A stretch of DNA of 64,000 nucleotides, taken from contig NZ_JAQYWQ010000014.1 in NCBI RefSeq assembly GCF_029379315.1, positions 542 to 64,541 of the forward strand, given 5' to 3'. The translations under genes were made by a program, and so were the position numbers. The notes under the pieces are model-generated. The model was not told the DNA's origin, ran no database searches, and saw only the letters and a list, made by a program, of their open reading frames with translations. Below are positions 1 through 64,000 of this stretch, piece after piece. Numbering within the stretch: position 1 is the stretch's first letter; each line of letters begins with the position of its first letter. The DNA is from Nostoc sp. S13 (GTDB lineage: Bacteria; Cyanobacteriota; Cyanobacteriia; Cyanobacteriales; Nostocaceae).

Positions 1-570
1 TGCCAAAACTTTGTAATAAGTGTGATTAATTCCCATTGCACCCGCAGCTAATTCATCTTCGCGGATAGCGATAAAAGCCCTTCCGACGCGGATGCGTTCT
101 AAACGATAAAGCAGCACCATACTAATTAATAGTAAGGGCAGAGCAATCCATAAATATTCAAGTTGTGTTTGGAAAGGTTGAGGAATGCCAAAAATTCCCA
201 CAGCACCGCCTGTAATATCTAAATTAAGGGAGATGACGCGCAGAACTTCCACAAAAGCGATAGTAGCGATCGCTAAATAAATTCCTCGTAATCTCAATGC
301 TGGAATTCCCACTACTACACCCAATAAACCAGAAATTACACCAGTAATTAACATCTCCAATAACAACAATGGAATGGGATATAAACTACTACTAGATGTC
401 AAAACTTTTGTGGATAAAATTGCTGCAATATACCCACCTAAAGCATAAAATCCTGGACTAGCTAAAGACAATTGCCCTGTCATTAGCGGTAAGTAAAGCG
501 ATAACCCTAGTAGCGCCCCCAATACCATAGAGACAATTAGAGAACCGTAAGTAGCGAAAAAATCAGCCAT
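1..570 (-). CDS. livM: Branched-chain amino acid ABC transporter permease (LivM-type), 3' end beyond window
   Basis: Manual translation from CAT at 568-570: MADFFATYGSLIVSMVLGALLGLSLYLPLMTGQLSLASPGFYALGGY. It is hydrophobic and co-oriented with the LivH-like and binding-protein genes. Confidence 0.85.
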   Translation of the reverse strand, partial: MADFFATYGSLIVSMVLGALLGLSLYLPLMTGQLSLASPGFYALGGYIAAILSTKVLTSSSSLYPIPLLLLEMLITGVISGLLGVVVGIPALRLRGIYLAIATIAFVEVLRVISLNLDITGGAVGIFGIPQPFQTQLEYLWIALPLLLISMVLLYRLERIRVGRAFIAIREDELAAGAMGINHTYYKVLA

Positions 571-619
571 TTTAAAACATTCTGATGAAGCTTAATCAAA
601 CTATTGCTTTTATCAACTA

Positions 620-1222
620 TTAAGCTGTTAATATTTGCTCTGCTGTCAGCGCCAGTTTAGGAAAAGTTTGTGACACAATCCGTTCTGAACCTCTAAACTG
701 TGTGCGTTGGTATTTTCCTTCAGCATCTAATAGAAAAACAAACACAGCCGGAACTTTTGGATTTCCTAAATACTCTCTTAGTCCAATTGCTAAATAATCT
801 ACAATCCAATATTCTGTAATCCCTAAGCGTTGATATTCATCTAATTTATCAATGTAGTCATCTTCCCAATTAGTTGATGTTACCTCTATAGCTAACTGGA
901 TGAGTTCTTCAAGTGCAGAATAAGCAGAACGATTTGAGCGCCATCTATCTTTATCTATGACACTTACATCAGGCTTGCGTCCTTGCTCTATCCCATTGGC
1001 AGTTATAGTTTTAAAGACTGCTGTGTTATTAACTACATAATTTAGGTTTTGTCGCCTAATTTCATCATTGAAACCAAACAATAGAAAATTAGCGACATCA
1101 TCATGATTTCTTGTTGCACGCACTTCTACAATTTCTCCATCCACAAGTTCATATAAACCTGACTCTGGACACTCTTCCAAAAATTGCTCAAAAGTTAATT
1201 TTTGTTTGATGTATGTTTTCAT
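620..1222 (-). CDS. Uma2 family (PD-(D/E)XK-like) putative endonuclease
   Basis: Motifs YELVDGEIVE, RKPDVSV, LAIEVTSTNWEDDYIDKLDEYQRLGITEYWIVD are typical of cyanobacterial Uma2. Confidence 0.9.
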   Translation of the reverse strand: MKTYIKQKLTFEQFLEECPESGLYELVDGEIVEVRATRNHDDVANFLLFGFNDEIRRQNLNYVVNNTAVFKTITANGIEQGRKPDVSVIDKDRWRSNRSAYSALEELIQLAIEVTSTNWEDDYIDKLDEYQRLGITEYWIVDYLAIGLREYLGNPKVPAVFVFLLDAEGKYQRTQFRGSERIVSQTFPKLALTAEQILTA

Positions 1223-1242
1223 AGCGCTACGTCTCCTTATCC

Positions 1243-2193
1243 TTAAACTTTCTGAATAAACCGCCGTCCCAGTAAACCTTGGGGTCTAACTAATAGCATG
1301 ATAAACAAAATTCCAAAGGCTACTGCGTCTTTATATCCAGAGTATTCGGCGGGTACAAACGCCTCTACTAGTCCAATTACTAAGCCTCCTAACACTGCAC
1401 CGGGAATACTACCTAAACCACCTAAGACAATTACCGCTAAACCCCGCAAACCAAAAGCAATGCCAAAATATGGCCCTGCAATACTAACACTAGAAGCAAC
1501 TAAAGTTCCTGCTAATCCTGCTAAAAAACTGCTGATGAAGAATGTTAAAATGATAAAACGATCGCTATTAATTCCTAACAAACTAGCTGTAGTTGGATCT
1601 TCTGCGATCGCCTGCATTGCTTTCCCATATTTAGTTCGATTGATAAAATAGGTAAGAATTGCCACAATCACCACAGATACAGTAAAAATTACCACCTGAA
1701 CGCTGCGAATCGGAATTGGATTTTCTGGACTCCCAAAGTTAATCGCGGGTGGCAAATTGCCATAAGTATTTGCAGGGTATGTGTAACTTTCTGCGCCGAC
1801 TAAATACTGGATTAAATTCACAATTACCACTGCTACCCCCAAGCTGGAAACAACAGTTAGTAAAGGGTCAGATCCTTGACGGCGCAAAGGTTGAAAAGCA
1901 ACACGTTCCATCACTACCCCTACCAATCCCGCCAAGGTACTTCCTAAAATCAAGGATATAGCAAAAGGTAATTTTATCGGCAGGGCTGCATTCGCCAATA
2001 AGCCATTAAATCCAAAGTTACCACCCATAAGTGCATAAGTAAAATATGCACCCAAGGTAAAAATTGCGCCATGAGCTAAATTAATGATGCCCAAAATGGA
2101 ATAAACTAAGGTATATCCCAAGGCAAAAATCGCATAAACACTGCCGATGGATAACCCATTTAATAACTGCTGCAAAAACAGATTGATATTCAT
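1243..2193 (-). CDS. livH: Branched-chain amino acid ABC transporter permease (LivH-type)
   Basis: QQLLNGLSIGSVYAIFALGYTLVYSILGIINLAHG signature. Confidence 0.9.
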   Translation of the reverse strand: MNINLFLQQLLNGLSIGSVYAIFALGYTLVYSILGIINLAHGAIFTLGAYFTYALMGGNFGFNGLLANAALPIKLPFAISLILGSTLAGLVGVVMERVAFQPLRRQGSDPLLTVVSSLGVAVVIVNLIQYLVGAESYTYPANTYGNLPPAINFGSPENPIPIRSVQVVIFTVSVVIVAILTYFINRTKYGKAMQAIAEDPTTASLLGINSDRFIILTFFISSFLAGLAGTLVASSVSIAGPYFGIAFGLRGLAVIVLGGLGSIPGAVLGGLVIGLVEAFVPAEYSGYKDAVAFGILFIMLLVRPQGLLGRRFIQKV

Positions 2194-2200
2194 GTAGCAA

Positions 2201-3457
2201 CTATTTGAGGAATGTGAATTTACCCTGGCTTCCGTCTTTTGCCATCTTGATTTGGGCTACATAGAAATCCTTTTGAATAACTTCACCTATAGGAGTAAAC
2301 CCAATTTCACCTAGTGGTGTATTGTATGTTCCGACAAGTATCTGTTTATTTAATTCAGTCCGAAATTCTGGTAGCTGTAATTTGTTGACTTTGCTCTTTT
2401 TATCTAAAGCTTGGAGTGCTTCAACATAAACCTGCACTGCTGTAAAAGCTTGGGCGCTAAACTGAGGTGGTTCTTTCTTGTATTCGTCAGTATAAGCTTT
2501 ATGAAATGCCGCGTTAATTTCACCTGGATGTTCTGGACTGTAGGCTTGAGCAATCAATACGCCATCACAAAGTGCCTTACAAACTGGCAATATATTCGAT
2601 GTATTTAGACCATTTCCACCAACAATTAAGCCTTTATAACCCAGTTCCCGCAATTGTCGGATTAAATTACCACCATCAGCAGCCAAACCAGAAATAATGA
2701 TCAAATCTGGTTTAAGATTAATGGCATTGGTAGCTTGGCTTTGAAAATCTGTATCACTGGTTTGGAACTTTTGTACTGTTACTAATTCTAGCCCTTGATC
2801 CTTAACTGTTTGCTGAAAAATTTCCGTTTCTGACTTGCTATATGAATCATTTTGAGCATAAAAAACTGCGACTTTTTTAAGTTGGGGGTTCTGCTTAAGT
2901 GCAGCTTTCACCGAATTAGGCGCGACGATGGAAACTGGTGCGGAAACACGAGCAACGTAATCACCAATTTCGGGAATGTTTTTAGCAGTATTTGATGGGC
3001 CAATAATTGGTATCTTTGCACGTTCGGCAATCGGGTCAGCGCTAAAGGCTTGCTGTGACAAAGTTGGGCCGACAATCCCAATAACTTTATCTTTGTTAAT
3101 TAAAGTTTGAAAAGCGTTAATTGCCCCCGCTTCATCACCGCTAGTATCTTGAAACACCAATTTAATTGGTGTGCCATTAACACCACCTTTACTATTGAAA
3201 TACTTCTCGGCGAGTTTGGCTCCAGCGACTTGTTCTTGACCTAGTAATGCCACGTTGCTAGTTTGAGCAACGGCAATACCGATGGGAATAGCAGCCGACG
3301 ATGTACTCGTTGTCGTTGCGTTATCAGTTGGAGTGTTATTTGGAGTACTATTTGGACTATTCTTTGTAGAAGTCACAGTGTTAGTGCCACCACAGCCGGT
3401 TAGTAGCAAAGCGCAAGTTGATAATAATGCAGTTGTCCGAGCGATCGCGTTGTTCAT
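2201..3457 (-). CDS. Branched-chain amino acid ABC transporter substrate-binding lipoprotein
   Basis: Lipobox LLTGC, GGVNGTPIKLVFQDT and VIGIVGPTLS match the periplasmic binding protein type 1 pattern. Confidence 0.9.
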   Translation of the reverse strand: MNNAIARTTALLSTCALLLTGCGGTNTVTSTKNSPNSTPNNTPTDNATTTSTSSAAIPIGIAVAQTSNVALLGQEQVAGAKLAEKYFNSKGGVNGTPIKLVFQDTSGDEAGAINAFQTLINKDKVIGIVGPTLSQQAFSADPIAERAKIPIIGPSNTAKNIPEIGDYVARVSAPVSIVAPNSVKAALKQNPQLKKVAVFYAQNDSYSKSETEIFQQTVKDQGLELVTVQKFQTSDTDFQSQATNAINLKPDLIIISGLAADGGNLIRQLRELGYKGLIVGGNGLNTSNILPVCKALCDGVLIAQAYSPEHPGEINAAFHKAYTDEYKKEPPQFSAQAFTAVQVYVEALQALDKKSKVNKLQLPEFRTELNKQILVGTYNTPLGEIGFTPIGEVIQKDFYVAQIKMAKDGSQGKFTFLK

Positions 3458-3706
3458 CGTTGCATAATCATGTAGTTATTAGATATTCGGCAAAAGTTAA
3501 TAGGAAAGTTGATAATATGCAAACAAAATGACGCAGATTTGCACTTTTGCACGAATTCTATTAAATCATTCTTATTTCACCATGCAAAGAGAAATATTCA
3601 AAGTGTTTGTAAATACAAATTATTATAATTAGTAATGATTTTATCATTACCCAGTTCTATTTGGGAATGTGCAATGAAGTCGCTTTGTCAGTTCAGGTAA
3701 GGACTC

Positions 3707-4033
3707 TTAAACCGTTTTTTGACTACCAGCTAATCCCTTAGATTCATAGTGACGGCAACCGTTACATGGGCCATCGGGATTGACAGCACAACGAATGTAA
3801 CCAGACCGGGCATTAAATTTGCAGCTGATATCGCCAATCAGATAACCCACCCCTTCTAGATAATAGCGATCGCCTTCAACCGAGCTGACGTTTTGCCCTT
3901 GCTGCACCGATGAAAAATTCATGGCTGCTTGTCTGAGCCGTAAACGCGATCGCAAATGGGTTTTGTGGATTACCCACAGGGAAATCAGAGACGGTAAAAA
4001 ACCAACGGCAATCACTAAAAGTGTCTTTAACAC
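3707..4033 (-). CDS. Conserved cyanobacterial membrane protein (DUF6464-like)
   Basis: N-terminal TM and C-terminal IGDISCKFNARSGYIRCAVNPDGPCNGCRHYE Cys motif. Confidence 0.7.
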   Translation of the reverse strand: MLKTLLVIAVGFLPSLISLWVIHKTHLRSRLRLRQAAMNFSSVQQGQNVSSVEGDRYYLEGVGYLIGDISCKFNARSGYIRCAVNPDGPCNGCRHYESKGLAGSQKTV

Positions 4034-4263
4034 CTTCTTTTTACCTCTTCTATGCGCTGATTGATTGTCCCTGATGTTACACTCTGGTTTTACGGAAGTG
4101 CAAATCTAAGGGCAGCTTTGCCTATTTGCTACCAACTGTGGCTGCAATTAGCAATCGCAGTGTGCTATTTTATAGCAATTTTCAGGAAAAAGTTCCTTCT
4201 GCCACTTCAATCAGCATAACTGTCAAAACCTCAAGGGTGATCTGCCGTTGAATATTGATAATT

Positions 4264-4758
4264 TTAAGATTTGTTGACTAATACCTTTTTGAACAAGCAT
4301 TTTGTGTGAGCCTCAGCCCCACTGTTGTTTTTTCTGTGTCGCTGCGATGCTAATCTTTTTTTGGTTTGCTGACGAAGTTGCTCTGCTAGCAGTGCGGCTT
4401 CCCTTTCGGCTCGGAATAAATCAACTCTTCGCGTCGTCAAAATAAATGATTCGTCTGGCTTTCGTTTCACCCAAGGGACGCTAACTGCAAAATACTGAAA
4501 AATATTTTTACATGGCTCCTGATTTAAAACTGGGTAACGTTTTTGAGTATTGAGTGTGTTAGCGATCGCTTTCAACTCTAATATCGCTGCTTCTAGCTCA
4601 CCTGCCATCTGATTGATGCGTTTGACTTGCGCTATCAAACGCCCCCGTTCACTAATGATTTTTTCCTCTTGGGGTTGCAGTGGCACTATTGCAGTAGTTA
4701 CAGATGTCGGCTGCAACAGCAAAATAGGCTTTTTGTCCGTGTCTAGGATTTTTTTCAT
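4264..4758 (-). CDS. Hypothetical protein (coiled-coil)
   Basis: 164-aa ORF; no recognised domain. Confidence 0.55.
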   Translation of the reverse strand: MKKILDTDKKPILLLQPTSVTTAIVPLQPQEEKIISERGRLIAQVKRINQMAGELEAAILELKAIANTLNTQKRYPVLNQEPCKNIFQYFAVSVPWVKRKPDESFILTTRRVDLFRAEREAALLAEQLRQQTKKRLASQRHRKNNSGAEAHTKCLFKKVLVNKS

Positions 4759-4839
4759 ACTACCTCAAGCTAGGCTAGCTGACTTGTAAGGCATTTTAGC
4801 AGTAAATTAGTATATTTGTACTAAAATGATATCTTGAGT

Positions 4840-4970
4840 CCCATCACATTTGCTTCTGTGCAAGAAAAGCTTTGTTCAATCAGAAGATTCTTCAAAAAGC
4901 GGAAGCTAATGGATGGGTGCGGCAAGTTGAGATGAACCAGAAGCTTAAAACCAATCTAGAAAACATCTAG
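4840..4970 (+). pseudogene. Relic C-terminus of a cyanobacterial tyrosine recombinase/integrase-like protein
   Basis: 4878-4970 translates NQKILQKAEANGWVRQVEMNQKLKTNLENI*, resembling from memory the C-terminal tail of cyanobacterial integrase-family proteins. It has no start, and the upstream part is frameshifted. Confidence 0.5.
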
Positions 4971-5285
4971 ATTATTTTCAAAAAATTGCTATATTTAAGC
5001 TGTTATTTAAGTATAAATTTTATCCCTCTTGTTCATGTTCTCAAGAATAAAATCAATAAAGGCTTATTAAAAAAAACTTACTTAATATTAAAATCTATAA
5101 TAAAAACCAATCAATATTTGTATTGACTATAATATACTATATAGAGTAAGCTGGGAAGTTTTTTAACAAGAGCTTATTCATTATGGTAAAAATGTAATGT
5201 GTATAGATTTCAGTGCAGCAAAGTACAGTACGATTGCTGCGTAGTATTTGTGTTCCAAGTATTTTTGGTAGGAGTGGGATAATTT

Positions 5286-6011
5286 ATGTACTTGAAAATT
5301 CCTGAGCAGTATAAGTCTGGAATGGAATTTATTTTAAACACTGATGATGATAGTATTGATGTAATTATATCAGCTTTACGTGATTTTCTTCCGACCGCCG
5401 AAAACGTTATATATAAAATTTCTGAAAGAATAGTTCAAACACAAAAAGTTGATGCCCCTACTGCCGTAAAGATTGTTGACACTTTAGTATCTTTAAGGCA
5501 ATTAAACAAAGAAGAAAAATTGCCTAATGAGGCTATTGTGACTTTAATCAGTGAGTCTCTAGAAAAAGATACTGAATTTGTAGTCACAACAGAGCTAAGA
5601 GAACGTTTTAGAAAGAGGTTATCCAGCCTACTACAAGCTTTAGAAAGTATTGCTTTCTCCTTAGATATTTCGGATAAAGCTTCTAATTTACTAGTTGAAC
5701 ATGAGCGAATATTTTCAGACTCAAAAATTTTTACTGACATAAGACCTGTCTTTGACTCAGAAACTGAGAGAAAAGTAGAAGCTGCCATCTTAATTCATAC
5801 ACTTAAAATTGAGTATAGAGATACAGAGGGAACTAAAGAATTTTATATAGCTCTTGACTCAGATGATTTAGATAATTTGTATGAGCAAATAACTATTGCA
5901 ATAGACAACAGAGATGCTCTTGGATCTATTTTAAAAAAAGCAGAAATAGAGTGTATAAATCCTGTACTTGAAGTTTCAGTGTTAGAAAATCTAGAAAATG
6001 GCGATGAATAA
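5286..6011 (+). CDS. Hypothetical protein; helical N-domain plus possible COMM-like C-domain
   Basis: 241-aa ORF whose C-terminus reads as three beta strands (FSDSKIFTDIRPVF, AAILIHTLKIEY, EFYIALD) followed by a long helix. Confidence 0.7.
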   Translation: MYLKIPEQYKSGMEFILNTDDDSIDVIISALRDFLPTAENVIYKISERIVQTQKVDAPTAVKIVDTLVSLRQLNKEEKLPNEAIVTLISESLEKDTEFVVTTELRERFRKRLSSLLQALESIAFSLDISDKASNLLVEHERIFSDSKIFTDIRPVFDSETERKVEAAILIHTLKIEYRDTEGTKEFYIALDSDDLDNLYEQITIAIDNRDALGSILKKAEIECINPVLEVSVLENLENGDE

Positions 6012-6070
6012 CAACATTGATTTAACCGTATAAATATCAAAAATTTCCAATCAAGAATCAGGAGAGAAAT

Positions 6071-6736
6071 ATGTTGACATTAGAAAAAGCGAAAGAGAAA
6101 ACAAACTCTTGGACTAAAAAAATAAATACTAAAAAATTAAGTAAATATTCACATTTTCCTCAAATTAGTCAATTTTGTGTGTCTCCTGTGCCAATTCAAG
6201 AAAATTCTAAGAGTTTCAATTTACTCAAAGATAATAACTGCGATATTTATTTGAGTAATCAAATTAAAACTGAAGCAAGCAAAGTATCGTTATTGAGAAC
6301 TAAAAGTTGGAAGCAAGAGGCTTTTTCTTGGAGAGAAGAAAAAGTGCTGTGTGTTTCTTCTCAACAATCCTTACTCAAAAAAAGTAAAACTCGGAAAGCG
6401 AAGCAAATAACAAACCGTCCGTCGAGTTATCTATTAAGGCAAGCAGAAATAAAAGACACTTTTATGAAACTTGCTAATCAATGGCGTAGCGAAACCAAGC
6501 ATATGTCATTAATGAGTGATATGATTTTACACACTGCATATCAACAAATAATAGGCATGGGGACAAATGCAGTGCCTTTAATTCTTGAAGAACTAAGCAG
6601 AGAGCCGGAACACTGGTTTTGGGCATTAAGATCGATCACTGGAGCAAATCCAATTAAGCCAGAAGATAGGGGTAGGGTCAAAAAAATGGCAGAGGCTTGG
6701 TTGGATTGGGGCAGACAGCATGGATACAAGTGCTGA
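6071..6736 (+). CDS. Hypothetical protein with conserved C-terminal helical domain
   Basis: C-terminus FMKLANQWRSET...YQQIIGMGTNAVPLILEELSREPEHWFWALRSITGANP; the N-half is low-complexity and Lys/Ser-rich. Confidence 0.7.
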   Translation: MLTLEKAKEKTNSWTKKINTKKLSKYSHFPQISQFCVSPVPIQENSKSFNLLKDNNCDIYLSNQIKTEASKVSLLRTKSWKQEAFSWREEKVLCVSSQQSLLKKSKTRKAKQITNRPSSYLLRQAEIKDTFMKLANQWRSETKHMSLMSDMILHTAYQQIIGMGTNAVPLILEELSREPEHWFWALRSITGANPIKPEDRGRVKKMAEAWLDWGRQHGYKC

Positions 6737-7199
6737 ACTTGAAGCCGATTGGCCTAACTTAGCCAAGACTACATACGAAATCACAAGCAAATTCACATCT
6801 GAATACAATTGCATTGCTTGGGCAATTAACAATGAAGATGACCGTTGGTGGTCTCCTGCTCCTGAAGAGGATTATTACTGGCCTGATGGTGCCCCTAGAG
6901 AGCAAACACTACAAGCATTTATTATTGCATTCCAAATTTGCGGTTACGAGATATGCACTAATGCGGAAATTGAAGCTGGATTTGAAAAGATTGCTATATA
7001 TGTAAAAGAAGACGGTAAGCCACAGCACGTAGCTAAACAGCTAGATGATGGTATGTGGACTAGCAAACTTGGACGTTATGAAGATATAAAACACGAACTC
7101 GACGGATTAGTTGGTGAACTATACGGAAATGTGCAACAGTTAATGAAACGTGCTTTAGAGGATTTTGGCGAGATTATTTTGTCTAAGACTTTCCCTTAG
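6720..7199 (+). CDS. Putative papain-like Cys-His fold protein (DUF7689-like)
   Basis: YNCIAWA...WWSP...QHVAKQ...WTSKLG; overlaps the upstream gene by 17 nt. Confidence 0.65.
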   Translation: MDTSAELEADWPNLAKTTYEITSKFTSEYNCIAWAINNEDDRWWSPAPEEDYYWPDGAPREQTLQAFIIAFQICGYEICTNAEIEAGFEKIAIYVKEDGKPQHVAKQLDDGMWTSKLGRYEDIKHELDGLVGELYGNVQQLMKRALEDFGEIILSKTFP

Positions 7200-7289
7200 T
7201 GATTTGACAGATTACCTTTGTTGATATATCTACAAAGTAAAATGCTTACTGTATAGAACTTTGTTGTTAATAACTATAGATAAAATTAA

Positions 7290-7742
7290 CTTATGTATAC
7301 ACCGTAGCCCCGCAGGCGGGGAGGGGATTAAGGGTGGGGTTCTTCACATAACATGACATTTCCTAAGCCCAAGACAAGGGTGTGGTTGGCTGTTAGGCAA
7401 TGTTGTCCCACTTCAGCAACCATTACCACGCACGTAAAAGCAATCGTTACTAAAATGACGCTTTTGTTCTTAAAGTTGAAATTTTCCCCTTGAAATCACA
7501 CGCAAGGGGGGAAACAGGAAATTTAGTTCCCTCACCTTTGCAAGGGGAGAGTTAGGGTGGGGTGACGCGGGTAGTGATTGGAAGCCAGAGAACTGAATAT
7601 CACGTCTTAACAAGGGTTTCACATTAAGTTCACACCAATGAGCAATGCTAAACCCCTACAGTGCGGATCTATTAGACATCTCCAGAAATTAAATATGCGT
7701 TATCTATAACCCTTGTAGAGACGCGAAATTTTGCGTCTCTAC
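7290..7742. repeat. Cluster of Nostoc-type intergenic repeats, including a REP-like palindrome
   Basis: G-rich gggagggg/gggtgggg blocks and palindrome GTAGAGACGCGAAATTTTGCGTCTCTAC (7715-7742), which overlaps the stop codon of the adjacent acyltransferase. Confidence 0.55.
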
Positions 7743-8809
7743 ATTCTTTTTTGGAGATGTCTATTTAACATCAAAGTAATTTTAATTTGCAATTTTTCTC
7801 GTAATTTTTGCGCCTGTTGATAGATTGCTATACGCTTTTTACCGGAGTGAGTTTTCAACCCTACTTGTTCCAAAGGCTGAATAAAGTAACGCAGGCGAGT
7901 TCTCATTGCCCAAATTCCCATTGAAGGAAACAGAATTAAGACAAGCATTAAAGGCGAGAAAGGCAAAAATGGTAATTTGACTAGTCGTTGTAATTTATGC
8001 AAATTAACAGCCCAAGGATGTAAAAATTCACTACCGATGCAAACTACTGAGAGAATGGGAATTTGATAGCGATCGCTCAACTGAATAAAACTCCCATCAA
8101 ACTTTTGTAGTTGATAGCGTTTTTTCCAACCTTTCAGAGGGCCGCGTATACCTTCGGGTGCATATAAGAGAATTTTACCTTGAGCGATCGCCGTAGGCGT
8201 TGACGTAGCGATCGCTGCCTCAAAATCATCTAATTCCGCTCTCACACCACCTAAAACCTGCGACCATTTAGGTGGTAGCCACCAAATCACCCAAGGATGC
8301 TCAAATAATGCTGGACTTGCTACGGGTTGTACCACCCATTCTCTAGCTTCACTTAATAAATAACCCAAAGTCAAAAAGTCCCAAGGAAAACACATCCCTG
8401 CGTGATTCATTGCCACAATCAATGGCCCTGTTGGCGGCAAGTTTTCGGCTTGTTGCAATTCTCCCCGAAAATAGTGTTTAACGATGGGGCGGAGAACTTC
8501 TTCGCCAAAAGCTTGTTGATATTTAGGATCAAATTCACCAATTTCTTTTTGCGGTGAACGAAAACCAAGACGCAACCAGCGACTCAGCAGCGCCAGATAA
8601 AATCCGCCAGGAATTAAAAATAATCCATATTCTAACCAATTCCAACCATCTGGATCGCTTTGATAATGCTGCCAATGGCGATTGAATAAAATTAGCCAGC
8701 CTGGAGGATACCAAAGACAAAACCAATCAAACCAGCTAAATATATAGCCTTCAACTGGTGCATTTTCCAGTTGAGTGTTTAAGAGGTTTTCGGAGTCTTG
8801 ATTAATCAA
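7739..8809 (-). CDS. Acyltransferase (PlsC/DGAT-like)
   Basis: NHAG motif (HxxxxD) and APEG motif. Confidence 0.8.
   Translation of the reverse strand: MINQDSENLLNTQLENAPVEGYIFSWFDWFCLWYPPGWLILFNRHWQHYQSDPDGWNWLEYGLFLIPGGFYLALLSRWLRLGFRSPQKEIGEFDPKYQQAFGEEVLRPIVKHYFRGELQQAENLPPTGPLIVAMNHAGMCFPWDFLTLGYLLSEAREWVVQPVASPALFEHPWVIWWLPPKWSQVLGGVRAELDDFEAAIATSTPTAIAQGKILLYAPEGIRGPLKGWKKRYQLQKFDGSFIQLSDRYQIPILSVVCIGSEFLHPWAVNLHKLQRLVKLPFLPFSPLMLVLILFPSMGIWAMRTRLRYFIQPLEQVGLKTHSGKKRIAIYQQAQKLREKLQIKITLMLNRHLQKRM
8184..8215. repeat. 24-bp in-frame insertion between two HIP1 copies
   Basis: GCGATCGC-cgtaggcgttgacgta-GCGATCGC; gives AIA-TSTPT-AIA in the protein. Confidence 0.75.
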
Positions 8810-9387
8810 AATAGTAATATAGATTAGGTAAAAATTTTATTTAAATCTGATCATAGCTTTACAGCTTTGCCATTCGCCTCTTACCTTAGAAGTAAAATTA
8901 ACTACATATTATTTTTATAAATATTTCAAATAGTGTGATCAGAATTAGTGATGATTGGGAAACATTTATAAATGTAAAGTATTAGATAAAAATTATATAG
9001 CGGTTCCCAGGTGTATTAAGTACATATCAAAACCTCACCTTTAACAAATTCAGTGTGTTTAAGTTTCATAGCAACTAACAAGCCGTAAGTATGTAAGTCT
9101 GGTTCTGTCTTGCAAAGTGCGGTCTTGGGGAGACCCCAAGACCGCACTTTGCGCTAAATCCCCGTTACAGAACTTAATTACGAATTACGAATTATTTTAA
9201 CTCCTCTATGTGAGTTCAAAGAGGGGAGATAAAGCACAGCTTTATCGGGGGTTAAGCTGTACAATGTAACGTACCACCCATAAAATTTTGGCGGTGGATG
9301 ATGGCAGAGAATCATCAAATCGCCTTAAATAATACTATTGTGGCATCAGATACCAGACGAAATTTAATGTTTATTTTATAAATACTC

Positions 9388-9573
9388 GGACTTACGCACT
9401 GTACAAATTAATCATGGTATGCATTTACCAAAATAGGTTGTTTCAGGGTTTTATTGCTCATTTTTTGATGGTAAATAAATCCGCGCTGTCGGGGCTACTC
9501 ATGAATTACCCGGACGACAGATGTGGTTTTTTAAATCATCCATATTTGGTATTTTCCGTCAATGCGTAAATTC
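9388..9573. mobile_element. Degenerate MITE-like element with GGACTTACGCA termini
   Basis: Left end GGACTTACGCA and right end TGCGTAAATTC; same terminus family as 22565-22795. Confidence 0.5.
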
Positions 9574-9725
9574 TAGATACTTTCTAGAGAGAACATTAAC
9601 CAATGAAGACTGATAACTGATATCAGTCTTCTGCCAAAAGATGAAATTGATAACAACTGATGATTGTTTAAATTCTTCCTCAAGTTGGAATCAAATGATG
9701 AGACATCTGTCCTAATCTTCCTATT

Positions 9726-9980
9726 ATGCAACTAGGAAAGCCACTAAAAATTTTAGATTTAATCCGTGAACTTCGGCAGCAACTCAATCTCTCTCAGGAA
9801 AAGTTTGCAGCCAAGTTGGGAGTTTCGCTGCGAACAGTCAATCGCTGGGAGAACGGATCTACAGTGCCTTCACAGATGGCACTGAAGCTAATTGAAAAAA
9901 TGTTAGAGAACATGGGCGAACCAGGCAAAAGATTACTGAACGAGTATCTTCCAAAAGCGAAGCAACGGGAGGACTCTTAA
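9726..9980 (+). CDS. XRE-family helix-turn-helix protein
   Basis: LRQQLNLSQEKFAAKLGVSLRTVNRWENG. Confidence 0.9.
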   Translation: MQLGKPLKILDLIRELRQQLNLSQEKFAAKLGVSLRTVNRWENGSTVPSQMALKLIEKMLENMGEPGKRLLNEYLPKAKQREDS

Positions 9981-9981
9981 A

Positions 9982-12900
9982 ATGATGGTGAAAGTATCCA
10001 AAAAAATTTTGATGATGCGTCCTCGGTTACTAAGCTATGGTGTGATGATTCTGGCAGTCATAGCGGCGCTCTTAGTGACACGACTGTTGTTACCAGTCTT
10101 CGATCCGAGCGTATTTACATTATTTTATGCTGCCGTGGCAGTGAGCGCGTGGTATGGCGGCATGAGATTTGGAGTGCTAGCGATCGCCTTATCTGTTATA
10201 ACTGCCTTTTACTTTTTGATTGAGCCAGTCTACTCATTCAATATTGTTAGCCTGAGCATCTTGGTACGATTAACCACATTCTCACTAGTATCTTTCTTAA
10301 TTACTGCACTCTCTTCAGAGTTGCGAACAGCTAGAGGCAAGGCAGAGACAAGCCTGAAGTTGTTGCAAAATAGCGAAATGCGGTTTAGCCGACTGGCAGA
10401 ATCCAACATCATTGGGGTGATCCTAACTGATATGAACAACGGCTCGATCATCGAAGCCAATGATGCTTTTCTGAAGATGGTCGGCTATACACCAGAAGAT
10501 TTGTCCGCTAACCAAATCAACTGGCGTGAGATTACCCCACCTGAGTATCTTCTTTTAAGTGAGCGTTCAGTGGAAGAACTGAAAACTACCGGAGTATGTA
10601 AGCCCTTTGAGAAAGAATACATTCGTAAAAATGGCGATCGCATTCCTGTTCTGCTCGGTTCTGTGCTTGTGGGGGATACTCAAGAAACAGTCATTGGCTT
10701 CGTTGTTGATTTGAGCGAACGCCAACAAGCAAAAGCGGCATTACAGCAAGCCAATGAGCGGAACACACGCACTTTGGAAAACATGAGTGATGCATTTATT
10801 ACTTTAGACCGGGGTTGGCGAATCATCTACCAAAATGCGGAAGCAGAGCGAATTAACGGCAAACCCCGCATAGAGGTGATTGGTAAATCGCACTGGGATG
10901 AGTGGCCTCTATCACTAGGCACGAATGTAGAGCGCCAGTACCATCGAGCGATCGCAGAACAGATTACCGTCCACTTCGAGCATCACTACTACTTGCCGTC
11001 TAAGTATGACCTGTGGCTGGAGATTCACGCTTACCCTTGTGAAGATGGTCTTGACATTTTCTTCCGTGACATCAGCAAACGCAAGCAAGCAGAGAAGGCA
11101 GTCGAAGCAAGTGAGGAACGCCTGAGAAGTTTTGTGAAAGCAAATGTAGTTGGCATCCTCTTTGGTGATGTGAATGGGGCGATCACTGAAGCCAATGACG
11201 AGTTCTTGCGAATTGTCGGCTATACCCAGGAAGATATCCAGGCGGGGAGACTACGCTGGAGTGATATCACGCCCCCTGAGTACCATTATTTAGATGAACT
11301 GGCGATCGCCGAGGCAACAGCGAAAGGAAGCTGCACTCCCTATGAGAAGGAATGTATTCGCCAGGATGGTTCCAGTGTCCCGGTTGTAGTTGGCTATTCC
11401 ATGTTAGGAGAATCTCGGCAGAAATCAGTCGCACTCATTCTCGATATTAGTGATCTCAAACAAGCTAAAAAGGCGCTGAGTCAGAGTCAAGAGCAATTTC
11501 AAGCTTTTATGGACAATATTCCAGCCGCAGCATGGATTACGAATGCAGACGGACGTGTACTTTATCTCAGCCCAACTTATCTCAGCACATTTTATTTAGC
11601 AACAAATAAAGCGATTAATAAAAATATTATTGACCTATACCCAGCCGAAATCGCTCAACCCTTCCTCGATAATATTAGAATGGTTGTCGAGACAAATCAG
11701 GTTATTGAAACGATCGAATCTGCCCCCCGCACAGATGGCACCTTGGGGGAATTTTTGGTATATAAGTTTCCCATTGCCGATGCATCTGGGCAACGCCTGG
11801 TAGGAGGGGTTGCAGTTGACATCACCGAACGCGAACGCGCCCTTCGTGAACGCCAGCTTGCAGAAAAAGCCTTACAAGAGCGCAGTGAACGACTTAAACT
11901 GCTCTCTGAAACAACCAGCGATTTGCTTTCAACTGAGCGCCCTTTGGATTTAATGAACAGCTTGTTTAGCAAACTCTCGGCGCAGATGGATTTGCATTTT
12001 TACTTTCACTATCTAATTGATATACACGAAAATAAGCACAAACTTCGGTTAGTAGGTTGGAACGGCATTACTGATGAAGTATTTCAAGCAATTGAATACC
12101 TGGAATTTAATCAAGGGATGTGCGGACTAGTGGTGCAAGAACGCCATCAAATTGTCCTTAATGATGTGTTGCACTCTACCCATCCAAATGCTGAGATCAT
12201 CCAGACTTTGCGAATTACAGCCTATGCAGGTCAACCATTAATTGCTCAGGGAAAGCTGCTTGGTGTCCTTTCCTTTGCCAGTCGCACCCGTACCCACTTC
12301 ACTTCTGGGGAAATTGCTTTATTACAAGCAACCTCCGATCAGGTAGCGGTTGCTCTGGAACGCGCCGAGTTGATAGCTTCGTTACAGCAGCAAAAAGAGC
12401 AATTAATCCAAGCTAACCGGATCAAAGATGAATTTTTGGCAGTTCTTTCCCACGAACTTCGCACGCCGCTAAACCCGATTCTGGGATGGGCGAAGTTACT
12501 GCAAACTAAAAAGTATGATCAAGCAACCACCACTCGCGCTCTGGAAACCATTGAACGCAATGCCAAGCTTCAGACTCAACTAATTGAAGATTTGCTGGAT
12601 GTCTCTCGCATTTTGCAAGGTAAACTCAGCCTGAATATTGCTCCTGTGAATCTGGAAAGTGCGATCGCCGCAGCAATAGAAACTGTACGTCTAGCGGCTG
12701 AAGCCAAATCTATCAATTTGCAATTTACGATTTTAGACTTTACTGCGGAACGCTACGCGAACGGCTTCTCTACGAGAGGCTACGCAAACGCTCAGTCGAA
12801 CGATTTGGGATTAGAAAATTCTTATAGAAATTTAGAATCTATCGATTTTAATAAGGAATCTGACAATCTCAAATCCCAAATCCAAATTGGGCTGGAAGCA

Positions 12901-13758
12901 GATCAAAGGGGCGACCCAAAATTGCTAGTAACCGGTGATTCAAGTCGTTTGCAGCAAGTTATCTGGAATCTACTTTCCAATGCGATTAAGTTTACGCCCC
13001 CAGGTGGACAGGTAGAAATCAGTTTAGAGTCTATTGGTTCTCAGGTTCAACTTCAAGTTCGTGATACAGGTAAGGGAATTAACCCAGATTTTTTACCCTA
13101 TGTATTTGCCTACTTCCGACAAGCTGATGGTGCAACTACCAGGAAATACGGCGGACTGGGATTAGGATTAGCTATTGTTCGTCACATCGTAGAACTACAT
13201 GGCGGCACAGTTAAGGCAGAAAGTTTGGGCGAAGAACAGGGAGCAACCTTTACAGTCATGCTACCACTGATCAAGATTCATCTAAATAGCCAGAAAATTG
13301 ATAGACAACCTGATGATTTTGCTGATCTAAAAGGGGTAAAGGTTCTGCTTGTGGATGATGAGCAGGATACGCGAGAGTTAATTGCTTTCATTTTGGAGCA
13401 GTCTGGCGCGGAAGTAATCCAGGCAGAATCGGCTGTGGAAGCACTACGAGTTATGCCTCAGTTCCAGCCAAATCTGCTGTTAAGCGACATTGGAATGCCG
13501 GAAGTAGACGGCTATATGTTGATGCGTCAAATCAGAGCCATGTTACCAGAACTTGGAGGGAAAATTCCCGCGATCGCCCTGACAGCTTACGCAGCTGAGG
13601 TTGATTACCAACAGGCAATTGCTGCCGGATTTGGTCAGCATATCACCAAGCCTGTGGAACCAGCTAAATTAATTCGAGCGATCGCTAACCTGATTTGTAG
13701 TTGTAGCGATCTGAAAACTAACTTACAACCCTTGGAAGCTCGAAAAAGACATAATTAA
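9982..13758 (+). CDS. Hybrid sensor histidine kinase (TM sensor, multiple PAS, GAF, HisKA, HATPase, receiver)
   Basis: H-box FLAVLSHELRTPLNPILGW, N-box QVIWNLLSNAIKFT, G-boxes DTGKGI and GGLGLGL, receiver LLVDDE...LLSDIGMP. Confidence 0.95.
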   Translation: MMVKVSKKILMMRPRLLSYGVMILAVIAALLVTRLLLPVFDPSVFTLFYAAVAVSAWYGGMRFGVLAIALSVITAFYFLIEPVYSFNIVSLSILVRLTTFSLVSFLITALSSELRTARGKAETSLKLLQNSEMRFSRLAESNIIGVILTDMNNGSIIEANDAFLKMVGYTPEDLSANQINWREITPPEYLLLSERSVEELKTTGVCKPFEKEYIRKNGDRIPVLLGSVLVGDTQETVIGFVVDLSERQQAKAALQQANERNTRTLENMSDAFITLDRGWRIIYQNAEAERINGKPRIEVIGKSHWDEWPLSLGTNVERQYHRAIAEQITVHFEHHYYLPSKYDLWLEIHAYPCEDGLDIFFRDISKRKQAEKAVEASEERLRSFVKANVVGILFGDVNGAITEANDEFLRIVGYTQEDIQAGRLRWSDITPPEYHYLDELAIAEATAKGSCTPYEKECIRQDGSSVPVVVGYSMLGESRQKSVALILDISDLKQAKKALSQSQEQFQAFMDNIPAAAWITNADGRVLYLSPTYLSTFYLATNKAINKNIIDLYPAEIAQPFLDNIRMVVETNQVIETIESAPRTDGTLGEFLVYKFPIADASGQRLVGGVAVDITERERALRERQLAEKALQERSERLKLLSETTSDLLSTERPLDLMNSLFSKLSAQMDLHFYFHYLIDIHENKHKLRLVGWNGITDEVFQAIEYLEFNQGMCGLVVQERHQIVLNDVLHSTHPNAEIIQTLRITAYAGQPLIAQGKLLGVLSFASRTRTHFTSGEIALLQATSDQVAVALERAELIASLQQQKEQLIQANRIKDEFLAVLSHELRTPLNPILGWAKLLQTKKYDQATTTRALETIERNAKLQTQLIEDLLDVSRILQGKLSLNIAPVNLESAIAAAIETVRLAAEAKSINLQFTILDFTAERYANGFSTRGYANAQSNDLGLENSYRNLESIDFNKESDNLKSQIQIGLEADQRGDPKLLVTGDSSRLQQVIWNLLSNAIKFTPPGGQVEISLESIGSQVQLQVRDTGKGINPDFLPYVFAYFRQADGATTRKYGGLGLGLAIVRHIVELHGGTVKAESLGEEQGATFTVMLPLIKIHLNSQKIDRQPDDFADLKGVKVLLVDDEQDTRELIAFILEQSGAEVIQAESAVEALRVMPQFQPNLLLSDIGMPEVDGYMLMRQIRAMLPELGGKIPAIALTAYAAEVDYQQAIAAGFGQHITKPVEPAKLIRAIANLICSCSDLKTNLQPLEARKRHN
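12743..12801. repeat. Nested small dispersed repeats in frame inside the kinase
   Basis: gaacgctacgcgaacggcttctctacgagaggctacgcaaacgctcagtcgaac lies within a roughly 55-aa extra segment between HisKA and HATPase. Confidence 0.6.
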
Positions 13759-13826
13759 CTCAGAGACCAATGGCACCCTTGACAAGCCAAAACACTTGTG
13801 TTTAAGCAATGACAAATGACAAATAA

Positions 13827-14378
13827 CTAATTTTGAGAATTTACTTCAATTTTGCTTAACCAAATCACTAAGTCATCTGCATGAATTTCGATCTCATTTC
13901 CTAAAGTTTTGACATACAGAAGTCCATCACTAATGATTAAATCTCTGATTGGATACCATGAATCTCTTGTCTGGATTAAAAGATCCGATTGAATTCCTAG
14001 TTGTAAAGCATTCTTGCGATATTTCCACCAAGCTCGCCATAAAAGGACAGATTTAGTACATTGCAACCTATAGTTTTTAGGGATTTGGCAATATTGATAG
14101 TGATAGAAACCATGACTATCGATGTTTCCTTTAAGCAGATAATGGGATTCTGGTAAAGCCTGATTTAGTAATTCCCAATGGGATGAGTGGGACAAAACTA
14201 AGAATTCAGTTAGCGGCGTATTTAGTTGGACAGTAGCAATTACACCTTCAGCCTTTGTTGCCAAATTGCTAATGTTATGAACTGTTTGTGCTGTTAAAGA
14301 ACGATTTGCCAATAAAATATCTTTTTTCTGGATAGAGTTGCTTACAAATTCTCGAACTAAATCTAAATTTGACAACAT
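13827..14378 (-). CDS. Conserved cyanobacterial hypothetical protein
   Basis: 183-aa ORF with LLWRAWWKY and WYPIRDL motifs. Confidence 0.7.
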   Translation of the reverse strand: MLSNLDLVREFVSNSIQKKDILLANRSLTAQTVHNISNLATKAEGVIATVQLNTPLTEFLVLSHSSHWELLNQALPESHYLLKGNIDSHGFYHYQYCQIPKNYRLQCTKSVLLWRAWWKYRKNALQLGIQSDLLIQTRDSWYPIRDLIISDGLLYVKTLGNEIEIHADDLVIWLSKIEVNSQN

Positions 14379-14902
14379 AAAATTATTTATACTAAATCAA
14401 CTAGTGTTGTAATTTATCTAACACTCTGTAGATTAGTAAATACACTGCTGTTGTCCGTAAATCCGGATACTTTTTCAAATCGCCATAAATCTTGCTCTTT
14501 TATTCTTTAAAATTAGGAAATCCGTTGGAAAGTTTCTATGATTCAGCTTTTTCAAACCTAATCAGAAAGCAGTTTTCAAAATTGGCTTTGTTATTTAGTC
14601 CAAACCTTATTTGCAATAAGCTAAGAATTTAACGGATTTTCCTAAGGTTTATTGAGAATATGATTTTCGGATTTTTTTGCAACCTGTTATATGACAATAG
14701 TTTGAGTCATTTTCGCCTGACCTGAATCTTTACAAATTTTCGATATACTATCACTGCTAATCTCGTGGTTTTGCGCTTGATATTCCTTGTATCTTTTTTT
14801 CTTTAACGCACTATCAAATGTAGGGGCGTATTGCTACGAGGGGATATTTTTTTAAGGAACTTCCAAAAAATAAATCATCCCAAATTATGTATACATTTGT
14901 AA

Positions 14903-15061
14903 CTGCCTATTGCAATACGCGCAGCAATCAACTCACCTGGTGTAGTCTACCAGCCTACACTGGATCGAATTTCGACTTTTGTAGTAGGAAGTAACGGTCA
15001 TCTATATGACAAGTTTTATAACGGTAGTCAATGGGTATGGGAAGACCAGGGAACGCCATAG
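14903..15061 (+). pseudogene. Isolated beta-propeller lectin-like blade (fucose-lectin/PLL-type repeat), no start codon
   Basis: Translates SPGVVYQPTLDRISTFVVGSNGHLYDKFYNGSQWVWEDQGTP*; the frame is closed upstream by TAA at 14900. Confidence 0.6.
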
Positions 15062-15378
15062 GAAAATAAACACTGCTAGGTGCAATTAGTTCTCGGTGTA
15101 GTCCTGGGTTTTTACAGAAAGGCTAATTTGCCTAAACTTTTTTTGAATACTTCCCCTCAAAATAGAAGAAGCTAGTTCTTCAACAGATATTTCTTTTAAA
15201 GCAGCAGCTTTGATTAGAGATTCTTGAGTTTGCTGACTGATGTAAATATTAATTAGTACCAATCATTTTCCACTCTCTCTACTTTTTTAGATGATATCAA
15301 ACATCATCAGCAAAAATTTTAGTGATGTAATGTTGGCTTTCCTAACTCTAATCAACTGACGAGATCAGCGATCGCTTC

Positions 15379-16584
15379 TTAAGTAGAAACTACAGCTTCA
15401 GGTTGATAGCGAATGCCAGCTTGCTTGAAGCGATGTAAAGCTTCACCCAAGCGATCGCAATCGGCAATCAAACTGATCCTGACATAACCCTCACCTGCAA
15501 CTCCAAAAGCATTACCTGGAGTCAGGACAACGCCTGTTTGCTGCAACACGTTCAGGGCAAAATCTGTGGAACCAACGCCAACGGGACACTTAACCCAAAG
15601 ATACATTGTCGCCTTGGTTTTGGGGATATCCCAACCCAACTCTCCTAATCCTTGAATCAGGAAATCGCGGCGGGTACGGTAGCGTTGTTGTACCTCGTGC
15701 AAATACACATCTGGCAGTTGTAAAGCTGTTTCAGCTGCTGTTTGTAATGCTGCAAAAATGCCGTAATCCAAGTTAGTTTTCAGCGTCCGCAAACCTTGAA
15801 TTACATGGCGATTACCCACCACAAACCCAACGCGCCAACCAGCCATATTGTAGGTTTTAGATAAGGTGTGAAATTCCACACCAATATCTTTCGCGCCAGG
15901 AATTTCTAACAAGCTAGTGGGTTGATAACCATCAAAAGCTAACTCGGCGTAACACAAGTCATGCACCAACAAAATTTCATATTTATGGGCGAAAGCGACG
16001 ATTTCTTCAAAAAATTCGCGGGGTGCGGTAGCAGCAGTGGGATTGCTGGGATAGTTAAAATAGAGAATTTTAGCTTGTTTAGCAACCTCATCAGGAATCG
16101 CAGCTAAATCAATTAACCAGTCATTTTCTGGTTTAAGAATCAAACTGTGGATTTTGCCGCCAGCGATCGCCGGGCCGCGAAAATGGGCGGGATAAGCTGG
16201 GGAAGGAACCAGAACTAAATCACCAGGGTTAACGTAGGCGATCGCTAAATGGGTTAATCCTTCTTTAGAACCCAGTAACGGTAAAGCTTCACTATCAGGA
16301 TCGAGAACCACACCATAACGGCGATGATACCAGTTGGTGATTGCACGGCGGAAACTAGCAGTCCCTTCAAAAGGAGGATAACCATGATTAGCGGGATCTT
16401 TCAAGGCTGCGATCGCCGCTTCTACCACTGGTGCTGGTGTTGCACCATCGGGATTTCCCATACCCAAATCAATTAAATCTAACCCTTGTTCCCGCGCTTT
16501 AGCTTTCAGTTCATCTAAACGGGCAAATACATAAGGTGGCAGTTTTTGTATGCGTTCTGCTGGCACTATCCAATTTAAACTCAT
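15379..16584 (-). CDS. Class I/II PLP-dependent aminotransferase (AspC/DapL-like)
   Basis: NYPSNPT, HDLCY and SKTYNMAGWRVG PLP-lysine motif. Confidence 0.9.
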   Translation of the reverse strand: MSLNWIVPAERIQKLPPYVFARLDELKAKAREQGLDLIDLGMGNPDGATPAPVVEAAIAALKDPANHGYPPFEGTASFRRAITNWYHRRYGVVLDPDSEALPLLGSKEGLTHLAIAYVNPGDLVLVPSPAYPAHFRGPAIAGGKIHSLILKPENDWLIDLAAIPDEVAKQAKILYFNYPSNPTAATAPREFFEEIVAFAHKYEILLVHDLCYAELAFDGYQPTSLLEIPGAKDIGVEFHTLSKTYNMAGWRVGFVVGNRHVIQGLRTLKTNLDYGIFAALQTAAETALQLPDVYLHEVQQRYRTRRDFLIQGLGELGWDIPKTKATMYLWVKCPVGVGSTDFALNVLQQTGVVLTPGNAFGVAGEGYVRISLIADCDRLGEALHRFKQAGIRYQPEAVVST

Positions 16585-17846
16585 AAAACCTCGTCACAAA
16601 TTCCCTTGGGCGAAACTCGATTTATAAGGCTGCGCCGTGCGGAGGTTCCCGACGCTCGATGACTCGCTACCGCTTCGCTATCCGTTGAGGCGACTGCGGT
16701 AGTATCTCTACTATCTATAGGTGCAGTGGTAGAAACCATTGCCGCCATCAACTGTTCTGGCGCGACTTTAAATGGTAGTCGATGGATGTCAGAATTAGGA
16801 ACTAGAGCAATCTCAGTCGCTGTTTGCAACTCGCCTAATGTGATGTTGCCCAATCCCAAATCAGTTAATTTTTGGGGTAGTCCAATTTCTGTGTAGAACT
16901 TTAACAACTGTTGTCGTGCTGATGCTGCTAGTTGATTGCCTTGTAGCATTTCTTCTAAACGCAGTTGTACCAAAATTCCAAAAGCAACCTTTTCGCCATG
17001 AATACTGCCATGTCCCGAAATGTGCGTTAAACCATTATGCACCGCATGGGCAGCAACTGTGCGACACTGCGCCCCTCCAAGTCCCCCAACGACGCCAGCG
17101 AGTAAAACAGTAGCGTCTACGACTTCTCGCCAAACTTCACTACCTGGTTCTTTGGTGGCGGCGGCTGACTTTTGCAAGAGGATATCTCGCAAAACTCGTG
17201 CTTGTTGTACCGCAGCAATAATTAAAGTGTCTTGCAAATGCCCACTGCTAACTGAAGCTTCATACCACTTAGCGATCGCATCACCAATTCCAGCTACTAA
17301 AGTACGTTGTGGTGCAGTTTTAATCAAGTCATAATCGAGTATCAGTAAATCGGGACATCTAGACAGCCCCACATCGTAAAGAAACGCCCCATCTTCAGAA
17401 TAAACATTCGACAAGGCACTCCAAGCTGCACACGTAGCCCCTGAAGTCGGAATTGTCACCACTGGCAACTGTAACTGCTGCGCGACTAATTTCGCTGTAT
17501 CTAGGGCTTTGCCACCACCAATACCGATAATTACATCAGCTTTATGTTCTTTTGCAGTCTTCTGTAAAGATTTCAGGCTAGCTTCGCAGCAATCTGCACC
17601 ATAAGTAGCTTGGGCAGTATGTAACTGTTGCGTTTCTAAAAATGGTTGCAAATTTTGTTGGCTGATGGTGAGAGTAGACTCACCTGCCACAATTAAGGGA
17701 CGACTTCCCAAACAGGCGATCTCTGCTGCGGCTGCTTGCAACACCCCAGAACCACGGATTACTTTTGCTGGGGCAACTGTGAGCGTAAATAATGGACTAG
17801 AGGTTTGAGTAGACAAAGAAGGTTTAGTAGAAAATTTATTGGGCAT
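16581..17846 (-). CDS. Iron-containing alcohol/glycerol dehydrogenase family protein
   Basis: GIGGGKALD, PTSGAT, AAHAVHNGL and HGEKVAFG motifs; start placed at MPNK (17846) rather than the track's 17885. Confidence 0.85.
   Translation of the reverse strand: MPNKFSTKPSLSTQTSSPLFTLTVAPAKVIRGSGVLQAAAAEIACLGSRPLIVAGESTLTISQQNLQPFLETQQLHTAQATYGADCCEASLKSLQKTAKEHKADVIIGIGGGKALDTAKLVAQQLQLPVVTIPTSGATCAAWSALSNVYSEDGAFLYDVGLSRCPDLLILDYDLIKTAPQRTLVAGIGDAIAKWYEASVSSGHLQDTLIIAAVQQARVLRDILLQKSAAATKEPGSEVWREVVDATVLLAGVVGGLGGAQCRTVAAHAVHNGLTHISGHGSIHGEKVAFGILVQLRLEEMLQGNQLAASARQQLLKFYTEIGLPQKLTDLGLGNITLGELQTATEIALVPNSDIHRLPFKVAPEQLMAAMVSTTAPIDSRDTTAVASTDSEAVASHRASGTSARRSLINRVSPKGICDEVL
16625..16705. repeat. 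Composite small dispersed repeat in frame near the dehydrogenase C-terminus
   Basis: Contains gctacCGCTTCGCTA / GACTCGCTACC motif shared with 22645-22666; encodes the low-complexity TTAVASTDSEAVASHRASGTSARRS. Confidence 0.6.
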
Positions 17847-18264
17847 ATAATCTAGTTTGCCAAAACCTTGATATTTTTTAATCAAATAGACTGGTGATCA
17901 GGGACACTTGTTGCCAAGCTCGTTTTTGGATGGTTCCAACCTTCCACCCGGCTGATCTGGATTTGAGCCAAGCAATGAATTAGACAAAGCCTGTTGCCGA
18001 CTGATTGAGTAGTTTGACGACGTTGCTTGAATCTATGATGCCCATTCACCTAAAATTCCGAAGTATCAAAGTTTTGAATAACCGTATATTTAATTAACAT
18101 TACCATTGTCACATTCTCAAGAAAAGCTATCGAGAATTGATTATGTGTAGATGGTCAAAATAAATGTTGTCATTCTGAATAAAAGGTAAATTATTTTGTC
18201 CTGTGAGATCAGGCAGAGGGAATAAGGAGAAACTTGTACAATAATTCCCCCTGTCCCCTGCTTC

Positions 18265-18786
18265 TTAAGCGGTGGGTTTTGGCAATTGGGCGAAATTAGC
18301 TGTATAAATTTCGACTGTGATTGGGGAATTTTGATGAGAAACGAGCGATCGCTTGACCTCACCCAAGTAAACTGGTACAGAAATCCCTGGTTCCGGGTGG
18401 ATAATGGTACGGGCGCGAACTGTCAACTTGTCGTCTTGTTGTGTACCTGAGCGACCATAAGAAAACAGATTACTAGTTGCTTGACGTAGAGTTGCTTCTA
18501 ATTGTGTGGGTGTAATTTGGGGTGATGTGGCAATCACCGCTTGTGTTGACCCATTGTCATAAACTAGAGTGTACCGGACTGCTCCGGGAATCACAGTCCG
18601 ACTCAAGGGGACTATCGAGAGTGCAAATAAACCACCCGTCAGCACCAGCATAAAGCCAGTTGTACCCACTAGCCGAAAACGGATGCCCCATTTGAGAATA
18701 AAAGCCAAAACTGTTAAGGCAGCAAATACCAAGGTAGCGATACCTGACCATTGGGTGTACTGAAGAAAGTTAGCTGTTGTGAGCAT
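18265..18786 (-). CDS. ycf51: Ycf51 family protein
   Basis: WGIRFRLVGTTGF and VYDNG...QA..NLFSYGR motifs. Confidence 0.8.
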   Translation of the reverse strand: MLTTANFLQYTQWSGIATLVFAALTVLAFILKWGIRFRLVGTTGFMLVLTGGLFALSIVPLSRTVIPGAVRYTLVYDNGSTQAVIATSPQITPTQLEATLRQATSNLFSYGRSGTQQDDKLTVRARTIIHPEPGISVPVYLGEVKRSLVSHQNSPITVEIYTANFAQLPKPTA

Positions 18787-18863
18787 AAGGTTGGTTATGG
18801 AGGCGTCTTTTTTTCGTTACCGACACACCTATTTTACCGAGAGCTTACACCATAAGGGTTATC

Positions 18864-19060
18864 GTTCAAAATTCAAAATTCAAAATTGTTCGTGTGCTCA
18901 CTGAGTTTTGCCGAAGTGCAACGTCTCGTAGAGAAGAGAGTTTCAGACTGGGATTTAAGCCCCGACTGTAGCTTGCTTCTCGTAGGGTAACTGAGCCGAG
19001 TCGAAGCCACTCCGCCTCCAAGCTAAGTGTTAACGTTGCGGGTCTTCAAACCTTTAATTT
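18864..19060. repeat. Intergenic STRR (caaaatt)n plus stacked small repeats
   Basis: (ttcaaaa)x3 followed by GC-rich blocks resembling other dispersed repeats in the window (cgtagagaag, actgagccgagtcg). Confidence 0.5.
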
Positions 19061-19104
19061 ACGATACCTAAAATTGGTATTACTTTTCCAAATTCCTCAG
19101 TTAT

Positions 19105-19623
19105 TCAGAACAGTATTGATTCACCAGAGCCGATATGATAATTTTTAGATGTCTGCAACCTAGTTTGAACACTATCAATGATTGCCAGCCAATCAGCATC
19201 TCTGTTCCATTCAGAGCGAATTCTCGTTTTAGTCGCAGCGTCGTAAAGACTGCAAAAAACCACATTCTCGTTTCCAGCAATGGGAGCGATAATCAGGGGC
19301 TTGGAAAAGTCTTGAACTAGTGATACAGCTAAAAGGAAACTTTTAGCAAAGTTCGTTTCTATCCCAGTCCTGACAACATAAATTTCATCCGATCTCACAA
19401 TGATGTCTAATTTAATGTTGTCCCTTCCCCTAAATTCTGTCGTTTTTAATTTCAGTTCAGATATATACCCAGTTAGCCCTGTTTGTTGTACAGGAATAGT
19501 TTGATTATTATTGATATCGTACTTATACCACAGGTAAGATTCCCCGTTTAATTCTCCGCTTTTCACATATAAATAAATAGGTTCTGGCGGGTTACAAAGA
19601 CCTAGTTTAATTTCAGCAATCAT
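19105..19623 (-). CDS. Hypothetical protein
   Basis: 172-aa ORF, beta-rich pattern; no recognised function. Confidence 0.65.
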   Translation of the reverse strand: MIAEIKLGLCNPPEPIYLYVKSGELNGESYLWYKYDINNNQTIPVQQTGLTGYISELKLKTTEFRGRDNIKLDIIVRSDEIYVVRTGIETNFAKSFLLAVSLVQDFSKPLIIAPIAGNENVVFCSLYDAATKTRIRSEWNRDADWLAIIDSVQTRLQTSKNYHIGSGESILF

Positions 19624-20111
19624 GCTTGATGTTCCTTTATGAAAAATAAAAGTTTTTCAGATATTACGTCAAATTGAATATTTTTTAAAATCCTGCTTAA
19701 CTGAAGAAAAATAATAAATATATAAAAGGGCATCTACAATAGATGCCCGTCATGCAGGAAAAACTTAAAGTTCTCCCTACACCTTCCCAACAATCAGCAA
19801 CTGTGACTAATTAAGTATTAGTCACGCTGTATAGTAATATTATTTACTTAAAAAATTAAATTGTCCTGAGTGTATACACTGAAAACCAAATAATGGCTAT
19901 TCTCAATGCCTAACTGACTAATTCGACAGAGCATATAGTGTCCACCTAATTAGTTAGCTCAATCAAAAGACCACTAAGGTGAATTCTAGTAATAAAATTA
20001 CCATAACCGTTGGTTTCGACAACATAGGTATTTTTTTCATCAGAAATCACCTAAGAGGTTTTACTAGGCAAAACGTCCCTCTGCGAATCGGAGAGGTTCG
20101 TCGAGTTCACG

Positions 20112-21491
20112 TTAACTTGGATGAGATGCAAGCCTATCTTGTTGGTTATAACGATGTACTACTCCACAAATGGCAGCCAAAATTAACCATGAGAGCGCAT
20201 TCAAACGCAACTCGAATAGAGTTACGTCTACTGTATTGAATAGAACCCACGCAACAAAAGCCAGAAGATAACTGAAAAATATCAATCTGTCTTGTGTATT
20301 TAAATATTTTGGCTTTCGCAGTAATTGGATACCTATAATCAAAATCCAAGCGAGTAAGCCGCAAAATAAAAAAGTACTCGGAAAACCAGTTTCAGCAGCT
20401 AACATCAAAAACAAGTTATGGGGATGACCCAAGGGAATCTGCATCTGCGCTTTGTAGAGTCCACTAAAACTGCGTAAGCCCCAGCCAGTCCAAGGATGTT
20501 CCTGAGCTAAAGACCAGGCAAACTCCCACTGAGTTTTTCGCATTAAAGCGACTGGTCTATCTGGATACATATCGTCATTTAACCTTGCCCAAAAGAAGGC
20601 CGGAACGTACTGACGAAAAAAGTGAGCGACTGGCGAGGGTGCAAAAGCTGCCAAAAGCACGCTAGAGACGATCGCAGCGACGCTACTGATAAGAATGCGC
20701 CAACCTTGGTAGAGTGCGTAAGCTAAACAGGCAAAAATAGCGATCGCCCACCCATTACGCGAGTTGGTGAAAATCAAGGCAATGAAATTTGTGATCACCG
20801 CCACGGTTAGGAAGAGGAGGGGGAGTGGGGAAGGTGCGGCCCCCTCTGAGGATAAGGGGTAATGGGGAGTAGGGAGAAGACGCCACTGCCTCCTCTTAAC
20901 TCTGAGTTGCTGATAGTTTTCTAGCCACAACCCTAGACCAAGAATGAAAACTATCGCTAGATAAGCAGCGAAGGTGTTAGCGTGCATGAAGAGTGAAGCG
21001 ATGCGACCTGGCGGATTTCCTCCTGGTCTGATCGTCCAAGCAAAGACAATCCACAAAATCTCGAACTTCAAACTCCAGCCCAAAAATAACTGTCCCAAGC
21101 CGATAATCACCACCGGCATGGAACCGATCACCAAAACCCAAGCCATTTGCCGCAATTGGGCAAATGTTTGAATCAGAGTGCTATGGGCAGCGAAAACTAA
21201 AAAGAATGGTAATAAATTAAATAAGCCGACGAAAGCTGTTGTCTTGTCTTGGGCAAACCCAGCAGTCACGATCAGCAACACGCTCAAAAGGGCAAATCCC
21301 CGGTTAAGGGGGCGGCGACTAATTTTGCGGTATTGTTTCAGGCAAGTTATTAATGAAACAATACCGATAGTCACAGCCCCCAATAAAGGACTCAATGGGA
21401 AGATTAACAGTGCCCATAGAGAGTAGTTCCAAGAAGATTGCCAACGAGACTTGAAATAGTAAAAAACCTTGTTCAAGCTGGCTCCCAACAT
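20112..21491 (-). CDS. O-antigen ligase family membrane protein
   Basis: Multi-TM protein with TNSRNGW, PWTGWG and HPHNLFL motifs. Confidence 0.85.
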   Translation of the reverse strand: MLGASLNKVFYYFKSRWQSSWNYSLWALLIFPLSPLLGAVTIGIVSLITCLKQYRKISRRPLNRGFALLSVLLIVTAGFAQDKTTAFVGLFNLLPFFLVFAAHSTLIQTFAQLRQMAWVLVIGSMPVVIIGLGQLFLGWSLKFEILWIVFAWTIRPGGNPPGRIASLFMHANTFAAYLAIVFILGLGLWLENYQQLRVKRRQWRLLPTPHYPLSSEGAAPSPLPLLFLTVAVITNFIALIFTNSRNGWAIAIFACLAYALYQGWRILISSVAAIVSSVLLAAFAPSPVAHFFRQYVPAFFWARLNDDMYPDRPVALMRKTQWEFAWSLAQEHPWTGWGLRSFSGLYKAQMQIPLGHPHNLFLMLAAETGFPSTFLFCGLLAWILIIGIQLLRKPKYLNTQDRLIFFSYLLAFVAWVLFNTVDVTLFELRLNALSWLILAAICGVVHRYNQQDRLASHPS

Positions 21492-22315
21492 TCCTCACGA
21501 GTGAGGCGAATTTGAGCTAAGGCGAAGATCGTCGGGATGATCCGACCGTAGTTAGTGGCGATCGCTCTCCACCCTAAATCCGCAAAAAACCAAGCCCACA
21601 TCATCGGCCCAATCACAGCAAACATCGTGCGGGCTGCCCCGTAACGAGCTGCACTCATTGTCATACCCCGTTCCGCCATTTGCATAGCTACATAGCTTTG
21701 AAATTGCGTTGCAGCTGCTTCTGAGCCTGTAATCACCGCTTGTTTGGCTACTTCATAGGTAGCAAAGTGGATGGCAAATTGACGGGCAATTTGCTTAAGT
21801 ACAAGTGGTTGCAGCATCGAAGTCACAGCGATCGCACTACCACCTTTGAAAAGTAATCCTAAGGGGTCACGTTGCAATAGAAGTGGTAGTGGTTGTTTTA
21901 GTTCTGATTTGAGCAGCTGACGCTGCACCTGTACAGTCAATTTTTGCTTTTCCTGTTCAGGCAATTTTTTCCACACCTGTCCTAACAGATGCAAAAATAC
22001 TTCTGCTTCTAAATCAATAGTTGCCAGCTGATTAGAATAGGAAATTTTTAGATACTTACATACTTGAACTAACGCTTGTCGATAAGTTACCTGGCCTGTG
22101 CGTCCCCGCAATACCGTCATCCCATCTGCCGCCAAAAAGCGAAAGCGACCCTCTAGTGAGTCTAGCCAAGCTTTACGGTCTTGGCTTTGTACTTCGATAG
22201 GTTCGGGTGTGTGTACATAGTCTAGGGGATTGAACTTACGACTAAATAGAATTGCGGTTAAGTCTTGCAATTCTTCTTCGGTCGCTAACTCTAGCGCCGC
22301 CCTCATCTCATCCAA
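21473..22315 (-). CDS. YaaW/UPF0174 family protein
   Basis: LELATEEELQDL, RFRFLAADG and TNYGRIIPTIFALAQIRL. Confidence 0.8.
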   Translation of the reverse strand: MDEMRAALELATEEELQDLTAILFSRKFNPLDYVHTPEPIEVQSQDRKAWLDSLEGRFRFLAADGMTVLRGRTGQVTYRQALVQVCKYLKISYSNQLATIDLEAEVFLHLLGQVWKKLPEQEKQKLTVQVQRQLLKSELKQPLPLLLQRDPLGLLFKGGSAIAVTSMLQPLVLKQIARQFAIHFATYEVAKQAVITGSEAAATQFQSYVAMQMAERGMTMSAARYGAARTMFAVIGPMMWAWFFADLGWRAIATNYGRIIPTIFALAQIRLTREECWEPA

Positions 22316-22446
22316 TTTCCCTTCCTCCCTTCCGTGCAGCTTTTCTGTACCTTATTCTACTATTAGCTTTCAGCAGTCATTAGTAGTAATTTTGTCCTTT
22401 GATAATAACCAATAACTAATGACCAATGACCAAGGACTATCGACTG

Positions 22447-22530
22447 ATGACTGAATATTGCACTGATTGGTGCCGGAATAGCCGGTTTAGTCTGGGCTTA
22501 GTAGTTAAATCAAGGTGGATATTTGGTGCG
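22447..22530 (+). pseudogene. Decayed 5' fragment of an FAD/NAD(P)-dependent oxidoreductase (renalase-like)
   Basis: Translates IALIGAGIAGLVWA**LNQGGYLV: Rossmann GxGxxG with two TAG stops and a frameshift after the ATG. Confidence 0.6.
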
Positions 22531-22564
22531 ATTACTGCTATGGCAGGAGGGTGTTTTTTTATTA

Positions 22565-22795
22565 GGACTTACGCAAAATATCTCTGAAACTCTGATTTCC
22601 ACCGTTCGCGCAGCGTCTCCCCTTGGGAGAAGTTCAGAGACGCTCGCGGACTCGCTACCGCTACGCTAACGGCGGAAGCCGCCGCTCCGACTTCTCTCCG
22701 TGTCGCGCCAGTTGCTACAACGGGGGGAACCCCCGCAACGCACTGGCTTCTCAGCGCCTCTGCGGTTCGTGATTCCGTAACTCGTGCGTAAGTCC
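22565..22795. mobile_element. MITE with GGACTTACGCA terminal inverted repeats, TA flanks and nested small repeats
   Basis: TA|GGACTTACGCA ... TGCGTAAGTCC|TA. Confidence 0.75.
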
Positions 22796-22860
22796 TATTT
22801 ATTTCTGCTCCCACTGTCGGATCAAAATTAGCAAGCCAGATATCACCCTGTTTAGGAGCA
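22796..22860 (-). pseudogene. 5' remnant of a PemK/MazF toxin gene truncated at the MITE
   Basis: Translates APKQGDIWLANFDPTVGAEINR, matching the MazF N-terminal RGDIWxVxxDPxxGxE motif. Confidence 0.7.
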
Positions 22861-22945
22861 GAATAACTATTGAGAGTTGCTGAGGTCGGGCATGAGGCAT
22901 TGAGCATGGCTTCTCCCTCATCTCTCTCATCCCCACTTCCCACTC

Positions 22946-23953
22946 CTAACTAGGGCGGTTGTTTTCTAATCCTGGTATTTGCTTAGAAAACAACTCGTTA
23001 GAGTCAACCTGACCATTTGAGATAACGGAACGCATACCCTCGAAAGCAGCAGGGATAGTGCGCGGATCTATAAATAAGACCTTGCTGCTATCGCTTCTAC
23101 CAATTGTCGCGCCCATATCCAGATAGCCCAAGGCAAACAAAACTTCTACTGCTTTATTGGCATTGGGGTTAGTCTGGAGCTTTTGGGCGATAATTTCTGT
23201 AGACTCTGCGATCGCCTGCGCTTTTAGAACCTGCTGCTGACGTTCTGCTTGAGCTTTCAGAACGGTCGCCTTTTGTTCAGCTTCCGCTTGCAAAATTGTC
23301 GATTTTTGACGAGCTTCCGCATCCAATATTTGCGCCTCCGCTTTACCTCTAGCACTATTGACAGCAGCTTCGCGTTCGCCCTCAGAAGTTAAAATTGCTG
23401 CTCGTTTGCGTCGTTCTGCCGACATTTGCAATTCCATCGATTCTCGCACTGCCTGAGATGGAATAATATCTCGCAGTTCTACCCGTGTCACTTTTACACC
23501 CCAAGGATCGGTAGCAACGTCCAAATCCTGTAATAAAAGTTCACTGATGTGGGAACGAGCAGTAAAAGTTTGATCCAACTCCAGTTGCCCCATTTCGGCG
23601 CGAATTTGAGTCAGCACCATGTTTACCATTGCCGACTGGAGATTTTCTACCTTGTACCAGGCTTTTTCCATATCCACGATCCGCCAGTAAAATACTGCAT
23701 CTACCTCAATGCCAACGTTGTCACGGGTGATGCACTGTTGAGGAGGAATATCCAAGACTTTTTCTCGGATAGTTTCTCGGTAGACAACTCTATCTAGGAA
23801 AGGAACGACAAAGTTTAGTCCTGGTTCTAGTTTTTTGTTATAACTACCCAATCTTTCCACCAAAGCTTGATTACCTTGATTGACGACTTTCACAGAACCC
23901 GCTACAGCAGAACCACCAAGGGCTAAAAAGACAAGCAAAAAGAACTGTTCCAT
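22946..23953 (-). CDS. SPFH/band 7 (stomatin-like) protein
   Basis: [20 protein letters not shown] and [13 protein letters not shown]; start placed at MEQFF. Confidence 0.9.
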
Positions 23954-24063
23954 TGTGAATCTCCTGATTTTTAACAAAGGGAGTAGGGAGTAGGGGGATG
24001 AGGGGGATGAGGGAGATGAGGTGGATGGATAACTCCTAACTCCCTATTCCCCACTCCCATTAA

Positions 24064-24498
24064 CTAAGAATTCAACAAGTTTTCTGGTATCACAATCAAA
24101 GTAGTACCTTCTCTCCTAACCACATAAACTCTTTGATGGGGTGGTACGGTAAATTTGTCATCGTCACATCTTGCTTGCCAAGAATTTCCCTCATACCGCA
24201 CCCGCCCTGTTTTACCAGGCAGAATTTCTGTTAAGGTTTCAGCTATGACTGCATCCTGAATTTTAGATTTGCGTTGTCGCGGTTGCAAAAACCGACGAGA
24301 AAGCACGATTAGTGCGGTGGAAAGCAATAGCCAAACCACAATTTGTAACCATACACTTCCTAAACCCACTCTAGACAGCAGCGCCACCACAAAAGCGCTA
24401 ATTCCCATCATGAAGGCGACAAACGCCGATGGTAAGAACAATTCCGTTAAACACAGAACTGCTCCTGCCAGAAGCCAGATTAAGGTAAAACTTGGCAT
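24064..24498 (-). CDS. NfeD family protein
   Basis: TM N-terminus plus OB-fold GRVRYEGNSWQA; canonical partner of SPFH genes. Confidence 0.9.
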   Translation of the reverse strand: MPSFTLIWLLAGAVLCLTELFLPSAFVAFMMGISAFVVALLSRVGLGSVWLQIVVWLLLSTALIVLSRRFLQPRQRKSKIQDAVIAETLTEILPGKTGRVRYEGNSWQARCDDDKFTVPPHQRVYVVRREGTTLIVIPENLLNS

Positions 24499-24710
24499 AG
24501 CGCCATCCTAAACTCTACATTGACGTAAATGTATTTCTACGATTAGATACAGCCAGACTAAGTTATTTACAGAAAGCAAAACTTGGTCTTTTTACCAATA
24601 ATTTTGATTAATTTCAGTAACAAGGTGTAGCTAGCGGTACACCAATCCAGTCTATTCTAGCCTTCAAGTCATTGCCAATGAGTTGATTGGTTTCTTAAAT
24701 TTATACCTTT

Positions 24711-26705
24711 ATGATTTCTACTCAACTGATAATTTATTGTATAAATCCAGGCTGTAATAGCCCCATTAATCCTATGGAAGATAGTGTTTGTGCCAGTTGC
24801 CAAACTCCTTTAGTTCACCGCTATCTTTGGGCTACTGGCTCATTGTCTGCTCAAATCTCACCAGGCACTAAGGTAGCAGATAGGTATGAGGTAATTAGTC
24901 ACCAGATTTGGCTGGATACTCAACCGGGATTGCCGCCAGATGTACCTGAAGAATTGCCAAAAGAAGTAATTCCTTATCTACTGTTATATCAAGAGCGGTT
25001 GCATTTGCCCCAGGTTTATGGATTTGCTTCTAACTTTGAAAGAGATACAACTGATATCCTCTTATTGGAAAATGTACCGATAGATGAGACAGGAAATATT
25101 TATCCAACTATTGTTGAGGCATGGGAGCAAGCAACGGCAGTACGACAAGTTTATTGGCTGTGGCAAATTCTCCAACTTTGGACACCTTTATCAGAATTGG
25201 GACTTAGCCGCAGTTTATTGTTAGTAAATAACTTGAGAGTCCAAGGTTGGTGTGTGCAACTGTTGGAACTCTATCAAACACCAGCAGATGAGAAGCTAAG
25301 TTTACAAAATTTGGGGCAGTGTTGGCAGTTTTGGGTAACGTCTGCAAAGGCATCAGTAGCCAAAGGGTTACAGAACATAGTCCAGCAGATGTGTGAAACT
25401 GAGGTTGAGTTTGAGGCTATTAATATTCAACTTAATAATTTACTACTAGCATCTGCGGCAGAATTGCCATTAGTCCTGAAAGTGGCAGGCTCTACAGATA
25501 TTGGCCTAGTTATGGCACAAAATGAAGACGCTTGCTACCCCAATGCTTTGAGTAACTTAGATGAACCTTTATTGTCTCACTTGTCGATTGTTTGCGATGG
25601 CATTGGCGGACATGAAGGCGGCGAGGTTGCTAGTAAGTTGGCAGTGCAGTCTATAAAGTTGCAAATTCGCGCTTTACTAACGGAGGTAACAGAACAAGCT
25701 GTAGTTGTACCACCTGGGTTGTTGCAGGAACAATTAGAAGCAAGCTTACGGGTGGTAAATAATCTGATTTGTGCCCGCAATAACGAACAAAAACGCCAAG
25801 GGAAAGAACGCATGGCTACAACTATTGTAATGGCGGTACAAGTTCCCCAACAAGTGCAGACGAGTACTGAGTGGCAATCAAATAATACTCATGAACTTTA
25901 CTTGGCTAATGTTGGCGATAGCCGTGCCTATTGGATTACTCGTAATTATTGTCAGCTACTGACAGTCGATGATGATGTGGCGACACGAGAAGTACGTTTT
26001 GCGAAAAACTTGTATCGAAAGGCACTTCTTAGACCAGATGCTAGTGCCCTAACTCAAGCATTGGGAACAAGAGATGCAGAATCTTTACGTGTCAAGGTTC
26101 AGCGATTCATTCTGGAAGAAGATGGCATCTTGCTACTGTGTTCTGATGGTTTAAGTGATAATAACTGGGTGGAAGAATCTTGGCAGGATTATGCAATACC
26201 CGTGTTAACAGGTCAATTGACAGTTGAAGATGCTGTCCGCAACTGGATTAACTTGGCAAACGAAAAAAATGGGCGTGATAATACGTCTGTTGTTCTCACT
26301 TATTACCGTGTCTCTCCAGAATACTTAGTACCTGTGACTCCGGCTTTGCCAGAAGAGCTTATAGAAGCAGAAATACAAGAAGAAGAAGACAAACAAGAGG
26401 AACCAATTTCCTTTACAGAAAGTTCGCGATCGCTGCTAGATCCAAATCTAAATTTGGATCTAGACTTGGATCTAGATTTGGATCTTTCAGAGGAACCATT
26501 TACAAGTCCAGAAATCCCACCAACCTTAATTACAAAACCTAAGCGGGGTAAACGTTTGGTAATGCTGGGGGGAGTGTTGGCGTTGCTTGCGGGAGGTACA
26601 AGTCTGGGATTATTTGCTTGGTGGCAATTTAATCCTCAAGGATTCCAGCAGATGTGTTGGCAACTTCCCCAAAGAATACAGCAATTATGTCGGCCTGGGA
26701 AATAG
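24711..26705 (+). CDS. PP2C-family Ser/Thr phosphatase with N-terminal zinc ribbon and C-terminal TM
   Basis: CINPGC...CASC, VCDGIGGHEGGEVAS, ANVGDSRAY, LLCSDGLSD and GRDNTS motifs. Confidence 0.92.
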   Translation: MISTQLIIYCINPGCNSPINPMEDSVCASCQTPLVHRYLWATGSLSAQISPGTKVADRYEVISHQIWLDTQPGLPPDVPEELPKEVIPYLLLYQERLHLPQVYGFASNFERDTTDILLLENVPIDETGNIYPTIVEAWEQATAVRQVYWLWQILQLWTPLSELGLSRSLLLVNNLRVQGWCVQLLELYQTPADEKLSLQNLGQCWQFWVTSAKASVAKGLQNIVQQMCETEVEFEAINIQLNNLLLASAAELPLVLKVAGSTDIGLVMAQNEDACYPNALSNLDEPLLSHLSIVCDGIGGHEGGEVASKLAVQSIKLQIRALLTEVTEQAVVVPPGLLQEQLEASLRVVNNLICARNNEQKRQGKERMATTIVMAVQVPQQVQTSTEWQSNNTHELYLANVGDSRAYWITRNYCQLLTVDDDVATREVRFAKNLYRKALLRPDASALTQALGTRDAESLRVKVQRFILEEDGILLLCSDGLSDNNWVEESWQDYAIPVLTGQLTVEDAVRNWINLANEKNGRDNTSVVLTYYRVSPEYLVPVTPALPEELIEAEIQEEEDKQEEPISFTESSRSLLDPNLNLDLDLDLDLDLSEEPFTSPEIPPTLITKPKRGKRLVMLGGVLALLAGGTSLGLFAWWQFNPQGFQQMCWQLPQRIQQLCRPGK

Positions 26706-26790
26706 GGAGTGGGGAGTAGGTGACAGTAATAACTACCGTAGGTTTTTCACCAATGTTTCAACATTAGTTATCTAAGTCATGGCGGGAACA

Positions 26791-27021
26791 GTTTCACAAA
26801 TTATGGGAACGGTTTCACAACTTATGGGAGCAGTTTCACAACTTATGGGAACGGTTCCACAACTTACGGGAGCAGTTTCCCAACTTACGGGAACGGTTCC
26901 ACAACTTACGGGAGCAGCTTCACAACTTATGGGAACGGTTCCACAACTTACGGGAGCAGTTCCACGACTTACGGGAACGGTTCCACAACTTAGGGGAGCA
27001 GCTTCACAACTTATGGGAGCA
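26791..27021. repeat. Tandem array of 11 x 21-bp units with 42-bp higher-order alternation
   Basis: Unit GTTYCACAACTTAYGGGARCR; ends mostly alternate ...GGAACG and ...GGAGCA; no spacers. Confidence 0.9.
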
Positions 27022-27305
27022 GTTTCAGTAGCGATGTTATTTAAGAGAGTTTTTGCATTCACAGTGAGAGTTTAACTGGTGAACTGATACTGTGAAGCGA
27101 TCGCACCAGAGATAACTTTACATCACAATGGCAAAGGCGATCGCTAGCTATTTATTTATGGAATACTGTGTTGATATATTATGGCGATCGCACCACACAT
27201 AACTCTACATCATATCTTGCACCAACATGGGAGCTAGTTAGCAACTTGACTCAGTGAATCTGCGATAAGGTAAGGGTATCACAACCTGCTCTCACCACAG
27301 GAAAG

Positions 27306-28931
27306 ATGAATATTGACCCCGTATCTGTAGTTAATGCTATTAAAGCAGTTGCACCTGCTACTGTTTCCCTTGGTATCCAGCAGGCTCAACGTAACGAATA
27401 TATTATTAAAGTTTTAAAACGTTTAAATCTTGCTCGAATACAGCCTCCCAAAGATTTTGAAGGTGTTTATACTTATGCTTTGGTAGAGTATGGCGTCTTT
27501 CAAGCTGATGATATACTCAATTTTTTTAGAAATAAAGAGATTAAAAAAACTTTTTATAAGGCTTTTGCAGAAAAGGCATTGGCTATTGATAATGAGGAAT
27601 GGAATACATTAAAAGATGAGGCACAACAAGCCAAAATAGACTTAGTTAAAGTTCAGGAATTTCATCAAGTTTTTGTCAGTGTGGCAAAACGCTCTAGAAA
27701 TCCTGGAGAAATTCTAGCTAATGTACAATTTCCAGAACACCTGAATAAATCTACAGAACCTGCAAAACAGTCTCTTTATCCAGATGAGTTTAAGGCGCTA
27801 ATTGAAGAAAAAACTAAGGCATTTTGCGGACGGGTATTTGTATTTAATGAGTTTAATGATTTCCTCAAAAATCATCCCAAAGGTTATTTTACTGTAATTG
27901 GGGATGCGGGGATGGGGAAAAGTGCGATCGCAGCCCAATCTGTATCTAAATACAAAGCTATCTGCTACTTCAATATTCGGGCAGAAGGTCGCAACACACC
28001 AGAGCAATTTTTGCAAAGTAGTCGTCAACAACTGATTAATTGCTATCAGTTACAGAATGCAGAGAATGATAATTTACCTACTTTGCTGACGAAAGTAAAT
28101 GAAAAGCTAGCAACTGGTGAACCCTTGGTAATTGTGGTTGATGCACTTGATGAAGTCGAACAACCAGGGTCAGGAAATCTTTTAGATTTACCCAAAAATT
28201 TGCCAGAGAAGATATATTTTCTGTTAACTAGGCGACGTTATGCCCAAAATGAAAAGCGCTTGTTGACTGAAGAAGTTCCAGAGCAGCAGTTGGATTTAAC
28301 AGCGAATAAGTATGAGGTCTGGAATCGAAAAGATATCAAAGAATACATTAGTACATTTATCAATGATGAGCCAGAGCATGATGGTTTAAAGGCATGGATT
28401 CAAAAACGCAACATTCAGCCGCCATATTTTATTGAGCAGGTAGCACAAAAAAGTGAAAACAATTTTATGTACCTGTACTATGTCTTACCAAGTATTGCTA
28501 GAGGAGATTATCAAGACTTAAGTTTAGAAGAATTACCTGAGAAACTTCAGGGTTATTATGAACAGCATTGGAAGCAGATGGAAATGGATACTCCAGACAA
28601 GCGGAGAAATGCGATTATCCTCTGTGTACTGGTTGAGGTAGGTAAACCGATTTCCTGTAAATCCATTGCCCGCATTACTGGTCGAAATGAATATGATGTT
28701 TTGGAGCTTTTGAATAAGTGGCTGGAATTCTTGAGAAGACAAAAACAAAATCAGGAAGACTACTATTCAATTTATCACCAAAGTTTTGCAGATTTCCTCC
28801 GCAAGCAACCGATTATCAAAAGAGAAAAAAAGAGCAATAATATTGATTGGCAAGAGGTTCAGCGTCTTATTTCCGACTCTAATGACCAATTGTGGGCAAG
28901 GCTCAAACCTGGTGAGGACGAAGATGAATAG
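27306..28931 (+). CDS. STAND/NACHT-like P-loop ATPase with N-terminal helical domain
   Basis: Walker A GDAGMGKS, Walker B VIVVDALDE, FLLTRR, ENNFMY and winged-helix YSIYHQSFADFL. Confidence 0.85.
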   Translation: MNIDPVSVVNAIKAVAPATVSLGIQQAQRNEYIIKVLKRLNLARIQPPKDFEGVYTYALVEYGVFQADDILNFFRNKEIKKTFYKAFAEKALAIDNEEWNTLKDEAQQAKIDLVKVQEFHQVFVSVAKRSRNPGEILANVQFPEHLNKSTEPAKQSLYPDEFKALIEEKTKAFCGRVFVFNEFNDFLKNHPKGYFTVIGDAGMGKSAIAAQSVSKYKAICYFNIRAEGRNTPEQFLQSSRQQLINCYQLQNAENDNLPTLLTKVNEKLATGEPLVIVVDALDEVEQPGSGNLLDLPKNLPEKIYFLLTRRRYAQNEKRLLTEEVPEQQLDLTANKYEVWNRKDIKEYISTFINDEPEHDGLKAWIQKRNIQPPYFIEQVAQKSENNFMYLYYVLPSIARGDYQDLSLEELPEKLQGYYEQHWKQMEMDTPDKRRNAIILCVLVEVGKPISCKSIARITGRNEYDVLELLNKWLEFLRRQKQNQEDYYSIYHQSFADFLRKQPIIKREKKSNNIDWQEVQRLISDSNDQLWARLKPGEDEDE

Positions 28932-31260
28932 TTTTGCTGAAAAATTTGCCCAGTTATCTTTAAGCGACCAGCGAACCATCCTCATTGACCCTCGTGTTAA
29001 AGCAAATCTAGGAAAATGGAAACTGTTTTACAAAAGACTGACTGATTTTGATTTTATCAATGCTAAAGTCAACCATTCTGATTTTGGTGTGCAGTCACTC
29101 ATTGACGATTATGATTTAATTAACGACTTAGAACTATTAAACAAACCAGAATATAATTCAGAGCAAGTTAAAACGCTGAAATTGATTCAATGAGCGTTGC
29201 GACTGTCAGCACATATTTTAGTAAAAGATAAAATGCAACTGGCAGGGCAATTGTGGGGGCGAATGCAGCACTTTGCAGTACCAGAAATTCAAGCAATGCT
29301 GAAATTAGCAAAGCAGCAAGTTTTACCTTGGTTCTGTCCGTTAACATCTAACTTAATTTCCCCCGGTGGAAGTTTACTTCTCACCCTCTCAGGTCATAGC
29401 CTCTACGTAAGTGCAGTAGCCCTCACCCCCGATGGCAAGAAAGTGATTTCTGCTTCAGCTGACAACACACTCAAACTTTGGAATCTGGAAACTGGGGAGG
29501 ATGAGTGGACTTTCCAGGGTCATAGCGGCTCGGTAAATGCAGTAGCCATCACCCCGGATGGCAAGCGGGTAATTTCTGGTTCATCTGATAACACACTCAA
29601 ACTCTGGAATCTAGAAACTGGTAAAGATGAGCGGACTTTCCAGGGTCATAGCGGCTCGGTATTTGCAGTAGCCCTCACCCCGGATGGCAAGCGGATGATT
29701 TCTGCTTCATCTGACAAGACACTCAAACTCTGGAATCTGGAAACTGGGGAGGATGAGCGGACTTTTAAAGGTCATAGCGACCCTGTACTAGCAGTAGCCC
29801 TCACCCCCGATGGCAAGCGGGTGATTTCTGCTTCACATGACAGCACACTCAAACTCTGGAATCTGGAAACTGGTGAGGATAAGCGGACTTTTTATGGTCA
29901 TCGCGACTATGTAAGAGCAGTAGCCATCACCCCCGATGGCAAGCGGGTGATTTCTGCTTCATCTGACAGCACGCTCAAACTCTGGAATCTGGAAACTGGG
30001 GAGGATGAGCGGACTTTTTATGGTCATAGCGGCTCGGTATATGCAGTAGCTCTCACCCCCGATGGTAAGCGGCTGATTTCTACTTCACATGACAGCACAC
30101 TCAAACTCTGGAATCTAGAAACTGGTAAAGATGAGCGGACTTTCCAGGGTCATAGCGGCTCGGTATTTGCAGTAGCTCTCACCCCGGATGGCAAGCGGCT
30201 GATTTCTGCTTCATCTGACAGGACACTCAAACTCTGGAATCTGGAAACTAGGGAGGATGAGCGGATTTTTAATTGTCACAGCGGCTTTGTACTAGCACTA
30301 GCCCTCAGCCCCGATGGCAAGCGGGTGATTTCTGCTTCATTTGACAGCATACTCAAACTGTGGAATCTGGAAACTGGTGAGGATGAGCGGACTTTTTATG
30401 GTCATAGCGGCCCTGTACTAGCACTAGCCCTCACCCCCGATGGCAAGGGGCTGATTTCTGTTTCTCATGACAGGACGCTCAAACTCTGGAATCTGGAAAC
30501 TGGGAAGGATGAGCGGACTTTTTATGGTCATAGCGGCTCGATATATGCACTAGCCCTCACCCCCGATGGCAAGCGGGTGATTTCTGCTTCTTATGACAGG
30601 ACACTCAAACTCTGGAATCTGGAAACTGGTGAGGATGAACGGACTTTTTATGGTCATAGCGGCCGGGTAGATGCACTAGCCCTCACCCCCGATGGCAAGC
30701 GGGTGATTTCTGCTTCTTATGACAGGACACTCAAACTCTGGAATCTGGAAACTGGTGAGGATGAACGGACTTTTTATGGTCATAGCGGCCGGGTAGATGC
30801 ACTAGCCCTCACCCCCGATGGCAAGGGGCTGATTTCTGTTTCTTATGACAGGACACTCAAACTCTGGAATCTGGAAACTGGAGAGGATGAGCGGACTTTT
30901 TATGGTCATAGCGACTCGGTATATGCAGTAGCCCTCACCCCCGATGGCAAGCGGGTGATTTCTACTTCTCATGACAGGACACTCAAACTCTGGAATCTGG
31001 AAACTGGGGAGAATGAGCGGACTTTTTATGGTCATAACGGCTTGGTATATGCAGTAGCCCTCACCCTCGATGGCAAGCGGGTGATTTCTGCTTCAAATGA
31101 CAACACACTCAAACTCTGGAATCTGGAAACTGGGGAAGAAATTGCCACTTTTACAGGAGAAGCTCCATTTTTTTGCTGCGCTGTTGCAGCAGATGGGGTG
31201 ACAATTGTCGCAGGGGAGTCGTCAGGGAGAGTGCATTTTTTGCGGTTGGAGAATGTTTAA
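28924..31260 (+). pseudogene. WD40 repeat protein with APAF-1-like helical N-domain, interrupted by an in-frame TGA at 29191-29193
   Basis: ORFs 28924-29193 and 29197-31260 share a frame and read LKLIQ*ALRLSAHIL. There are 14 near-identical 42-aa WD repeats plus one degenerate repeat. Confidence 0.85.
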
Positions 31261-31265
31261 AAAGT

Positions 31266-32351
31266 ATGAATACTTCACCTCGATCGCCAACGCCAATCAA
31301 TTCACCCTCATACCCAACAGAATTTCAACAAATCATTCTCGAAAAAAGCCAAAACTTTGTTGGTCGTGAATTCGTCTTCACCGCAATATCCAACTTTCTC
31401 CAACGTCATGACCGGGGTTACTTTACCATAATTGGCGCACCCGGTAGCGGCAAAAGTGCCATCCTCGCCAAATACGTCACAGAAAATCCCCACCTTCTCT
31501 ATTACAACGCCCAACTTCCAGACAAAAATCGCGCTGGGGAATTTATTGCTACTATCTGCACGCAAATTGACCCGACATCTCAAGAAACCTCTCTACCTTC
31601 CCTTCTTCAGCAAGTCAGCGACAAGCTAGAATCTCAACAAAAGTTTATCATTGCTATTGATGCCTTGGATGCTGTTAACCGCACCAACCAAACCCCAGGC
31701 TCAAATCTCTTTTATCTTCCCAGATATCTCCCGCGTGGCGTCTATTTCCTTTTTACCCGCCGTCCTTATGTGCGAAAACAATCCGGTTTGTTGATAGAAG
31801 CACCTTCCCAAATTCTCGACTTAGCAGAATACCCACAACAAAACCACGAGGATATCGAAGCATATATTCAACGATATGTCAACAATGACGAAGAACTCAC
31901 AGCACAGCTAATAGCCAAAAGCGAAAACAATTTCATGTATCTCACTCAGATATTACCTGCTATCTCTAAGGAGGTTGACCGACTTACCCCTGATTTAGAG
32001 GCGTATTATCAACAGCATTTGCACAAGATGATTCCCCCTAATTCGCCAACTTTTGAGAGGAAATTGAAATCATTTGTGCTGAGTGTGTTAGTGCAAGTTT
32101 CATCACCTTTATCAGCAGAAGTGATTGCTAGTGCAATTGATGCTGATGAATACGATGTTGAAGAAGTTCTGGAAAATTGGCGTGAGTTTTTAATACTCCA
32201 GGACGGCACTTGCTACCCTTCGGGAACGCTAAGAGCGAACAAGTCGGGAAACCGCAAGGGCGCAGTGCCTCAAATTGATGGAGAAATCCGCTACAGTCTT
32301 TATCATTCCAGCTTCCGCGATTTCTTAAGCAAGCAAGCAAATTTTGCTTAG
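31266..32351 (+). CDS. Second STAND-like ATPase lacking effector and sensor domains
   Basis: FVGREFVF, Walker A GAPGSGKS, Walker B IAIDALD, ENNFMY and YSLYHSSFRDFL; start placed at MNTSPR, 5 nt after the WD40 stop. Confidence 0.85.
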   Translation: MNTSPRSPTPINSPSYPTEFQQIILEKSQNFVGREFVFTAISNFLQRHDRGYFTIIGAPGSGKSAILAKYVTENPHLLYYNAQLPDKNRAGEFIATICTQIDPTSQETSLPSLLQQVSDKLESQQKFIIAIDALDAVNRTNQTPGSNLFYLPRYLPRGVYFLFTRRPYVRKQSGLLIEAPSQILDLAEYPQQNHEDIEAYIQRYVNNDEELTAQLIAKSENNFMYLTQILPAISKEVDRLTPDLEAYYQQHLHKMIPPNSPTFERKLKSFVLSVLVQVSSPLSAEVIASAIDADEYDVEEVLENWREFLILQDGTCYPSGTLRANKSGNRKGAVPQIDGEIRYSLYHSSFRDFLSKQANFA

Positions 32352-32401
32352 ATTCTATAGCGTTTCTCAGTTGAATCCAATAGAGACCTAACCCCCAACC
32401 C

Positions 32402-32788
32402 CTGTTGTTCTCACTTATTACCGTGTCTCTCCAGAATACTTAGTACCTGTGACTCCGGCTTTACCAGAAGAGATTATAGAAGCCGAAATACAAGAAGAAC
32501 AAGAGGAACCAATTTCCTTTACAGTAAAGTTCGCGATCGCTGCTAGATTCAAATCTAGATTTGGATATTTTAGAGGAACCATTTACAAGCCCAGAAATCC
32601 CACCAACCTTAATTACAAAACCTCATCGGGGTAAACGCTTGGTAATGCTGGGGGGAGTGTTGGCGTTGCTTGTGGGGTGTATAAGTCTGGGATTATTTGC
32701 TTGGTGGCAAATTAATCCTCAAGGATTACAGCAGATGTGTCGGCAACTTCCCCAAAGAGTGCAGCAACTTTGTCCGCCACAAAAGTAG
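32402..32788 (+). pseudogene. Frameshifted duplicate of the 3' end of the PP2C gene
   Basis: Closely matches 26287-26705 (ctgttgttctcacttattaccgtgtctctccagaatacttagtacc...), with small deletions and a +1 insertion near 32525. Confidence 0.9.
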
Positions 32789-32860
32789 GGACTAGCGACT
32801 TAAAGAATAGATTATACCGAAATATCATGATGTTGCTCAGAAATTTGTCATATGGGTACT

Positions 32861-33685
32861 TCACTGATGAGATGAGCGAAATAAGTGACTATGTTCGGGA
32901 TGATATAAACGCGATCGCCCTTTTGCTGTCGAGAGTGCTGGAGTGATTATATAAAGTGTAGTGCGAATTAGGTTTTCTTGATGAGTGCAGTCTGCCATTT
33001 GATTAAGGGGAACAACCCTGATTTTTTCATCAGGCCAGCCGATGCGAAAGCAAATTGCAATGGGAGTTTCGGCTGGGTAATGTTCGAGTAATTTAACTTG
33101 GGCATTTTCGACGTGACGCGCACTGAGATATAGGCAAAGGCTAGCCTGATGCGCTGCCAGCGAGGCTAATTCTTCAGTAGCGGGGACTTCTGTACGTCCA
33201 CTGATGCGTGTCAAAATGATGGTTTGGACTAAACCAGGGACAGTCAGTTCTATTTTGAGTTTGGCAGCAGCAGCTTGAAAGGCGCTGATACCTGGTATAA
33301 CTTCAAAAGGGATATTTGCCTCTCTTAGGAGGTGCATTTGCTCGTGGATGGCGCTGTAGAGGCTGGGGTCGCCAGAATGGAGACGGACTAGAGATTTATG
33401 CTGCGATCGCACCCTATCGATCATAACCGGCAAAATCTCTTCTAATGTCTGATTCGCAGTTCTAATTATCTCTGCATCTTCTCGGCAAAGTTCTAAAATC
33501 TGTTCGGGTACTAAAGAATCAGCAAATAAAATCACATCAGCAGCAGCCAGTAGTTTCTGCGCCTTCACCGTTAATAAATCAGGATCTCCAGGCCCCGCCC
33601 CCACAATATAGACAGATGGTTCTACAGCATATAATGTTTTTTTATAGCTTAGGCTTTCTGTATATTCACTTTTAAAAGAACACAC
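32861..33685 (-). CDS. cobM: Precorrin-4 C11-methyltransferase
   Basis: VYIVGAGPGDPDLLTVK, RLHSGDPSLY and ELTVPGLVQTIILTR. Confidence 0.92.
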   Translation of the reverse strand: MCSFKSEYTESLSYKKTLYAVEPSVYIVGAGPGDPDLLTVKAQKLLAAADVILFADSLVPEQILELCREDAEIIRTANQTLEEILPVMIDRVRSQHKSLVRLHSGDPSLYSAIHEQMHLLREANIPFEVIPGISAFQAAAAKLKIELTVPGLVQTIILTRISGRTEVPATEELASLAAHQASLCLYLSARHVENAQVKLLEHYPAETPIAICFRIGWPDEKIRVVPLNQMADCTHQENLIRTTLYIITPALSTAKGRSRLYHPEHSHLFRSSHQ

Positions 33686-33825
33686 GACAATCCCTCAAAA
33701 ATTTTTTTGGCATTTTCTCAGTATCTTTCCGGATTCTCCCTCTTCTGTTAGTAGAGAGTAATGGTAGATGCACCCTGGTTAAGCCCTAGAGAATACTCTG
33801 GGGCATTTTTTATTTTTTATTTTTT

Positions 33826-33920
33826 GGGCATTGGGCATTGGGCACTTCAATTTTGGATTTTGGATTTTAGATTTTGGATTAAATTTCAATCTAAAATCTA
33901 AAATCTAAAATCTAAAATTC
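33826..33920. repeat. STRR heptamer arrays (ttgggca)n, (ttttgga)n, (aaaatct)n
   Basis: Directly visible tandem heptamers between convergent-transcript ends. Confidence 0.85.
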
Positions 33921-33929
33921 TTACTCCCC

Positions 33930-34805
33930 TCATCTCCCACTCTCCGCATTTACTTTAGGAGTAGGAACTACATCGGGTAAAGGGCGTTTGAGTAAGTAAA
34001 GCCAAGCTAACCCAACTAATCCCAATAAAATTCCTAGACTACTGACTACTTGTGCCATCCGTAATGGCCCCAGCATTAAGCTATCAGTGCGAAAGCCTTC
34101 AATCCATAAGCGTCCTAAGCTGTAGGCTGGCCAGTAAACTAGAAACAGCGTGCCTACCTTCAGGCGTGGTTTACCGGATAAAGAGCGGAAAAACAAAGTT
34201 ATTAGTAGCGTAAACACCATTAAATCCCATAGAGATTCGTAGAGAAAGGTGGGATGAAAGTAATCGAAACTAGCATATTCTAGAGGACGATGGTCTGGTG
34301 GAATATAGAGCTTCCAAGGTAAATCAGTAGGATCGCCAAAAGCCTCAGAATTAAAGAAATTGCCCCAACGTCCGATCGCTTGCCCTAAAATCAGCGAAGG
34401 CGCTACTAAATCTGCGAGTTGCCAGAAAGAAACCTGCTTGATTTTGGCAAAGATTAACGCAGCCAAAACGCCACCAAGAATTGCTCCATGAATAGCAATA
34501 CCTCCTTCCCAGATAGCAAAGATTTTTCCTGGAGTTTGGGCATATTTTGACCACTCAAAGAAAACGTAATATAGCCGTGCGCTAGGAATTGCCCCAATCA
34601 ACAACCAAAAAAACAAATCACCTAGCAACTCAGGATTAACATTACGGCGTTTTGCCAAATGCTGGGAAAGCATGACGCCAATTAATACTGCTGTGGCAAT
34701 CAATAAGCCATACCAACGGATAGTTAATGGCCCTATTTTCAACAGAATCGGTCCTGCAGAAGTAAATTGAAACGCCAAAGGCAAGGTGGAAAAATCCAGT
34801 GCCAT
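33930..34805 (-). CDS. lgt: Prolipoprotein diacylglyceryl transferase
   Basis: [26 protein letters not shown] and HPTFLYES. Confidence 0.95.
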
Positions 34806-35339
34806 GAAAAATTACCTAAAAAAGTTCGTTAACTACCCGCGCACTTTGCTAAGTACGGAGTTTCTTATGTCTCAAATACTGGGGAGTTACGTTTGAATCT
34901 ACCACAATGTAATTGTGAAGACGCAGGTAAAAATCCAGCATCCATCTTTAGGAAGTTCCTAACGCCTAGTTGAGCATAACTTGTGTCACCAGAACAATTG
35001 AGTTTACAGCATTTTTCATTTATTTGAACCACATCTGTTGTCAGGGCACAGCAATGCTTTAGAGCCAAGGCAATGGAATACCCACGCCAGCAACTGGCGT
35101 CGGCAATGCCTGACTTGTCACTTGCTGTGTCTCCCAAGGGGAGAAACAACTGGCGTGCGGTTTCTAATTGCCAATTTAACGTTAAGTTAACACCGATAAG
35201 CAATGTTCCCTACAGTCTGGTCTATTTATATCAAACTAGCTTTAACATTCTTACCCAGAGCGCAAGATGGTAAATTTGAGTAAGTTACCCAAAACGGTTT
35301 CGATATAATCACCTAAACAACTTTGATATATCTAAAATT

Positions 35340-35891
35340 GTGATTGCTATTTATCCTGGTAGCTTCGACCCCATCACATTGGGACACCTTGATCTCATCC
35401 AGCGCGGTAGTCGGCTGTTTGAGCAGGTGATTGTCGCTGTACTGCGGAACCCCAACAAAATGCCACTTTTTAGTGTGCAGCAACGGCTAGATCAGATCCG
35501 TCATTCTACACAACATCTACCTAATGTAGAAGTAGATAGCTTTGATGGTCTTACCGTCAACTATGCCCAAATGCGACAAGCACAAGTTTTGCTGCGGGGT
35601 TTACGGGCTGTGTCAGATTTTGAAGTGGAACTGCAAATGGCTCACACTAATAAAACTCTTTCTACCCAAATTGAAACAGTTTTTCTCGCCACCTCAAATG
35701 AGTATAGTTTTTTAAGTAGTAGTGTGGTAAAAGAGATTGCAAGGTTTGGTGGTTCTATCGATCATCTTGTTCCTCCACACATTGCTCTAGATATATACCA
35801 ATGCTACAATCACAACTCTCCAATGTTGAACCCAATCTCAACGGAAGCAATCCCCCCCCTCAAGAATATCTCGGTCGAGAGGGAAGTATAG
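35340..35891 (+). CDS. coaD: Phosphopantetheine adenylyltransferase
   Basis: [25 protein letters not shown] and SSSVVKE. Confidence 0.95.
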
Positions 35892-36469
35892 ATATTCAGC
35901 AGGAACTCAACCGCCTAGAGGAAATGGTTCTCTCTAGTCTTAGAATTCCACTGACGGGACGCACACTCATAGATGAAGAAAAGTTACTCGATCAGCTTGA
36001 TTACATCCGGCTGGCCTTACCATCACTTTTTCAAGAAGCAGCAGTGATTCTGGAACAAAAGGATGAAATTCTGCTGGAAGCAGAAGAGTATGGACAGCAG
36101 GTTGTTGAGGCCGCGCAAGCCAAAAGAGCGCAAATTTTAGCTGAAAGCGATATTATTCAACAGGCAGAACAACAAGCTGAACAACTGCGGCGACAAGCGC
36201 AACAAGAGTGTGAGGCGATAATGCAAGAAACTCTCGCGGAGATTGACCGCAAGCGGTATGCTTGTCAGCAAGAGTTAGAGCAAATGCGACAAACTGCGAT
36301 CGCACAGGCTCAAGAAATTGAAGATGGTGCTGATGCATATGCCGATGGCGTTTTGGGAAATATTGAGCAGGATCTCAAAGATATGTTGCGAATTATCACC
36401 AACGGACGGCAACAATTGCAAATTGATAACCTCACTCAGCGCAATTCACCTCCTGCCAAGAAAAAATAA
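35801..36469 (+). CDS. Conserved coiled-coil protein (DivIVA/ATP synthase b-like), overlapping the coaD tail
   Basis: LNRLEEMV...[19 protein letters not shown] and ADAYADGVL pattern typical of the gene that follows coaD. Confidence 0.75.
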
Positions 36470-36762
36470 ACTGTAGTCCTAGCATTTACCAGTTTGGGCT
36501 GACGGGGTTATATAAAGATGGTTTGATACATTTTTCTCATAGAGATGCAATGTACATATCCCGTTCATACAAAACATGCTTTGCTAGAGGCGTGACAGCT
36601 GATTGAGCTGTGTTGCGAGTATCAGGATATAACCAGGTTTTATCTAACGAGACTCAAAATTTCTCAGGTTGTACAGTCAAACTAGAACAAGGAGGTCTAT
36701 TCTGTTTGTGAGCCACATCTGCTTGGCAAATTTATAATGTTTTCTGCCAACAGAGGAATATT

Positions 36763-38169
36763 ATGCTAACTAGGTTGAAAGTTTCTGGTTTTAAGAACCT
36801 CGTCAATGTTGATGTCCGCTTCGGGCCATTTACCTGTGTAGCCGGGGCTAATGGGGTGGGGAAATCTAACTTATTTGATGCTATTAGATTTTTAAGTGCG
36901 ATCGCTGATCGAACCCTAATTGATGCTGCGTTATCTGTGCGAGATGAAGAAGCACGAACAACAGATGTGCGTAGTTTATTTCACCGAGTTGGTGATGAAT
37001 ATGCAGGTAAAATATTATTTGAGGCAGAAATGATAGTACCGGAGGAAGGCGTAGATGATTTAGGACAACAGGCAAAAGCTAGTATTACCTTTCTTCGTTA
37101 CTCTCTCACTTTAGCCTACCGTTCAGATCATAGTTTACGGTCTTTAGGATCGCTGGAAATCATCAAAGAAGAGTTAGTTCACATCAACCTTGGTGATGCC
37201 AGAAAAAACTTATTGTTTCCTCACAGTGTTGAGTGGCGTAAATCCGCAGTTAAGGGAAAAAGAACTTCACCATTTATTTCAACTGAAGGTGATAAAGATA
37301 GGAGAGTTATTAAGCTACATCAAGATGGTATTAAAGGGAAACCTCTGTCTCGATTAGCTGCCAATCTTCCCCGAACCGTGCTTTCTGTGGCTAATGCGGC
37401 GGAAAGTCCAACAGTATTGCTGGCACGACGGGAAATGCAATCCTGGCGGCTACTTCAGTTAGAGCCTTCAGCACTACGGCAACCAGACGAATTTACATCG
37501 CCTACAAAATTAGACATGGATGGTTCTCACTTAGCTGCAACACTCTATCACTTGGCACGGTTCAACAAAAATCATCCAACAAATGGACTGTCAGATGATG
37601 AGGCGGAAGCACAAGTTTATAGCCAAGTTGCGAATCGGCTGGCAGAACTTATTGACGATGTGGATGAAGTAGGAATTGACCGGGATGAACGACGCGAAAT
37701 TCTGACGCTAATAGTTACTGGCAAAGACAGCACATCACATCCAGCAAGGGCGCTATCAGATGGAACCCTGCGCTTTTTGGCATTAGCAGTTCTAGAATTA
37801 GACCCTCAAGCACAAGGTCTTTTGTGTTTAGAAGAACCGGAAAACGGTATTCATCCAGAGCGTATTCCCAAAATACTCCAACTACTTCAAGACATTGCTA
37901 CTGATGTTAATGAACCTATTGGGATAGATAACCCCCTTCGTCAAGTAATCATAAATACTCACTCACCTTCAGTAGTTATGCAAGTACCTGACGACAGCCT
38001 ATTGGTTGCTGAATTAAAGGAAACAGTAGATTCAGGGAAGCGATTTAAGCGAGTGTCGTTTGCTTGTCTACCTGAAACTTGGCGACAAAAAGACCCAGAA
38101 GGCATGAATGATGTACCTAAAAACAAATTACTTGCTTACTTGAATCCGGTAGTACTTGGTGAATTATAG
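36763..38169 (+). CDS. ABC-type (AAA_21/AAA_15) ATPase; frame continues past a TAG to 38289
   Basis: Walker A GANGVGKS, signature-like LSDGTLR, Walker B LCLEEPENGIHP and H-loop NTHSP. Confidence 0.88.
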   Translation: MLTRLKVSGFKNLVNVDVRFGPFTCVAGANGVGKSNLFDAIRFLSAIADRTLIDAALSVRDEEARTTDVRSLFHRVGDEYAGKILFEAEMIVPEEGVDDLGQQAKASITFLRYSLTLAYRSDHSLRSLGSLEIIKEELVHINLGDARKNLLFPHSVEWRKSAVKGKRTSPFISTEGDKDRRVIKLHQDGIKGKPLSRLAANLPRTVLSVANAAESPTVLLARREMQSWRLLQLEPSALRQPDEFTSPTKLDMDGSHLAATLYHLARFNKNHPTNGLSDDEAEAQVYSQVANRLAELIDDVDEVGIDRDERREILTLIVTGKDSTSHPARALSDGTLRFLALAVLELDPQAQGLLCLEEPENGIHPERIPKILQLLQDIATDVNEPIGIDNPLRQVIINTHSPSVVMQVPDDSLLVAELKETVDSGKRFKRVSFACLPETWRQKDPEGMNDVPKNKLLAYLNPVVLGEL

Positions 38170-38291
38170 CCTGATAGCAATGGAAAAGTAGGAAATCTTC
38201 AGCAATCAAAACCAACACAACCGAAGAAACATCGAGTTGTGGATAGAGCTGATCTTCAACTACTAATTCCCGGTTTTCCTAGTGAATAGGC

Positions 38292-38942
38292 ATGAAAGAA
38301 CTTTGCTACACTTTGCTGTCAGACGGCAGCTCAGATAAAGCACTGATGCCTATCCTCACTTGGTTATTACGGGCGCATCAGGTTGAGTGTGCTATCCAGT
38401 CTAATTGGGCAGATTTGCGACGCTTACCCAAACCACCGAAAAAGTTATTACCCCGTATTATCAACAGCTTAGAACTCTATCCTTGTGATCTCTTGTTTAT
38501 CCATCGAGATGCAGAAAGAGAACCACGCGAAAAACGTATAACAGAAATTTTAGAAGCGCTAGAAGAAGTAGTTAAAAAATCAGTAGTAGTGCCACCTCAT
38601 ATTTGTGTGATTCCGGTGCCTATGCAGGAGGCGTGGCTCTTATTTGACGAAGCAGCGCTACGGAAGGCGGCAGGGAATCCTCGTGGGCGTCAGCCATTAC
38701 AACTGCCAGATATCTGTAAACTTGAACAACTACCTGATCCAAAAGATATTCTCTATGGACTTCTGTACGAAGCTAGTGAGTTGACAGGTCGGCGGCTAAA
38801 GCAATTCTCGGTTAACCAACGTGTACACCCATTAGCTGAACTAATTGATGATTTTTCACCACTAAGAGCTTTGTCTGCTTTTCAATTACTGGAAACTGAA
38901 ATTCAACAAGTTATAAAAACACAAGGTTGGTGTTCCTTATAG
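38292..38942 (+). CDS. DUF4276/TOPRIM-like partner of the ABC ATPase
   Basis: LLSDGSSD, FIHRDAE, IPVPMQEAWLL and SAF motifs. Confidence 0.65.
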   Translation: MKELCYTLLSDGSSDKALMPILTWLLRAHQVECAIQSNWADLRRLPKPPKKLLPRIINSLELYPCDLLFIHRDAEREPREKRITEILEALEEVVKKSVVVPPHICVIPVPMQEAWLLFDEAALRKAAGNPRGRQPLQLPDICKLEQLPDPKDILYGLLYEASELTGRRLKQFSVNQRVHPLAELIDDFSPLRALSAFQLLETEIQQVIKTQGWCSL

Positions 38943-39132
38943 AGATGCAAAATTTTGCATTTATAGAGGATATTTACATGAACATTATTATATATAAAAT
39001 GCTCCAACAGCATACCGGGAGAGTAATGTAAAGGTTTGTAAATGATTTGTGTAGTTCCCAAAATTCAAACTGAATACTAAATAGGTACGTGGTTTTACTA
39101 CGTGCAAAATTATTCATTAGAGGAGCATTATA

Positions 39133-39303
39133 ATGAGCACCTTCGGTCAGGCTTTTGTAGCTCTGGACTATGGTTTTACTGTCGTTGATGGTGGATGGAC
39201 TAGCTTTAACCAATATCCACGTCAGCTTGGTGATATCAACGGCGATGGTCGCAATGATATTGTTGGTTTTGGAAATAGCGATGTCTACGTTTCTCTAGCT
39301 TAA
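39133..39303 (+). CDS. 56-aa single FG-GAP/PVL-type lectin propeller blade
   Basis: MSTFGQAFVALDYGFTVVDGGWTSFNQYPRQLGDINGDGRNDIVGFGNSDVYVSLA*, with AGGAG at 39121-39125; too short for the ORF track. Confidence 0.6.
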   Translation: MSTFGQAFVALDYGFTVVDGGWTSFNQYPRQLGDINGDGRNDIVGFGNSDVYVSLA

Positions 39304-39566
39304 TAGGATGACACTTCTCATAAGTAATAATTTGTTTATCATTGCTCCAATGTCACCTCCCCGTTAGGGTAGATTTTTAGGTTCTATCCCCCGCCTTATG
39401 CTCAAGTGACTTACGCTATTATTAAATACCAAGCTGGAAAACTGTAAAACCCTTTATATATAAGGATAACAGCTTTAAAAAAGCATGTATTTAATATTAG
39501 GAACGATAAAGGGAGCAATAGAGCCTATTTCTATCTGTTGGTTTTTGATAGGCTGTCAGCAGATGA

Positions 39567-40913
39567 TTACAAAGTATATGTAAAATCTTCCACCAGCATA
39601 CCGGGAACTAAACTACCTCCCAGTTGACGACTTTCGTATGTACCTACTTCGGGAATGAATTCTTGAAAAGTGGTCAAATCTACTAAGTTTTCTCCCCAAA
39701 AGCGATAAAGACTTTCATCAAAACGCAAGTTTTCAATGGGGGCAATGATTTCTCCATTTTCTACCCAAAAACAAGCATAACGGGTCATGCCTGTGATTCT
39801 ACCAGTTTGGCGATCGCTCCAATTCAAGTAATGCAAATTAGATACATATAGTCCTGTATCTAAAGTCGGAAGAATCTGCTCAAATACTAAATTTCCCGGA
39901 CTCACTTCTGGCGCTCGTAAAGTCTCTGAACTATTAGCGCCGTTGGCATTTTTTTCATATTCTTTAGCAGTCCGAGAATTTACCAAAGTATTTATCAAAT
40001 CTCCTTTTTCTATTATAGGTAACTCCAGTGCTGCTATTTCTCCCAATTCATTAAATCGCGGTACTAATCCCCGTTGAAAGTTTTCTTTCAAACTAAATGC
40101 AGTCGAAAGTTGTTTTTCTTGGCGCCATAGAGCAGCTAAAGCGCTGTTTCCTTGTTGGATATCAGCTTCGCTTAGAGACCCCCAAGAAAGCATAATTAAT
40201 AAATCTGCAACAGCAGCAGGTGCAAAATAAGTTTTGTATTGTCCCCGTGGCAATTCTTTAGCTGGGCGAGAAAGTAATTCTAGTTGCTTTTTGGCTTCGC
40301 TAATTTTGGCTACATAAGTAGATTTATCCCAATCACTTCCGGCAAATGTGCCCTTAACTGCTTGTTCAGAGGTGGTGAATAGAGAATAATCTAAGGTAAA
40401 AGAATCAGTAGCAAACCAGTGTTTCTGTCCGTTAGAGTCACCATAAGCTTTAATTACCACTCCCCCTGCATATATGCCTGTAAAATCTAATTCAGCAACT
40501 AGTTCTAGCACAGTTGGTACTACTGCTTCCGCCGCCAATAAATTCCCATAATGTATTTCTCGACTGGTATTATTTCCTGATGGTAAAACTAAATATGAAT
40601 CAATGGGTAGTAGAATAAGTTCGTCACGTAGTTCCTGCAAAGCAGCATATGCTAACTGCCAATCTACGTCCCAATTTCCAGTAAAGGGAAACTGTCGAAC
40701 ACTGCTGCGTTTATCTGCCATCAAAGTTAGTTCGATCCAACCATCAGCAACACAACCAGTTTGTCGTACTTTCGCATGATTGAAACGAGTAAATTGACTT
40801 CTTTCACTGCTTAGTCTTACGGTAAATTGTTCATTCTCTGCTTTTTTGATAATTAGAGTTTCAATCAGTCGATAAAAGCTGACTTCTAACGCAGATAATT
40901 CCTCAAGTTTCAT
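39567..40913 (-). CDS. TldD/PmbA family protein (TldE-like)
   Basis: TRFNHAKVRQ, NLHYLN...TGMTR and APIENLRF. Confidence 0.85.
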   Translation of the reverse strand: MKLEELSALEVSFYRLIETLIIKKAENEQFTVRLSSERSQFTRFNHAKVRQTGCVADGWIELTLMADKRSSVRQFPFTGNWDVDWQLAYAALQELRDELILLPIDSYLVLPSGNNTSREIHYGNLLAAEAVVPTVLELVAELDFTGIYAGGVVIKAYGDSNGQKHWFATDSFTLDYSLFTTSEQAVKGTFAGSDWDKSTYVAKISEAKKQLELLSRPAKELPRGQYKTYFAPAAVADLLIMLSWGSLSEADIQQGNSALAALWRQEKQLSTAFSLKENFQRGLVPRFNELGEIAALELPIIEKGDLINTLVNSRTAKEYEKNANGANSSETLRAPEVSPGNLVFEQILPTLDTGLYVSNLHYLNWSDRQTGRITGMTRYACFWVENGEIIAPIENLRFDESLYRFWGENLVDLTTFQEFIPEVGTYESRQLGGSLVPGMLVEDFTYTL

Positions 40914-41028
40914 AGATATTAAATATTAATAGGAAAATCAAAAGAGGGAGGAAGTTAGGAGCAAAGCGTCTTTGCTCCTAACTTATAACTACCAAGTCCT
41001 AACTCATAGCTCATCACTCATAACTTTT

Positions 41029-42468
41029 TCAAGTTCCTCCGCCAAAAACTTCGACATTAGCAAATACACAAACAGGTGAACCATGTCCTACCCAAATGGC
41101 CTGATTTGGTTCTCCTTTACCACAATAAGGAGTACCATACATTTGCCAGTTGTCAGCATTTCCTACTTGGATTAAGCTGTGCCAAAACTCTGGTGTTGTA
41201 GCGCGATAGTTCGGATTGCGGAGGGTTTTAGTAAATTTACCGTTTTCAATTAATTTAGCGTACTCGCAACCAAATTGAAATTTGTAGCGGCGATCGTCAA
41301 TTGACCAAGAGCGGTTAGATTCCATATAAACGCCGTGTTCTATCCCAGCAATAATGTCTTCAAAGGTAGCGTTTAAAGGCTCTAAATTCAAGTTTGCCAT
41401 GCGATCGATCGCTGGTCGATTCCATGAGGAGGCACGGGCACAGGCAACTCCTGCTACACCTGCTCTTACTTGACTCTCCAGACTGCCTAAACCCCGTTGG
41501 AGTACACCTTCTTTAACCAAATACTCCCGCGTTGCTACAGCACCCGTATCATCAAAACCATAGCTGGCAAATTCACCAGGCACGGTGGGATCAAAAGTAA
41601 TATTCATCAGTGGCGAACCATATACTAGGTTGCCAAAATCACTTTTATTAACAAAGCTGCCCCCAGCATAGTTACGCTCATCTCCCAAAATTCGGTCAAT
41701 TTCTAGAGGATGCCCGACACTTTCATGGATTTGCAGCATCATTTGATCTGGGGCTAAAACTAAATTGGTACGGCTGGTTGGGCATTCCTCAGCTGTCAAG
41801 AGTTCTAGTGCTTGTTTGCCAATTTGCCGCACCCGATGCCATAAATCTTCTTGTTTTAAAAGCTCTAGTCCGCCTTGGTAACAGTTTGCCTGGGAACCAT
41901 TGTGACTGCGCTGCTGTACAATCACCCCATCTTGGGCAGTGGCTCCGTAATTAGTGCCTATAGATAGTATTTTTTGATAGACTTCTGAACCGTTGCTACT
42001 GACAAACCAAGATTCTCTCTCGGTTGTGCTAGCACTGGCTATGGTTTGCACAATCTTGTCGTCAACTTTCAGCGTTTGGCAAATACGAACCAGTAAATCG
42101 TTGATTTCTCCCGGACTCAGAGCATCCAATGGCTCAAGAAATGGAGAGTGATATTCACCAACGACTTTAGGGCGCTGACTTTCACTGAAAGGATGTATCC
42201 ACCATTCACTGGCTGCTAGCGCCTGTTTATAGGCTGTTTGAGCAGCAGCTTGTAGAGACGGTAATTCCAGAGAGTTAGTAGCTGCATAACCCAGACAGCC
42301 ATTAACCAAAACTTCCAGCATGGCTCCTACAGTGAAGGATTTGCTATTTAACTGGGGTAAGGCGTCACGGACTGACCGGATAGTTGAAGTCTCTTTTACG
42401 GCTCTGATACCAATCCAATCAGCAGGAATATCGAAACTAGCGATCGCTTTTTTAAGTTCAGACCACAT
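41029..42468 (-). CDS. tldD: TldD family metalloprotease
   Basis: HExxxH motif [10 protein letters not shown] and C-terminal CGKGEP. Confidence 0.88.
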
Positions 42469-42475
42469 AATTTAA

Positions 42476-42603
42476 GGAATTGGGAATTGGGAATTGGGCA
42501 TTGGGCATTGGGCATTGGGCATTGGGCATGGGGCATGGGGCATGGGGCATTGGGCATTGGGCATTGGGCATTGGGCATTGGGCATTGGGCATTGGGCATT
42601 GGG
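42476..42603. repeat. STRR array (TTGGGCA/TGGGAAT)n
   Basis: Long tandem heptamer run; similar shorter runs at about 46802-46835 and 54855-54915. Confidence 0.95.
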
Positions 42604-42654
42604 GAAAGAATTTTTATAACTCCTAACTCCTAACTCCTAACTCCCCACTCCCCT

Positions 42655-44121
42655 CTAATTCCGATGCCAGCGTGTGCCATCACGACTATCAATTAGCGTA
42701 ATACCTTCTGCTTGAAGTTCGTCACGAATACGATCGCTTTCAGCAAAATTCTTGGCAATACGTGCTTCTTGCCTTTGCTGAATTCGCGCCTCAATTTCCG
42801 CATCGCTTAAACCACTACTGGTGTGAGTTTCTGTTTCTATCTCGGCTTCTAAACCCAAAATTCCAGCTAATGTGATCAGAGTTTGCCATTGACGTTGTAA
42901 CTCATCTGGTGATGTTTCGGTTTTCCCTTCATGCACAAGAATATTTCCCTCACGACGCAGTTCTTTGGCTAATTCAAACAGTACCGTTAACCCACCAGGA
43001 AAATTAAAATCATTATTCACAGTTTCTTGGAAACGTTCAACAGTTTCAGGGAGTAGTGAGCTAGTTCCCACTTCCCAGCCTAGTTTTTTGCCGTATTGGT
43101 AGCCGAAGAGTAAACCTTCTTTAATGGTGTGCCAACCGTTGGTTGCTGCGGCGATCGCTTCGTCGGTAAAATCTATGGGTGTGCGATATTGAGCGGTCAG
43201 CACGAACAACCGTACTGCCATCGGGTCAACTCCTCGATCCAGCAATTCTCGAATAGTGATAAAGTTGCCCAAAGATTTGGACATTTTTTCACCATCTACC
43301 TTCACCATGCCGTTATGTAACCAGTAACGCGCTAAGGGTTTTCCTGTCACAACCTCTGATTGGGCAATTTCGTTTTCATGGTGGGGAAAAATTAAGTCAC
43401 TACCACCAGTATGAATATCTATGGTATCACCCAAGCGATCGCGTACCATTGCCGAGCATTCTATATGCCACCCCGGACGACCTGCGCCCCAAGGTGATTT
43501 CCAAGCTGGTTCTCCCGGTTTTGCTGCCTTCCACAAAGCAAAATCAAAGGGATCTTTCTTTTTCTGGTAGTCTGGATCTTCTACGTTCACGCGTAGGCGT
43601 AGCCCGCCGTAGGCATCGCTTTTACCCGCTTGCATATCTTCTAACTTGCGTCCCGAAAGCTTGCCATACTCAGAAAACTGTCGTACTGCATAATACACAT
43701 CGCCGTCAGAGGGGTAAGCAAAACCCTTGTTTTCCAACTCATGAATTAATCGTTGAATGCCATTCATCGTGTGGGTAGCACGGGGATACTCATCAGCTTC
43801 TTTGATTCCCAATCGCGCCATATCCTCAAAATATGCTTTGATAAAGCGATCGGCTACAACTTCCATTGATGAATGTTCAACACAAGCTCGATTCAGAATC
43901 TTGTCATCAATATCAGTAAAATTTTGGATATATCGCACTTGATAGCCGATAAACTGGAGGTATCGGCGCACTACGTCCCAAACGATGCAAGCTCTAGCAT
44001 GACCCAGATGGCAGTAGTCGTACACCGTCACGCCGCAGTAATACATCTTAACCTTGCCTGGTTCGACTGTTTCAAACGGTTCTTGACGACGGGTGAGGGT
44101 ATTGTAAACGGTTAGGGTCAT
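42655..44121 (-). CDS. cysS: Cysteine--tRNA ligase
   Basis: CGVTVYD, HLGH, PGWHIECS and KMSKS; start placed at MTLTVYNTL. Confidence 0.97.
   Translation of the reverse strand: MTLTVYNTLTRRQEPFETVEPGKVKMYYCGVTVYDYCHLGHARACIVWDVVRRYLQFIGYQVRYIQNFTDIDDKILNRACVEHSSMEVVADRFIKAYFEDMARLGIKEADEYPRATHTMNGIQRLIHELENKGFAYPSDGDVYYAVRQFSEYGKLSGRKLEDMQAGKSDAYGGLRLRVNVEDPDYQKKKDPFDFALWKAAKPGEPAWKSPWGAGRPGWHIECSAMVRDRLGDTIDIHTGGSDLIFPHHENEIAQSEVVTGKPLARYWLHNGMVKVDGEKMSKSLGNFITIRELLDRGVDPMAVRLFVLTAQYRTPIDFTDEAIAAATNGWHTIKEGLLFGYQYGKKLGWEVGTSSLLPETVERFQETVNNDFNFPGGLTVLFELAKELRREGNILVHEGKTETSPDELQRQWQTLITLAGILGLEAEIETETHTSSGLSDAEIEARIQQRQEARIAKNFAESDRIRDELQAEGITLIDSRDGTRWHRN
43591..43619. repeat. 21-nt SDR1-type repeat inserted in a HIP1 site inside cysS
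   Basis: Minus strand reads GCGAT[GCCTACGGCGGGCTACGCCTA]CGC and adds AYGGLRL. Confidence 0.85.
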
Positions 44122-44257
44122 AACAGAGTAATGCTGAAATACAGAGATACGTAATAATAGGGTAAGGCAGCTGGGATGACAGTCCAGCATCCCTATGCTA
44201 ATGTTTTCTGGACTATCTGCGCTACATTACTATTTTTTGACATTTGATAACAGCGCT

Positions 44258-45364
44258 ATGCAATCAGCAGTTACACCCGAATCTTCCGCAATGGATACGC
44301 CCAAACAAGGAATGCCAGTAACAATTATTACGGGTTTCCTCGGTAGTGGCAAGACGACTTTACTTAATCATATCCTCAACAACCAACAGGGTTTGAAAAC
44401 CGCTGTTCTCGTGAATGAATTTGGCGAAATTGGCATCGACAACGAGCTAATTGTTTCCACTGGTGAGAACATGGTGGAACTAAATAATGGTTGTATCTGC
44501 TGCACCATTAATAATGATTTGGTAGATGCAGTTTACAAAGTTTTAGAACGCCAAGAAAATCTAGATTATCTAGTCGTGGAAACAACTGGATTGGCAGATC
44601 CGCTACCAGTAGCTTTAACATTTCTGGGCACAGAGTTGCGTGATTTAACTCGTCTGGATTCGATTATTACCGTGGTAGATGCGGCGAATTATAGCCTAGA
44701 TTTATTCAACTCTGAGGCCGCATACAGCCAGATTGCCTATGGTGATGTCATTGTGCTGAACAAGACTGATTTGGTTGATGAAGCCACTTTGAAGGAGTTA
44801 GAAAGAAAAATTAACGAAGTTAAGGAAGGAGCAAGAATTATTCGCACCACGCGATCGCAAGTGCCACTTCCTTTAATTCTCAGTGTTGGTCTGTTTGAAT
44901 CTGATAAATATTTTGACACAGTGGTAGATGACCACGACGATCACGACCACGATCATGATGACCATGATCACTCAACATGCGGTCATGACCATCACGATCA
45001 TGACCATGACCATCACGATCATCACCATCATTCTGACCATTTAGAAAATGATGGTTTCACTTCCATATCTTTCCAAAGTGACAAGCCTTTTTCTATTAAG
45101 AAGTTTCAGTATTTCTTAGATAACCAGCTACCCTCAAATATCTTCCGAGCGAAGGGGATTATGTGGTTTGATGAAAGTCCGAAGCGTCATATTTTCCACC
45201 TTTGCGGTAAACGCTTCACCTTGGATGATGATGAATGGCAAGGTCAATTGAAAAACCAATTAGTGCTGATTGGTCAAAATTTGGATCGTGAGGCTTTAAT
45301 TACTCAACTCCAAAACTGCATTTGTCTACCTTCAACCTCTCGCGGTAAAGGGTTTGGGAAATAA
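44258..45364 (+). CDS. CobW/COG0523 family GTPase metallochaperone with His/Asp-rich tract
   Basis: TGFLGSGKTT, NEFGE, GCICC and ETTGLADP; start placed at MQSAV. Confidence 0.92.
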   Translation: MQSAVTPESSAMDTPKQGMPVTIITGFLGSGKTTLLNHILNNQQGLKTAVLVNEFGEIGIDNELIVSTGENMVELNNGCICCTINNDLVDAVYKVLERQENLDYLVVETTGLADPLPVALTFLGTELRDLTRLDSIITVVDAANYSLDLFNSEAAYSQIAYGDVIVLNKTDLVDEATLKELERKINEVKEGARIIRTTRSQVPLPLILSVGLFESDKYFDTVVDDHDDHDHDHDDHDHSTCGHDHHDHDHDHHDHHHHSDHLENDGFTSISFQSDKPFSIKKFQYFLDNQLPSNIFRAKGIMWFDESPKRHIFHLCGKRFTLDDDEWQGQLKNQLVLIGQNLDREALITQLQNCICLPSTSRGKGFGK

Positions 45365-45506
45365 AAGTTAGGAGTGAGGAATTAAGAGTTTAACATTCGT
45401 ACTCGTTCCCAGGTTCCACCTGGGAATGCATTCCCAATAGCTCCGCCATCGATTTTGAGTAATGAAAATGCGAGAATAACGTAGGACTATCGTAGACATC
45501 GGTTCC

Positions 45507-45864
45507 TCACTCCCCAACATTACTAGCTTCTTCGCTTGCCAACTGCTCTACCTGCTCCACGGTTAACCCCGTCACTTTCGCCACTATTTCCACCGAGATT
45601 CCCTCTTTGAGCAAATTCATCGCTACACGCCGCACTTCTTGGGCACGACCTTCGGCTAAACCTTCAGCAAGGATAGCTTGATAAGTTACTGACTCTTGCA
45701 TAAGTTCCCTCCGCAGCAATTGTTGAATTATCTCTTTCTCTAACTACTAGTGCAGCCAGAATGAACGCTGAGGCTGCAATATTATTCTGGATACGTTGAT
45801 CAGTAATTTCTGAAATTTCCTGAACAACTTGTTGTAACGTAGCGTCACAGCCCGTCGTAGACAT
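45507..45864 (-). pseudogene. 3' fragment of an Rpn/PD-(D/E)XK transposase-like protein, frameshifted
   Basis: NIAASAFILAALV shifts frame into LEKEIIQQLLRRELMQESVTYQAIL...VAKVTGLTVEQV; the 5' end is lost at a partial SDR1 (cccgtcgtagacattgc). Confidence 0.75.
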
Positions 45865-45903
45865 TGCTCTAAAATTGATACGTTCATCAACGTTTAGATT
45901 AAA

Positions 45904-46356
45904 ATGCGCGTTATCATCCAGCGAGTTAAATCATCTCAAGTTACAGTTAATCATGAAATTGTCGGCAAAATTGGGCGGGGGCTAAATTTACTCGTAGGTA
46001 TAGCCAATACCGATACTGATGCTGAAATCGACTGGATGGTACGTAAGTGCTTAGAATTGCGGCTGTTTCCTGACGAGCAAGGAGATGACCGTTGGCAAAA
46101 ATCTGTACAAGAAATTAGCGGTGATTTGTTAGTAGTCAGTCAATTTACCCTTTATGGTGACTGTCGCAAAGGTCGCCGTCCTTCTTTTGACCGTTCAGCC
46201 GCTCCCAAATCGGCAGAAGATTTGTATAATCGTTTTGTTACCAAGTTAAGAGCTAGCGGTTTGCAGGTGGAAACAGGTCAATTTGGTGCAATGATGCAAG
46301 TTACAATTGAAAACGATGGCCCCGTAACTTTGTTACTTGAAAAAGAAACAATTTAA
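45904..46356 (+). CDS. dtd: D-aminoacyl-tRNA deacylase
   Basis: [20 protein letters not shown] and NDGPVT. Confidence 0.95.
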
Positions 46357-46460
46357 GTATATACACTAGAAAGATGAATAACAGTAGCCTTTAGACCGTG
46401 GTGTTCTAATTGGTGAGAGAATATTAAATTAACCATCACAAAAGTTTAAATTCATTCATC

Positions 46461-46802
46461 ATGGCGAAAATCCAGTTTTTTAAAGGTCTTGACGAAGAAG
46501 TAACTCCAGAAGTGCGCTTGACGCGATCGCGCACTGGCGAGAGTGGTACAGCAACGTTTATTTTTACGAATCCCAAGATTTTAGATCAAGGCAGCACCGA
46601 AGATATTACCGGGATGTATTTAATTGACGAAGAAGGGGAAATAATTACCCGTGAAGTTAAGGCTAAATTTGTCAACGGAAAACCGGAAGAATTAGAAGCA
46701 CTTTACGTGATGAAATCAGCCCAAGAATGGGATCGCTTTATGCGCTTCATGGAGCGATATGCTGAAGAAAACGATCTGGGACTGAGCAAAGCTGAAAAAT
46801 AG
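46461..46802 (+). CDS. psb28: Photosystem II assembly protein Psb28
   Basis: [21 protein letters not shown]...[12 protein letters not shown]. Confidence 0.95.
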
Positions 46803-46910
46803 GGCATTGGGCATTGGGCATTGGGCATTGGGCATAAGTAATTATTTTCATGTCCAATGTGCTATTTCCCATGCAAAATTACTCGTGATCACAAGTTGAA
46901 AGCTTAACCG

Positions 46911-47423
46911 ATGACACAACAACCTCACCCAGACTCCCCTGTAATTATGGTAACTTGTGCTGTGGTTACTGTCAGCGATACACGCACTTTTGAAACAGAC
47001 AAAAGTGGCCAGCTAATTCAGCAATTACTCCTTGGTGCTAACTATGCTGTAGGAGCCTACACAATTATTAAAGATGAACCAATACAAATACAAGGACAGA
47101 TAGAAAATCTGGGTAAAAGCTCAAATTTGGATGCTGTAATTTTCAATGGCGGCACAGGTATTGCACCAAGAGATACTACCTACGATGCTATTGAGAAGTT
47201 ATTAGAGAAAACGTTACCGGGATTTGGTGAGTTATTTCGTTTTTTAAGTTATCAAGAAATTGGTTCGCGGGCGATCGCTTCTCGCGCTGTTGCTGGTGTT
47301 TATCAAAATAAATTAATCTTCTCGCTTCCTGGTTCCACTAATGCTGTGCGACTGGCGATGGAAAAACTGATTGTGCCGGAACTCACTCACTTGGTAAATC
47401 AGGTTTGTAAGGGGGTGAAATGA
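46911..47423 (+). CDS. moaB: Molybdenum cofactor biosynthesis protein (MoaB/Mog)
   Basis: TVSDTR, GGTGIAPRDTT, PGFGELFR and SLPGS. Confidence 0.88.
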   Translation: MTQQPHPDSPVIMVTCAVVTVSDTRTFETDKSGQLIQQLLLGANYAVGAYTIIKDEPIQIQGQIENLGKSSNLDAVIFNGGTGIAPRDTTYDAIEKLLEKTLPGFGELFRFLSYQEIGSRAIASRAVAGVYQNKLIFSLPGSTNAVRLAMEKLIVPELTHLVNQVCKGVK

Positions 47424-47560
47424 GCAGCCTTTCAGAAAGTTACCATGATAATTTTTGTAAAACTAACACATCACGCTCTAAAATCATCCCTTCTATGCAT
47501 ACATCTTCAATCTACCAAGAATTATAGTATAAGGGATAAAATGTTAATATCAGGTCAGCA

Positions 47561-49312
47561 ATGGAGCCTATTCAGTGGAATTGGATAATTGCTCACGGCA
47601 TCACTGCATTTTCATACTTTGGCATCCCTACTATAATAGGGGTTTTCTTTGCCAAAACTAAGGCAACTATCCCTTCTAAGTTTTGGCTAGCCTTTTTCTT
47701 ATCAGGTGGATTCATACTATTGTGCGGATTTCATCATCTTCTGGCGGTCTTTGAGCCACATATGGCAGTCTCGCTGCTGCACTTAGGTCTGCTCGACTTA
47801 ATGGCGTTTATTTCCTTGTCTGCCCTGCTCTACCTGATGCCAACCGCTTATCAAATTGTAGAGGCGATCGGCAAATATCAAGAAGATACCTGCGAACTTA
47901 AACGCAGCCAGCAGATGCAAGGGCTATTCCTAGATAATGGCCCGTTTGGGGCCTATATTAAAGATGAGCAATCTAGAATGCTCTACTACAACCAGGAGCT
48001 ACAGTCTATATTTTCGATAGATTCACAACAATGGTTGGGGAAAACGGATAATGAATTCTTCCCAGATCCAGAAGAGGCGCGGCAGGTAATAGAAAACGAT
48101 AAAATCGTTTTGAGGACTCTACGCCCCTTGAAGGTGATTGAACAGGTAAAAAAACCTGGTAATGATCAGACGTCCTACTGGCTATCGTTTAAGTTTCCGT
48201 TTTGCGATTACGTAACGGGCGCTAACCGCATCGGTGGGATCAGTATTGATATTACAGAATCCATAGAAACACAGCGATCGCTCACTGACATAAATCGGCA
48301 GCTAGAAGAAAAAACACTGAAATTAGAGGCAAAAAAACAGGAACTTATATCTCTCTCAGATATGGCGGATATGCTTTATTCCTGCGAGTCTGAAGATGAG
48401 GTGTATCAAGTGGTCGCTTTAACCTGTTCCAAGCTGTTTCCTAATATGAGTGGTTGTATCTGTATAATTGCTAATTCCAAGAATTATGTTCAGATCAATA
48501 GTATTTGGGGACGTGAAAGAAGCAGTAAAGAAATATTTTCACAATCTCAGTGTTGGGCATTGCGGAGAGGGAAATTCAACCTTTTATCGCCTCGCAACTC
48601 AGGACTGATGTGCAGCCACTTAGTACAGCCTGTTAGCGGCGCACATTTATGTGTTCCCTTGTTTGGACAAGGCGAAGTAGTTGGGGTTTTACACATCTAT
48701 GCCCTTGAAGAAATTAGTCCAGAAGAGCAACAAACTACTGAGATTATTGCTAGATCCTTAGCCTTTGCACTGAATAATATATCGATAAAAGAACGTCTAA
48801 CCCATGATAACTTGCGGGATGCAATGACCCAACTATTCAATCAAAACTATCTGCAAACTATAACGGAACAGAGGTTGGCGGAAGCTGAACGGTCGGCACA
48901 ACCTCTAAGTGTTATTTTCCTTGATATCGATAACTTTAAATCTTACAACTCGCGCTATGGGCATTTGACTGCCAACATTGTTCTTCAGGGATTAGCAAAA
49001 CTGCTCTTAAAATCTATTCGCTCCTTTGACATTGCTTGCAGATGGGGTGGTGAAGAATTTGTAATTGTGATGCCTAATATGACGCTGGAAACGCTCAGGA
49101 AGCGAGTAGAACAACTAAGAGTAGATGTTGAACAAATGCAGTTGAAGGACGGCGATCATATCCTCGAAGGCATCACGGCTTCTTTTGGAATAGCTGTATC
49201 AGAACCAGGAATTACAGTTAAGGATTTTCTGAATCGGGCAGATCAAGCGATGCTTGAGGCAAAGCGAAAAGGGAAGAATCGGGTTATGGAGTATATAAAT
49301 ACCTATAATTAA
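47561..49312 (+). CDS. Diguanylate cyclase: ETR1-like membrane sensor, PAS, GAF, GGDEF
   Basis: N-terminal SYFGIP and FILLCGFHHL; C-terminal RSFD I-site plus RWGGEEF and RADQAMLEAK. Confidence 0.88.
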   Translation: MEPIQWNWIIAHGITAFSYFGIPTIIGVFFAKTKATIPSKFWLAFFLSGGFILLCGFHHLLAVFEPHMAVSLLHLGLLDLMAFISLSALLYLMPTAYQIVEAIGKYQEDTCELKRSQQMQGLFLDNGPFGAYIKDEQSRMLYYNQELQSIFSIDSQQWLGKTDNEFFPDPEEARQVIENDKIVLRTLRPLKVIEQVKKPGNDQTSYWLSFKFPFCDYVTGANRIGGISIDITESIETQRSLTDINRQLEEKTLKLEAKKQELISLSDMADMLYSCESEDEVYQVVALTCSKLFPNMSGCICIIANSKNYVQINSIWGRERSSKEIFSQSQCWALRRGKFNLLSPRNSGLMCSHLVQPVSGAHLCVPLFGQGEVVGVLHIYALEEISPEEQQTTEIIARSLAFALNNISIKERLTHDNLRDAMTQLFNQNYLQTITEQRLAEAERSAQPLSVIFLDIDNFKSYNSRYGHLTANIVLQGLAKLLLKSIRSFDIACRWGGEEFVIVMPNMTLETLRKRVEQLRVDVEQMQLKDGDHILEGITASFGIAVSEPGITVKDFLNRADQAMLEAKRKGKNRVMEYINTYN

Positions 49313-49502
49313 TTCCGGTTCTACCGCTACCCTCATAATCAGGGTTTTATAGATAAGTTCTAAATGCTTAAAACTCAATCTATATAAGGAACACAGTTTA
49401 GAAGGGGAGTGGAAGACAATAACACTACTACATTAGCCGTATCTCTTCATACTCTTTTTTGGCTAAAGTCTTGCTTGTAGTTCACCAAAAGATTTGGAGC
49501 CT

Positions 49503-50639
49503 TTAATCTAGAGGCGCTCTAGTATTTCGCAATAACCCTCCAATATTCGTAAATTCAGGAGTATTATTCAAAGCTTTTAAAGAATTTCTATCAGCTTTAT
49601 CTACAATGGCATTGTAGGCATTAATTGCCTGATTGAGTTTAGTCAGATCGACAGCGTTCTGGTTTGTTACCAGACCGACAGCGTTCTGATTTGTTACCAG
49701 ACCGACAGCGTTCTGATTTGTTACCAGACCGACAGCGTTCTGGTTTGTTACCAGACCGACAGCATTCTGGTTTGTTACCAGACCGTTGAGGCTCAAGATT
49801 AAATCGGTTATGGATAGAGGATCAGCCCCTGTTAACCCCAGGCTTATCGCAGTATTCGCAGCACTAGGATCAACTCCGGCTGCCAACACAAATGCTAGAA
49901 CAATGGCTGCATTCTTAACCTTATCCCGTGGGCCAACTATTTCAAAATTAAATGTTTCCCCATTAGGTTTATTGACTGTAACAACCTTTTTTACAGTTTC
50001 TATTGGTGAACTATTAAGGGTTGGGGCTTGAATAGGAGGTATAACTGTTGTGTTACCACCAATTAGAACATAAATAGAGCCTTTGACAGGTAGTGTAGTA
50101 ATTGCAGTCTTTACATATTTAATGGCAGCCGCTAGAGTGGCAAAACTTTTACTGTTACCACTACCTGTTAACAACGATCCGCCACCAGGAACTAGCGGTT
50201 GAATAATATTCACAATTACAAAAATCCGACCAGGAACTGGCGCTTCAGTTCTATTCACAATAACAGGAGCCGCCGCCCCAACCAAAGCTGCAATTTGTTG
50301 TTGTGTCAAACCGCCAGTTTGTAAGGTGACAACAGCCCTTTGTGCAGATGTATTCAGAATATTTTGAATATTTGGCGGTACAGTAATTTTAAATATTCCA
50401 CCACTATTAGTCACTGTAATGTTGCCAAATTTTGTTGTGCCACCATTTTGAAGAGTGACAGGCACTGAAAAAATAGTACCACTTGCGGCATCAGAGTTAT
50501 TACCACTTGTATGACCACTGATTCCCAGACTGTCCCTCTGCCCGATCGGGAGAGGGCGAGCTTGGCTTGGCAATTGCCAAGTACTCAAAAGCAGAGGACT
50601 TAGACTTAGAGCAAGGATTAGAGACTTGATTTTGATCAT
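49503..50639 (-). CDS. Putative secreted Thr/Val/Gly-rich protein with internal 9-aa repeats
   Basis: Signal-peptide-like MIKIKSLILALSLSPLLL...SQA; (GLVTNQNAV)x5. Confidence 0.7.
   Translation of the reverse strand: MIKIKSLILALSLSPLLLSTWQLPSQARPLPIGQRDSLGISGHTSGNNSDAASGTIFSVPVTLQNGGTTKFGNITVTNSGGIFKITVPPNIQNILNTSAQRAVVTLQTGGLTQQQIAALVGAAAPVIVNRTEAPVPGRIFVIVNIIQPLVPGGGSLLTGSGNSKSFATLAAAIKYVKTAITTLPVKGSIYVLIGGNTTVIPPIQAPTLNSSPIETVKKVVTVNKPNGETFNFEIVGPRDKVKNAAIVLAFVLAAGVDPSAANTAISLGLTGADPLSITDLILSLNGLVTNQNAVGLVTNQNAVGLVTNQNAVGLVTNQNAVGLVTNQNAVDLTKLNQAINAYNAIVDKADRNSLKALNNTPEFTNIGGLLRNTRAPLD
49651..49785. repeat. 5 x 27-bp coding tandem repeat
   Basis: Unit acagcgttctgRtttgttaccagaccg. Confidence 0.9.
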
Positions 50640-50664
50640 AGTGATTCTCTGAAAATAAAGGGAT

Positions 50665-51792
50665 TTACTTGGGCAAGAAATTGAAACCATAGCTGACACT
50701 CAAAAGTACGGCACTACCACCAGCAGTCCGATCCGTCAGGTCTAAACCTTCAAGCTGAATCGTCAGAGGAATAGTTTGGACAGGAACGAAAGAAAGCCCA
50801 GCGTTTAAAGCTACTCCACTCCAAGATGCACCGATACCTACTTGAGGATGAACTTGCAAACCCACGCCTCCAAATACCCCAACGTCGTCATTTCCGTCAC
50901 GGAAGTTGCCGCCTCCCACTCCTACGGTAAGTGCCAATGGCATCTGATTTTGAGGACTGTTAGGTTGCAACAGGGAGACACTTGTAACTTCACCATAGAC
51001 ACTAGAATCAGCCACTCCTTCATTCCCATACTGGGCAAAGGTATTCCAGCCAACAGCAGCCGCAATTTGATTGGTAGTACTAGTAGAGAGAACACGGTGA
51101 GCTTTAAGATCGAAGGTTCCATTATCACCAAAGTTTTTGATACTACCTTCGTTGAAGGCGACTTCTAAACCGATTGACTTTTGGCTATCTCCCAAACCAA
51201 AACCCGCACTGATACTCCCATCCAAACCACCATTGCCATTGCGCTCTTTGCGAGTTGCTCCTGATGCTTGCACGAAAAAGTCTCCCCAGTTAGCTCCGAA
51301 AGCACTGGGAATGCCAAAGCTGAGGCTAGGAATATAGCTTTGTTTACCACCTCCAAACAAAGGCTTAATTTTTAGCCTTTGACGTAATTCACTATCATTT
51401 AATTGAGTTTGGGAGTCAACAGAGGGAGTTTGAGCTTGTAATAGAATTTGATGATCACCTTGCTTTGGTGATATCATCAGCATCTGTGCTGGACTGAGAT
51501 TTGAAGAGTTTACTTTCGGAAAAACAATCGCTTTTGGGGTTTGAGTCTTGCCTGATTCAGTTAAAGATGCAGTCTGTTGTTTTTCAAAAATAATTTTATC
51601 CTCTAAGGATGGAGTCTGTTGTTCTTGAGAAACAATGACAATATTATCTTCAGCAACTGCGGGATTAACTGAAATAGCCATTAATGCTGTGAAGGAAGTT
51701 ACCAGACTTGCCCCTAAAATATAGAAAATATACTTAACAACAGTCAGTTGATAAATCTTCTTGCTGTTGTGCCTCTTTTGTTTTTTATCCAC
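50665..51792 (-). CDS. Putative outer-membrane beta-barrel-like protein
   Basis: Signal-like N-terminus, Gly-rich alternating strands and aromatic C-terminal strand VSYGFNF. Confidence 0.6.
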   Translation of the reverse strand: MDKKQKRHNSKKIYQLTVVKYIFYILGASLVTSFTALMAISVNPAVAEDNIVIVSQEQQTPSLEDKIIFEKQQTASLTESGKTQTPKAIVFPKVNSSNLSPAQMLMISPKQGDHQILLQAQTPSVDSQTQLNDSELRQRLKIKPLFGGGKQSYIPSLSFGIPSAFGANWGDFFVQASGATRKERNGNGGLDGSISAGFGLGDSQKSIGLEVAFNEGSIKNFGDNGTFDLKAHRVLSTSTTNQIAAAVGWNTFAQYGNEGVADSSVYGEVTSVSLLQPNSPQNQMPLALTVGVGGGNFRDGNDDVGVFGGVGLQVHPQVGIGASWSGVALNAGLSFVPVQTIPLTIQLEGLDLTDRTAGGSAVLLSVSYGFNFLPK

Positions 51793-52027
51793 TTAAAACT
51801 CCTCAGACCTAAATAACTGCGTGGTTCATCGAAATTTATACTAAATCTGTAATTTCATCTTCATGAGTCAATCGTGGAATCGCCTTTGGGGCATTTATAG
51901 TGCTATATTCCACACTTAAGTATTTACTACATACTCAGTAAGTTTTGTATGGACTTATATCATATGAGCAGATATGTAATAGTGACAATAGTGACAAGAT
52001 CAGTAAATCGTAAAGTTTTTCTTAAGG

Positions 52028-52143
52028 GCGATGCCTGCGGTGGCCACTGAGCCAAGTCGTACCCTTCCTTACGGGACGCCAGGGGCGAACGGGAAGCAAG
52101 CTACGCGCAGCGTCTGGTAGAGAAGTGCGGGCTACGCCTACGC
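52028..52143. repeat. Composite SDR (nested within SDR1) in a HIP1 site, copy 1
   Basis: GCGAT[gcctgcggtggccactgagcc...gcgggctacgccta]CGC, 108-bp insert. Confidence 0.85.
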
Positions 52144-52359
52144 TAATGATATTTTACGTACAGTTTAGTTGTAAATAATACCTATTTCAAGACAATACCA
52201 TTGCCAACTTACGAGGTTCAACACCTTAGAAACTTGAAAGCGAACCGTATTGGAAGTGTTAGAGCTTTAATTCCTAATTCCTAATAAAAAAACAACTCCC
52301 TGAAGATGTGGGAGTTGTCATTTTATATTCGAGTAGTTTTTCAAACGATTCAGAATGGA

Positions 52360-52480
52360 GCGATGCCTGCGGTGGCCACTGAGCCAAGTCGTACCCTTCC
52401 CTACGGGACGCCAGGGGCGAACGGGAAGCAAGCTACGCGCACGCAGCGTCTGCGTAGAGAAGTGCGGGCTGCGCCTACGC
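52360..52480. repeat. Composite SDR in a HIP1 site, copy 2; supplies the mraY stop codon
   Basis: GCGAT[113 bp]CGC, near-identical to copy 1. Confidence 0.85.
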
Positions 52481-53566
52481 CAAGCAGATAGTAGCCAATA
52501 TAGCAGCGATGACATAGAATACTCCAACCACCTGTAATTCTGACCAGCCAGTTAGTTCTAAATGATGGTGTAAGGGTGCCATTTTGAAAAGACGTTTGCC
52601 TTTGCCATCAGGGCCTTTCGTGGCTTTGTAATAACTTACCTGTACCATCACAGAAAGAGTTTCTACAAAGAAGATACCACTGAGAATGAACAGAGCGACT
52701 AAGGTGTTTGTCAATAGCGCTACAGCAGCTAAAGCTCCTCCCAGTGCTAAAGAACCGGTATCTCCCATGAAAACGCGAGCTGGGTTACGATTATGGGCTA
52801 AGAAACCTAAGCACCCACCACTTAAAGCAGCACAGAAAACCATCAACCCAGGAGCTGTAGGTGCGATCAAGGCGCCTAATGCCAAAAGTGCGATCGCTAC
52901 TGTTCCTGCTGCCAAGCCATCAATACCATCTGTTAAATTAGTAGCATTACTTTCTGCAACTAGCACAAAACCTGCTAAAGGCCAGAATAAGAATCCTAAT
53001 GGTAATGTAAAACTTACCCAAGGCAAAGCAATATTTGTAATATTAGAAGGTTGATTAAACATCAGCCATATACAAAATACAGCCGCAAAACCCACCTGTA
53101 AAGCCAGTTTCGTTATGGGAGATATACCTTTATTTGATTTCCGGCGCAGAATTTGCCAATCGTCGAGCCAGCCAATCAATCCGTAGCTGATTGTCAATGC
53201 CGAAACTGCAAGCACATCTGTAGCAAAGTTAGACAATATGCAGGCAATTATCACACCTACAGGTATAAAAAATATACCGCCCATTGTTGGGGTGCCTGCC
53301 TTTTTTAGATGGGCTTGGGGGCCATCTTCGCGAATTATTTGTCCAGTTTTGAGTGCTTGAAGTAGGGGTATTACCCAATAGCCCACGACACCTGAACCCA
53401 GCGCACACAATAATAGTGGCAAGGTTAATGACATACTTTGCCACGGTAGCCTATTGGCGATCGAATCCAAATAAAATGCTGTTGTACCTAGCCCTATGGC
53501 TAATAAACAGGCTAAAGCGATTCCAGAAATATTTAATCCTTGCTCAGGAGATAATTTAGCGTCCAC
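52475..53566 (-). CDS. mraY: Phospho-N-acetylmuramoyl-pentapeptide transferase
   Basis: KKAGTPTMGG, NATNLTDGIDGL, FMGDTGSL and MAPLHHHLEL. Confidence 0.97.
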   Translation of the reverse strand: MDAKLSPEQGLNISGIALACLLAIGLGTTAFYLDSIANRLPWQSMSLTLPLLLCALGSGVVGYWVIPLLQALKTGQIIREDGPQAHLKKAGTPTMGGIFFIPVGVIIACILSNFATDVLAVSALTISYGLIGWLDDWQILRRKSNKGISPITKLALQVGFAAVFCIWLMFNQPSNITNIALPWVSFTLPLGFLFWPLAGFVLVAESNATNLTDGIDGLAAGTVAIALLALGALIAPTAPGLMVFCAALSGGCLGFLAHNRNPARVFMGDTGSLALGGALAAVALLTNTLVALFILSGIFFVETLSVMVQVSYYKATKGPDGKGKRLFKMAPLHHHLELTGWSELQVVGVFYVIAAILATICLA

Positions 53567-53646
53567 AGAAGTTTCCCTTCACTCCACACTTAATAAAACT
53601 GAATACCAGGAACTAGGGATACAACCAAGTCCCTAACCTGAAAAGG

Positions 53647-53925
53647 CTAATCCTCAGCGATTCCTATATCGTCGTCATCATCATCAAGGTCGTAGCCAAT
53701 TCCATCTTCTACACCCATTAAGGAGTCTATTCCTTCTTCGTCATTTTGAAAATCCGGTTCGTGAATGTCACGCGCGACGATCCGACCGTTGGTTTGCAAC
53801 CAGTCCAACAAAGAGGACTCTGGCTTTAGGGGGATGACATCGGCTCGTTGGTTACGGGGTTCTTCACGTAATGGAGAGTTCAACATATCGAGTGAGGACA
53901 AGAAAAGGTTTACGTAAGTTGACAT
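53647..53925 (-). CDS. Conserved cyanobacterial acidic protein (DUF3134-like)
   Basis: PLREEPRNQRADVIP...SLLDWLQTNGRIVAR with an acidic tail. Confidence 0.75.
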   Translation of the reverse strand: MSTYVNLFLSSLDMLNSPLREEPRNQRADVIPLKPESSLLDWLQTNGRIVARDIHEPDFQNDEEGIDSLMGVEDGIGYDLDDDDDDIGIAED

Positions 53926-54130
53926 TTAGAGTCTATCACTTGACATGGATTTATTTAGTTATCTTTTCAACCCTTTAGTTGATAAATCCGCATTGAGATA
54001 GAAATTTTTTTATTTAATAGGCGTATGGCTGACATCAAGCGATTATTAGTAATTTTTATGGTTCTATACATAGGCGATGAATATCTTGTTTATGCTGATG
54101 GAAAGTGAGTGATTTTTGAGGTGACAGGCG

Positions 54131-54715
54131 ATGATGGGAAAAGCGGCTCTTATAGATGCGATCGCACTTACAAATCGCGGTCTACTGGCGACTCAAGCAC
54201 AGAAACAGGCTATCTTAGCAGCGATCGCCAATTTAGAAGACTTTAATCCTACACCCCGTCCGGTGGAAGCTAGTAATTTGCTAGATGGCAATTGGCGATT
54301 ACTATACACCACCAGCAAGGCTCTTTTAAACTTAGATCGTCTACCTTTGTGCAAACTGGGTCAAATCTATCAGTGTATCCGGGTAGAAACTACCAGTGTT
54401 TACAACATAGCTGAGATTTATGGCTTACCTTATTTAGAAGGATTAGTTAGCGTTGCTGCTAAATTTGAGCCAGTTTCAGATCGGCGTGTCCAAGTTAAAT
54501 TTGAGCGTTCTATTATCGGCTTACAACGTTTAATAGAATACAATTCTCCGGTAACTTTTATCCAACAAATTGAAGCTGGTAGAAAATTTCCCGGTATTGA
54601 TGTTGCCATAAACAGTGATAAACAGCAAGGCTGGTTAGATATCACTTATATAGATAACGATCTGCGGATTGGCAGAGGTAACGAGGGAAGTGTGTTTGTC
54701 TTAACTAAAACATAA
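54131..54715 (+). CDS. PAP/fibrillin family protein
   Basis: LDGNWRLLYTT, GWLDITYID and LRIGRGNEGSVFVL. Confidence 0.9.
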   Translation: MMGKAALIDAIALTNRGLLATQAQKQAILAAIANLEDFNPTPRPVEASNLLDGNWRLLYTTSKALLNLDRLPLCKLGQIYQCIRVETTSVYNIAEIYGLPYLEGLVSVAAKFEPVSDRRVQVKFERSIIGLQRLIEYNSPVTFIQQIEAGRKFPGIDVAINSDKQQGWLDITYIDNDLRIGRGNEGSVFVLTKT

Positions 54716-55025
54716 GCTTGTACAAAAAGATCGTTTGCGAACGAAGGTACGCTATAACGCGTGCCTTGTCAAGTAGGGTATAATACCGTTTTAAATTTGG
54801 GAGTGGGGAGTGGGGAGATGAGGGAGATGAGGGAGAAAAAATAACTAATATTTAATGCCCAATGCCCCATACCCAATGCCCCATACCCAATGCCCCATGC
54901 CCAATGCCCAATGCCAAATCCAGACAAATAACTTAACAAAGACTCTTGCTGCGACCTTCAGGTTGTAGAGTGAAATCAATTAGCCCTCTAGATTGGCGAT
55001 TGATAACTATAAAGGGAAAATAATC

Positions 55026-55241
55026 ATGGTTCAACGTGGTTCTAAAGTACGTATTCTCCGTCCTGAGTCCTACTGGTTTCAGGATCTTGGAACTGTGGCT
55101 TCTATTGATCAAAGCGGCATCAAATACCCAGTAATTGTCCGCTTTGAAAAGGTAAATTACTCTGGTATCAATACCAACAACTTTGCCCAGGATGAATTAG
55201 TAGAGGTTGAAGCACCAAAGGCTAAAGCACCTAAAAAATAA
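55026..55241 (+). CDS. psaE: Photosystem I subunit IV
   Basis: [19 protein letters not shown]...[16 protein letters not shown]. Confidence 0.97.
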
Positions 55242-55486
55242 GCAGCAAAGCTACAAGGGGGTTGTTTGATGCGATGATGAAGGGAAGTCTTAAGTATGAA
55301 GTCTGAAAACTTTCAGTTTATTCATCCTTCATCCTAGCCTACCCTAATCGACGAGAAGCCGTCCTGTGGGTATTTACGGTTTCTTTCTGGTAGTACGGCA
55401 ACCACGTACATGTGTATAACATACTACCTTATCTCTTCTTTATTGACTCCCCAAGTACATCAAAATTGCTTGCTTAATCAATTTGA

Positions 55487-56365
55487 ATGCCTGAACTGCC
55501 TGAAGTTGAAACAGTCCGAAGGGGTCTAAATCAATTGACCCTCAACCAAGAAATTACGGGTGGAGATGTGTTGCTCGATCGCAGCATCGCCTACCCGTTT
55601 TCTGTCGGTGAGTTTGTTGATGGGATTAAAAAGAATGCGATCGCTACTTGGTATCGTCGCGGTAAATATCTCCTCGCTACACTCTCCCCCCCTTCTCCCT
55701 CATCCTCCTCATCAACTGGCTGGCTAGGGGTTCATCTGCGAATGACTGGTCAACTACTATGGCTGCATCGAGATGAACCATTACATAAGCACACACGGGT
55801 CAGATTATTTTTTGGGGATCAGCAGGAATTACGCTTTGTTGATCAGCGTACCTTCGGTAAAATCTGGTGGGTTCCGTCTGGTGTTGCTGTAGAAAGTATT
55901 ATGACTGGTTTGGCAAAACTGGCAGCAGACCCATTTTCCCCCGAATTCACTGTCGAATATCTAGCTCTTAAACTCCAAAACCGTCGCCGTCCGATTAAAA
56001 CTGCGCTACTGGATCAATCTGTGGTAGCGGGATTAGGTAACATTTATGCTGATGAAGCATTGTTTAAGAGTGGAATTTTACCTGAAACTTTGTGTATAGA
56101 TTTGCAGCTAAAGCAAATTGAGCGTTTACGAACAGCCATAATCCAAGTGTTAGAAACCAGCATTGAGGCTGGTGGTACGACTTTTAGTAATTTCCTAAAT
56201 GTTAAAGGTACTAATGGCAACTATGGTGGTGTTGCCTGGGTTTATAACCGCGCTGGAGAACCCTGTCGAGTTTGTGGCACAGCAATTGAACGGATTAGGT
56301 TAGCTGGGCGATCTAGTCATTTTTGCTCGCAGTGTCAAACGCTAGGGGGAGTTAGAAGTTTGTAG
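55487..56365 (+). CDS. mutM: Formamidopyrimidine-DNA glycosylase
   Basis: MPELPEVE, HLRMTG, GLGNIYADE and C-terminal zinc finger. Confidence 0.96.
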   Translation: MPELPEVETVRRGLNQLTLNQEITGGDVLLDRSIAYPFSVGEFVDGIKKNAIATWYRRGKYLLATLSPPSPSSSSSTGWLGVHLRMTGQLLWLHRDEPLHKHTRVRLFFGDQQELRFVDQRTFGKIWWVPSGVAVESIMTGLAKLAADPFSPEFTVEYLALKLQNRRRPIKTALLDQSVVAGLGNIYADEALFKSGILPETLCIDLQLKQIERLRTAIIQVLETSIEAGGTTFSNFLNVKGTNGNYGGVAWVYNRAGEPCRVCGTAIERIRLAGRSSHFCSQCQTLGGVRSL

Positions 56366-56442
56366 TTTGGAGTTTTTACTTCTAACTCGGAACTCTCTTA
56401 AAATGCAGATAGAAAGAAGTTACAAATTTGAGAGAGGAATTG

Positions 56443-56658
56443 ATGGCAGTCAAAAAAGGAGATATGGTTCGCGCTGTCCGCGAGAAACTGGAAAACAGTC
56501 TGGAGGCCAAAGCCAGTGATACTCGCTTTCCTTCTTATTTGTTTGAAACCAAGGGCGAAATTGTCGATATCAAGGGTGATTACGCCCTGATTAAGTTTGG
56601 GAAAGTACCAACACCTAATATTTGGTTACGTGTGGATCAAGTCGAAGAGTTTAATTGA
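56443..56658 (+). CDS. ndhO: NAD(P)H-quinone oxidoreductase subunit O
   Basis: [26 protein letters not shown]...VPTPNIWLR. Confidence 0.92.
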
Positions 56659-56815
56659 CACTCCCCGTTCGCTTTGTGACGGAGATTCTAATTTCATTTT
56701 AGCTACTTGCTCTACCAGGCTTTCACCAAGTAGCGTAGAGGTTGCTAGTCCATTAGCGTTACTTGGTCAGTGAGGCGTAAATGCCTCACTTAGCCTTCAA
56801 CCCAAGCACCTGAAG
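56655..56815 (-). mobile_element. Probable IS200/IS605-family right-end relic (no transposase or TnpB ORF)
   Basis: Minus strand ends GAATCTCCGTCAC...GGGGAGTGTCAA (subterminal hairpin then TCAA); a second hairpin AGTGAGGC-GTAAAT-GCCTCACT lies at 56769-56790. Confidence 0.55.
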
Positions 56816-57042
56816 TCGGAAAAACGCAACTGCGTTGCTTTAACCCCCTAATTCCCTTGCCGACGCGGGAAGGGGGAAAATTAAAAATCTCTCTCCTTGT
56901 AGGAGAGAGATTTTGTTTGTTTGTAAAGTTTAAGTTGATGGGTAAGCAAATTTGTAGTAACGACTTTAGTCCTTAAAAGTTAAGGACTAAAGTGTTTATT
57001 ACAAACCCTTCATTACTACCTTGACAAAGTATTAGTTTCGCG

Positions 57043-57375
57043 TTACCGGCGGGAATCCTGATCTGCGGGGTCGCCGTAGGGGTCTTCGCTGGCTGGACGC
57101 ACGTCACCAAACTCCCCTTTGTCTGCGGGGTCGCCGTAAGGGTCTTCACTAGCTGGGCGAACATTGCCGTAAGACGCGATATCTCCGGGGTCGCCATAGG
57201 GGTCTTGACTGGCTGGGGTAACGTTCCCGTAAGATGCCGGGTCTGCGGGATCACCGTAGGGGTCTTCGCTGGCTGGACGTACATTGCGATCGCGCAATTC
57301 GGCATCTTTGTCAGCTTGATCGCTGTCCGATCCCAAAAGGAAATCTTTCGCCTTTCGCAAAAAGTCATCTACCAT
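57043..57375 (-). CDS. Small acidic repeat protein with four VxPASxDPYGDP repeats
   Basis: Repeats visible in both protein and DNA (gggtcgccgtaggggtc). Confidence 0.75.
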   Translation of the reverse strand: MVDDFLRKAKDFLLGSDSDQADKDAELRDRNVRPASEDPYGDPADPASYGNVTPASQDPYGDPGDIASYGNVRPASEDPYGDPADKGEFGDVRPASEDPYGDPADQDSRR

Positions 57376-57470
57376 AATCTGTCTCCTGATTTAAGTTCGT
57401 GTTTCCGACGTGCGCGATCGGCGTTATCCTCCGGGAAACCCGCTTTAGATTTACACACGCTTCACTGAAT

Positions 57471-57968
57471 CTAGAGTGCCGGAGCTGCGGATGAAGTTAT
57501 GCCAGTTAGATCGCGACCTGTAGTACTCCCGTTATAGCCTTGGAACTGACTATACTGCCGTGCCTCAGATTCTGGTACTCGAATTCCTTCTGATGGTGGA
57601 GTTACCCAGTGAGCGCGCTTTTCAGCATCACGGTAGTATACACGCCCGTTTTTAGAAAGATAGTACTTACCTTGCGCTCCTTCTTTTGAAGCATTCTTAT
57701 GCTGGTTGTAGACGTAATAAAGTGCCGCAGCTCCCGCCAAAAGTGCCACTTTTTGCCCTGTACCCAATCCCTTTTTAGCTTCGGGTTGGTTTGTAGCGTT
57801 GCGCTCGCTCACTGTTCTACCAACACTATCATCAACAGGTGGTGGTACTGAAGCGTTTCGGGCACCGCCTCCGCAGCTACTTAACAAGGGTACCATTAGC
57901 AATGCGGAAAGTAGCACTGCAAATAGACGCGAAACTATTTTACGTTCTTTATATATTGTTGTGTTCAT
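57471..57968 (-). CDS. Putative lipoprotein
   Basis: Lipobox-like LLSSC; YYLSKNGRVYYRD motif. Confidence 0.7.
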   Translation of the reverse strand: MNTTIYKERKIVSRLFAVLLSALLMVPLLSSCGGGARNASVPPPVDDSVGRTVSERNATNQPEAKKGLGTGQKVALLAGAAALYYVYNQHKNASKEGAQGKYYLSKNGRVYYRDAEKRAHWVTPPSEGIRVPESEARQYSQFQGYNGSTTGRDLTGITSSAAPAL

Positions 57969-58307
57969 GGGATTTCATCATCACCTGTATTTGCTAAAAG
58001 CCTTGCTGTTGCAAAAACAAAGTTGGAATTCCTGTTATTTCACCTGGAATTGAAAAAACATATACCAACTCAATTTATAACTGCACCAGCTACAGCGTTT
58101 GAATATCATGATGATCGATTTTCGCAAGTATTCCATCCCGCCTTTGAGAGAACTGCATTCATCCGCAGGAAATATTTTGTGAATTTTTAATGAATCAATT
58201 TCGCTAAAACGCCGAAATATTCAGCAATTTCTCGGTTATTTTTTCGGGGTAAATAAATTAAAAAGATACAGTCGTTACAATAATTTTTTTCAGAAAGTAC
58301 ACTCAAT

Positions 58308-58961
58308 ATGACATCACAAAATACAGCCCAAACTAGAACTCGTCTCCTTTTGGCTTTGTGGGATTTGGGAGGAACGCAGCAGGAAGTTAAGAAAGGTCAA
58401 TTCACTAAGCGAATTGTATCCAAAAGCCAGAAGGTAGCAGATTATCAGGGCATATTCGAGGAATTACAGAGTCAGGGTGCGATCGCAATTTCCACAAAGG
58501 GATATTCTCTGACATCTGGCAAGGGTTTAGAGGTATTGAGTGAGGGTTTGAGAACTGGCGATTTTAAGTTTGAAGGGACGATTGTCGGTACTTGGGCGGC
58601 GAATGCTTTGGTGAGATGGATTAGTCAAATTGATGTGGCTTTAACTGGTTCAGACGTACTAGTTAATGGGAAAAGTGCGATCGTATCTTACGACAAGTTT
58701 AAGTCAGTGGCCTTGGAAGTTTACGACAAGTTGAACCAAAACTACAACTTAGATAATCTGGTGCCAATTTATCGCATCAGGAGAGAAATAGGGGAGAGAG
58801 TTAACCGTACAAAGTTTAATGAATGGCTAATAGAAATGCAAGCTGATGACATTTTGCAGCTGATGACTGGACAAGTACCAGACTTTACCCCTGATAAACG
58901 TGAAGATTCAATATCTATACCTGGTGCAGAACTACGTTCTTACGCGAAACGCTTGATTTAA
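58308..58961 (+). CDS. Hypothetical protein, probably two winged-helix-like domains; first gene of a putative defence operon
   Basis: LLLALWDLGG...; C-terminal NLVPIYRIRREIGERVNRTKFNEWLIEMQ. Confidence 0.75.
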   Translation: MTSQNTAQTRTRLLLALWDLGGTQQEVKKGQFTKRIVSKSQKVADYQGIFEELQSQGAIAISTKGYSLTSGKGLEVLSEGLRTGDFKFEGTIVGTWAANALVRWISQIDVALTGSDVLVNGKSAIVSYDKFKSVALEVYDKLNQNYNLDNLVPIYRIRREIGERVNRTKFNEWLIEMQADDILQLMTGQVPDFTPDKREDSISIPGAELRSYAKRLI

Positions 58962-59009
58962 TCAAATTGCCCGCACACTTTGTAGTTTCTCGCACCATAT
59001 CAAATCACT

Positions 59010-61125
59010 ATGACAAATACCTTTGTTTCTTCCATAGAAGCTGTCAATGCCGCCATTCAAAATCATAATCCGTTTACCAATGATGGCATTGTTAAAGAAC
59101 AGGATGTCTGGGGAAAAGGATTCCCTGATGTAGCAACTCTAAATGCCCATGCTTCTAATAAAGTTTTTGAGGCAATTGAATTTGTGCGAACAAGCCAATC
59201 TAGTCAAGACAAAGTGACTTCAATTGCCATAACTGCACAAAAGGGGGTTGGGAAAACCCACATTCTTAGTCGCATTCGTCATCAGCTTGAAAAAGAAGGT
59301 GGTGCTTTATTCGTCTATGCAGGCGGTAATAATTATACAGACTTAAATTTAGTTAAGTACCAATTCCAGCAAACCTTGGCAAATAGTCTGAGTAAAACTG
59401 GTAGCCAAAAAGTAATGCAATGGCAGGAAATAGCTACCGCTATGGCAAACGAAGGTAGAAGTGATAATTCTCCCACTCCAGAAGAGTTAGTCAAAAAATT
59501 TGACCAAGTTTATGCAAATAGTTTGGCTCAAAATAAAAACTTAATGAATGCTCTGCAAAAACAAGTTATCAAAAATAAACCCAATGCAGATCCCTATATT
59601 CTACGGGCTATTTTGTGGACGCTTTCAGAAACTCAAGCAACTTTTGCAATTCAATAGACTTATCCGGAAATGAGAACTTTATTTGGCTGAAACCTAGCTC
59701 TGGAGAGGGTTTTAGAGGTTCCTGTTTTATATAAGCTAAAAAGCCAGCTATGTAAGGGTTTCAGCTATTTTGAGGTTTATTTGTGGATAAGTCTAATGGT
59801 TATCTGGTAAAGAGTTAGCGAAATCTAATGCTGATGAGTTGGGATTGCCTAATCCTAATAAAACTAATCAAGATAGAGAAGCTGAAGCTCTCAGAAATAT
59901 TCAGCAAATTTTGAATTTAGTTAGTTTCTATAACCCTGTCGTCATTTGTTTTGACGAAATAGATGTTATTAACAACTCTACTGATGATGGCTTCCCAACA
60001 GCAAGCATAATCGCTAATTTTGTCAAAATTCTCCATGATACTCTCGAAAACTCTGAACTTAGTCAAGGTGTTGTTATTCTCACAGTAATGTTGTCCGAAA
60101 CATGGAGAGATAACGTAAACTCCATGCCAGGTGGTACACCTGACAGAATTTCAAAATATACACAAAGAAAACCACTGGAATTAAAAAACGTTAGTGGCGA
60201 TTCTATAGTTGAATTAGTTACTGCTTGGCTGCAAGAGTATTACAGTTCAAAAAATTTAATTCCTCCTCATCTAGTCTACCCATTTGAAGAAAGTAAGCTG
60301 AAGGAATATGGCAAAGTAAGTAAACCAAGTGTAAGGGAAGCTTTGCGATGGTGTGCAGACAACTTTAAGATTTATGAAGAACCACTTCCATCTGATCCAT
60401 TTGAGAGGTTTGAATTGGCATTCAAAAAGGAATCCGAGGCAGATATTGGAGATTATATAGAGGATAGTTCCTTAATTGCTGAAGCTCTCTACTTTGGCTT
60501 TGATACTTTGAAAGGTCAGACTTTAGAAGGAGTTTTGATTGAAGAAATTGTAAGCGATATCCAAAATAAATCACAGAATAAGCCTAGATCACAGGATAAA
60601 ATTTTTATAAACTTCAAAATTATTGGTAGTGAAAATGCGAAACCAGTAAAAATAGGGGTTTCTGTAATACAGTACTCTCAATTTACATTAACAGCTGCTT
60701 TAAAACGCTTAATCGACTATGAAACATTTGAACTTACTCGTGGTTGTTTGCTTCGTTCGCAATCCAAGATAGAACAAATGAAGAAAAACTCAGAAGCATA
60801 TAAATTGCTTAACGAACTTATATCAGAAAAAGGTGGTGAACATATCGATTTAATAGAAGAGCAAATTTGTCCAATTGTAGCACTTTTAGCTGTTTATAAA
60901 AAGCAGCTACATTATCAATTAACAGAAGATTATATTTTTGATGTAATTATTAAGAATAAAATTACGCTTGATAATGTTTTGCTTAGAGAAATTTTAAGTA
61001 ATCCATCTGGTAATATACCTACCGTTGATGATGAAGAAGATATCCAACTAATAGAGATTTTACTCAATTCTTCAAATATCAATGAAACAGATGACTTAGA
61101 TGAATTGAACGAGTTATTTAGTTAA
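59010..61125 (+). pseudogene. P-loop ATPase (657 aa when restored) interrupted by a 139-bp MITE
   Basis: Walker A AQKGVGKT in fragment 1 and Walker B VICFDEID in fragment 2. Deleting 59656-59797 gives in-frame ...FAIQ-WLSGKELAK... Confidence 0.9.
59656..59794 (+). mobile_element. 139-bp MITE copy A, TIR AGACTTATCC/GGATAAGTCT, AAT target duplication
   Basis: AAT at 59653-59655 and 59795-59797. Confidence 0.93.
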
Positions 61126-61127
61126 AC

Positions 61128-62805
61128 ATGAGTGAATCAATTTTAATTTATAACGCTCTGTGTCTACCAGCTCCCGATATTGAAGCTTTAATACAAGGGC
61201 GAATGATTGCGGCTATGCCTCGTAAATTGCTTAATAATGGGCAAAAATTTGCTTTTTACCCCCTTGATTATTTAACAAATCAGCTTTCAATTGAGCAATA
61301 CTACCACCCAAATTTTTTAGCTACTGCTCAAAGTGCCTTGACACAGTTAAATAGTCAAGATATTTTGTTACAACCTAAGCAAATAAGTTTACTTCAAAAT
61401 GAAGAACAGTTACAACTACCCCTCTTATCTCATAAGACAGTTTCAATTAAAGCTTGGGCTAGATGTGAACATTGCCAAATACTAGATAAGACTAAACCTT
61501 TAGATATTTTGTCTAAGTTAACAATATGGACACCAGAAGCATTTGAGGCAATATTACAGAAACAACCGCATATTTTTTTGGCTTACTTGCGTGTTTATAA
61601 TGTGCCTGAGTTCTGTGAAGTTGCAGCTCATCCAAACATTGAAGAAAAACTAGGTAAATTTGTGGGTTTAGCTAATATTGGTGTTTCTGAAGCTAATCCA
61701 GTATTAAACGATCGCACCTTCGCCCAACGCAAACGCCAATTAGAAAAGCTAGAACCCTCGCTGCATCCTGAATTGGAAAAATTGCAGAGTGCGATCGCAT
61801 CCCTAAGAATTAGCCAACCAGCAGCGAAACAATTAGACGACGATATTAAAGCATTTTTGGGTTGGAGTAGCAATCAACCAACAAATCCATTAGATTTAGA
61901 CTTACCTTGGATTCAGAAAATTGCTGAAGTTGGGAACTCTAGCGACGGACATACATTTGAAAAATTAGTTCGTAGAGGATTACTAAAATTAGGCTTTACA
62001 GGTTCAGGTTTGAATCCAGATGCAACTGGTGGCGCAGGAGGCATGGATTTTTACGCTGAACAACCTTATCCAATAGTAGGAGAGTGCAAAGCAACTAAAA
62101 CTGAAAAAGTTACTGATGGCACACCTGCACAGTTACTAAAAATAGGTATGAACCATCTTCGTAAAGTTCAGTATGAAAATTCAATTAAATTAATTGTAGC
62201 GGCTGGAGAACTAAATTTTTACGCCCTGAGAACAGCAACCGAAAATCAAATAGACTTATCCACAAATAAACCTTAAAATAGCTGAAACCCTTACATAGCT
62301 GGCTTTTTAGCTTATATAAAACAGGAACCTCTAAAACCCTCTCCAGAGCTAGGTTTCAGCCAAATAAAGTTCTCATTTCCGGATAAGTCTAATGAATGTT
62401 ATTAGCCCTGAAACACTACAAAAACTAGTTGAACTGCAAGCACACTACAAAAACTCTATCAATTTGATAGAACTAAAAGAGTATTTGCAACAAGCTCCTT
62501 TTGGTTTAGCTGAAGATAAAATTAATACTTATATCGATAAAGTTGAGCAATCTATAAAGTTGCGATCGCAGATTATCCAGCTTGTGAAAAATTATCTACA
62601 AAACTCAGGCGCAGAATCTGCTGGTGTTGATGCTCTACATGGTGCTTATTTCGGCTCACATCCACCACAGCCATTAAAAACAGTAGAAATGCACGAAATT
62701 CTGATTGAACTTTCTTCACCCTTAACAGGCTATTTAGGACGAATTAAAAGTAGTAATTGGAATAGAGATCGCTTTTACTTTCTCCGCGATTTACCCATTA
62801 ACTAA
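61128..62805 (+). pseudogene. DUF1802-like domain plus Mrr-type PD-(D/E)XK nuclease (511 aa when restored), interrupted by the MITE
   Basis: ALIQGRMIAAMP and IKAWARCE (DUF1802-like); FEKLVRRGLLKLGF...GGMDF...GECK (nuclease). Deleting 62252-62393 gives ...TENQ-MNVISPE... Confidence 0.88.
62252..62390 (-). mobile_element. 139-bp MITE copy B, inverted relative to copy A
   Basis: Reverse complement of copy A with one mismatch; AAT at 62249-62251 and 62391-62393. Confidence 0.93.
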
Positions 62806-62888
62806 AGATAATACAATATATTTGTTTTTTTACGGATATTTTCAAAATAACTGAAGTGCTTAGGCGTAGCCAGCTGTAGGCATCGCAG

Positions 62889-63251
62889 TTATCCCAAAGT
62901 TAATATATCAGCATGATAATTAACTACCAACGGCAGGATTTTTAGCCATTCTGAACCTAACAAAACTTCTGTAATTTCATCCCCTGCATAAACAGAAATC
63001 TCATACTCCTGTCCATCCAATAGAATCTTACCTAAATACCTATCAAATATGATTTCTCCTTGTGCAGTTCGCAGAAGTTCATCCCCACTATAGGCCCAGT
63101 CAAGACTATCTAAATCTTGTTTATTAATTGCTATAAAGCCTGTGAACCCAGTATCTAACATAGCATCTACAGGCAGATTTAATCCATCAAATGTAATCAA
63201 ATCAATTTCAAAAAATAGTTCTCCTTTACTACCAAAAGTACCCTGAATCAT
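62889..63251 (-). CDS. Single-domain clan AA (retropepsin-like) aspartyl protease family protein
   Basis: AMLDTGFTG catalytic-type motif and C-terminal VLLGSEWL. Confidence 0.8.
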   Translation of the reverse strand: MIQGTFGSKGELFFEIDLITFDGLNLPVDAMLDTGFTGFIAINKQDLDSLDWAYSGDELLRTAQGEIIFDRYLGKILLDGQEYEISVYAGDEITEVLLGSEWLKILPLVVNYHADILTLG

Positions 63252-63565
63252 ATTGTGCCAGTGGCTCCACTTTCATTCAGGCAAAAAACGCAGTGTTTAA
63301 CATTTGGGTACTTCTGAAGCGCTTTTCTATGAGCCACTTCTATATCTTCATCAATAAAAAAATTTCCGCTATCTGGTTCAATGGCAATATACCAGCCATA
63401 GTTTTTTTCGATATATTCTGGACGCACACACTCAAAAATTGCACGACAACGCCGATAAAATATCTCCCGTTCAGCTTTGCGTCTAGCAAGTTCTTCTGGT
63501 GGTAAAGTGCGTTCTGGAAAGATTCTGCCTCGACGTGCAGGTTGTTTTGCAGTTGATTCAGTCAT
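63248..63565 (-). CDS. Small hypothetical protein (DUF5678-like), coupled to the aspartyl protease gene
   Basis: YGWYIAIEPDSGNFFIDED motif; ATGA overlap with the downstream gene; start placed at MTEST. Confidence 0.65.
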   Translation of the reverse strand: MTESTAKQPARRGRIFPERTLPPEELARRKAEREIFYRRCRAIFECVRPEYIEKNYGWYIAIEPDSGNFFIDEDIEVAHRKALQKYPNVKHCVFCLNESGATGTI

Positions 63566-63769
63566 AGTAATTAACCCCATTTGTTAACGCTGTCTTAACT
63601 TTATTTTACAGAAAGATAAAAGCGATCGCTTTTACTTTCTCCGCGATTTACCTATTAACTAAAGATAATACAATATATCTCTTTTCTTACCTTCGCGCTC
63701 TTTGCGTCTTTTGCGGTTCGTTTCAAAATAACTGAAGTGCGTAGGCGTAGCCAGCCGTAGCCATTGCAG

Positions 63770-64000
63770 TTATCCTAAAGTCAAAATATTAGCCTGATAA
63801 TTAACTACCAACGGCAGAATTTTTAGCCATTCTGAACCTAACAAAACTTCTATAATTTCGTTGCCTGCAAAAACTGGAATTTCATACTCCTGTCCATTCA
63901 ATTTTACCTTCCCTAAAAACAAATCAAAAACTTTTTCACCCTGTGCTGTTCGTAGTTCTTGACCACGAATAAATTGCCAGTCCAGACCATCTAAATCTTG
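63770..64000 (-). CDS. Second aspartyl-protease-like paralog, 5' part beyond window
   Basis: Translates QDLDGLDWQFIRGQELRTAQGEKVFDLFLGKVKLNGQEYEIPVFAGNEIIEVLLGSEWLKILPLVVNYQANILTLG*. Confidence 0.85.
   Translation of the reverse strand, partial: QDLDGLDWQFIRGQELRTAQGEKVFDLFLGKVKLNGQEYEIPVFAGNEIIEVLLGSEWLKILPLVVNYQANILTLG

Follow-up and report, generated by a model that had tools for sequence, protein, structure and literature searches.

Introduction

Insertional inactivation by MITEs is already well documented in Nostocales. Anabaena sp. 90 carries 147 MITEs, 15 of which lie inside ORFs (PMC3542288), and MITE-inactivated mcy clusters are found in Baltic Anabaena (PMC10969869). The Nezha MITE of Anabaena variabilis and Nostoc PCC 7120 (Zhou et al. 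2008) has a TIR and direct repeats that correspond to those of an IS, ISNpu3 (PMC3184786). A literature search on ISNpu3 found nothing useful. Elements of the IS5/PIF-Harbinger superfamily have short TIRs, duplicate 3 bp of a palindromic target rich in A/T and give rise to short non-autonomous derivatives, for example the Tourist-like MITEs of plants.

Here, we describe a MITE of 139 bp that is present twice in the window, i.e., the whole 64,000-nucleotide stretch of Nostoc sp. S13 DNA that was analyzed, in two adjacent genes. Like the MITEs of Anabaena, the element is small, bounded by TIRs, able to fold into a hairpin, present in many copies in a member of the Nostocales, and gene-inactivating (PMC3542288; PMC10969869). 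In contrast to Anabaena 90, however, a single family accounts for ≈120 near-identical copies, with 34% of them intragenic by our own gene map, compared to ≈10%. Moreover, whereas the MITEs of Anabaena 90 have no TIR-matching IS (type II), the present family has a partner IS that agrees with it in the 10-bp termini and in the TSD. The element shares with Nezha its place among the 130–170-bp Nostocales MITEs, its IS-matching ends and the evidence of recent mobility from filled and empty orthologous sites (PMC3184786). The comparison with Nezha and ISNpu3 is one of descriptions rather than sequences, and the element described here occurs in two of the 25 Nostoc genomes searched. The arrangement in the window is most probably the result of ordinary insertional inactivation, in which two independent MITE insertions occurred with no special mechanism behind their proximity or inverted orientation. 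The mechanistic importance is therefore small, given how well such inactivation is documented in this group.

Two MITE copies in adjacent genes

The insertions lie in the second and third genes of a three-gene cassette, referred to below as genes A and B. The features are as follows, in window coordinates:

58308–58961, + strand: first gene of the cassette, 217 aa, intact, no family match
59010–59657, + strand: 5′ fragment of gene A (P-loop ATPase), 215 aa, with Walker A motif GVGKT
59653–59655 (left) and 59795–59797 (right): AAT target-site duplication of MITE copy 1
59656–59794, + strand: MITE copy 1, 139 bp, the master sequence common to 87 copies in the genome
59798–61125, + strand: 3′ part of gene A, continuing the frame of the 5′ fragment after removal of the MITE and one AAT (657 aa)
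61128–62276, + strand: 5′ fragment of gene B, 382 aa, with a DUF1802 domain, ending eight codons inside the MITE
62249–62251 (left) and 62391–62393 (right): AAT target-site duplication of MITE copy 2
62252–62390, − strand: MITE copy 2, 139 bp, in the opposite orientation to copy 1, with a private G117A substitution
62394–62805, + strand: 3′ remainder of gene B, in frame after excision (511 aa)

A preliminary description of this DNA had reported one 139-bp MITE inserted twice, in opposite orientations, in two adjacent genes of one operon; the coordinates and strands bear this out, and the two genes are co-oriented. The 10-bp TIRs, the AAT duplications and the difference at one of 139 nt (position 117, G/A) that it listed were likewise all confirmed. 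The TIR is AGACTTATCC, and the termini AGACTTATCC and GGATAAGTCT pair at 10 of 10 positions, or 14 of 16 upon extension. The element has a hairpin fold with z = −5.3 and lacks coding capacity: a stop is reached 0–8 codons after either host frame enters it. In the gene A fragment, this stop is a TAG generated at the junction between the TSD and the MITE. No lesions other than the MITE insertions were found in either frame, and removal of each element with one AAT left uninterrupted reading frames of 657 aa and 511 aa, in agreement with the earlier claim that precise loss would repair both genes.

The reconstructed A and B proteins could be aligned over their full length with intact orthologues, without a break at either junction. 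In three Nostoc relatives, the cassette is intact and syntenic, with an exact empty site. Site 2 in these genomes reads ACCGAAAATCAAAT followed directly by GAATGTTATT, with a single AAT, while the protein alignment runs uninterrupted through site 1. The empty site reconstructed for copy 1, TTCAAT/GG, fits the YAWTR target consensus (see below). The element has the features by which a bacterial MITE is recognized, being short and non-coding, with TIRs, TSDs, many dispersed copies, and both filled and empty sites. Together, these data support two recent insertions that occurred independently of each other, both with a TSD of their own.

The MITE family and its candidate partner IS

The genome-wide copy search that had been suggested in the preliminary description was carried out and yielded 114 full copies, among which 87 are identical, and 16 contig-end pieces, distributed over 238 contigs. 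Only four positions vary among the full copies. A perfect 3-bp TSD was present at 110 of the 114, and at 102 copies the sequence was AAT or ATT; the target logo is C/T-AWT-G/A (Y-AWT-R). Approximately 39 of the 114 copies (34%) are intragenic, compared to 67% of AWT sites, based on a crude gene map. The genes hit include those for RtcB, a SAICAR-synthetase paralogue, TauD, an SDR, HlyD, a caspase-like protein and transposases, and a transposase gene on C110 carries two insertions, 688 bp apart. Purine auxotrophy through the broken SAICAR synthetase was considered and ruled out by the presence of an intact canonical copy on C153. A search of 24 other Nostoc genomes located the MITE in N. flagelliforme alone, a species that also harbors the IS described below, and a distant relative of the MITE is present on one Calothrix plasmid. 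The family has possibly not been described so far.

An IS with AGACTTATCC ends had been predicted, and such an element exists. In this genome, an IS with AGACTTATCC/AGACTCATCC termini is represented by 12 left and 12 right ends, each of them at the end of a contig, and AAT, ATT or AAA adjoins the 12 left ends (G000). The interior of the IS, and hence an intact transposase gene, is absent from this draft assembly, in which the smallest contig is 2.5 kb. Intact, 1151-bp copies with an AAT TSD were found in Nostoc sp. ATCC 53789 and in N. flagelliforme, and AAT flanks the IS in the relatives' genomes G055 and G020. The transposase (302 aa in the ATCC 53789 copy) matched PF13359 (DDE_Tnp_4) at 4.6e-31 and HTH_Tnp_4 at 7e-13. 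These two domains, the short TIRs, the 3-bp duplication at a palindromic, A/T-rich target and the accompanying burst of short non-autonomous elements are traits in common with IS5/PIF-Harbinger elements. However, the transposase scored 72 bits against the NCBIfam IS5 equivalog NF033581, below the cut-off of 140, and the IS was therefore filed at the level of the IS5/PIF-Harbinger superfamily only. Furthermore, the MITE and the IS share only their terminal 10 bp, while their interiors are unrelated, and so we infer mobilization in trans from the ends. Matching the MITE in its ends and its AAT duplication, this ≈1.15-kb IS5/Harbinger-type IS, represented here by the contig-end stubs of ≈12 copies, is the likely mobilizer of the MITE.

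Taken together, the sequences suggest the following course of events. A non-autonomous, 139-bp MITE duplicates the 3-bp A-W-T within a Y-AWT-R target, moved in trans, very probably, by an IS5/Harbinger-superfamily IS through its DDE_Tnp_4 transposase. A very recent amplification in this Nostoc lineage led to the ≈120 near-identical copies, roughly a third of them in genes, and two of these copies inactivated the ATPase and the DUF1802 gene in a three-gene cassette that is conserved in Nostocales. The two insertions presumably persist because the cassette is dispensable, a property suggested by the survival of the insertions. After the first break, the tightly coupled neighbor would have been a neutral target, the order of the two hits being likewise presumed.

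The family is of modest value as the record of a very recent, lineage-specific burst (≈120 copies, four variable sites and ≈39 broken genes), for which an IS5/Harbinger-type partner can be identified and the target, Y-AWT-R, is clear. The burst could be used as a strain-typing marker, or as a natural mutagenesis set for dispensable Nostoc genes.

Proximity of the two insertions

While the repeat pair itself is far beyond chance, the closeness of its two copies is not. When copies were placed at random at AAT/ATT sites, 4.4 pairs within 2.6 kb were expected, compared to six observed (P = 0.29), and 99% of the random placements yielded at least one such pair. With ≈120 copies in the genome, close pairs are to be expected. 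The preliminary description had taken the double hit to suggest a special process, a view that is not supported at this density of copies. It had itself named a genome-wide density at which two hits are expected by chance as counting against its reading, and such a density is found here. The double insertion is what chance predicts for an abundant MITE, and not a switch.

It had also been proposed that the element hops locally. In such a scenario, one copy would stem from the other, or both from a nearby donor, through a transposase that favors near targets. No genome-wide clustering was seen that would correspond to this: the pair counts did not exceed random placement at 3 kb (P = 0.74), 10 kb (P = 0.40) or 30 kb (P = 0.30), although such distance statistics are limited by the fragmentation of the assembly into 238 contigs. 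At the level of genes, there was a mild excess of clustering. The probability that both genes would be hit in one or more adjacent, co-oriented pairs was P = 0.10, while that of such a pair together with the double hit in the C110 transposase gene was P = 0.04 under a null model of uniform placement within genes. On C177, five copies lie within 28 kb (P = 0.06), and two of the four copies with the T98C variant are found there, 17.5 kb apart. These double hits and the C177 group are consistent with some local transposition. Copy 1 and copy 2, however, both derive from the master sequence that is common to 87 copies, and nothing specifically links one to the other. We consider local hopping an unlikely origin for this pair.

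The interrupted cassette and the case for selection

The first gene of the cassette is unbroken, and the strain appears to live without a functional cassette. Wherever a Nostoc genome was searched, the cassette was found at the same, fixed syntenic position, which sets it apart from a typical mobile defence island, and gene B is present in all 24 of the other Nostoc genomes searched, which argues that gene B is normally useful and counts against the dispensability of the cassette. The stop codon of gene A (61125) and the start of gene B (61128) indicate tight coupling, and the insertion in gene A is therefore likely to be polar on gene B.

Gene B encodes an ASCH/PUA-like N-terminal domain, as judged from a structure model, and an invariant D307...E319-x-K321 (D...ExK) motif. 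The AlphaFold model available for a gene B homologue is only moderate, with a mean pLDDT of 67. A fold search with this model returned the ASCH-like N-terminal domain (probability 0.97–0.98, E = 0.008–0.05), but matches to PD-(D/E)xK nucleases were insignificant (E > 0.8). PADLOC gave no matches for any of the three cassette proteins, sequence and profile searches of the PDB gave none, and a literature search on DUF1802 found nothing useful. Any nuclease activity of the gene B product is thus putative. In pairing a P-loop NTPase with an ASCH/PUA-like, D..ExK protein, the cassette is similar to McrBC-like/type IV systems, but it differs from them in these database and fold results. An identity with a known anti-phage defence or type IV restriction system is not supported, since no PADLOC model or solved nuclease matched.

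Orphan components of NTPase-controlled restriction nucleases can be toxic. The architecture of genes A and B is reminiscent of such systems, and the preliminary description had suggested that both genes were silenced under selection, for example because loss of either the ATPase or the nuclease-like protein made its partner harmful. Loss of the whole system might also have been advantageous in itself. The D...ExK motif and ASCH/PUA-like domain of gene B, the P-loop of gene A and the fact that both insertions are recent, in frames that are otherwise free of lesions, would be consistent with this idea. However, chance followed by relaxed selection after the first insertion is sufficient to account for the second, a polar insertion in gene A would have affected gene B in any case, and the searches above provided no significant match to a nuclease. 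Selection for silencing both genes is not needed as an explanation, and we regard it as improbable. A more specific version would seem more doubtful still: the genes would encode an undescribed ASCH-reader/PD-ExK and P-loop NTPase system in which a partner left on its own is harmful, so that selection fixed the second insertion. If true, the double hit would be a natural genetic trace of coupling between toxin and regulator, in a new restriction-like system of the Nostocales that is fixed in the chromosome. Under ordinary insertional inactivation, too, the insertions draw attention to a conserved, uncharacterized cassette that comprises a protein of no assigned family, a P-loop ATPase and a DUF1802 protein with ASCH-like and D..ExK features.

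Orientation of the pair and assembly support

The inverted pair had further been suggested to flip the ≈2.46-kb segment between the copies as a reversible off-switch, or to mobilize it as a composite element. As inverted repeats of 139 bp with 99% identity and a spacing of 2.46 kb, the two copies could serve as a substrate for homologous recombination. Inversion of 59795–62251, however, leaves both genes split, so that no ON state can be reached in either orientation, and two other assemblies, described below, also contain the native orientation, making it the only one seen in three. Mobilization as a composite element is contradicted by the separate AAT duplication of each copy, by flanks that are colinear with those of relatives, and by the inner 2451 bp, which occur only once in the genome; the separate duplications and the single-copy inner segment show that this is not a composite transposon. 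An invertible or composite element is thus highly implausible.

Although this is a 238-contig draft in which contigs are broken by repeats, a misplacement of one or both copies by the assembler can be dismissed almost entirely, since the TSDs are perfect at both copies, the flanks agree base for base with the orthologous empty site, and an independent NCBI assembly, GCA_036917035.1 (100% match to the window over 55128–62368 and from 62302 onward), and a Logan contig of SRR28386204 (matching 59771–62286) together contain the same junctions with 100% identity, down to the private G117A.

Anatomy of the two insertions

Sequence comparison within the window located two copies of a 139-bp element, each between direct AAT repeats, which differ solely at element position 117 (G in copy 1, A in copy 2).

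59653–59655 and 59795–59797: direct AAT pair of copy 1
59656–59794, + strand: MITE copy 1, 139 bp
62249–62251 and 62391–62393: direct AAT pair of copy 2
62252–62390, − strand: MITE copy 2, 139 bp

Both copies terminate in a 10-bp inverted repeat, AGACTTATCC/GGATAAGTCT, which on extension matches at 14 of 16 positions. Copy 1 cuts gene A, encoding a P-loop ATPase, into pieces of 215 and roughly 440 aa, and copy 2 cuts the next gene, gene B, encoding a DUF1802 protein, into pieces of 382 and 137 aa. With the element and one AAT removed at each site, gene A reads through for 657 aa and gene B for 511 aa. The factual statements of the preliminary description (the single-nucleotide difference, 10-bp TIRs, AAT duplications and restoration of both frames by deletion) were all correct.

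The DNA around the insertions is in synteny with that of three further Nostoc genomes (G016, G005 and G012), in each of which the three-gene cassette is intact and encodes proteins of 217–222, 623–631 and 457–526 aa. At site 2, these genomes read ...ACCGAAAATCAAAT|GAATGTTATT..., where AAT occurs once, precisely at the position of AAT-MITE-AAT in the window. At site 1, the repaired protein aligns to the relatives without gaps across the junction (FAIQ|WLSGKEL vs. FAISWLAGKSL). Hundreds of full-length homologues of genes A and B are present in public protein sets, the best being 86–87% identical to the 657-aa and 91% identical to the 511-aa protein.

The MITE family and a candidate mobilising IS

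A blastn search of the window's own genome (7.23 Mb in 238 contigs, 42% GC) found 114 full-length copies, 87 of them identical to copy 1 and the remainder 99% identical, and a further 16 partial copies, all at contig ends. Variation is confined to four positions in the whole set, indicating a very recent burst. A135G, in 22 copies, converts one TIR to AGACCTATCC; C89T, in 13 copies, is nested in the A135G group; T98C is present in 4 copies, of which two lie on contig C177 at a distance of 17.5 kb; and G117A is found in copy 2 alone. Positions 89, 98 and 135 define three subfamilies genome-wide, suggesting successive amplification waves from variant masters. A perfect 3-bp duplication flanks 110 of the 114 copies, and is AAT or ATT in 102. 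The reconstructed target is a palindrome-like C/T-AWT-G/A, which both sites in the window fit (CAATG and AAATG). As single-stranded DNA, the element is predicted to fold into a long imperfect hairpin (−24 kcal/mol, z = −5.3). The element has every sequence hallmark of a MITE, as had been proposed.

An IS with ends matching those of the MITE was sought and found. The terminus AGACTTATCC also borders another repeat in the window's genome, with 12 left ends (AGACTTATCCTTAATATAAATAGC...) and 12 right ends, all 24 located at contig ends. The interior of this IS is absent from the assembly, presumably through the exclusion of contigs shorter than 2.5 kb. Intact 1151-bp copies with the same ends (95% identity) are found in Nostoc sp. 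ATCC 53789 (e.g., plasmid NZ_CP046709, 50192–51342) and N. flagelliforme CCNUN1. This IS has termini AGACTTATCC/AGACTCATCC, an AAT duplication at both sides and one 302-aa ORF with HTH_Tnp_4 and DDE_Tnp_4 domains (PF13359, 4.6e-31). From this protein sequence, it is assigned to the IS5/PIF-Harbinger superfamily at that level only, because matches to the NCBIfam IS5 models fell below cut-off. Since the MITE and the IS have the terminal 10 bp in common and nothing beyond, we can only infer that the MITE is moved in trans by the IS, from the identical termini, the identical duplication and their co-occurrence. Among 24 other Nostoc genomes searched, N. flagelliforme was the only MITE carrier (3 copies at 90–91% identity), and it also has the IS.

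Other genes broken by the MITE

A crude gene map, made after removing the MITEs from the genome, places about 39 of the 114 copies within genes, compared to 67% of AWT sites; selection has cleared many intragenic copies, but far from all. The genes struck include RtcB, a class-V aminotransferase, TauD, an SDR, an HlyD-type protein, a caspase-like protein, a Tn3 transposase and a SAICAR-synthetase paralogue; an intact purC is present on contig C153. The copies in these genes, the Tn3 transposase apart, are listed at C186:17843, C49:5755, C92:3330, C116:23371, C144:55083, C167:43101 and C156:22499. STAND/TPR proteins, a TonB-dependent receptor and an ABC exporter were also judged by eye from the sequence to be struck. 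A second double hit in the genome lies on contig C110, where a transposase-like gene with no Pfam match carries two copies in inverted orientation, 688 bp apart (1558–1696 and 2384–2522). The intragenic copies together resemble a natural burst of insertional mutagenesis.

Pseudogene-making MITEs are well documented in Nostocales (PMC3542288, PMC10969869, PMC3184786): of the 147 MITEs in Anabaena sp. 90, 15 lie within ORFs (PMC3542288), mcy clusters have been inactivated by MITEs (PMC10969869), and filled and empty sites were compared in support of Nezha/ISNpu3 (PMC3184786). The MITE described here is a further gene-inactivating case of that kind, notable only in that its copies are numerous and nearly identical, that a high share of them is intragenic, and that the IS partner and the target motif are clear.

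Origin of the double hit

Random placement of 114 copies at AAT/ATT sites of the genome's contigs yielded a mean of 4.4 adjacent pairs no more than 2.6 kb apart, compared to 6 observed (P = 0.29), and at least one such pair occurred in 99% of simulations. The copy number is therefore high enough for close pairs to arise by chance, a possibility that the preliminary description had allowed for. A second null distributed the 39 intragenic hits evenly among the AWT sites within genes. Under it, at least one case of two adjacent, co-oriented genes both being struck had a probability of 0.10, at least one gene being struck twice 0.20, and the two events jointly 0.04; this null ignores that only dispensable genes keep insertions and that a first hit neutralises the rest of an operon, so the true expectation of double hits is higher. 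Chance and relaxed selection are sufficient to explain the double hit.

A contribution from local hopping, proposed earlier, is possible but unsupported, as the numbers of all pairs within 3, 10 and 30 kb (4, 16 and 37) match random placement (5.1, 14.9 and 33.5; P = 0.74, 0.40 and 0.30). The densest 30-kb interval held five copies (scan P = 0.06), which form the densest cluster of the genome, in 28 kb of contig C177 (106265–134233). Selection to silence both genes, one being toxic without the other, has a low probability: gene A stops at 61125 and gene B starts at 61128, with 2 nt between, so the insertion in gene A would probably already lower the expression of gene B. Nor could the inverted pair act as a reversible switch, since flipping 59795–62251 leaves the 5' part of A and the 3' part of B apart from their partners, and no ON state is attainable by inversion; functional restoration would require two independent precise excisions, of which no sign was seen. 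A composite transposon is rejected because both copies are bordered by a duplication of their own and the flanking DNA is colinear with that of the relatives, indicating two separate insertions; the inner 2451 bp are single-copy in the genome. Mis-assembly is very unlikely because independent assemblies agree with the window: GCA_036917035.1 is 100% identical over 55128–62368, a stretch that takes in copy 1 in full, 117 nt of copy 2 and the private G117A variant, and another of its contigs begins at window position 62302. A Logan contig (run SRR28386204) spans 59771–62286, beginning within copy 1 and ending within copy 2. What is supported of the earlier interpretation is a MITE with two recent, independent hits; local hopping, selected silencing and the switch are unsupported, and the feature is an ordinary insertional inactivation.

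The disrupted cassette

The cassette, which consists of a gene for a 217-aa protein followed by genes A and B, is found at the same locus in each of the 24 further Nostoc genomes searched, as well as in many other Nostocales. The gene A product is a P-loop NTPase with weak matches to AAA_16, KAP and the NCBIfam Sll1717 family, whose scores all lie near the cut-off or under it. In gene B, the recognised domain is DUF1802 (1.6e-33). In an AlphaFold model of moderate quality (pLDDT 67) of a 91% identical homologue (P0121, m7df449175ed1), the N-terminal domain (residues ≈1–190) resembles ASCH/PUA-like folds (probability 0.97–0.98, E 0.008–0.05), most closely those of TRIP4 ASCH and Zymomonas ASCH. 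The predicted ASCH/PUA-like fold may be the first structural hint for this Pfam family. Fold matches of the model to PD-(D/E)xK enzymes were insignificant; an invariant GGMD...GECKATK block in gene B would fit a D..ExK nuclease motif, at the motif level only. None of the three cassette proteins matched PADLOC models or PDB sequences. A restriction-like role for the cassette is plausible.

Gene A shares only 43–46% identity with its syntenic orthologues in G016, G005 and G012, vs. 86–87% with orthologues from other Nostoc strains. With the DNA flanking the cassette 86–89% identical to the relatives, the locus thus carries deeply divergent alleles. The divergence concerns 59010–61125 (gene A) and 61128–61440 (the 5' end of gene B). 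Residues ≈48–103 of gene B are absent from many orthologues.

Neighbouring repeats

A tandem duplication at 62761–64000 comprises a unit of ≈857–881 bp with two small minus-strand ORFs, one of 120 aa with a weak aspartyl-protease match and the other of ≈105–110 aa. Its direct repeats are 62761–62833/63618–63690 (92%) and 62828–63119/63709–64000 (82%). Relatives give a single alignment over this stretch; the other assembly likewise has two ORF pairs. Upstream of the cassette, four tandem 60-bp repeats (67–75% identical) lie within a minus-strand ORF at 57062–57301, and are found in relatives too.
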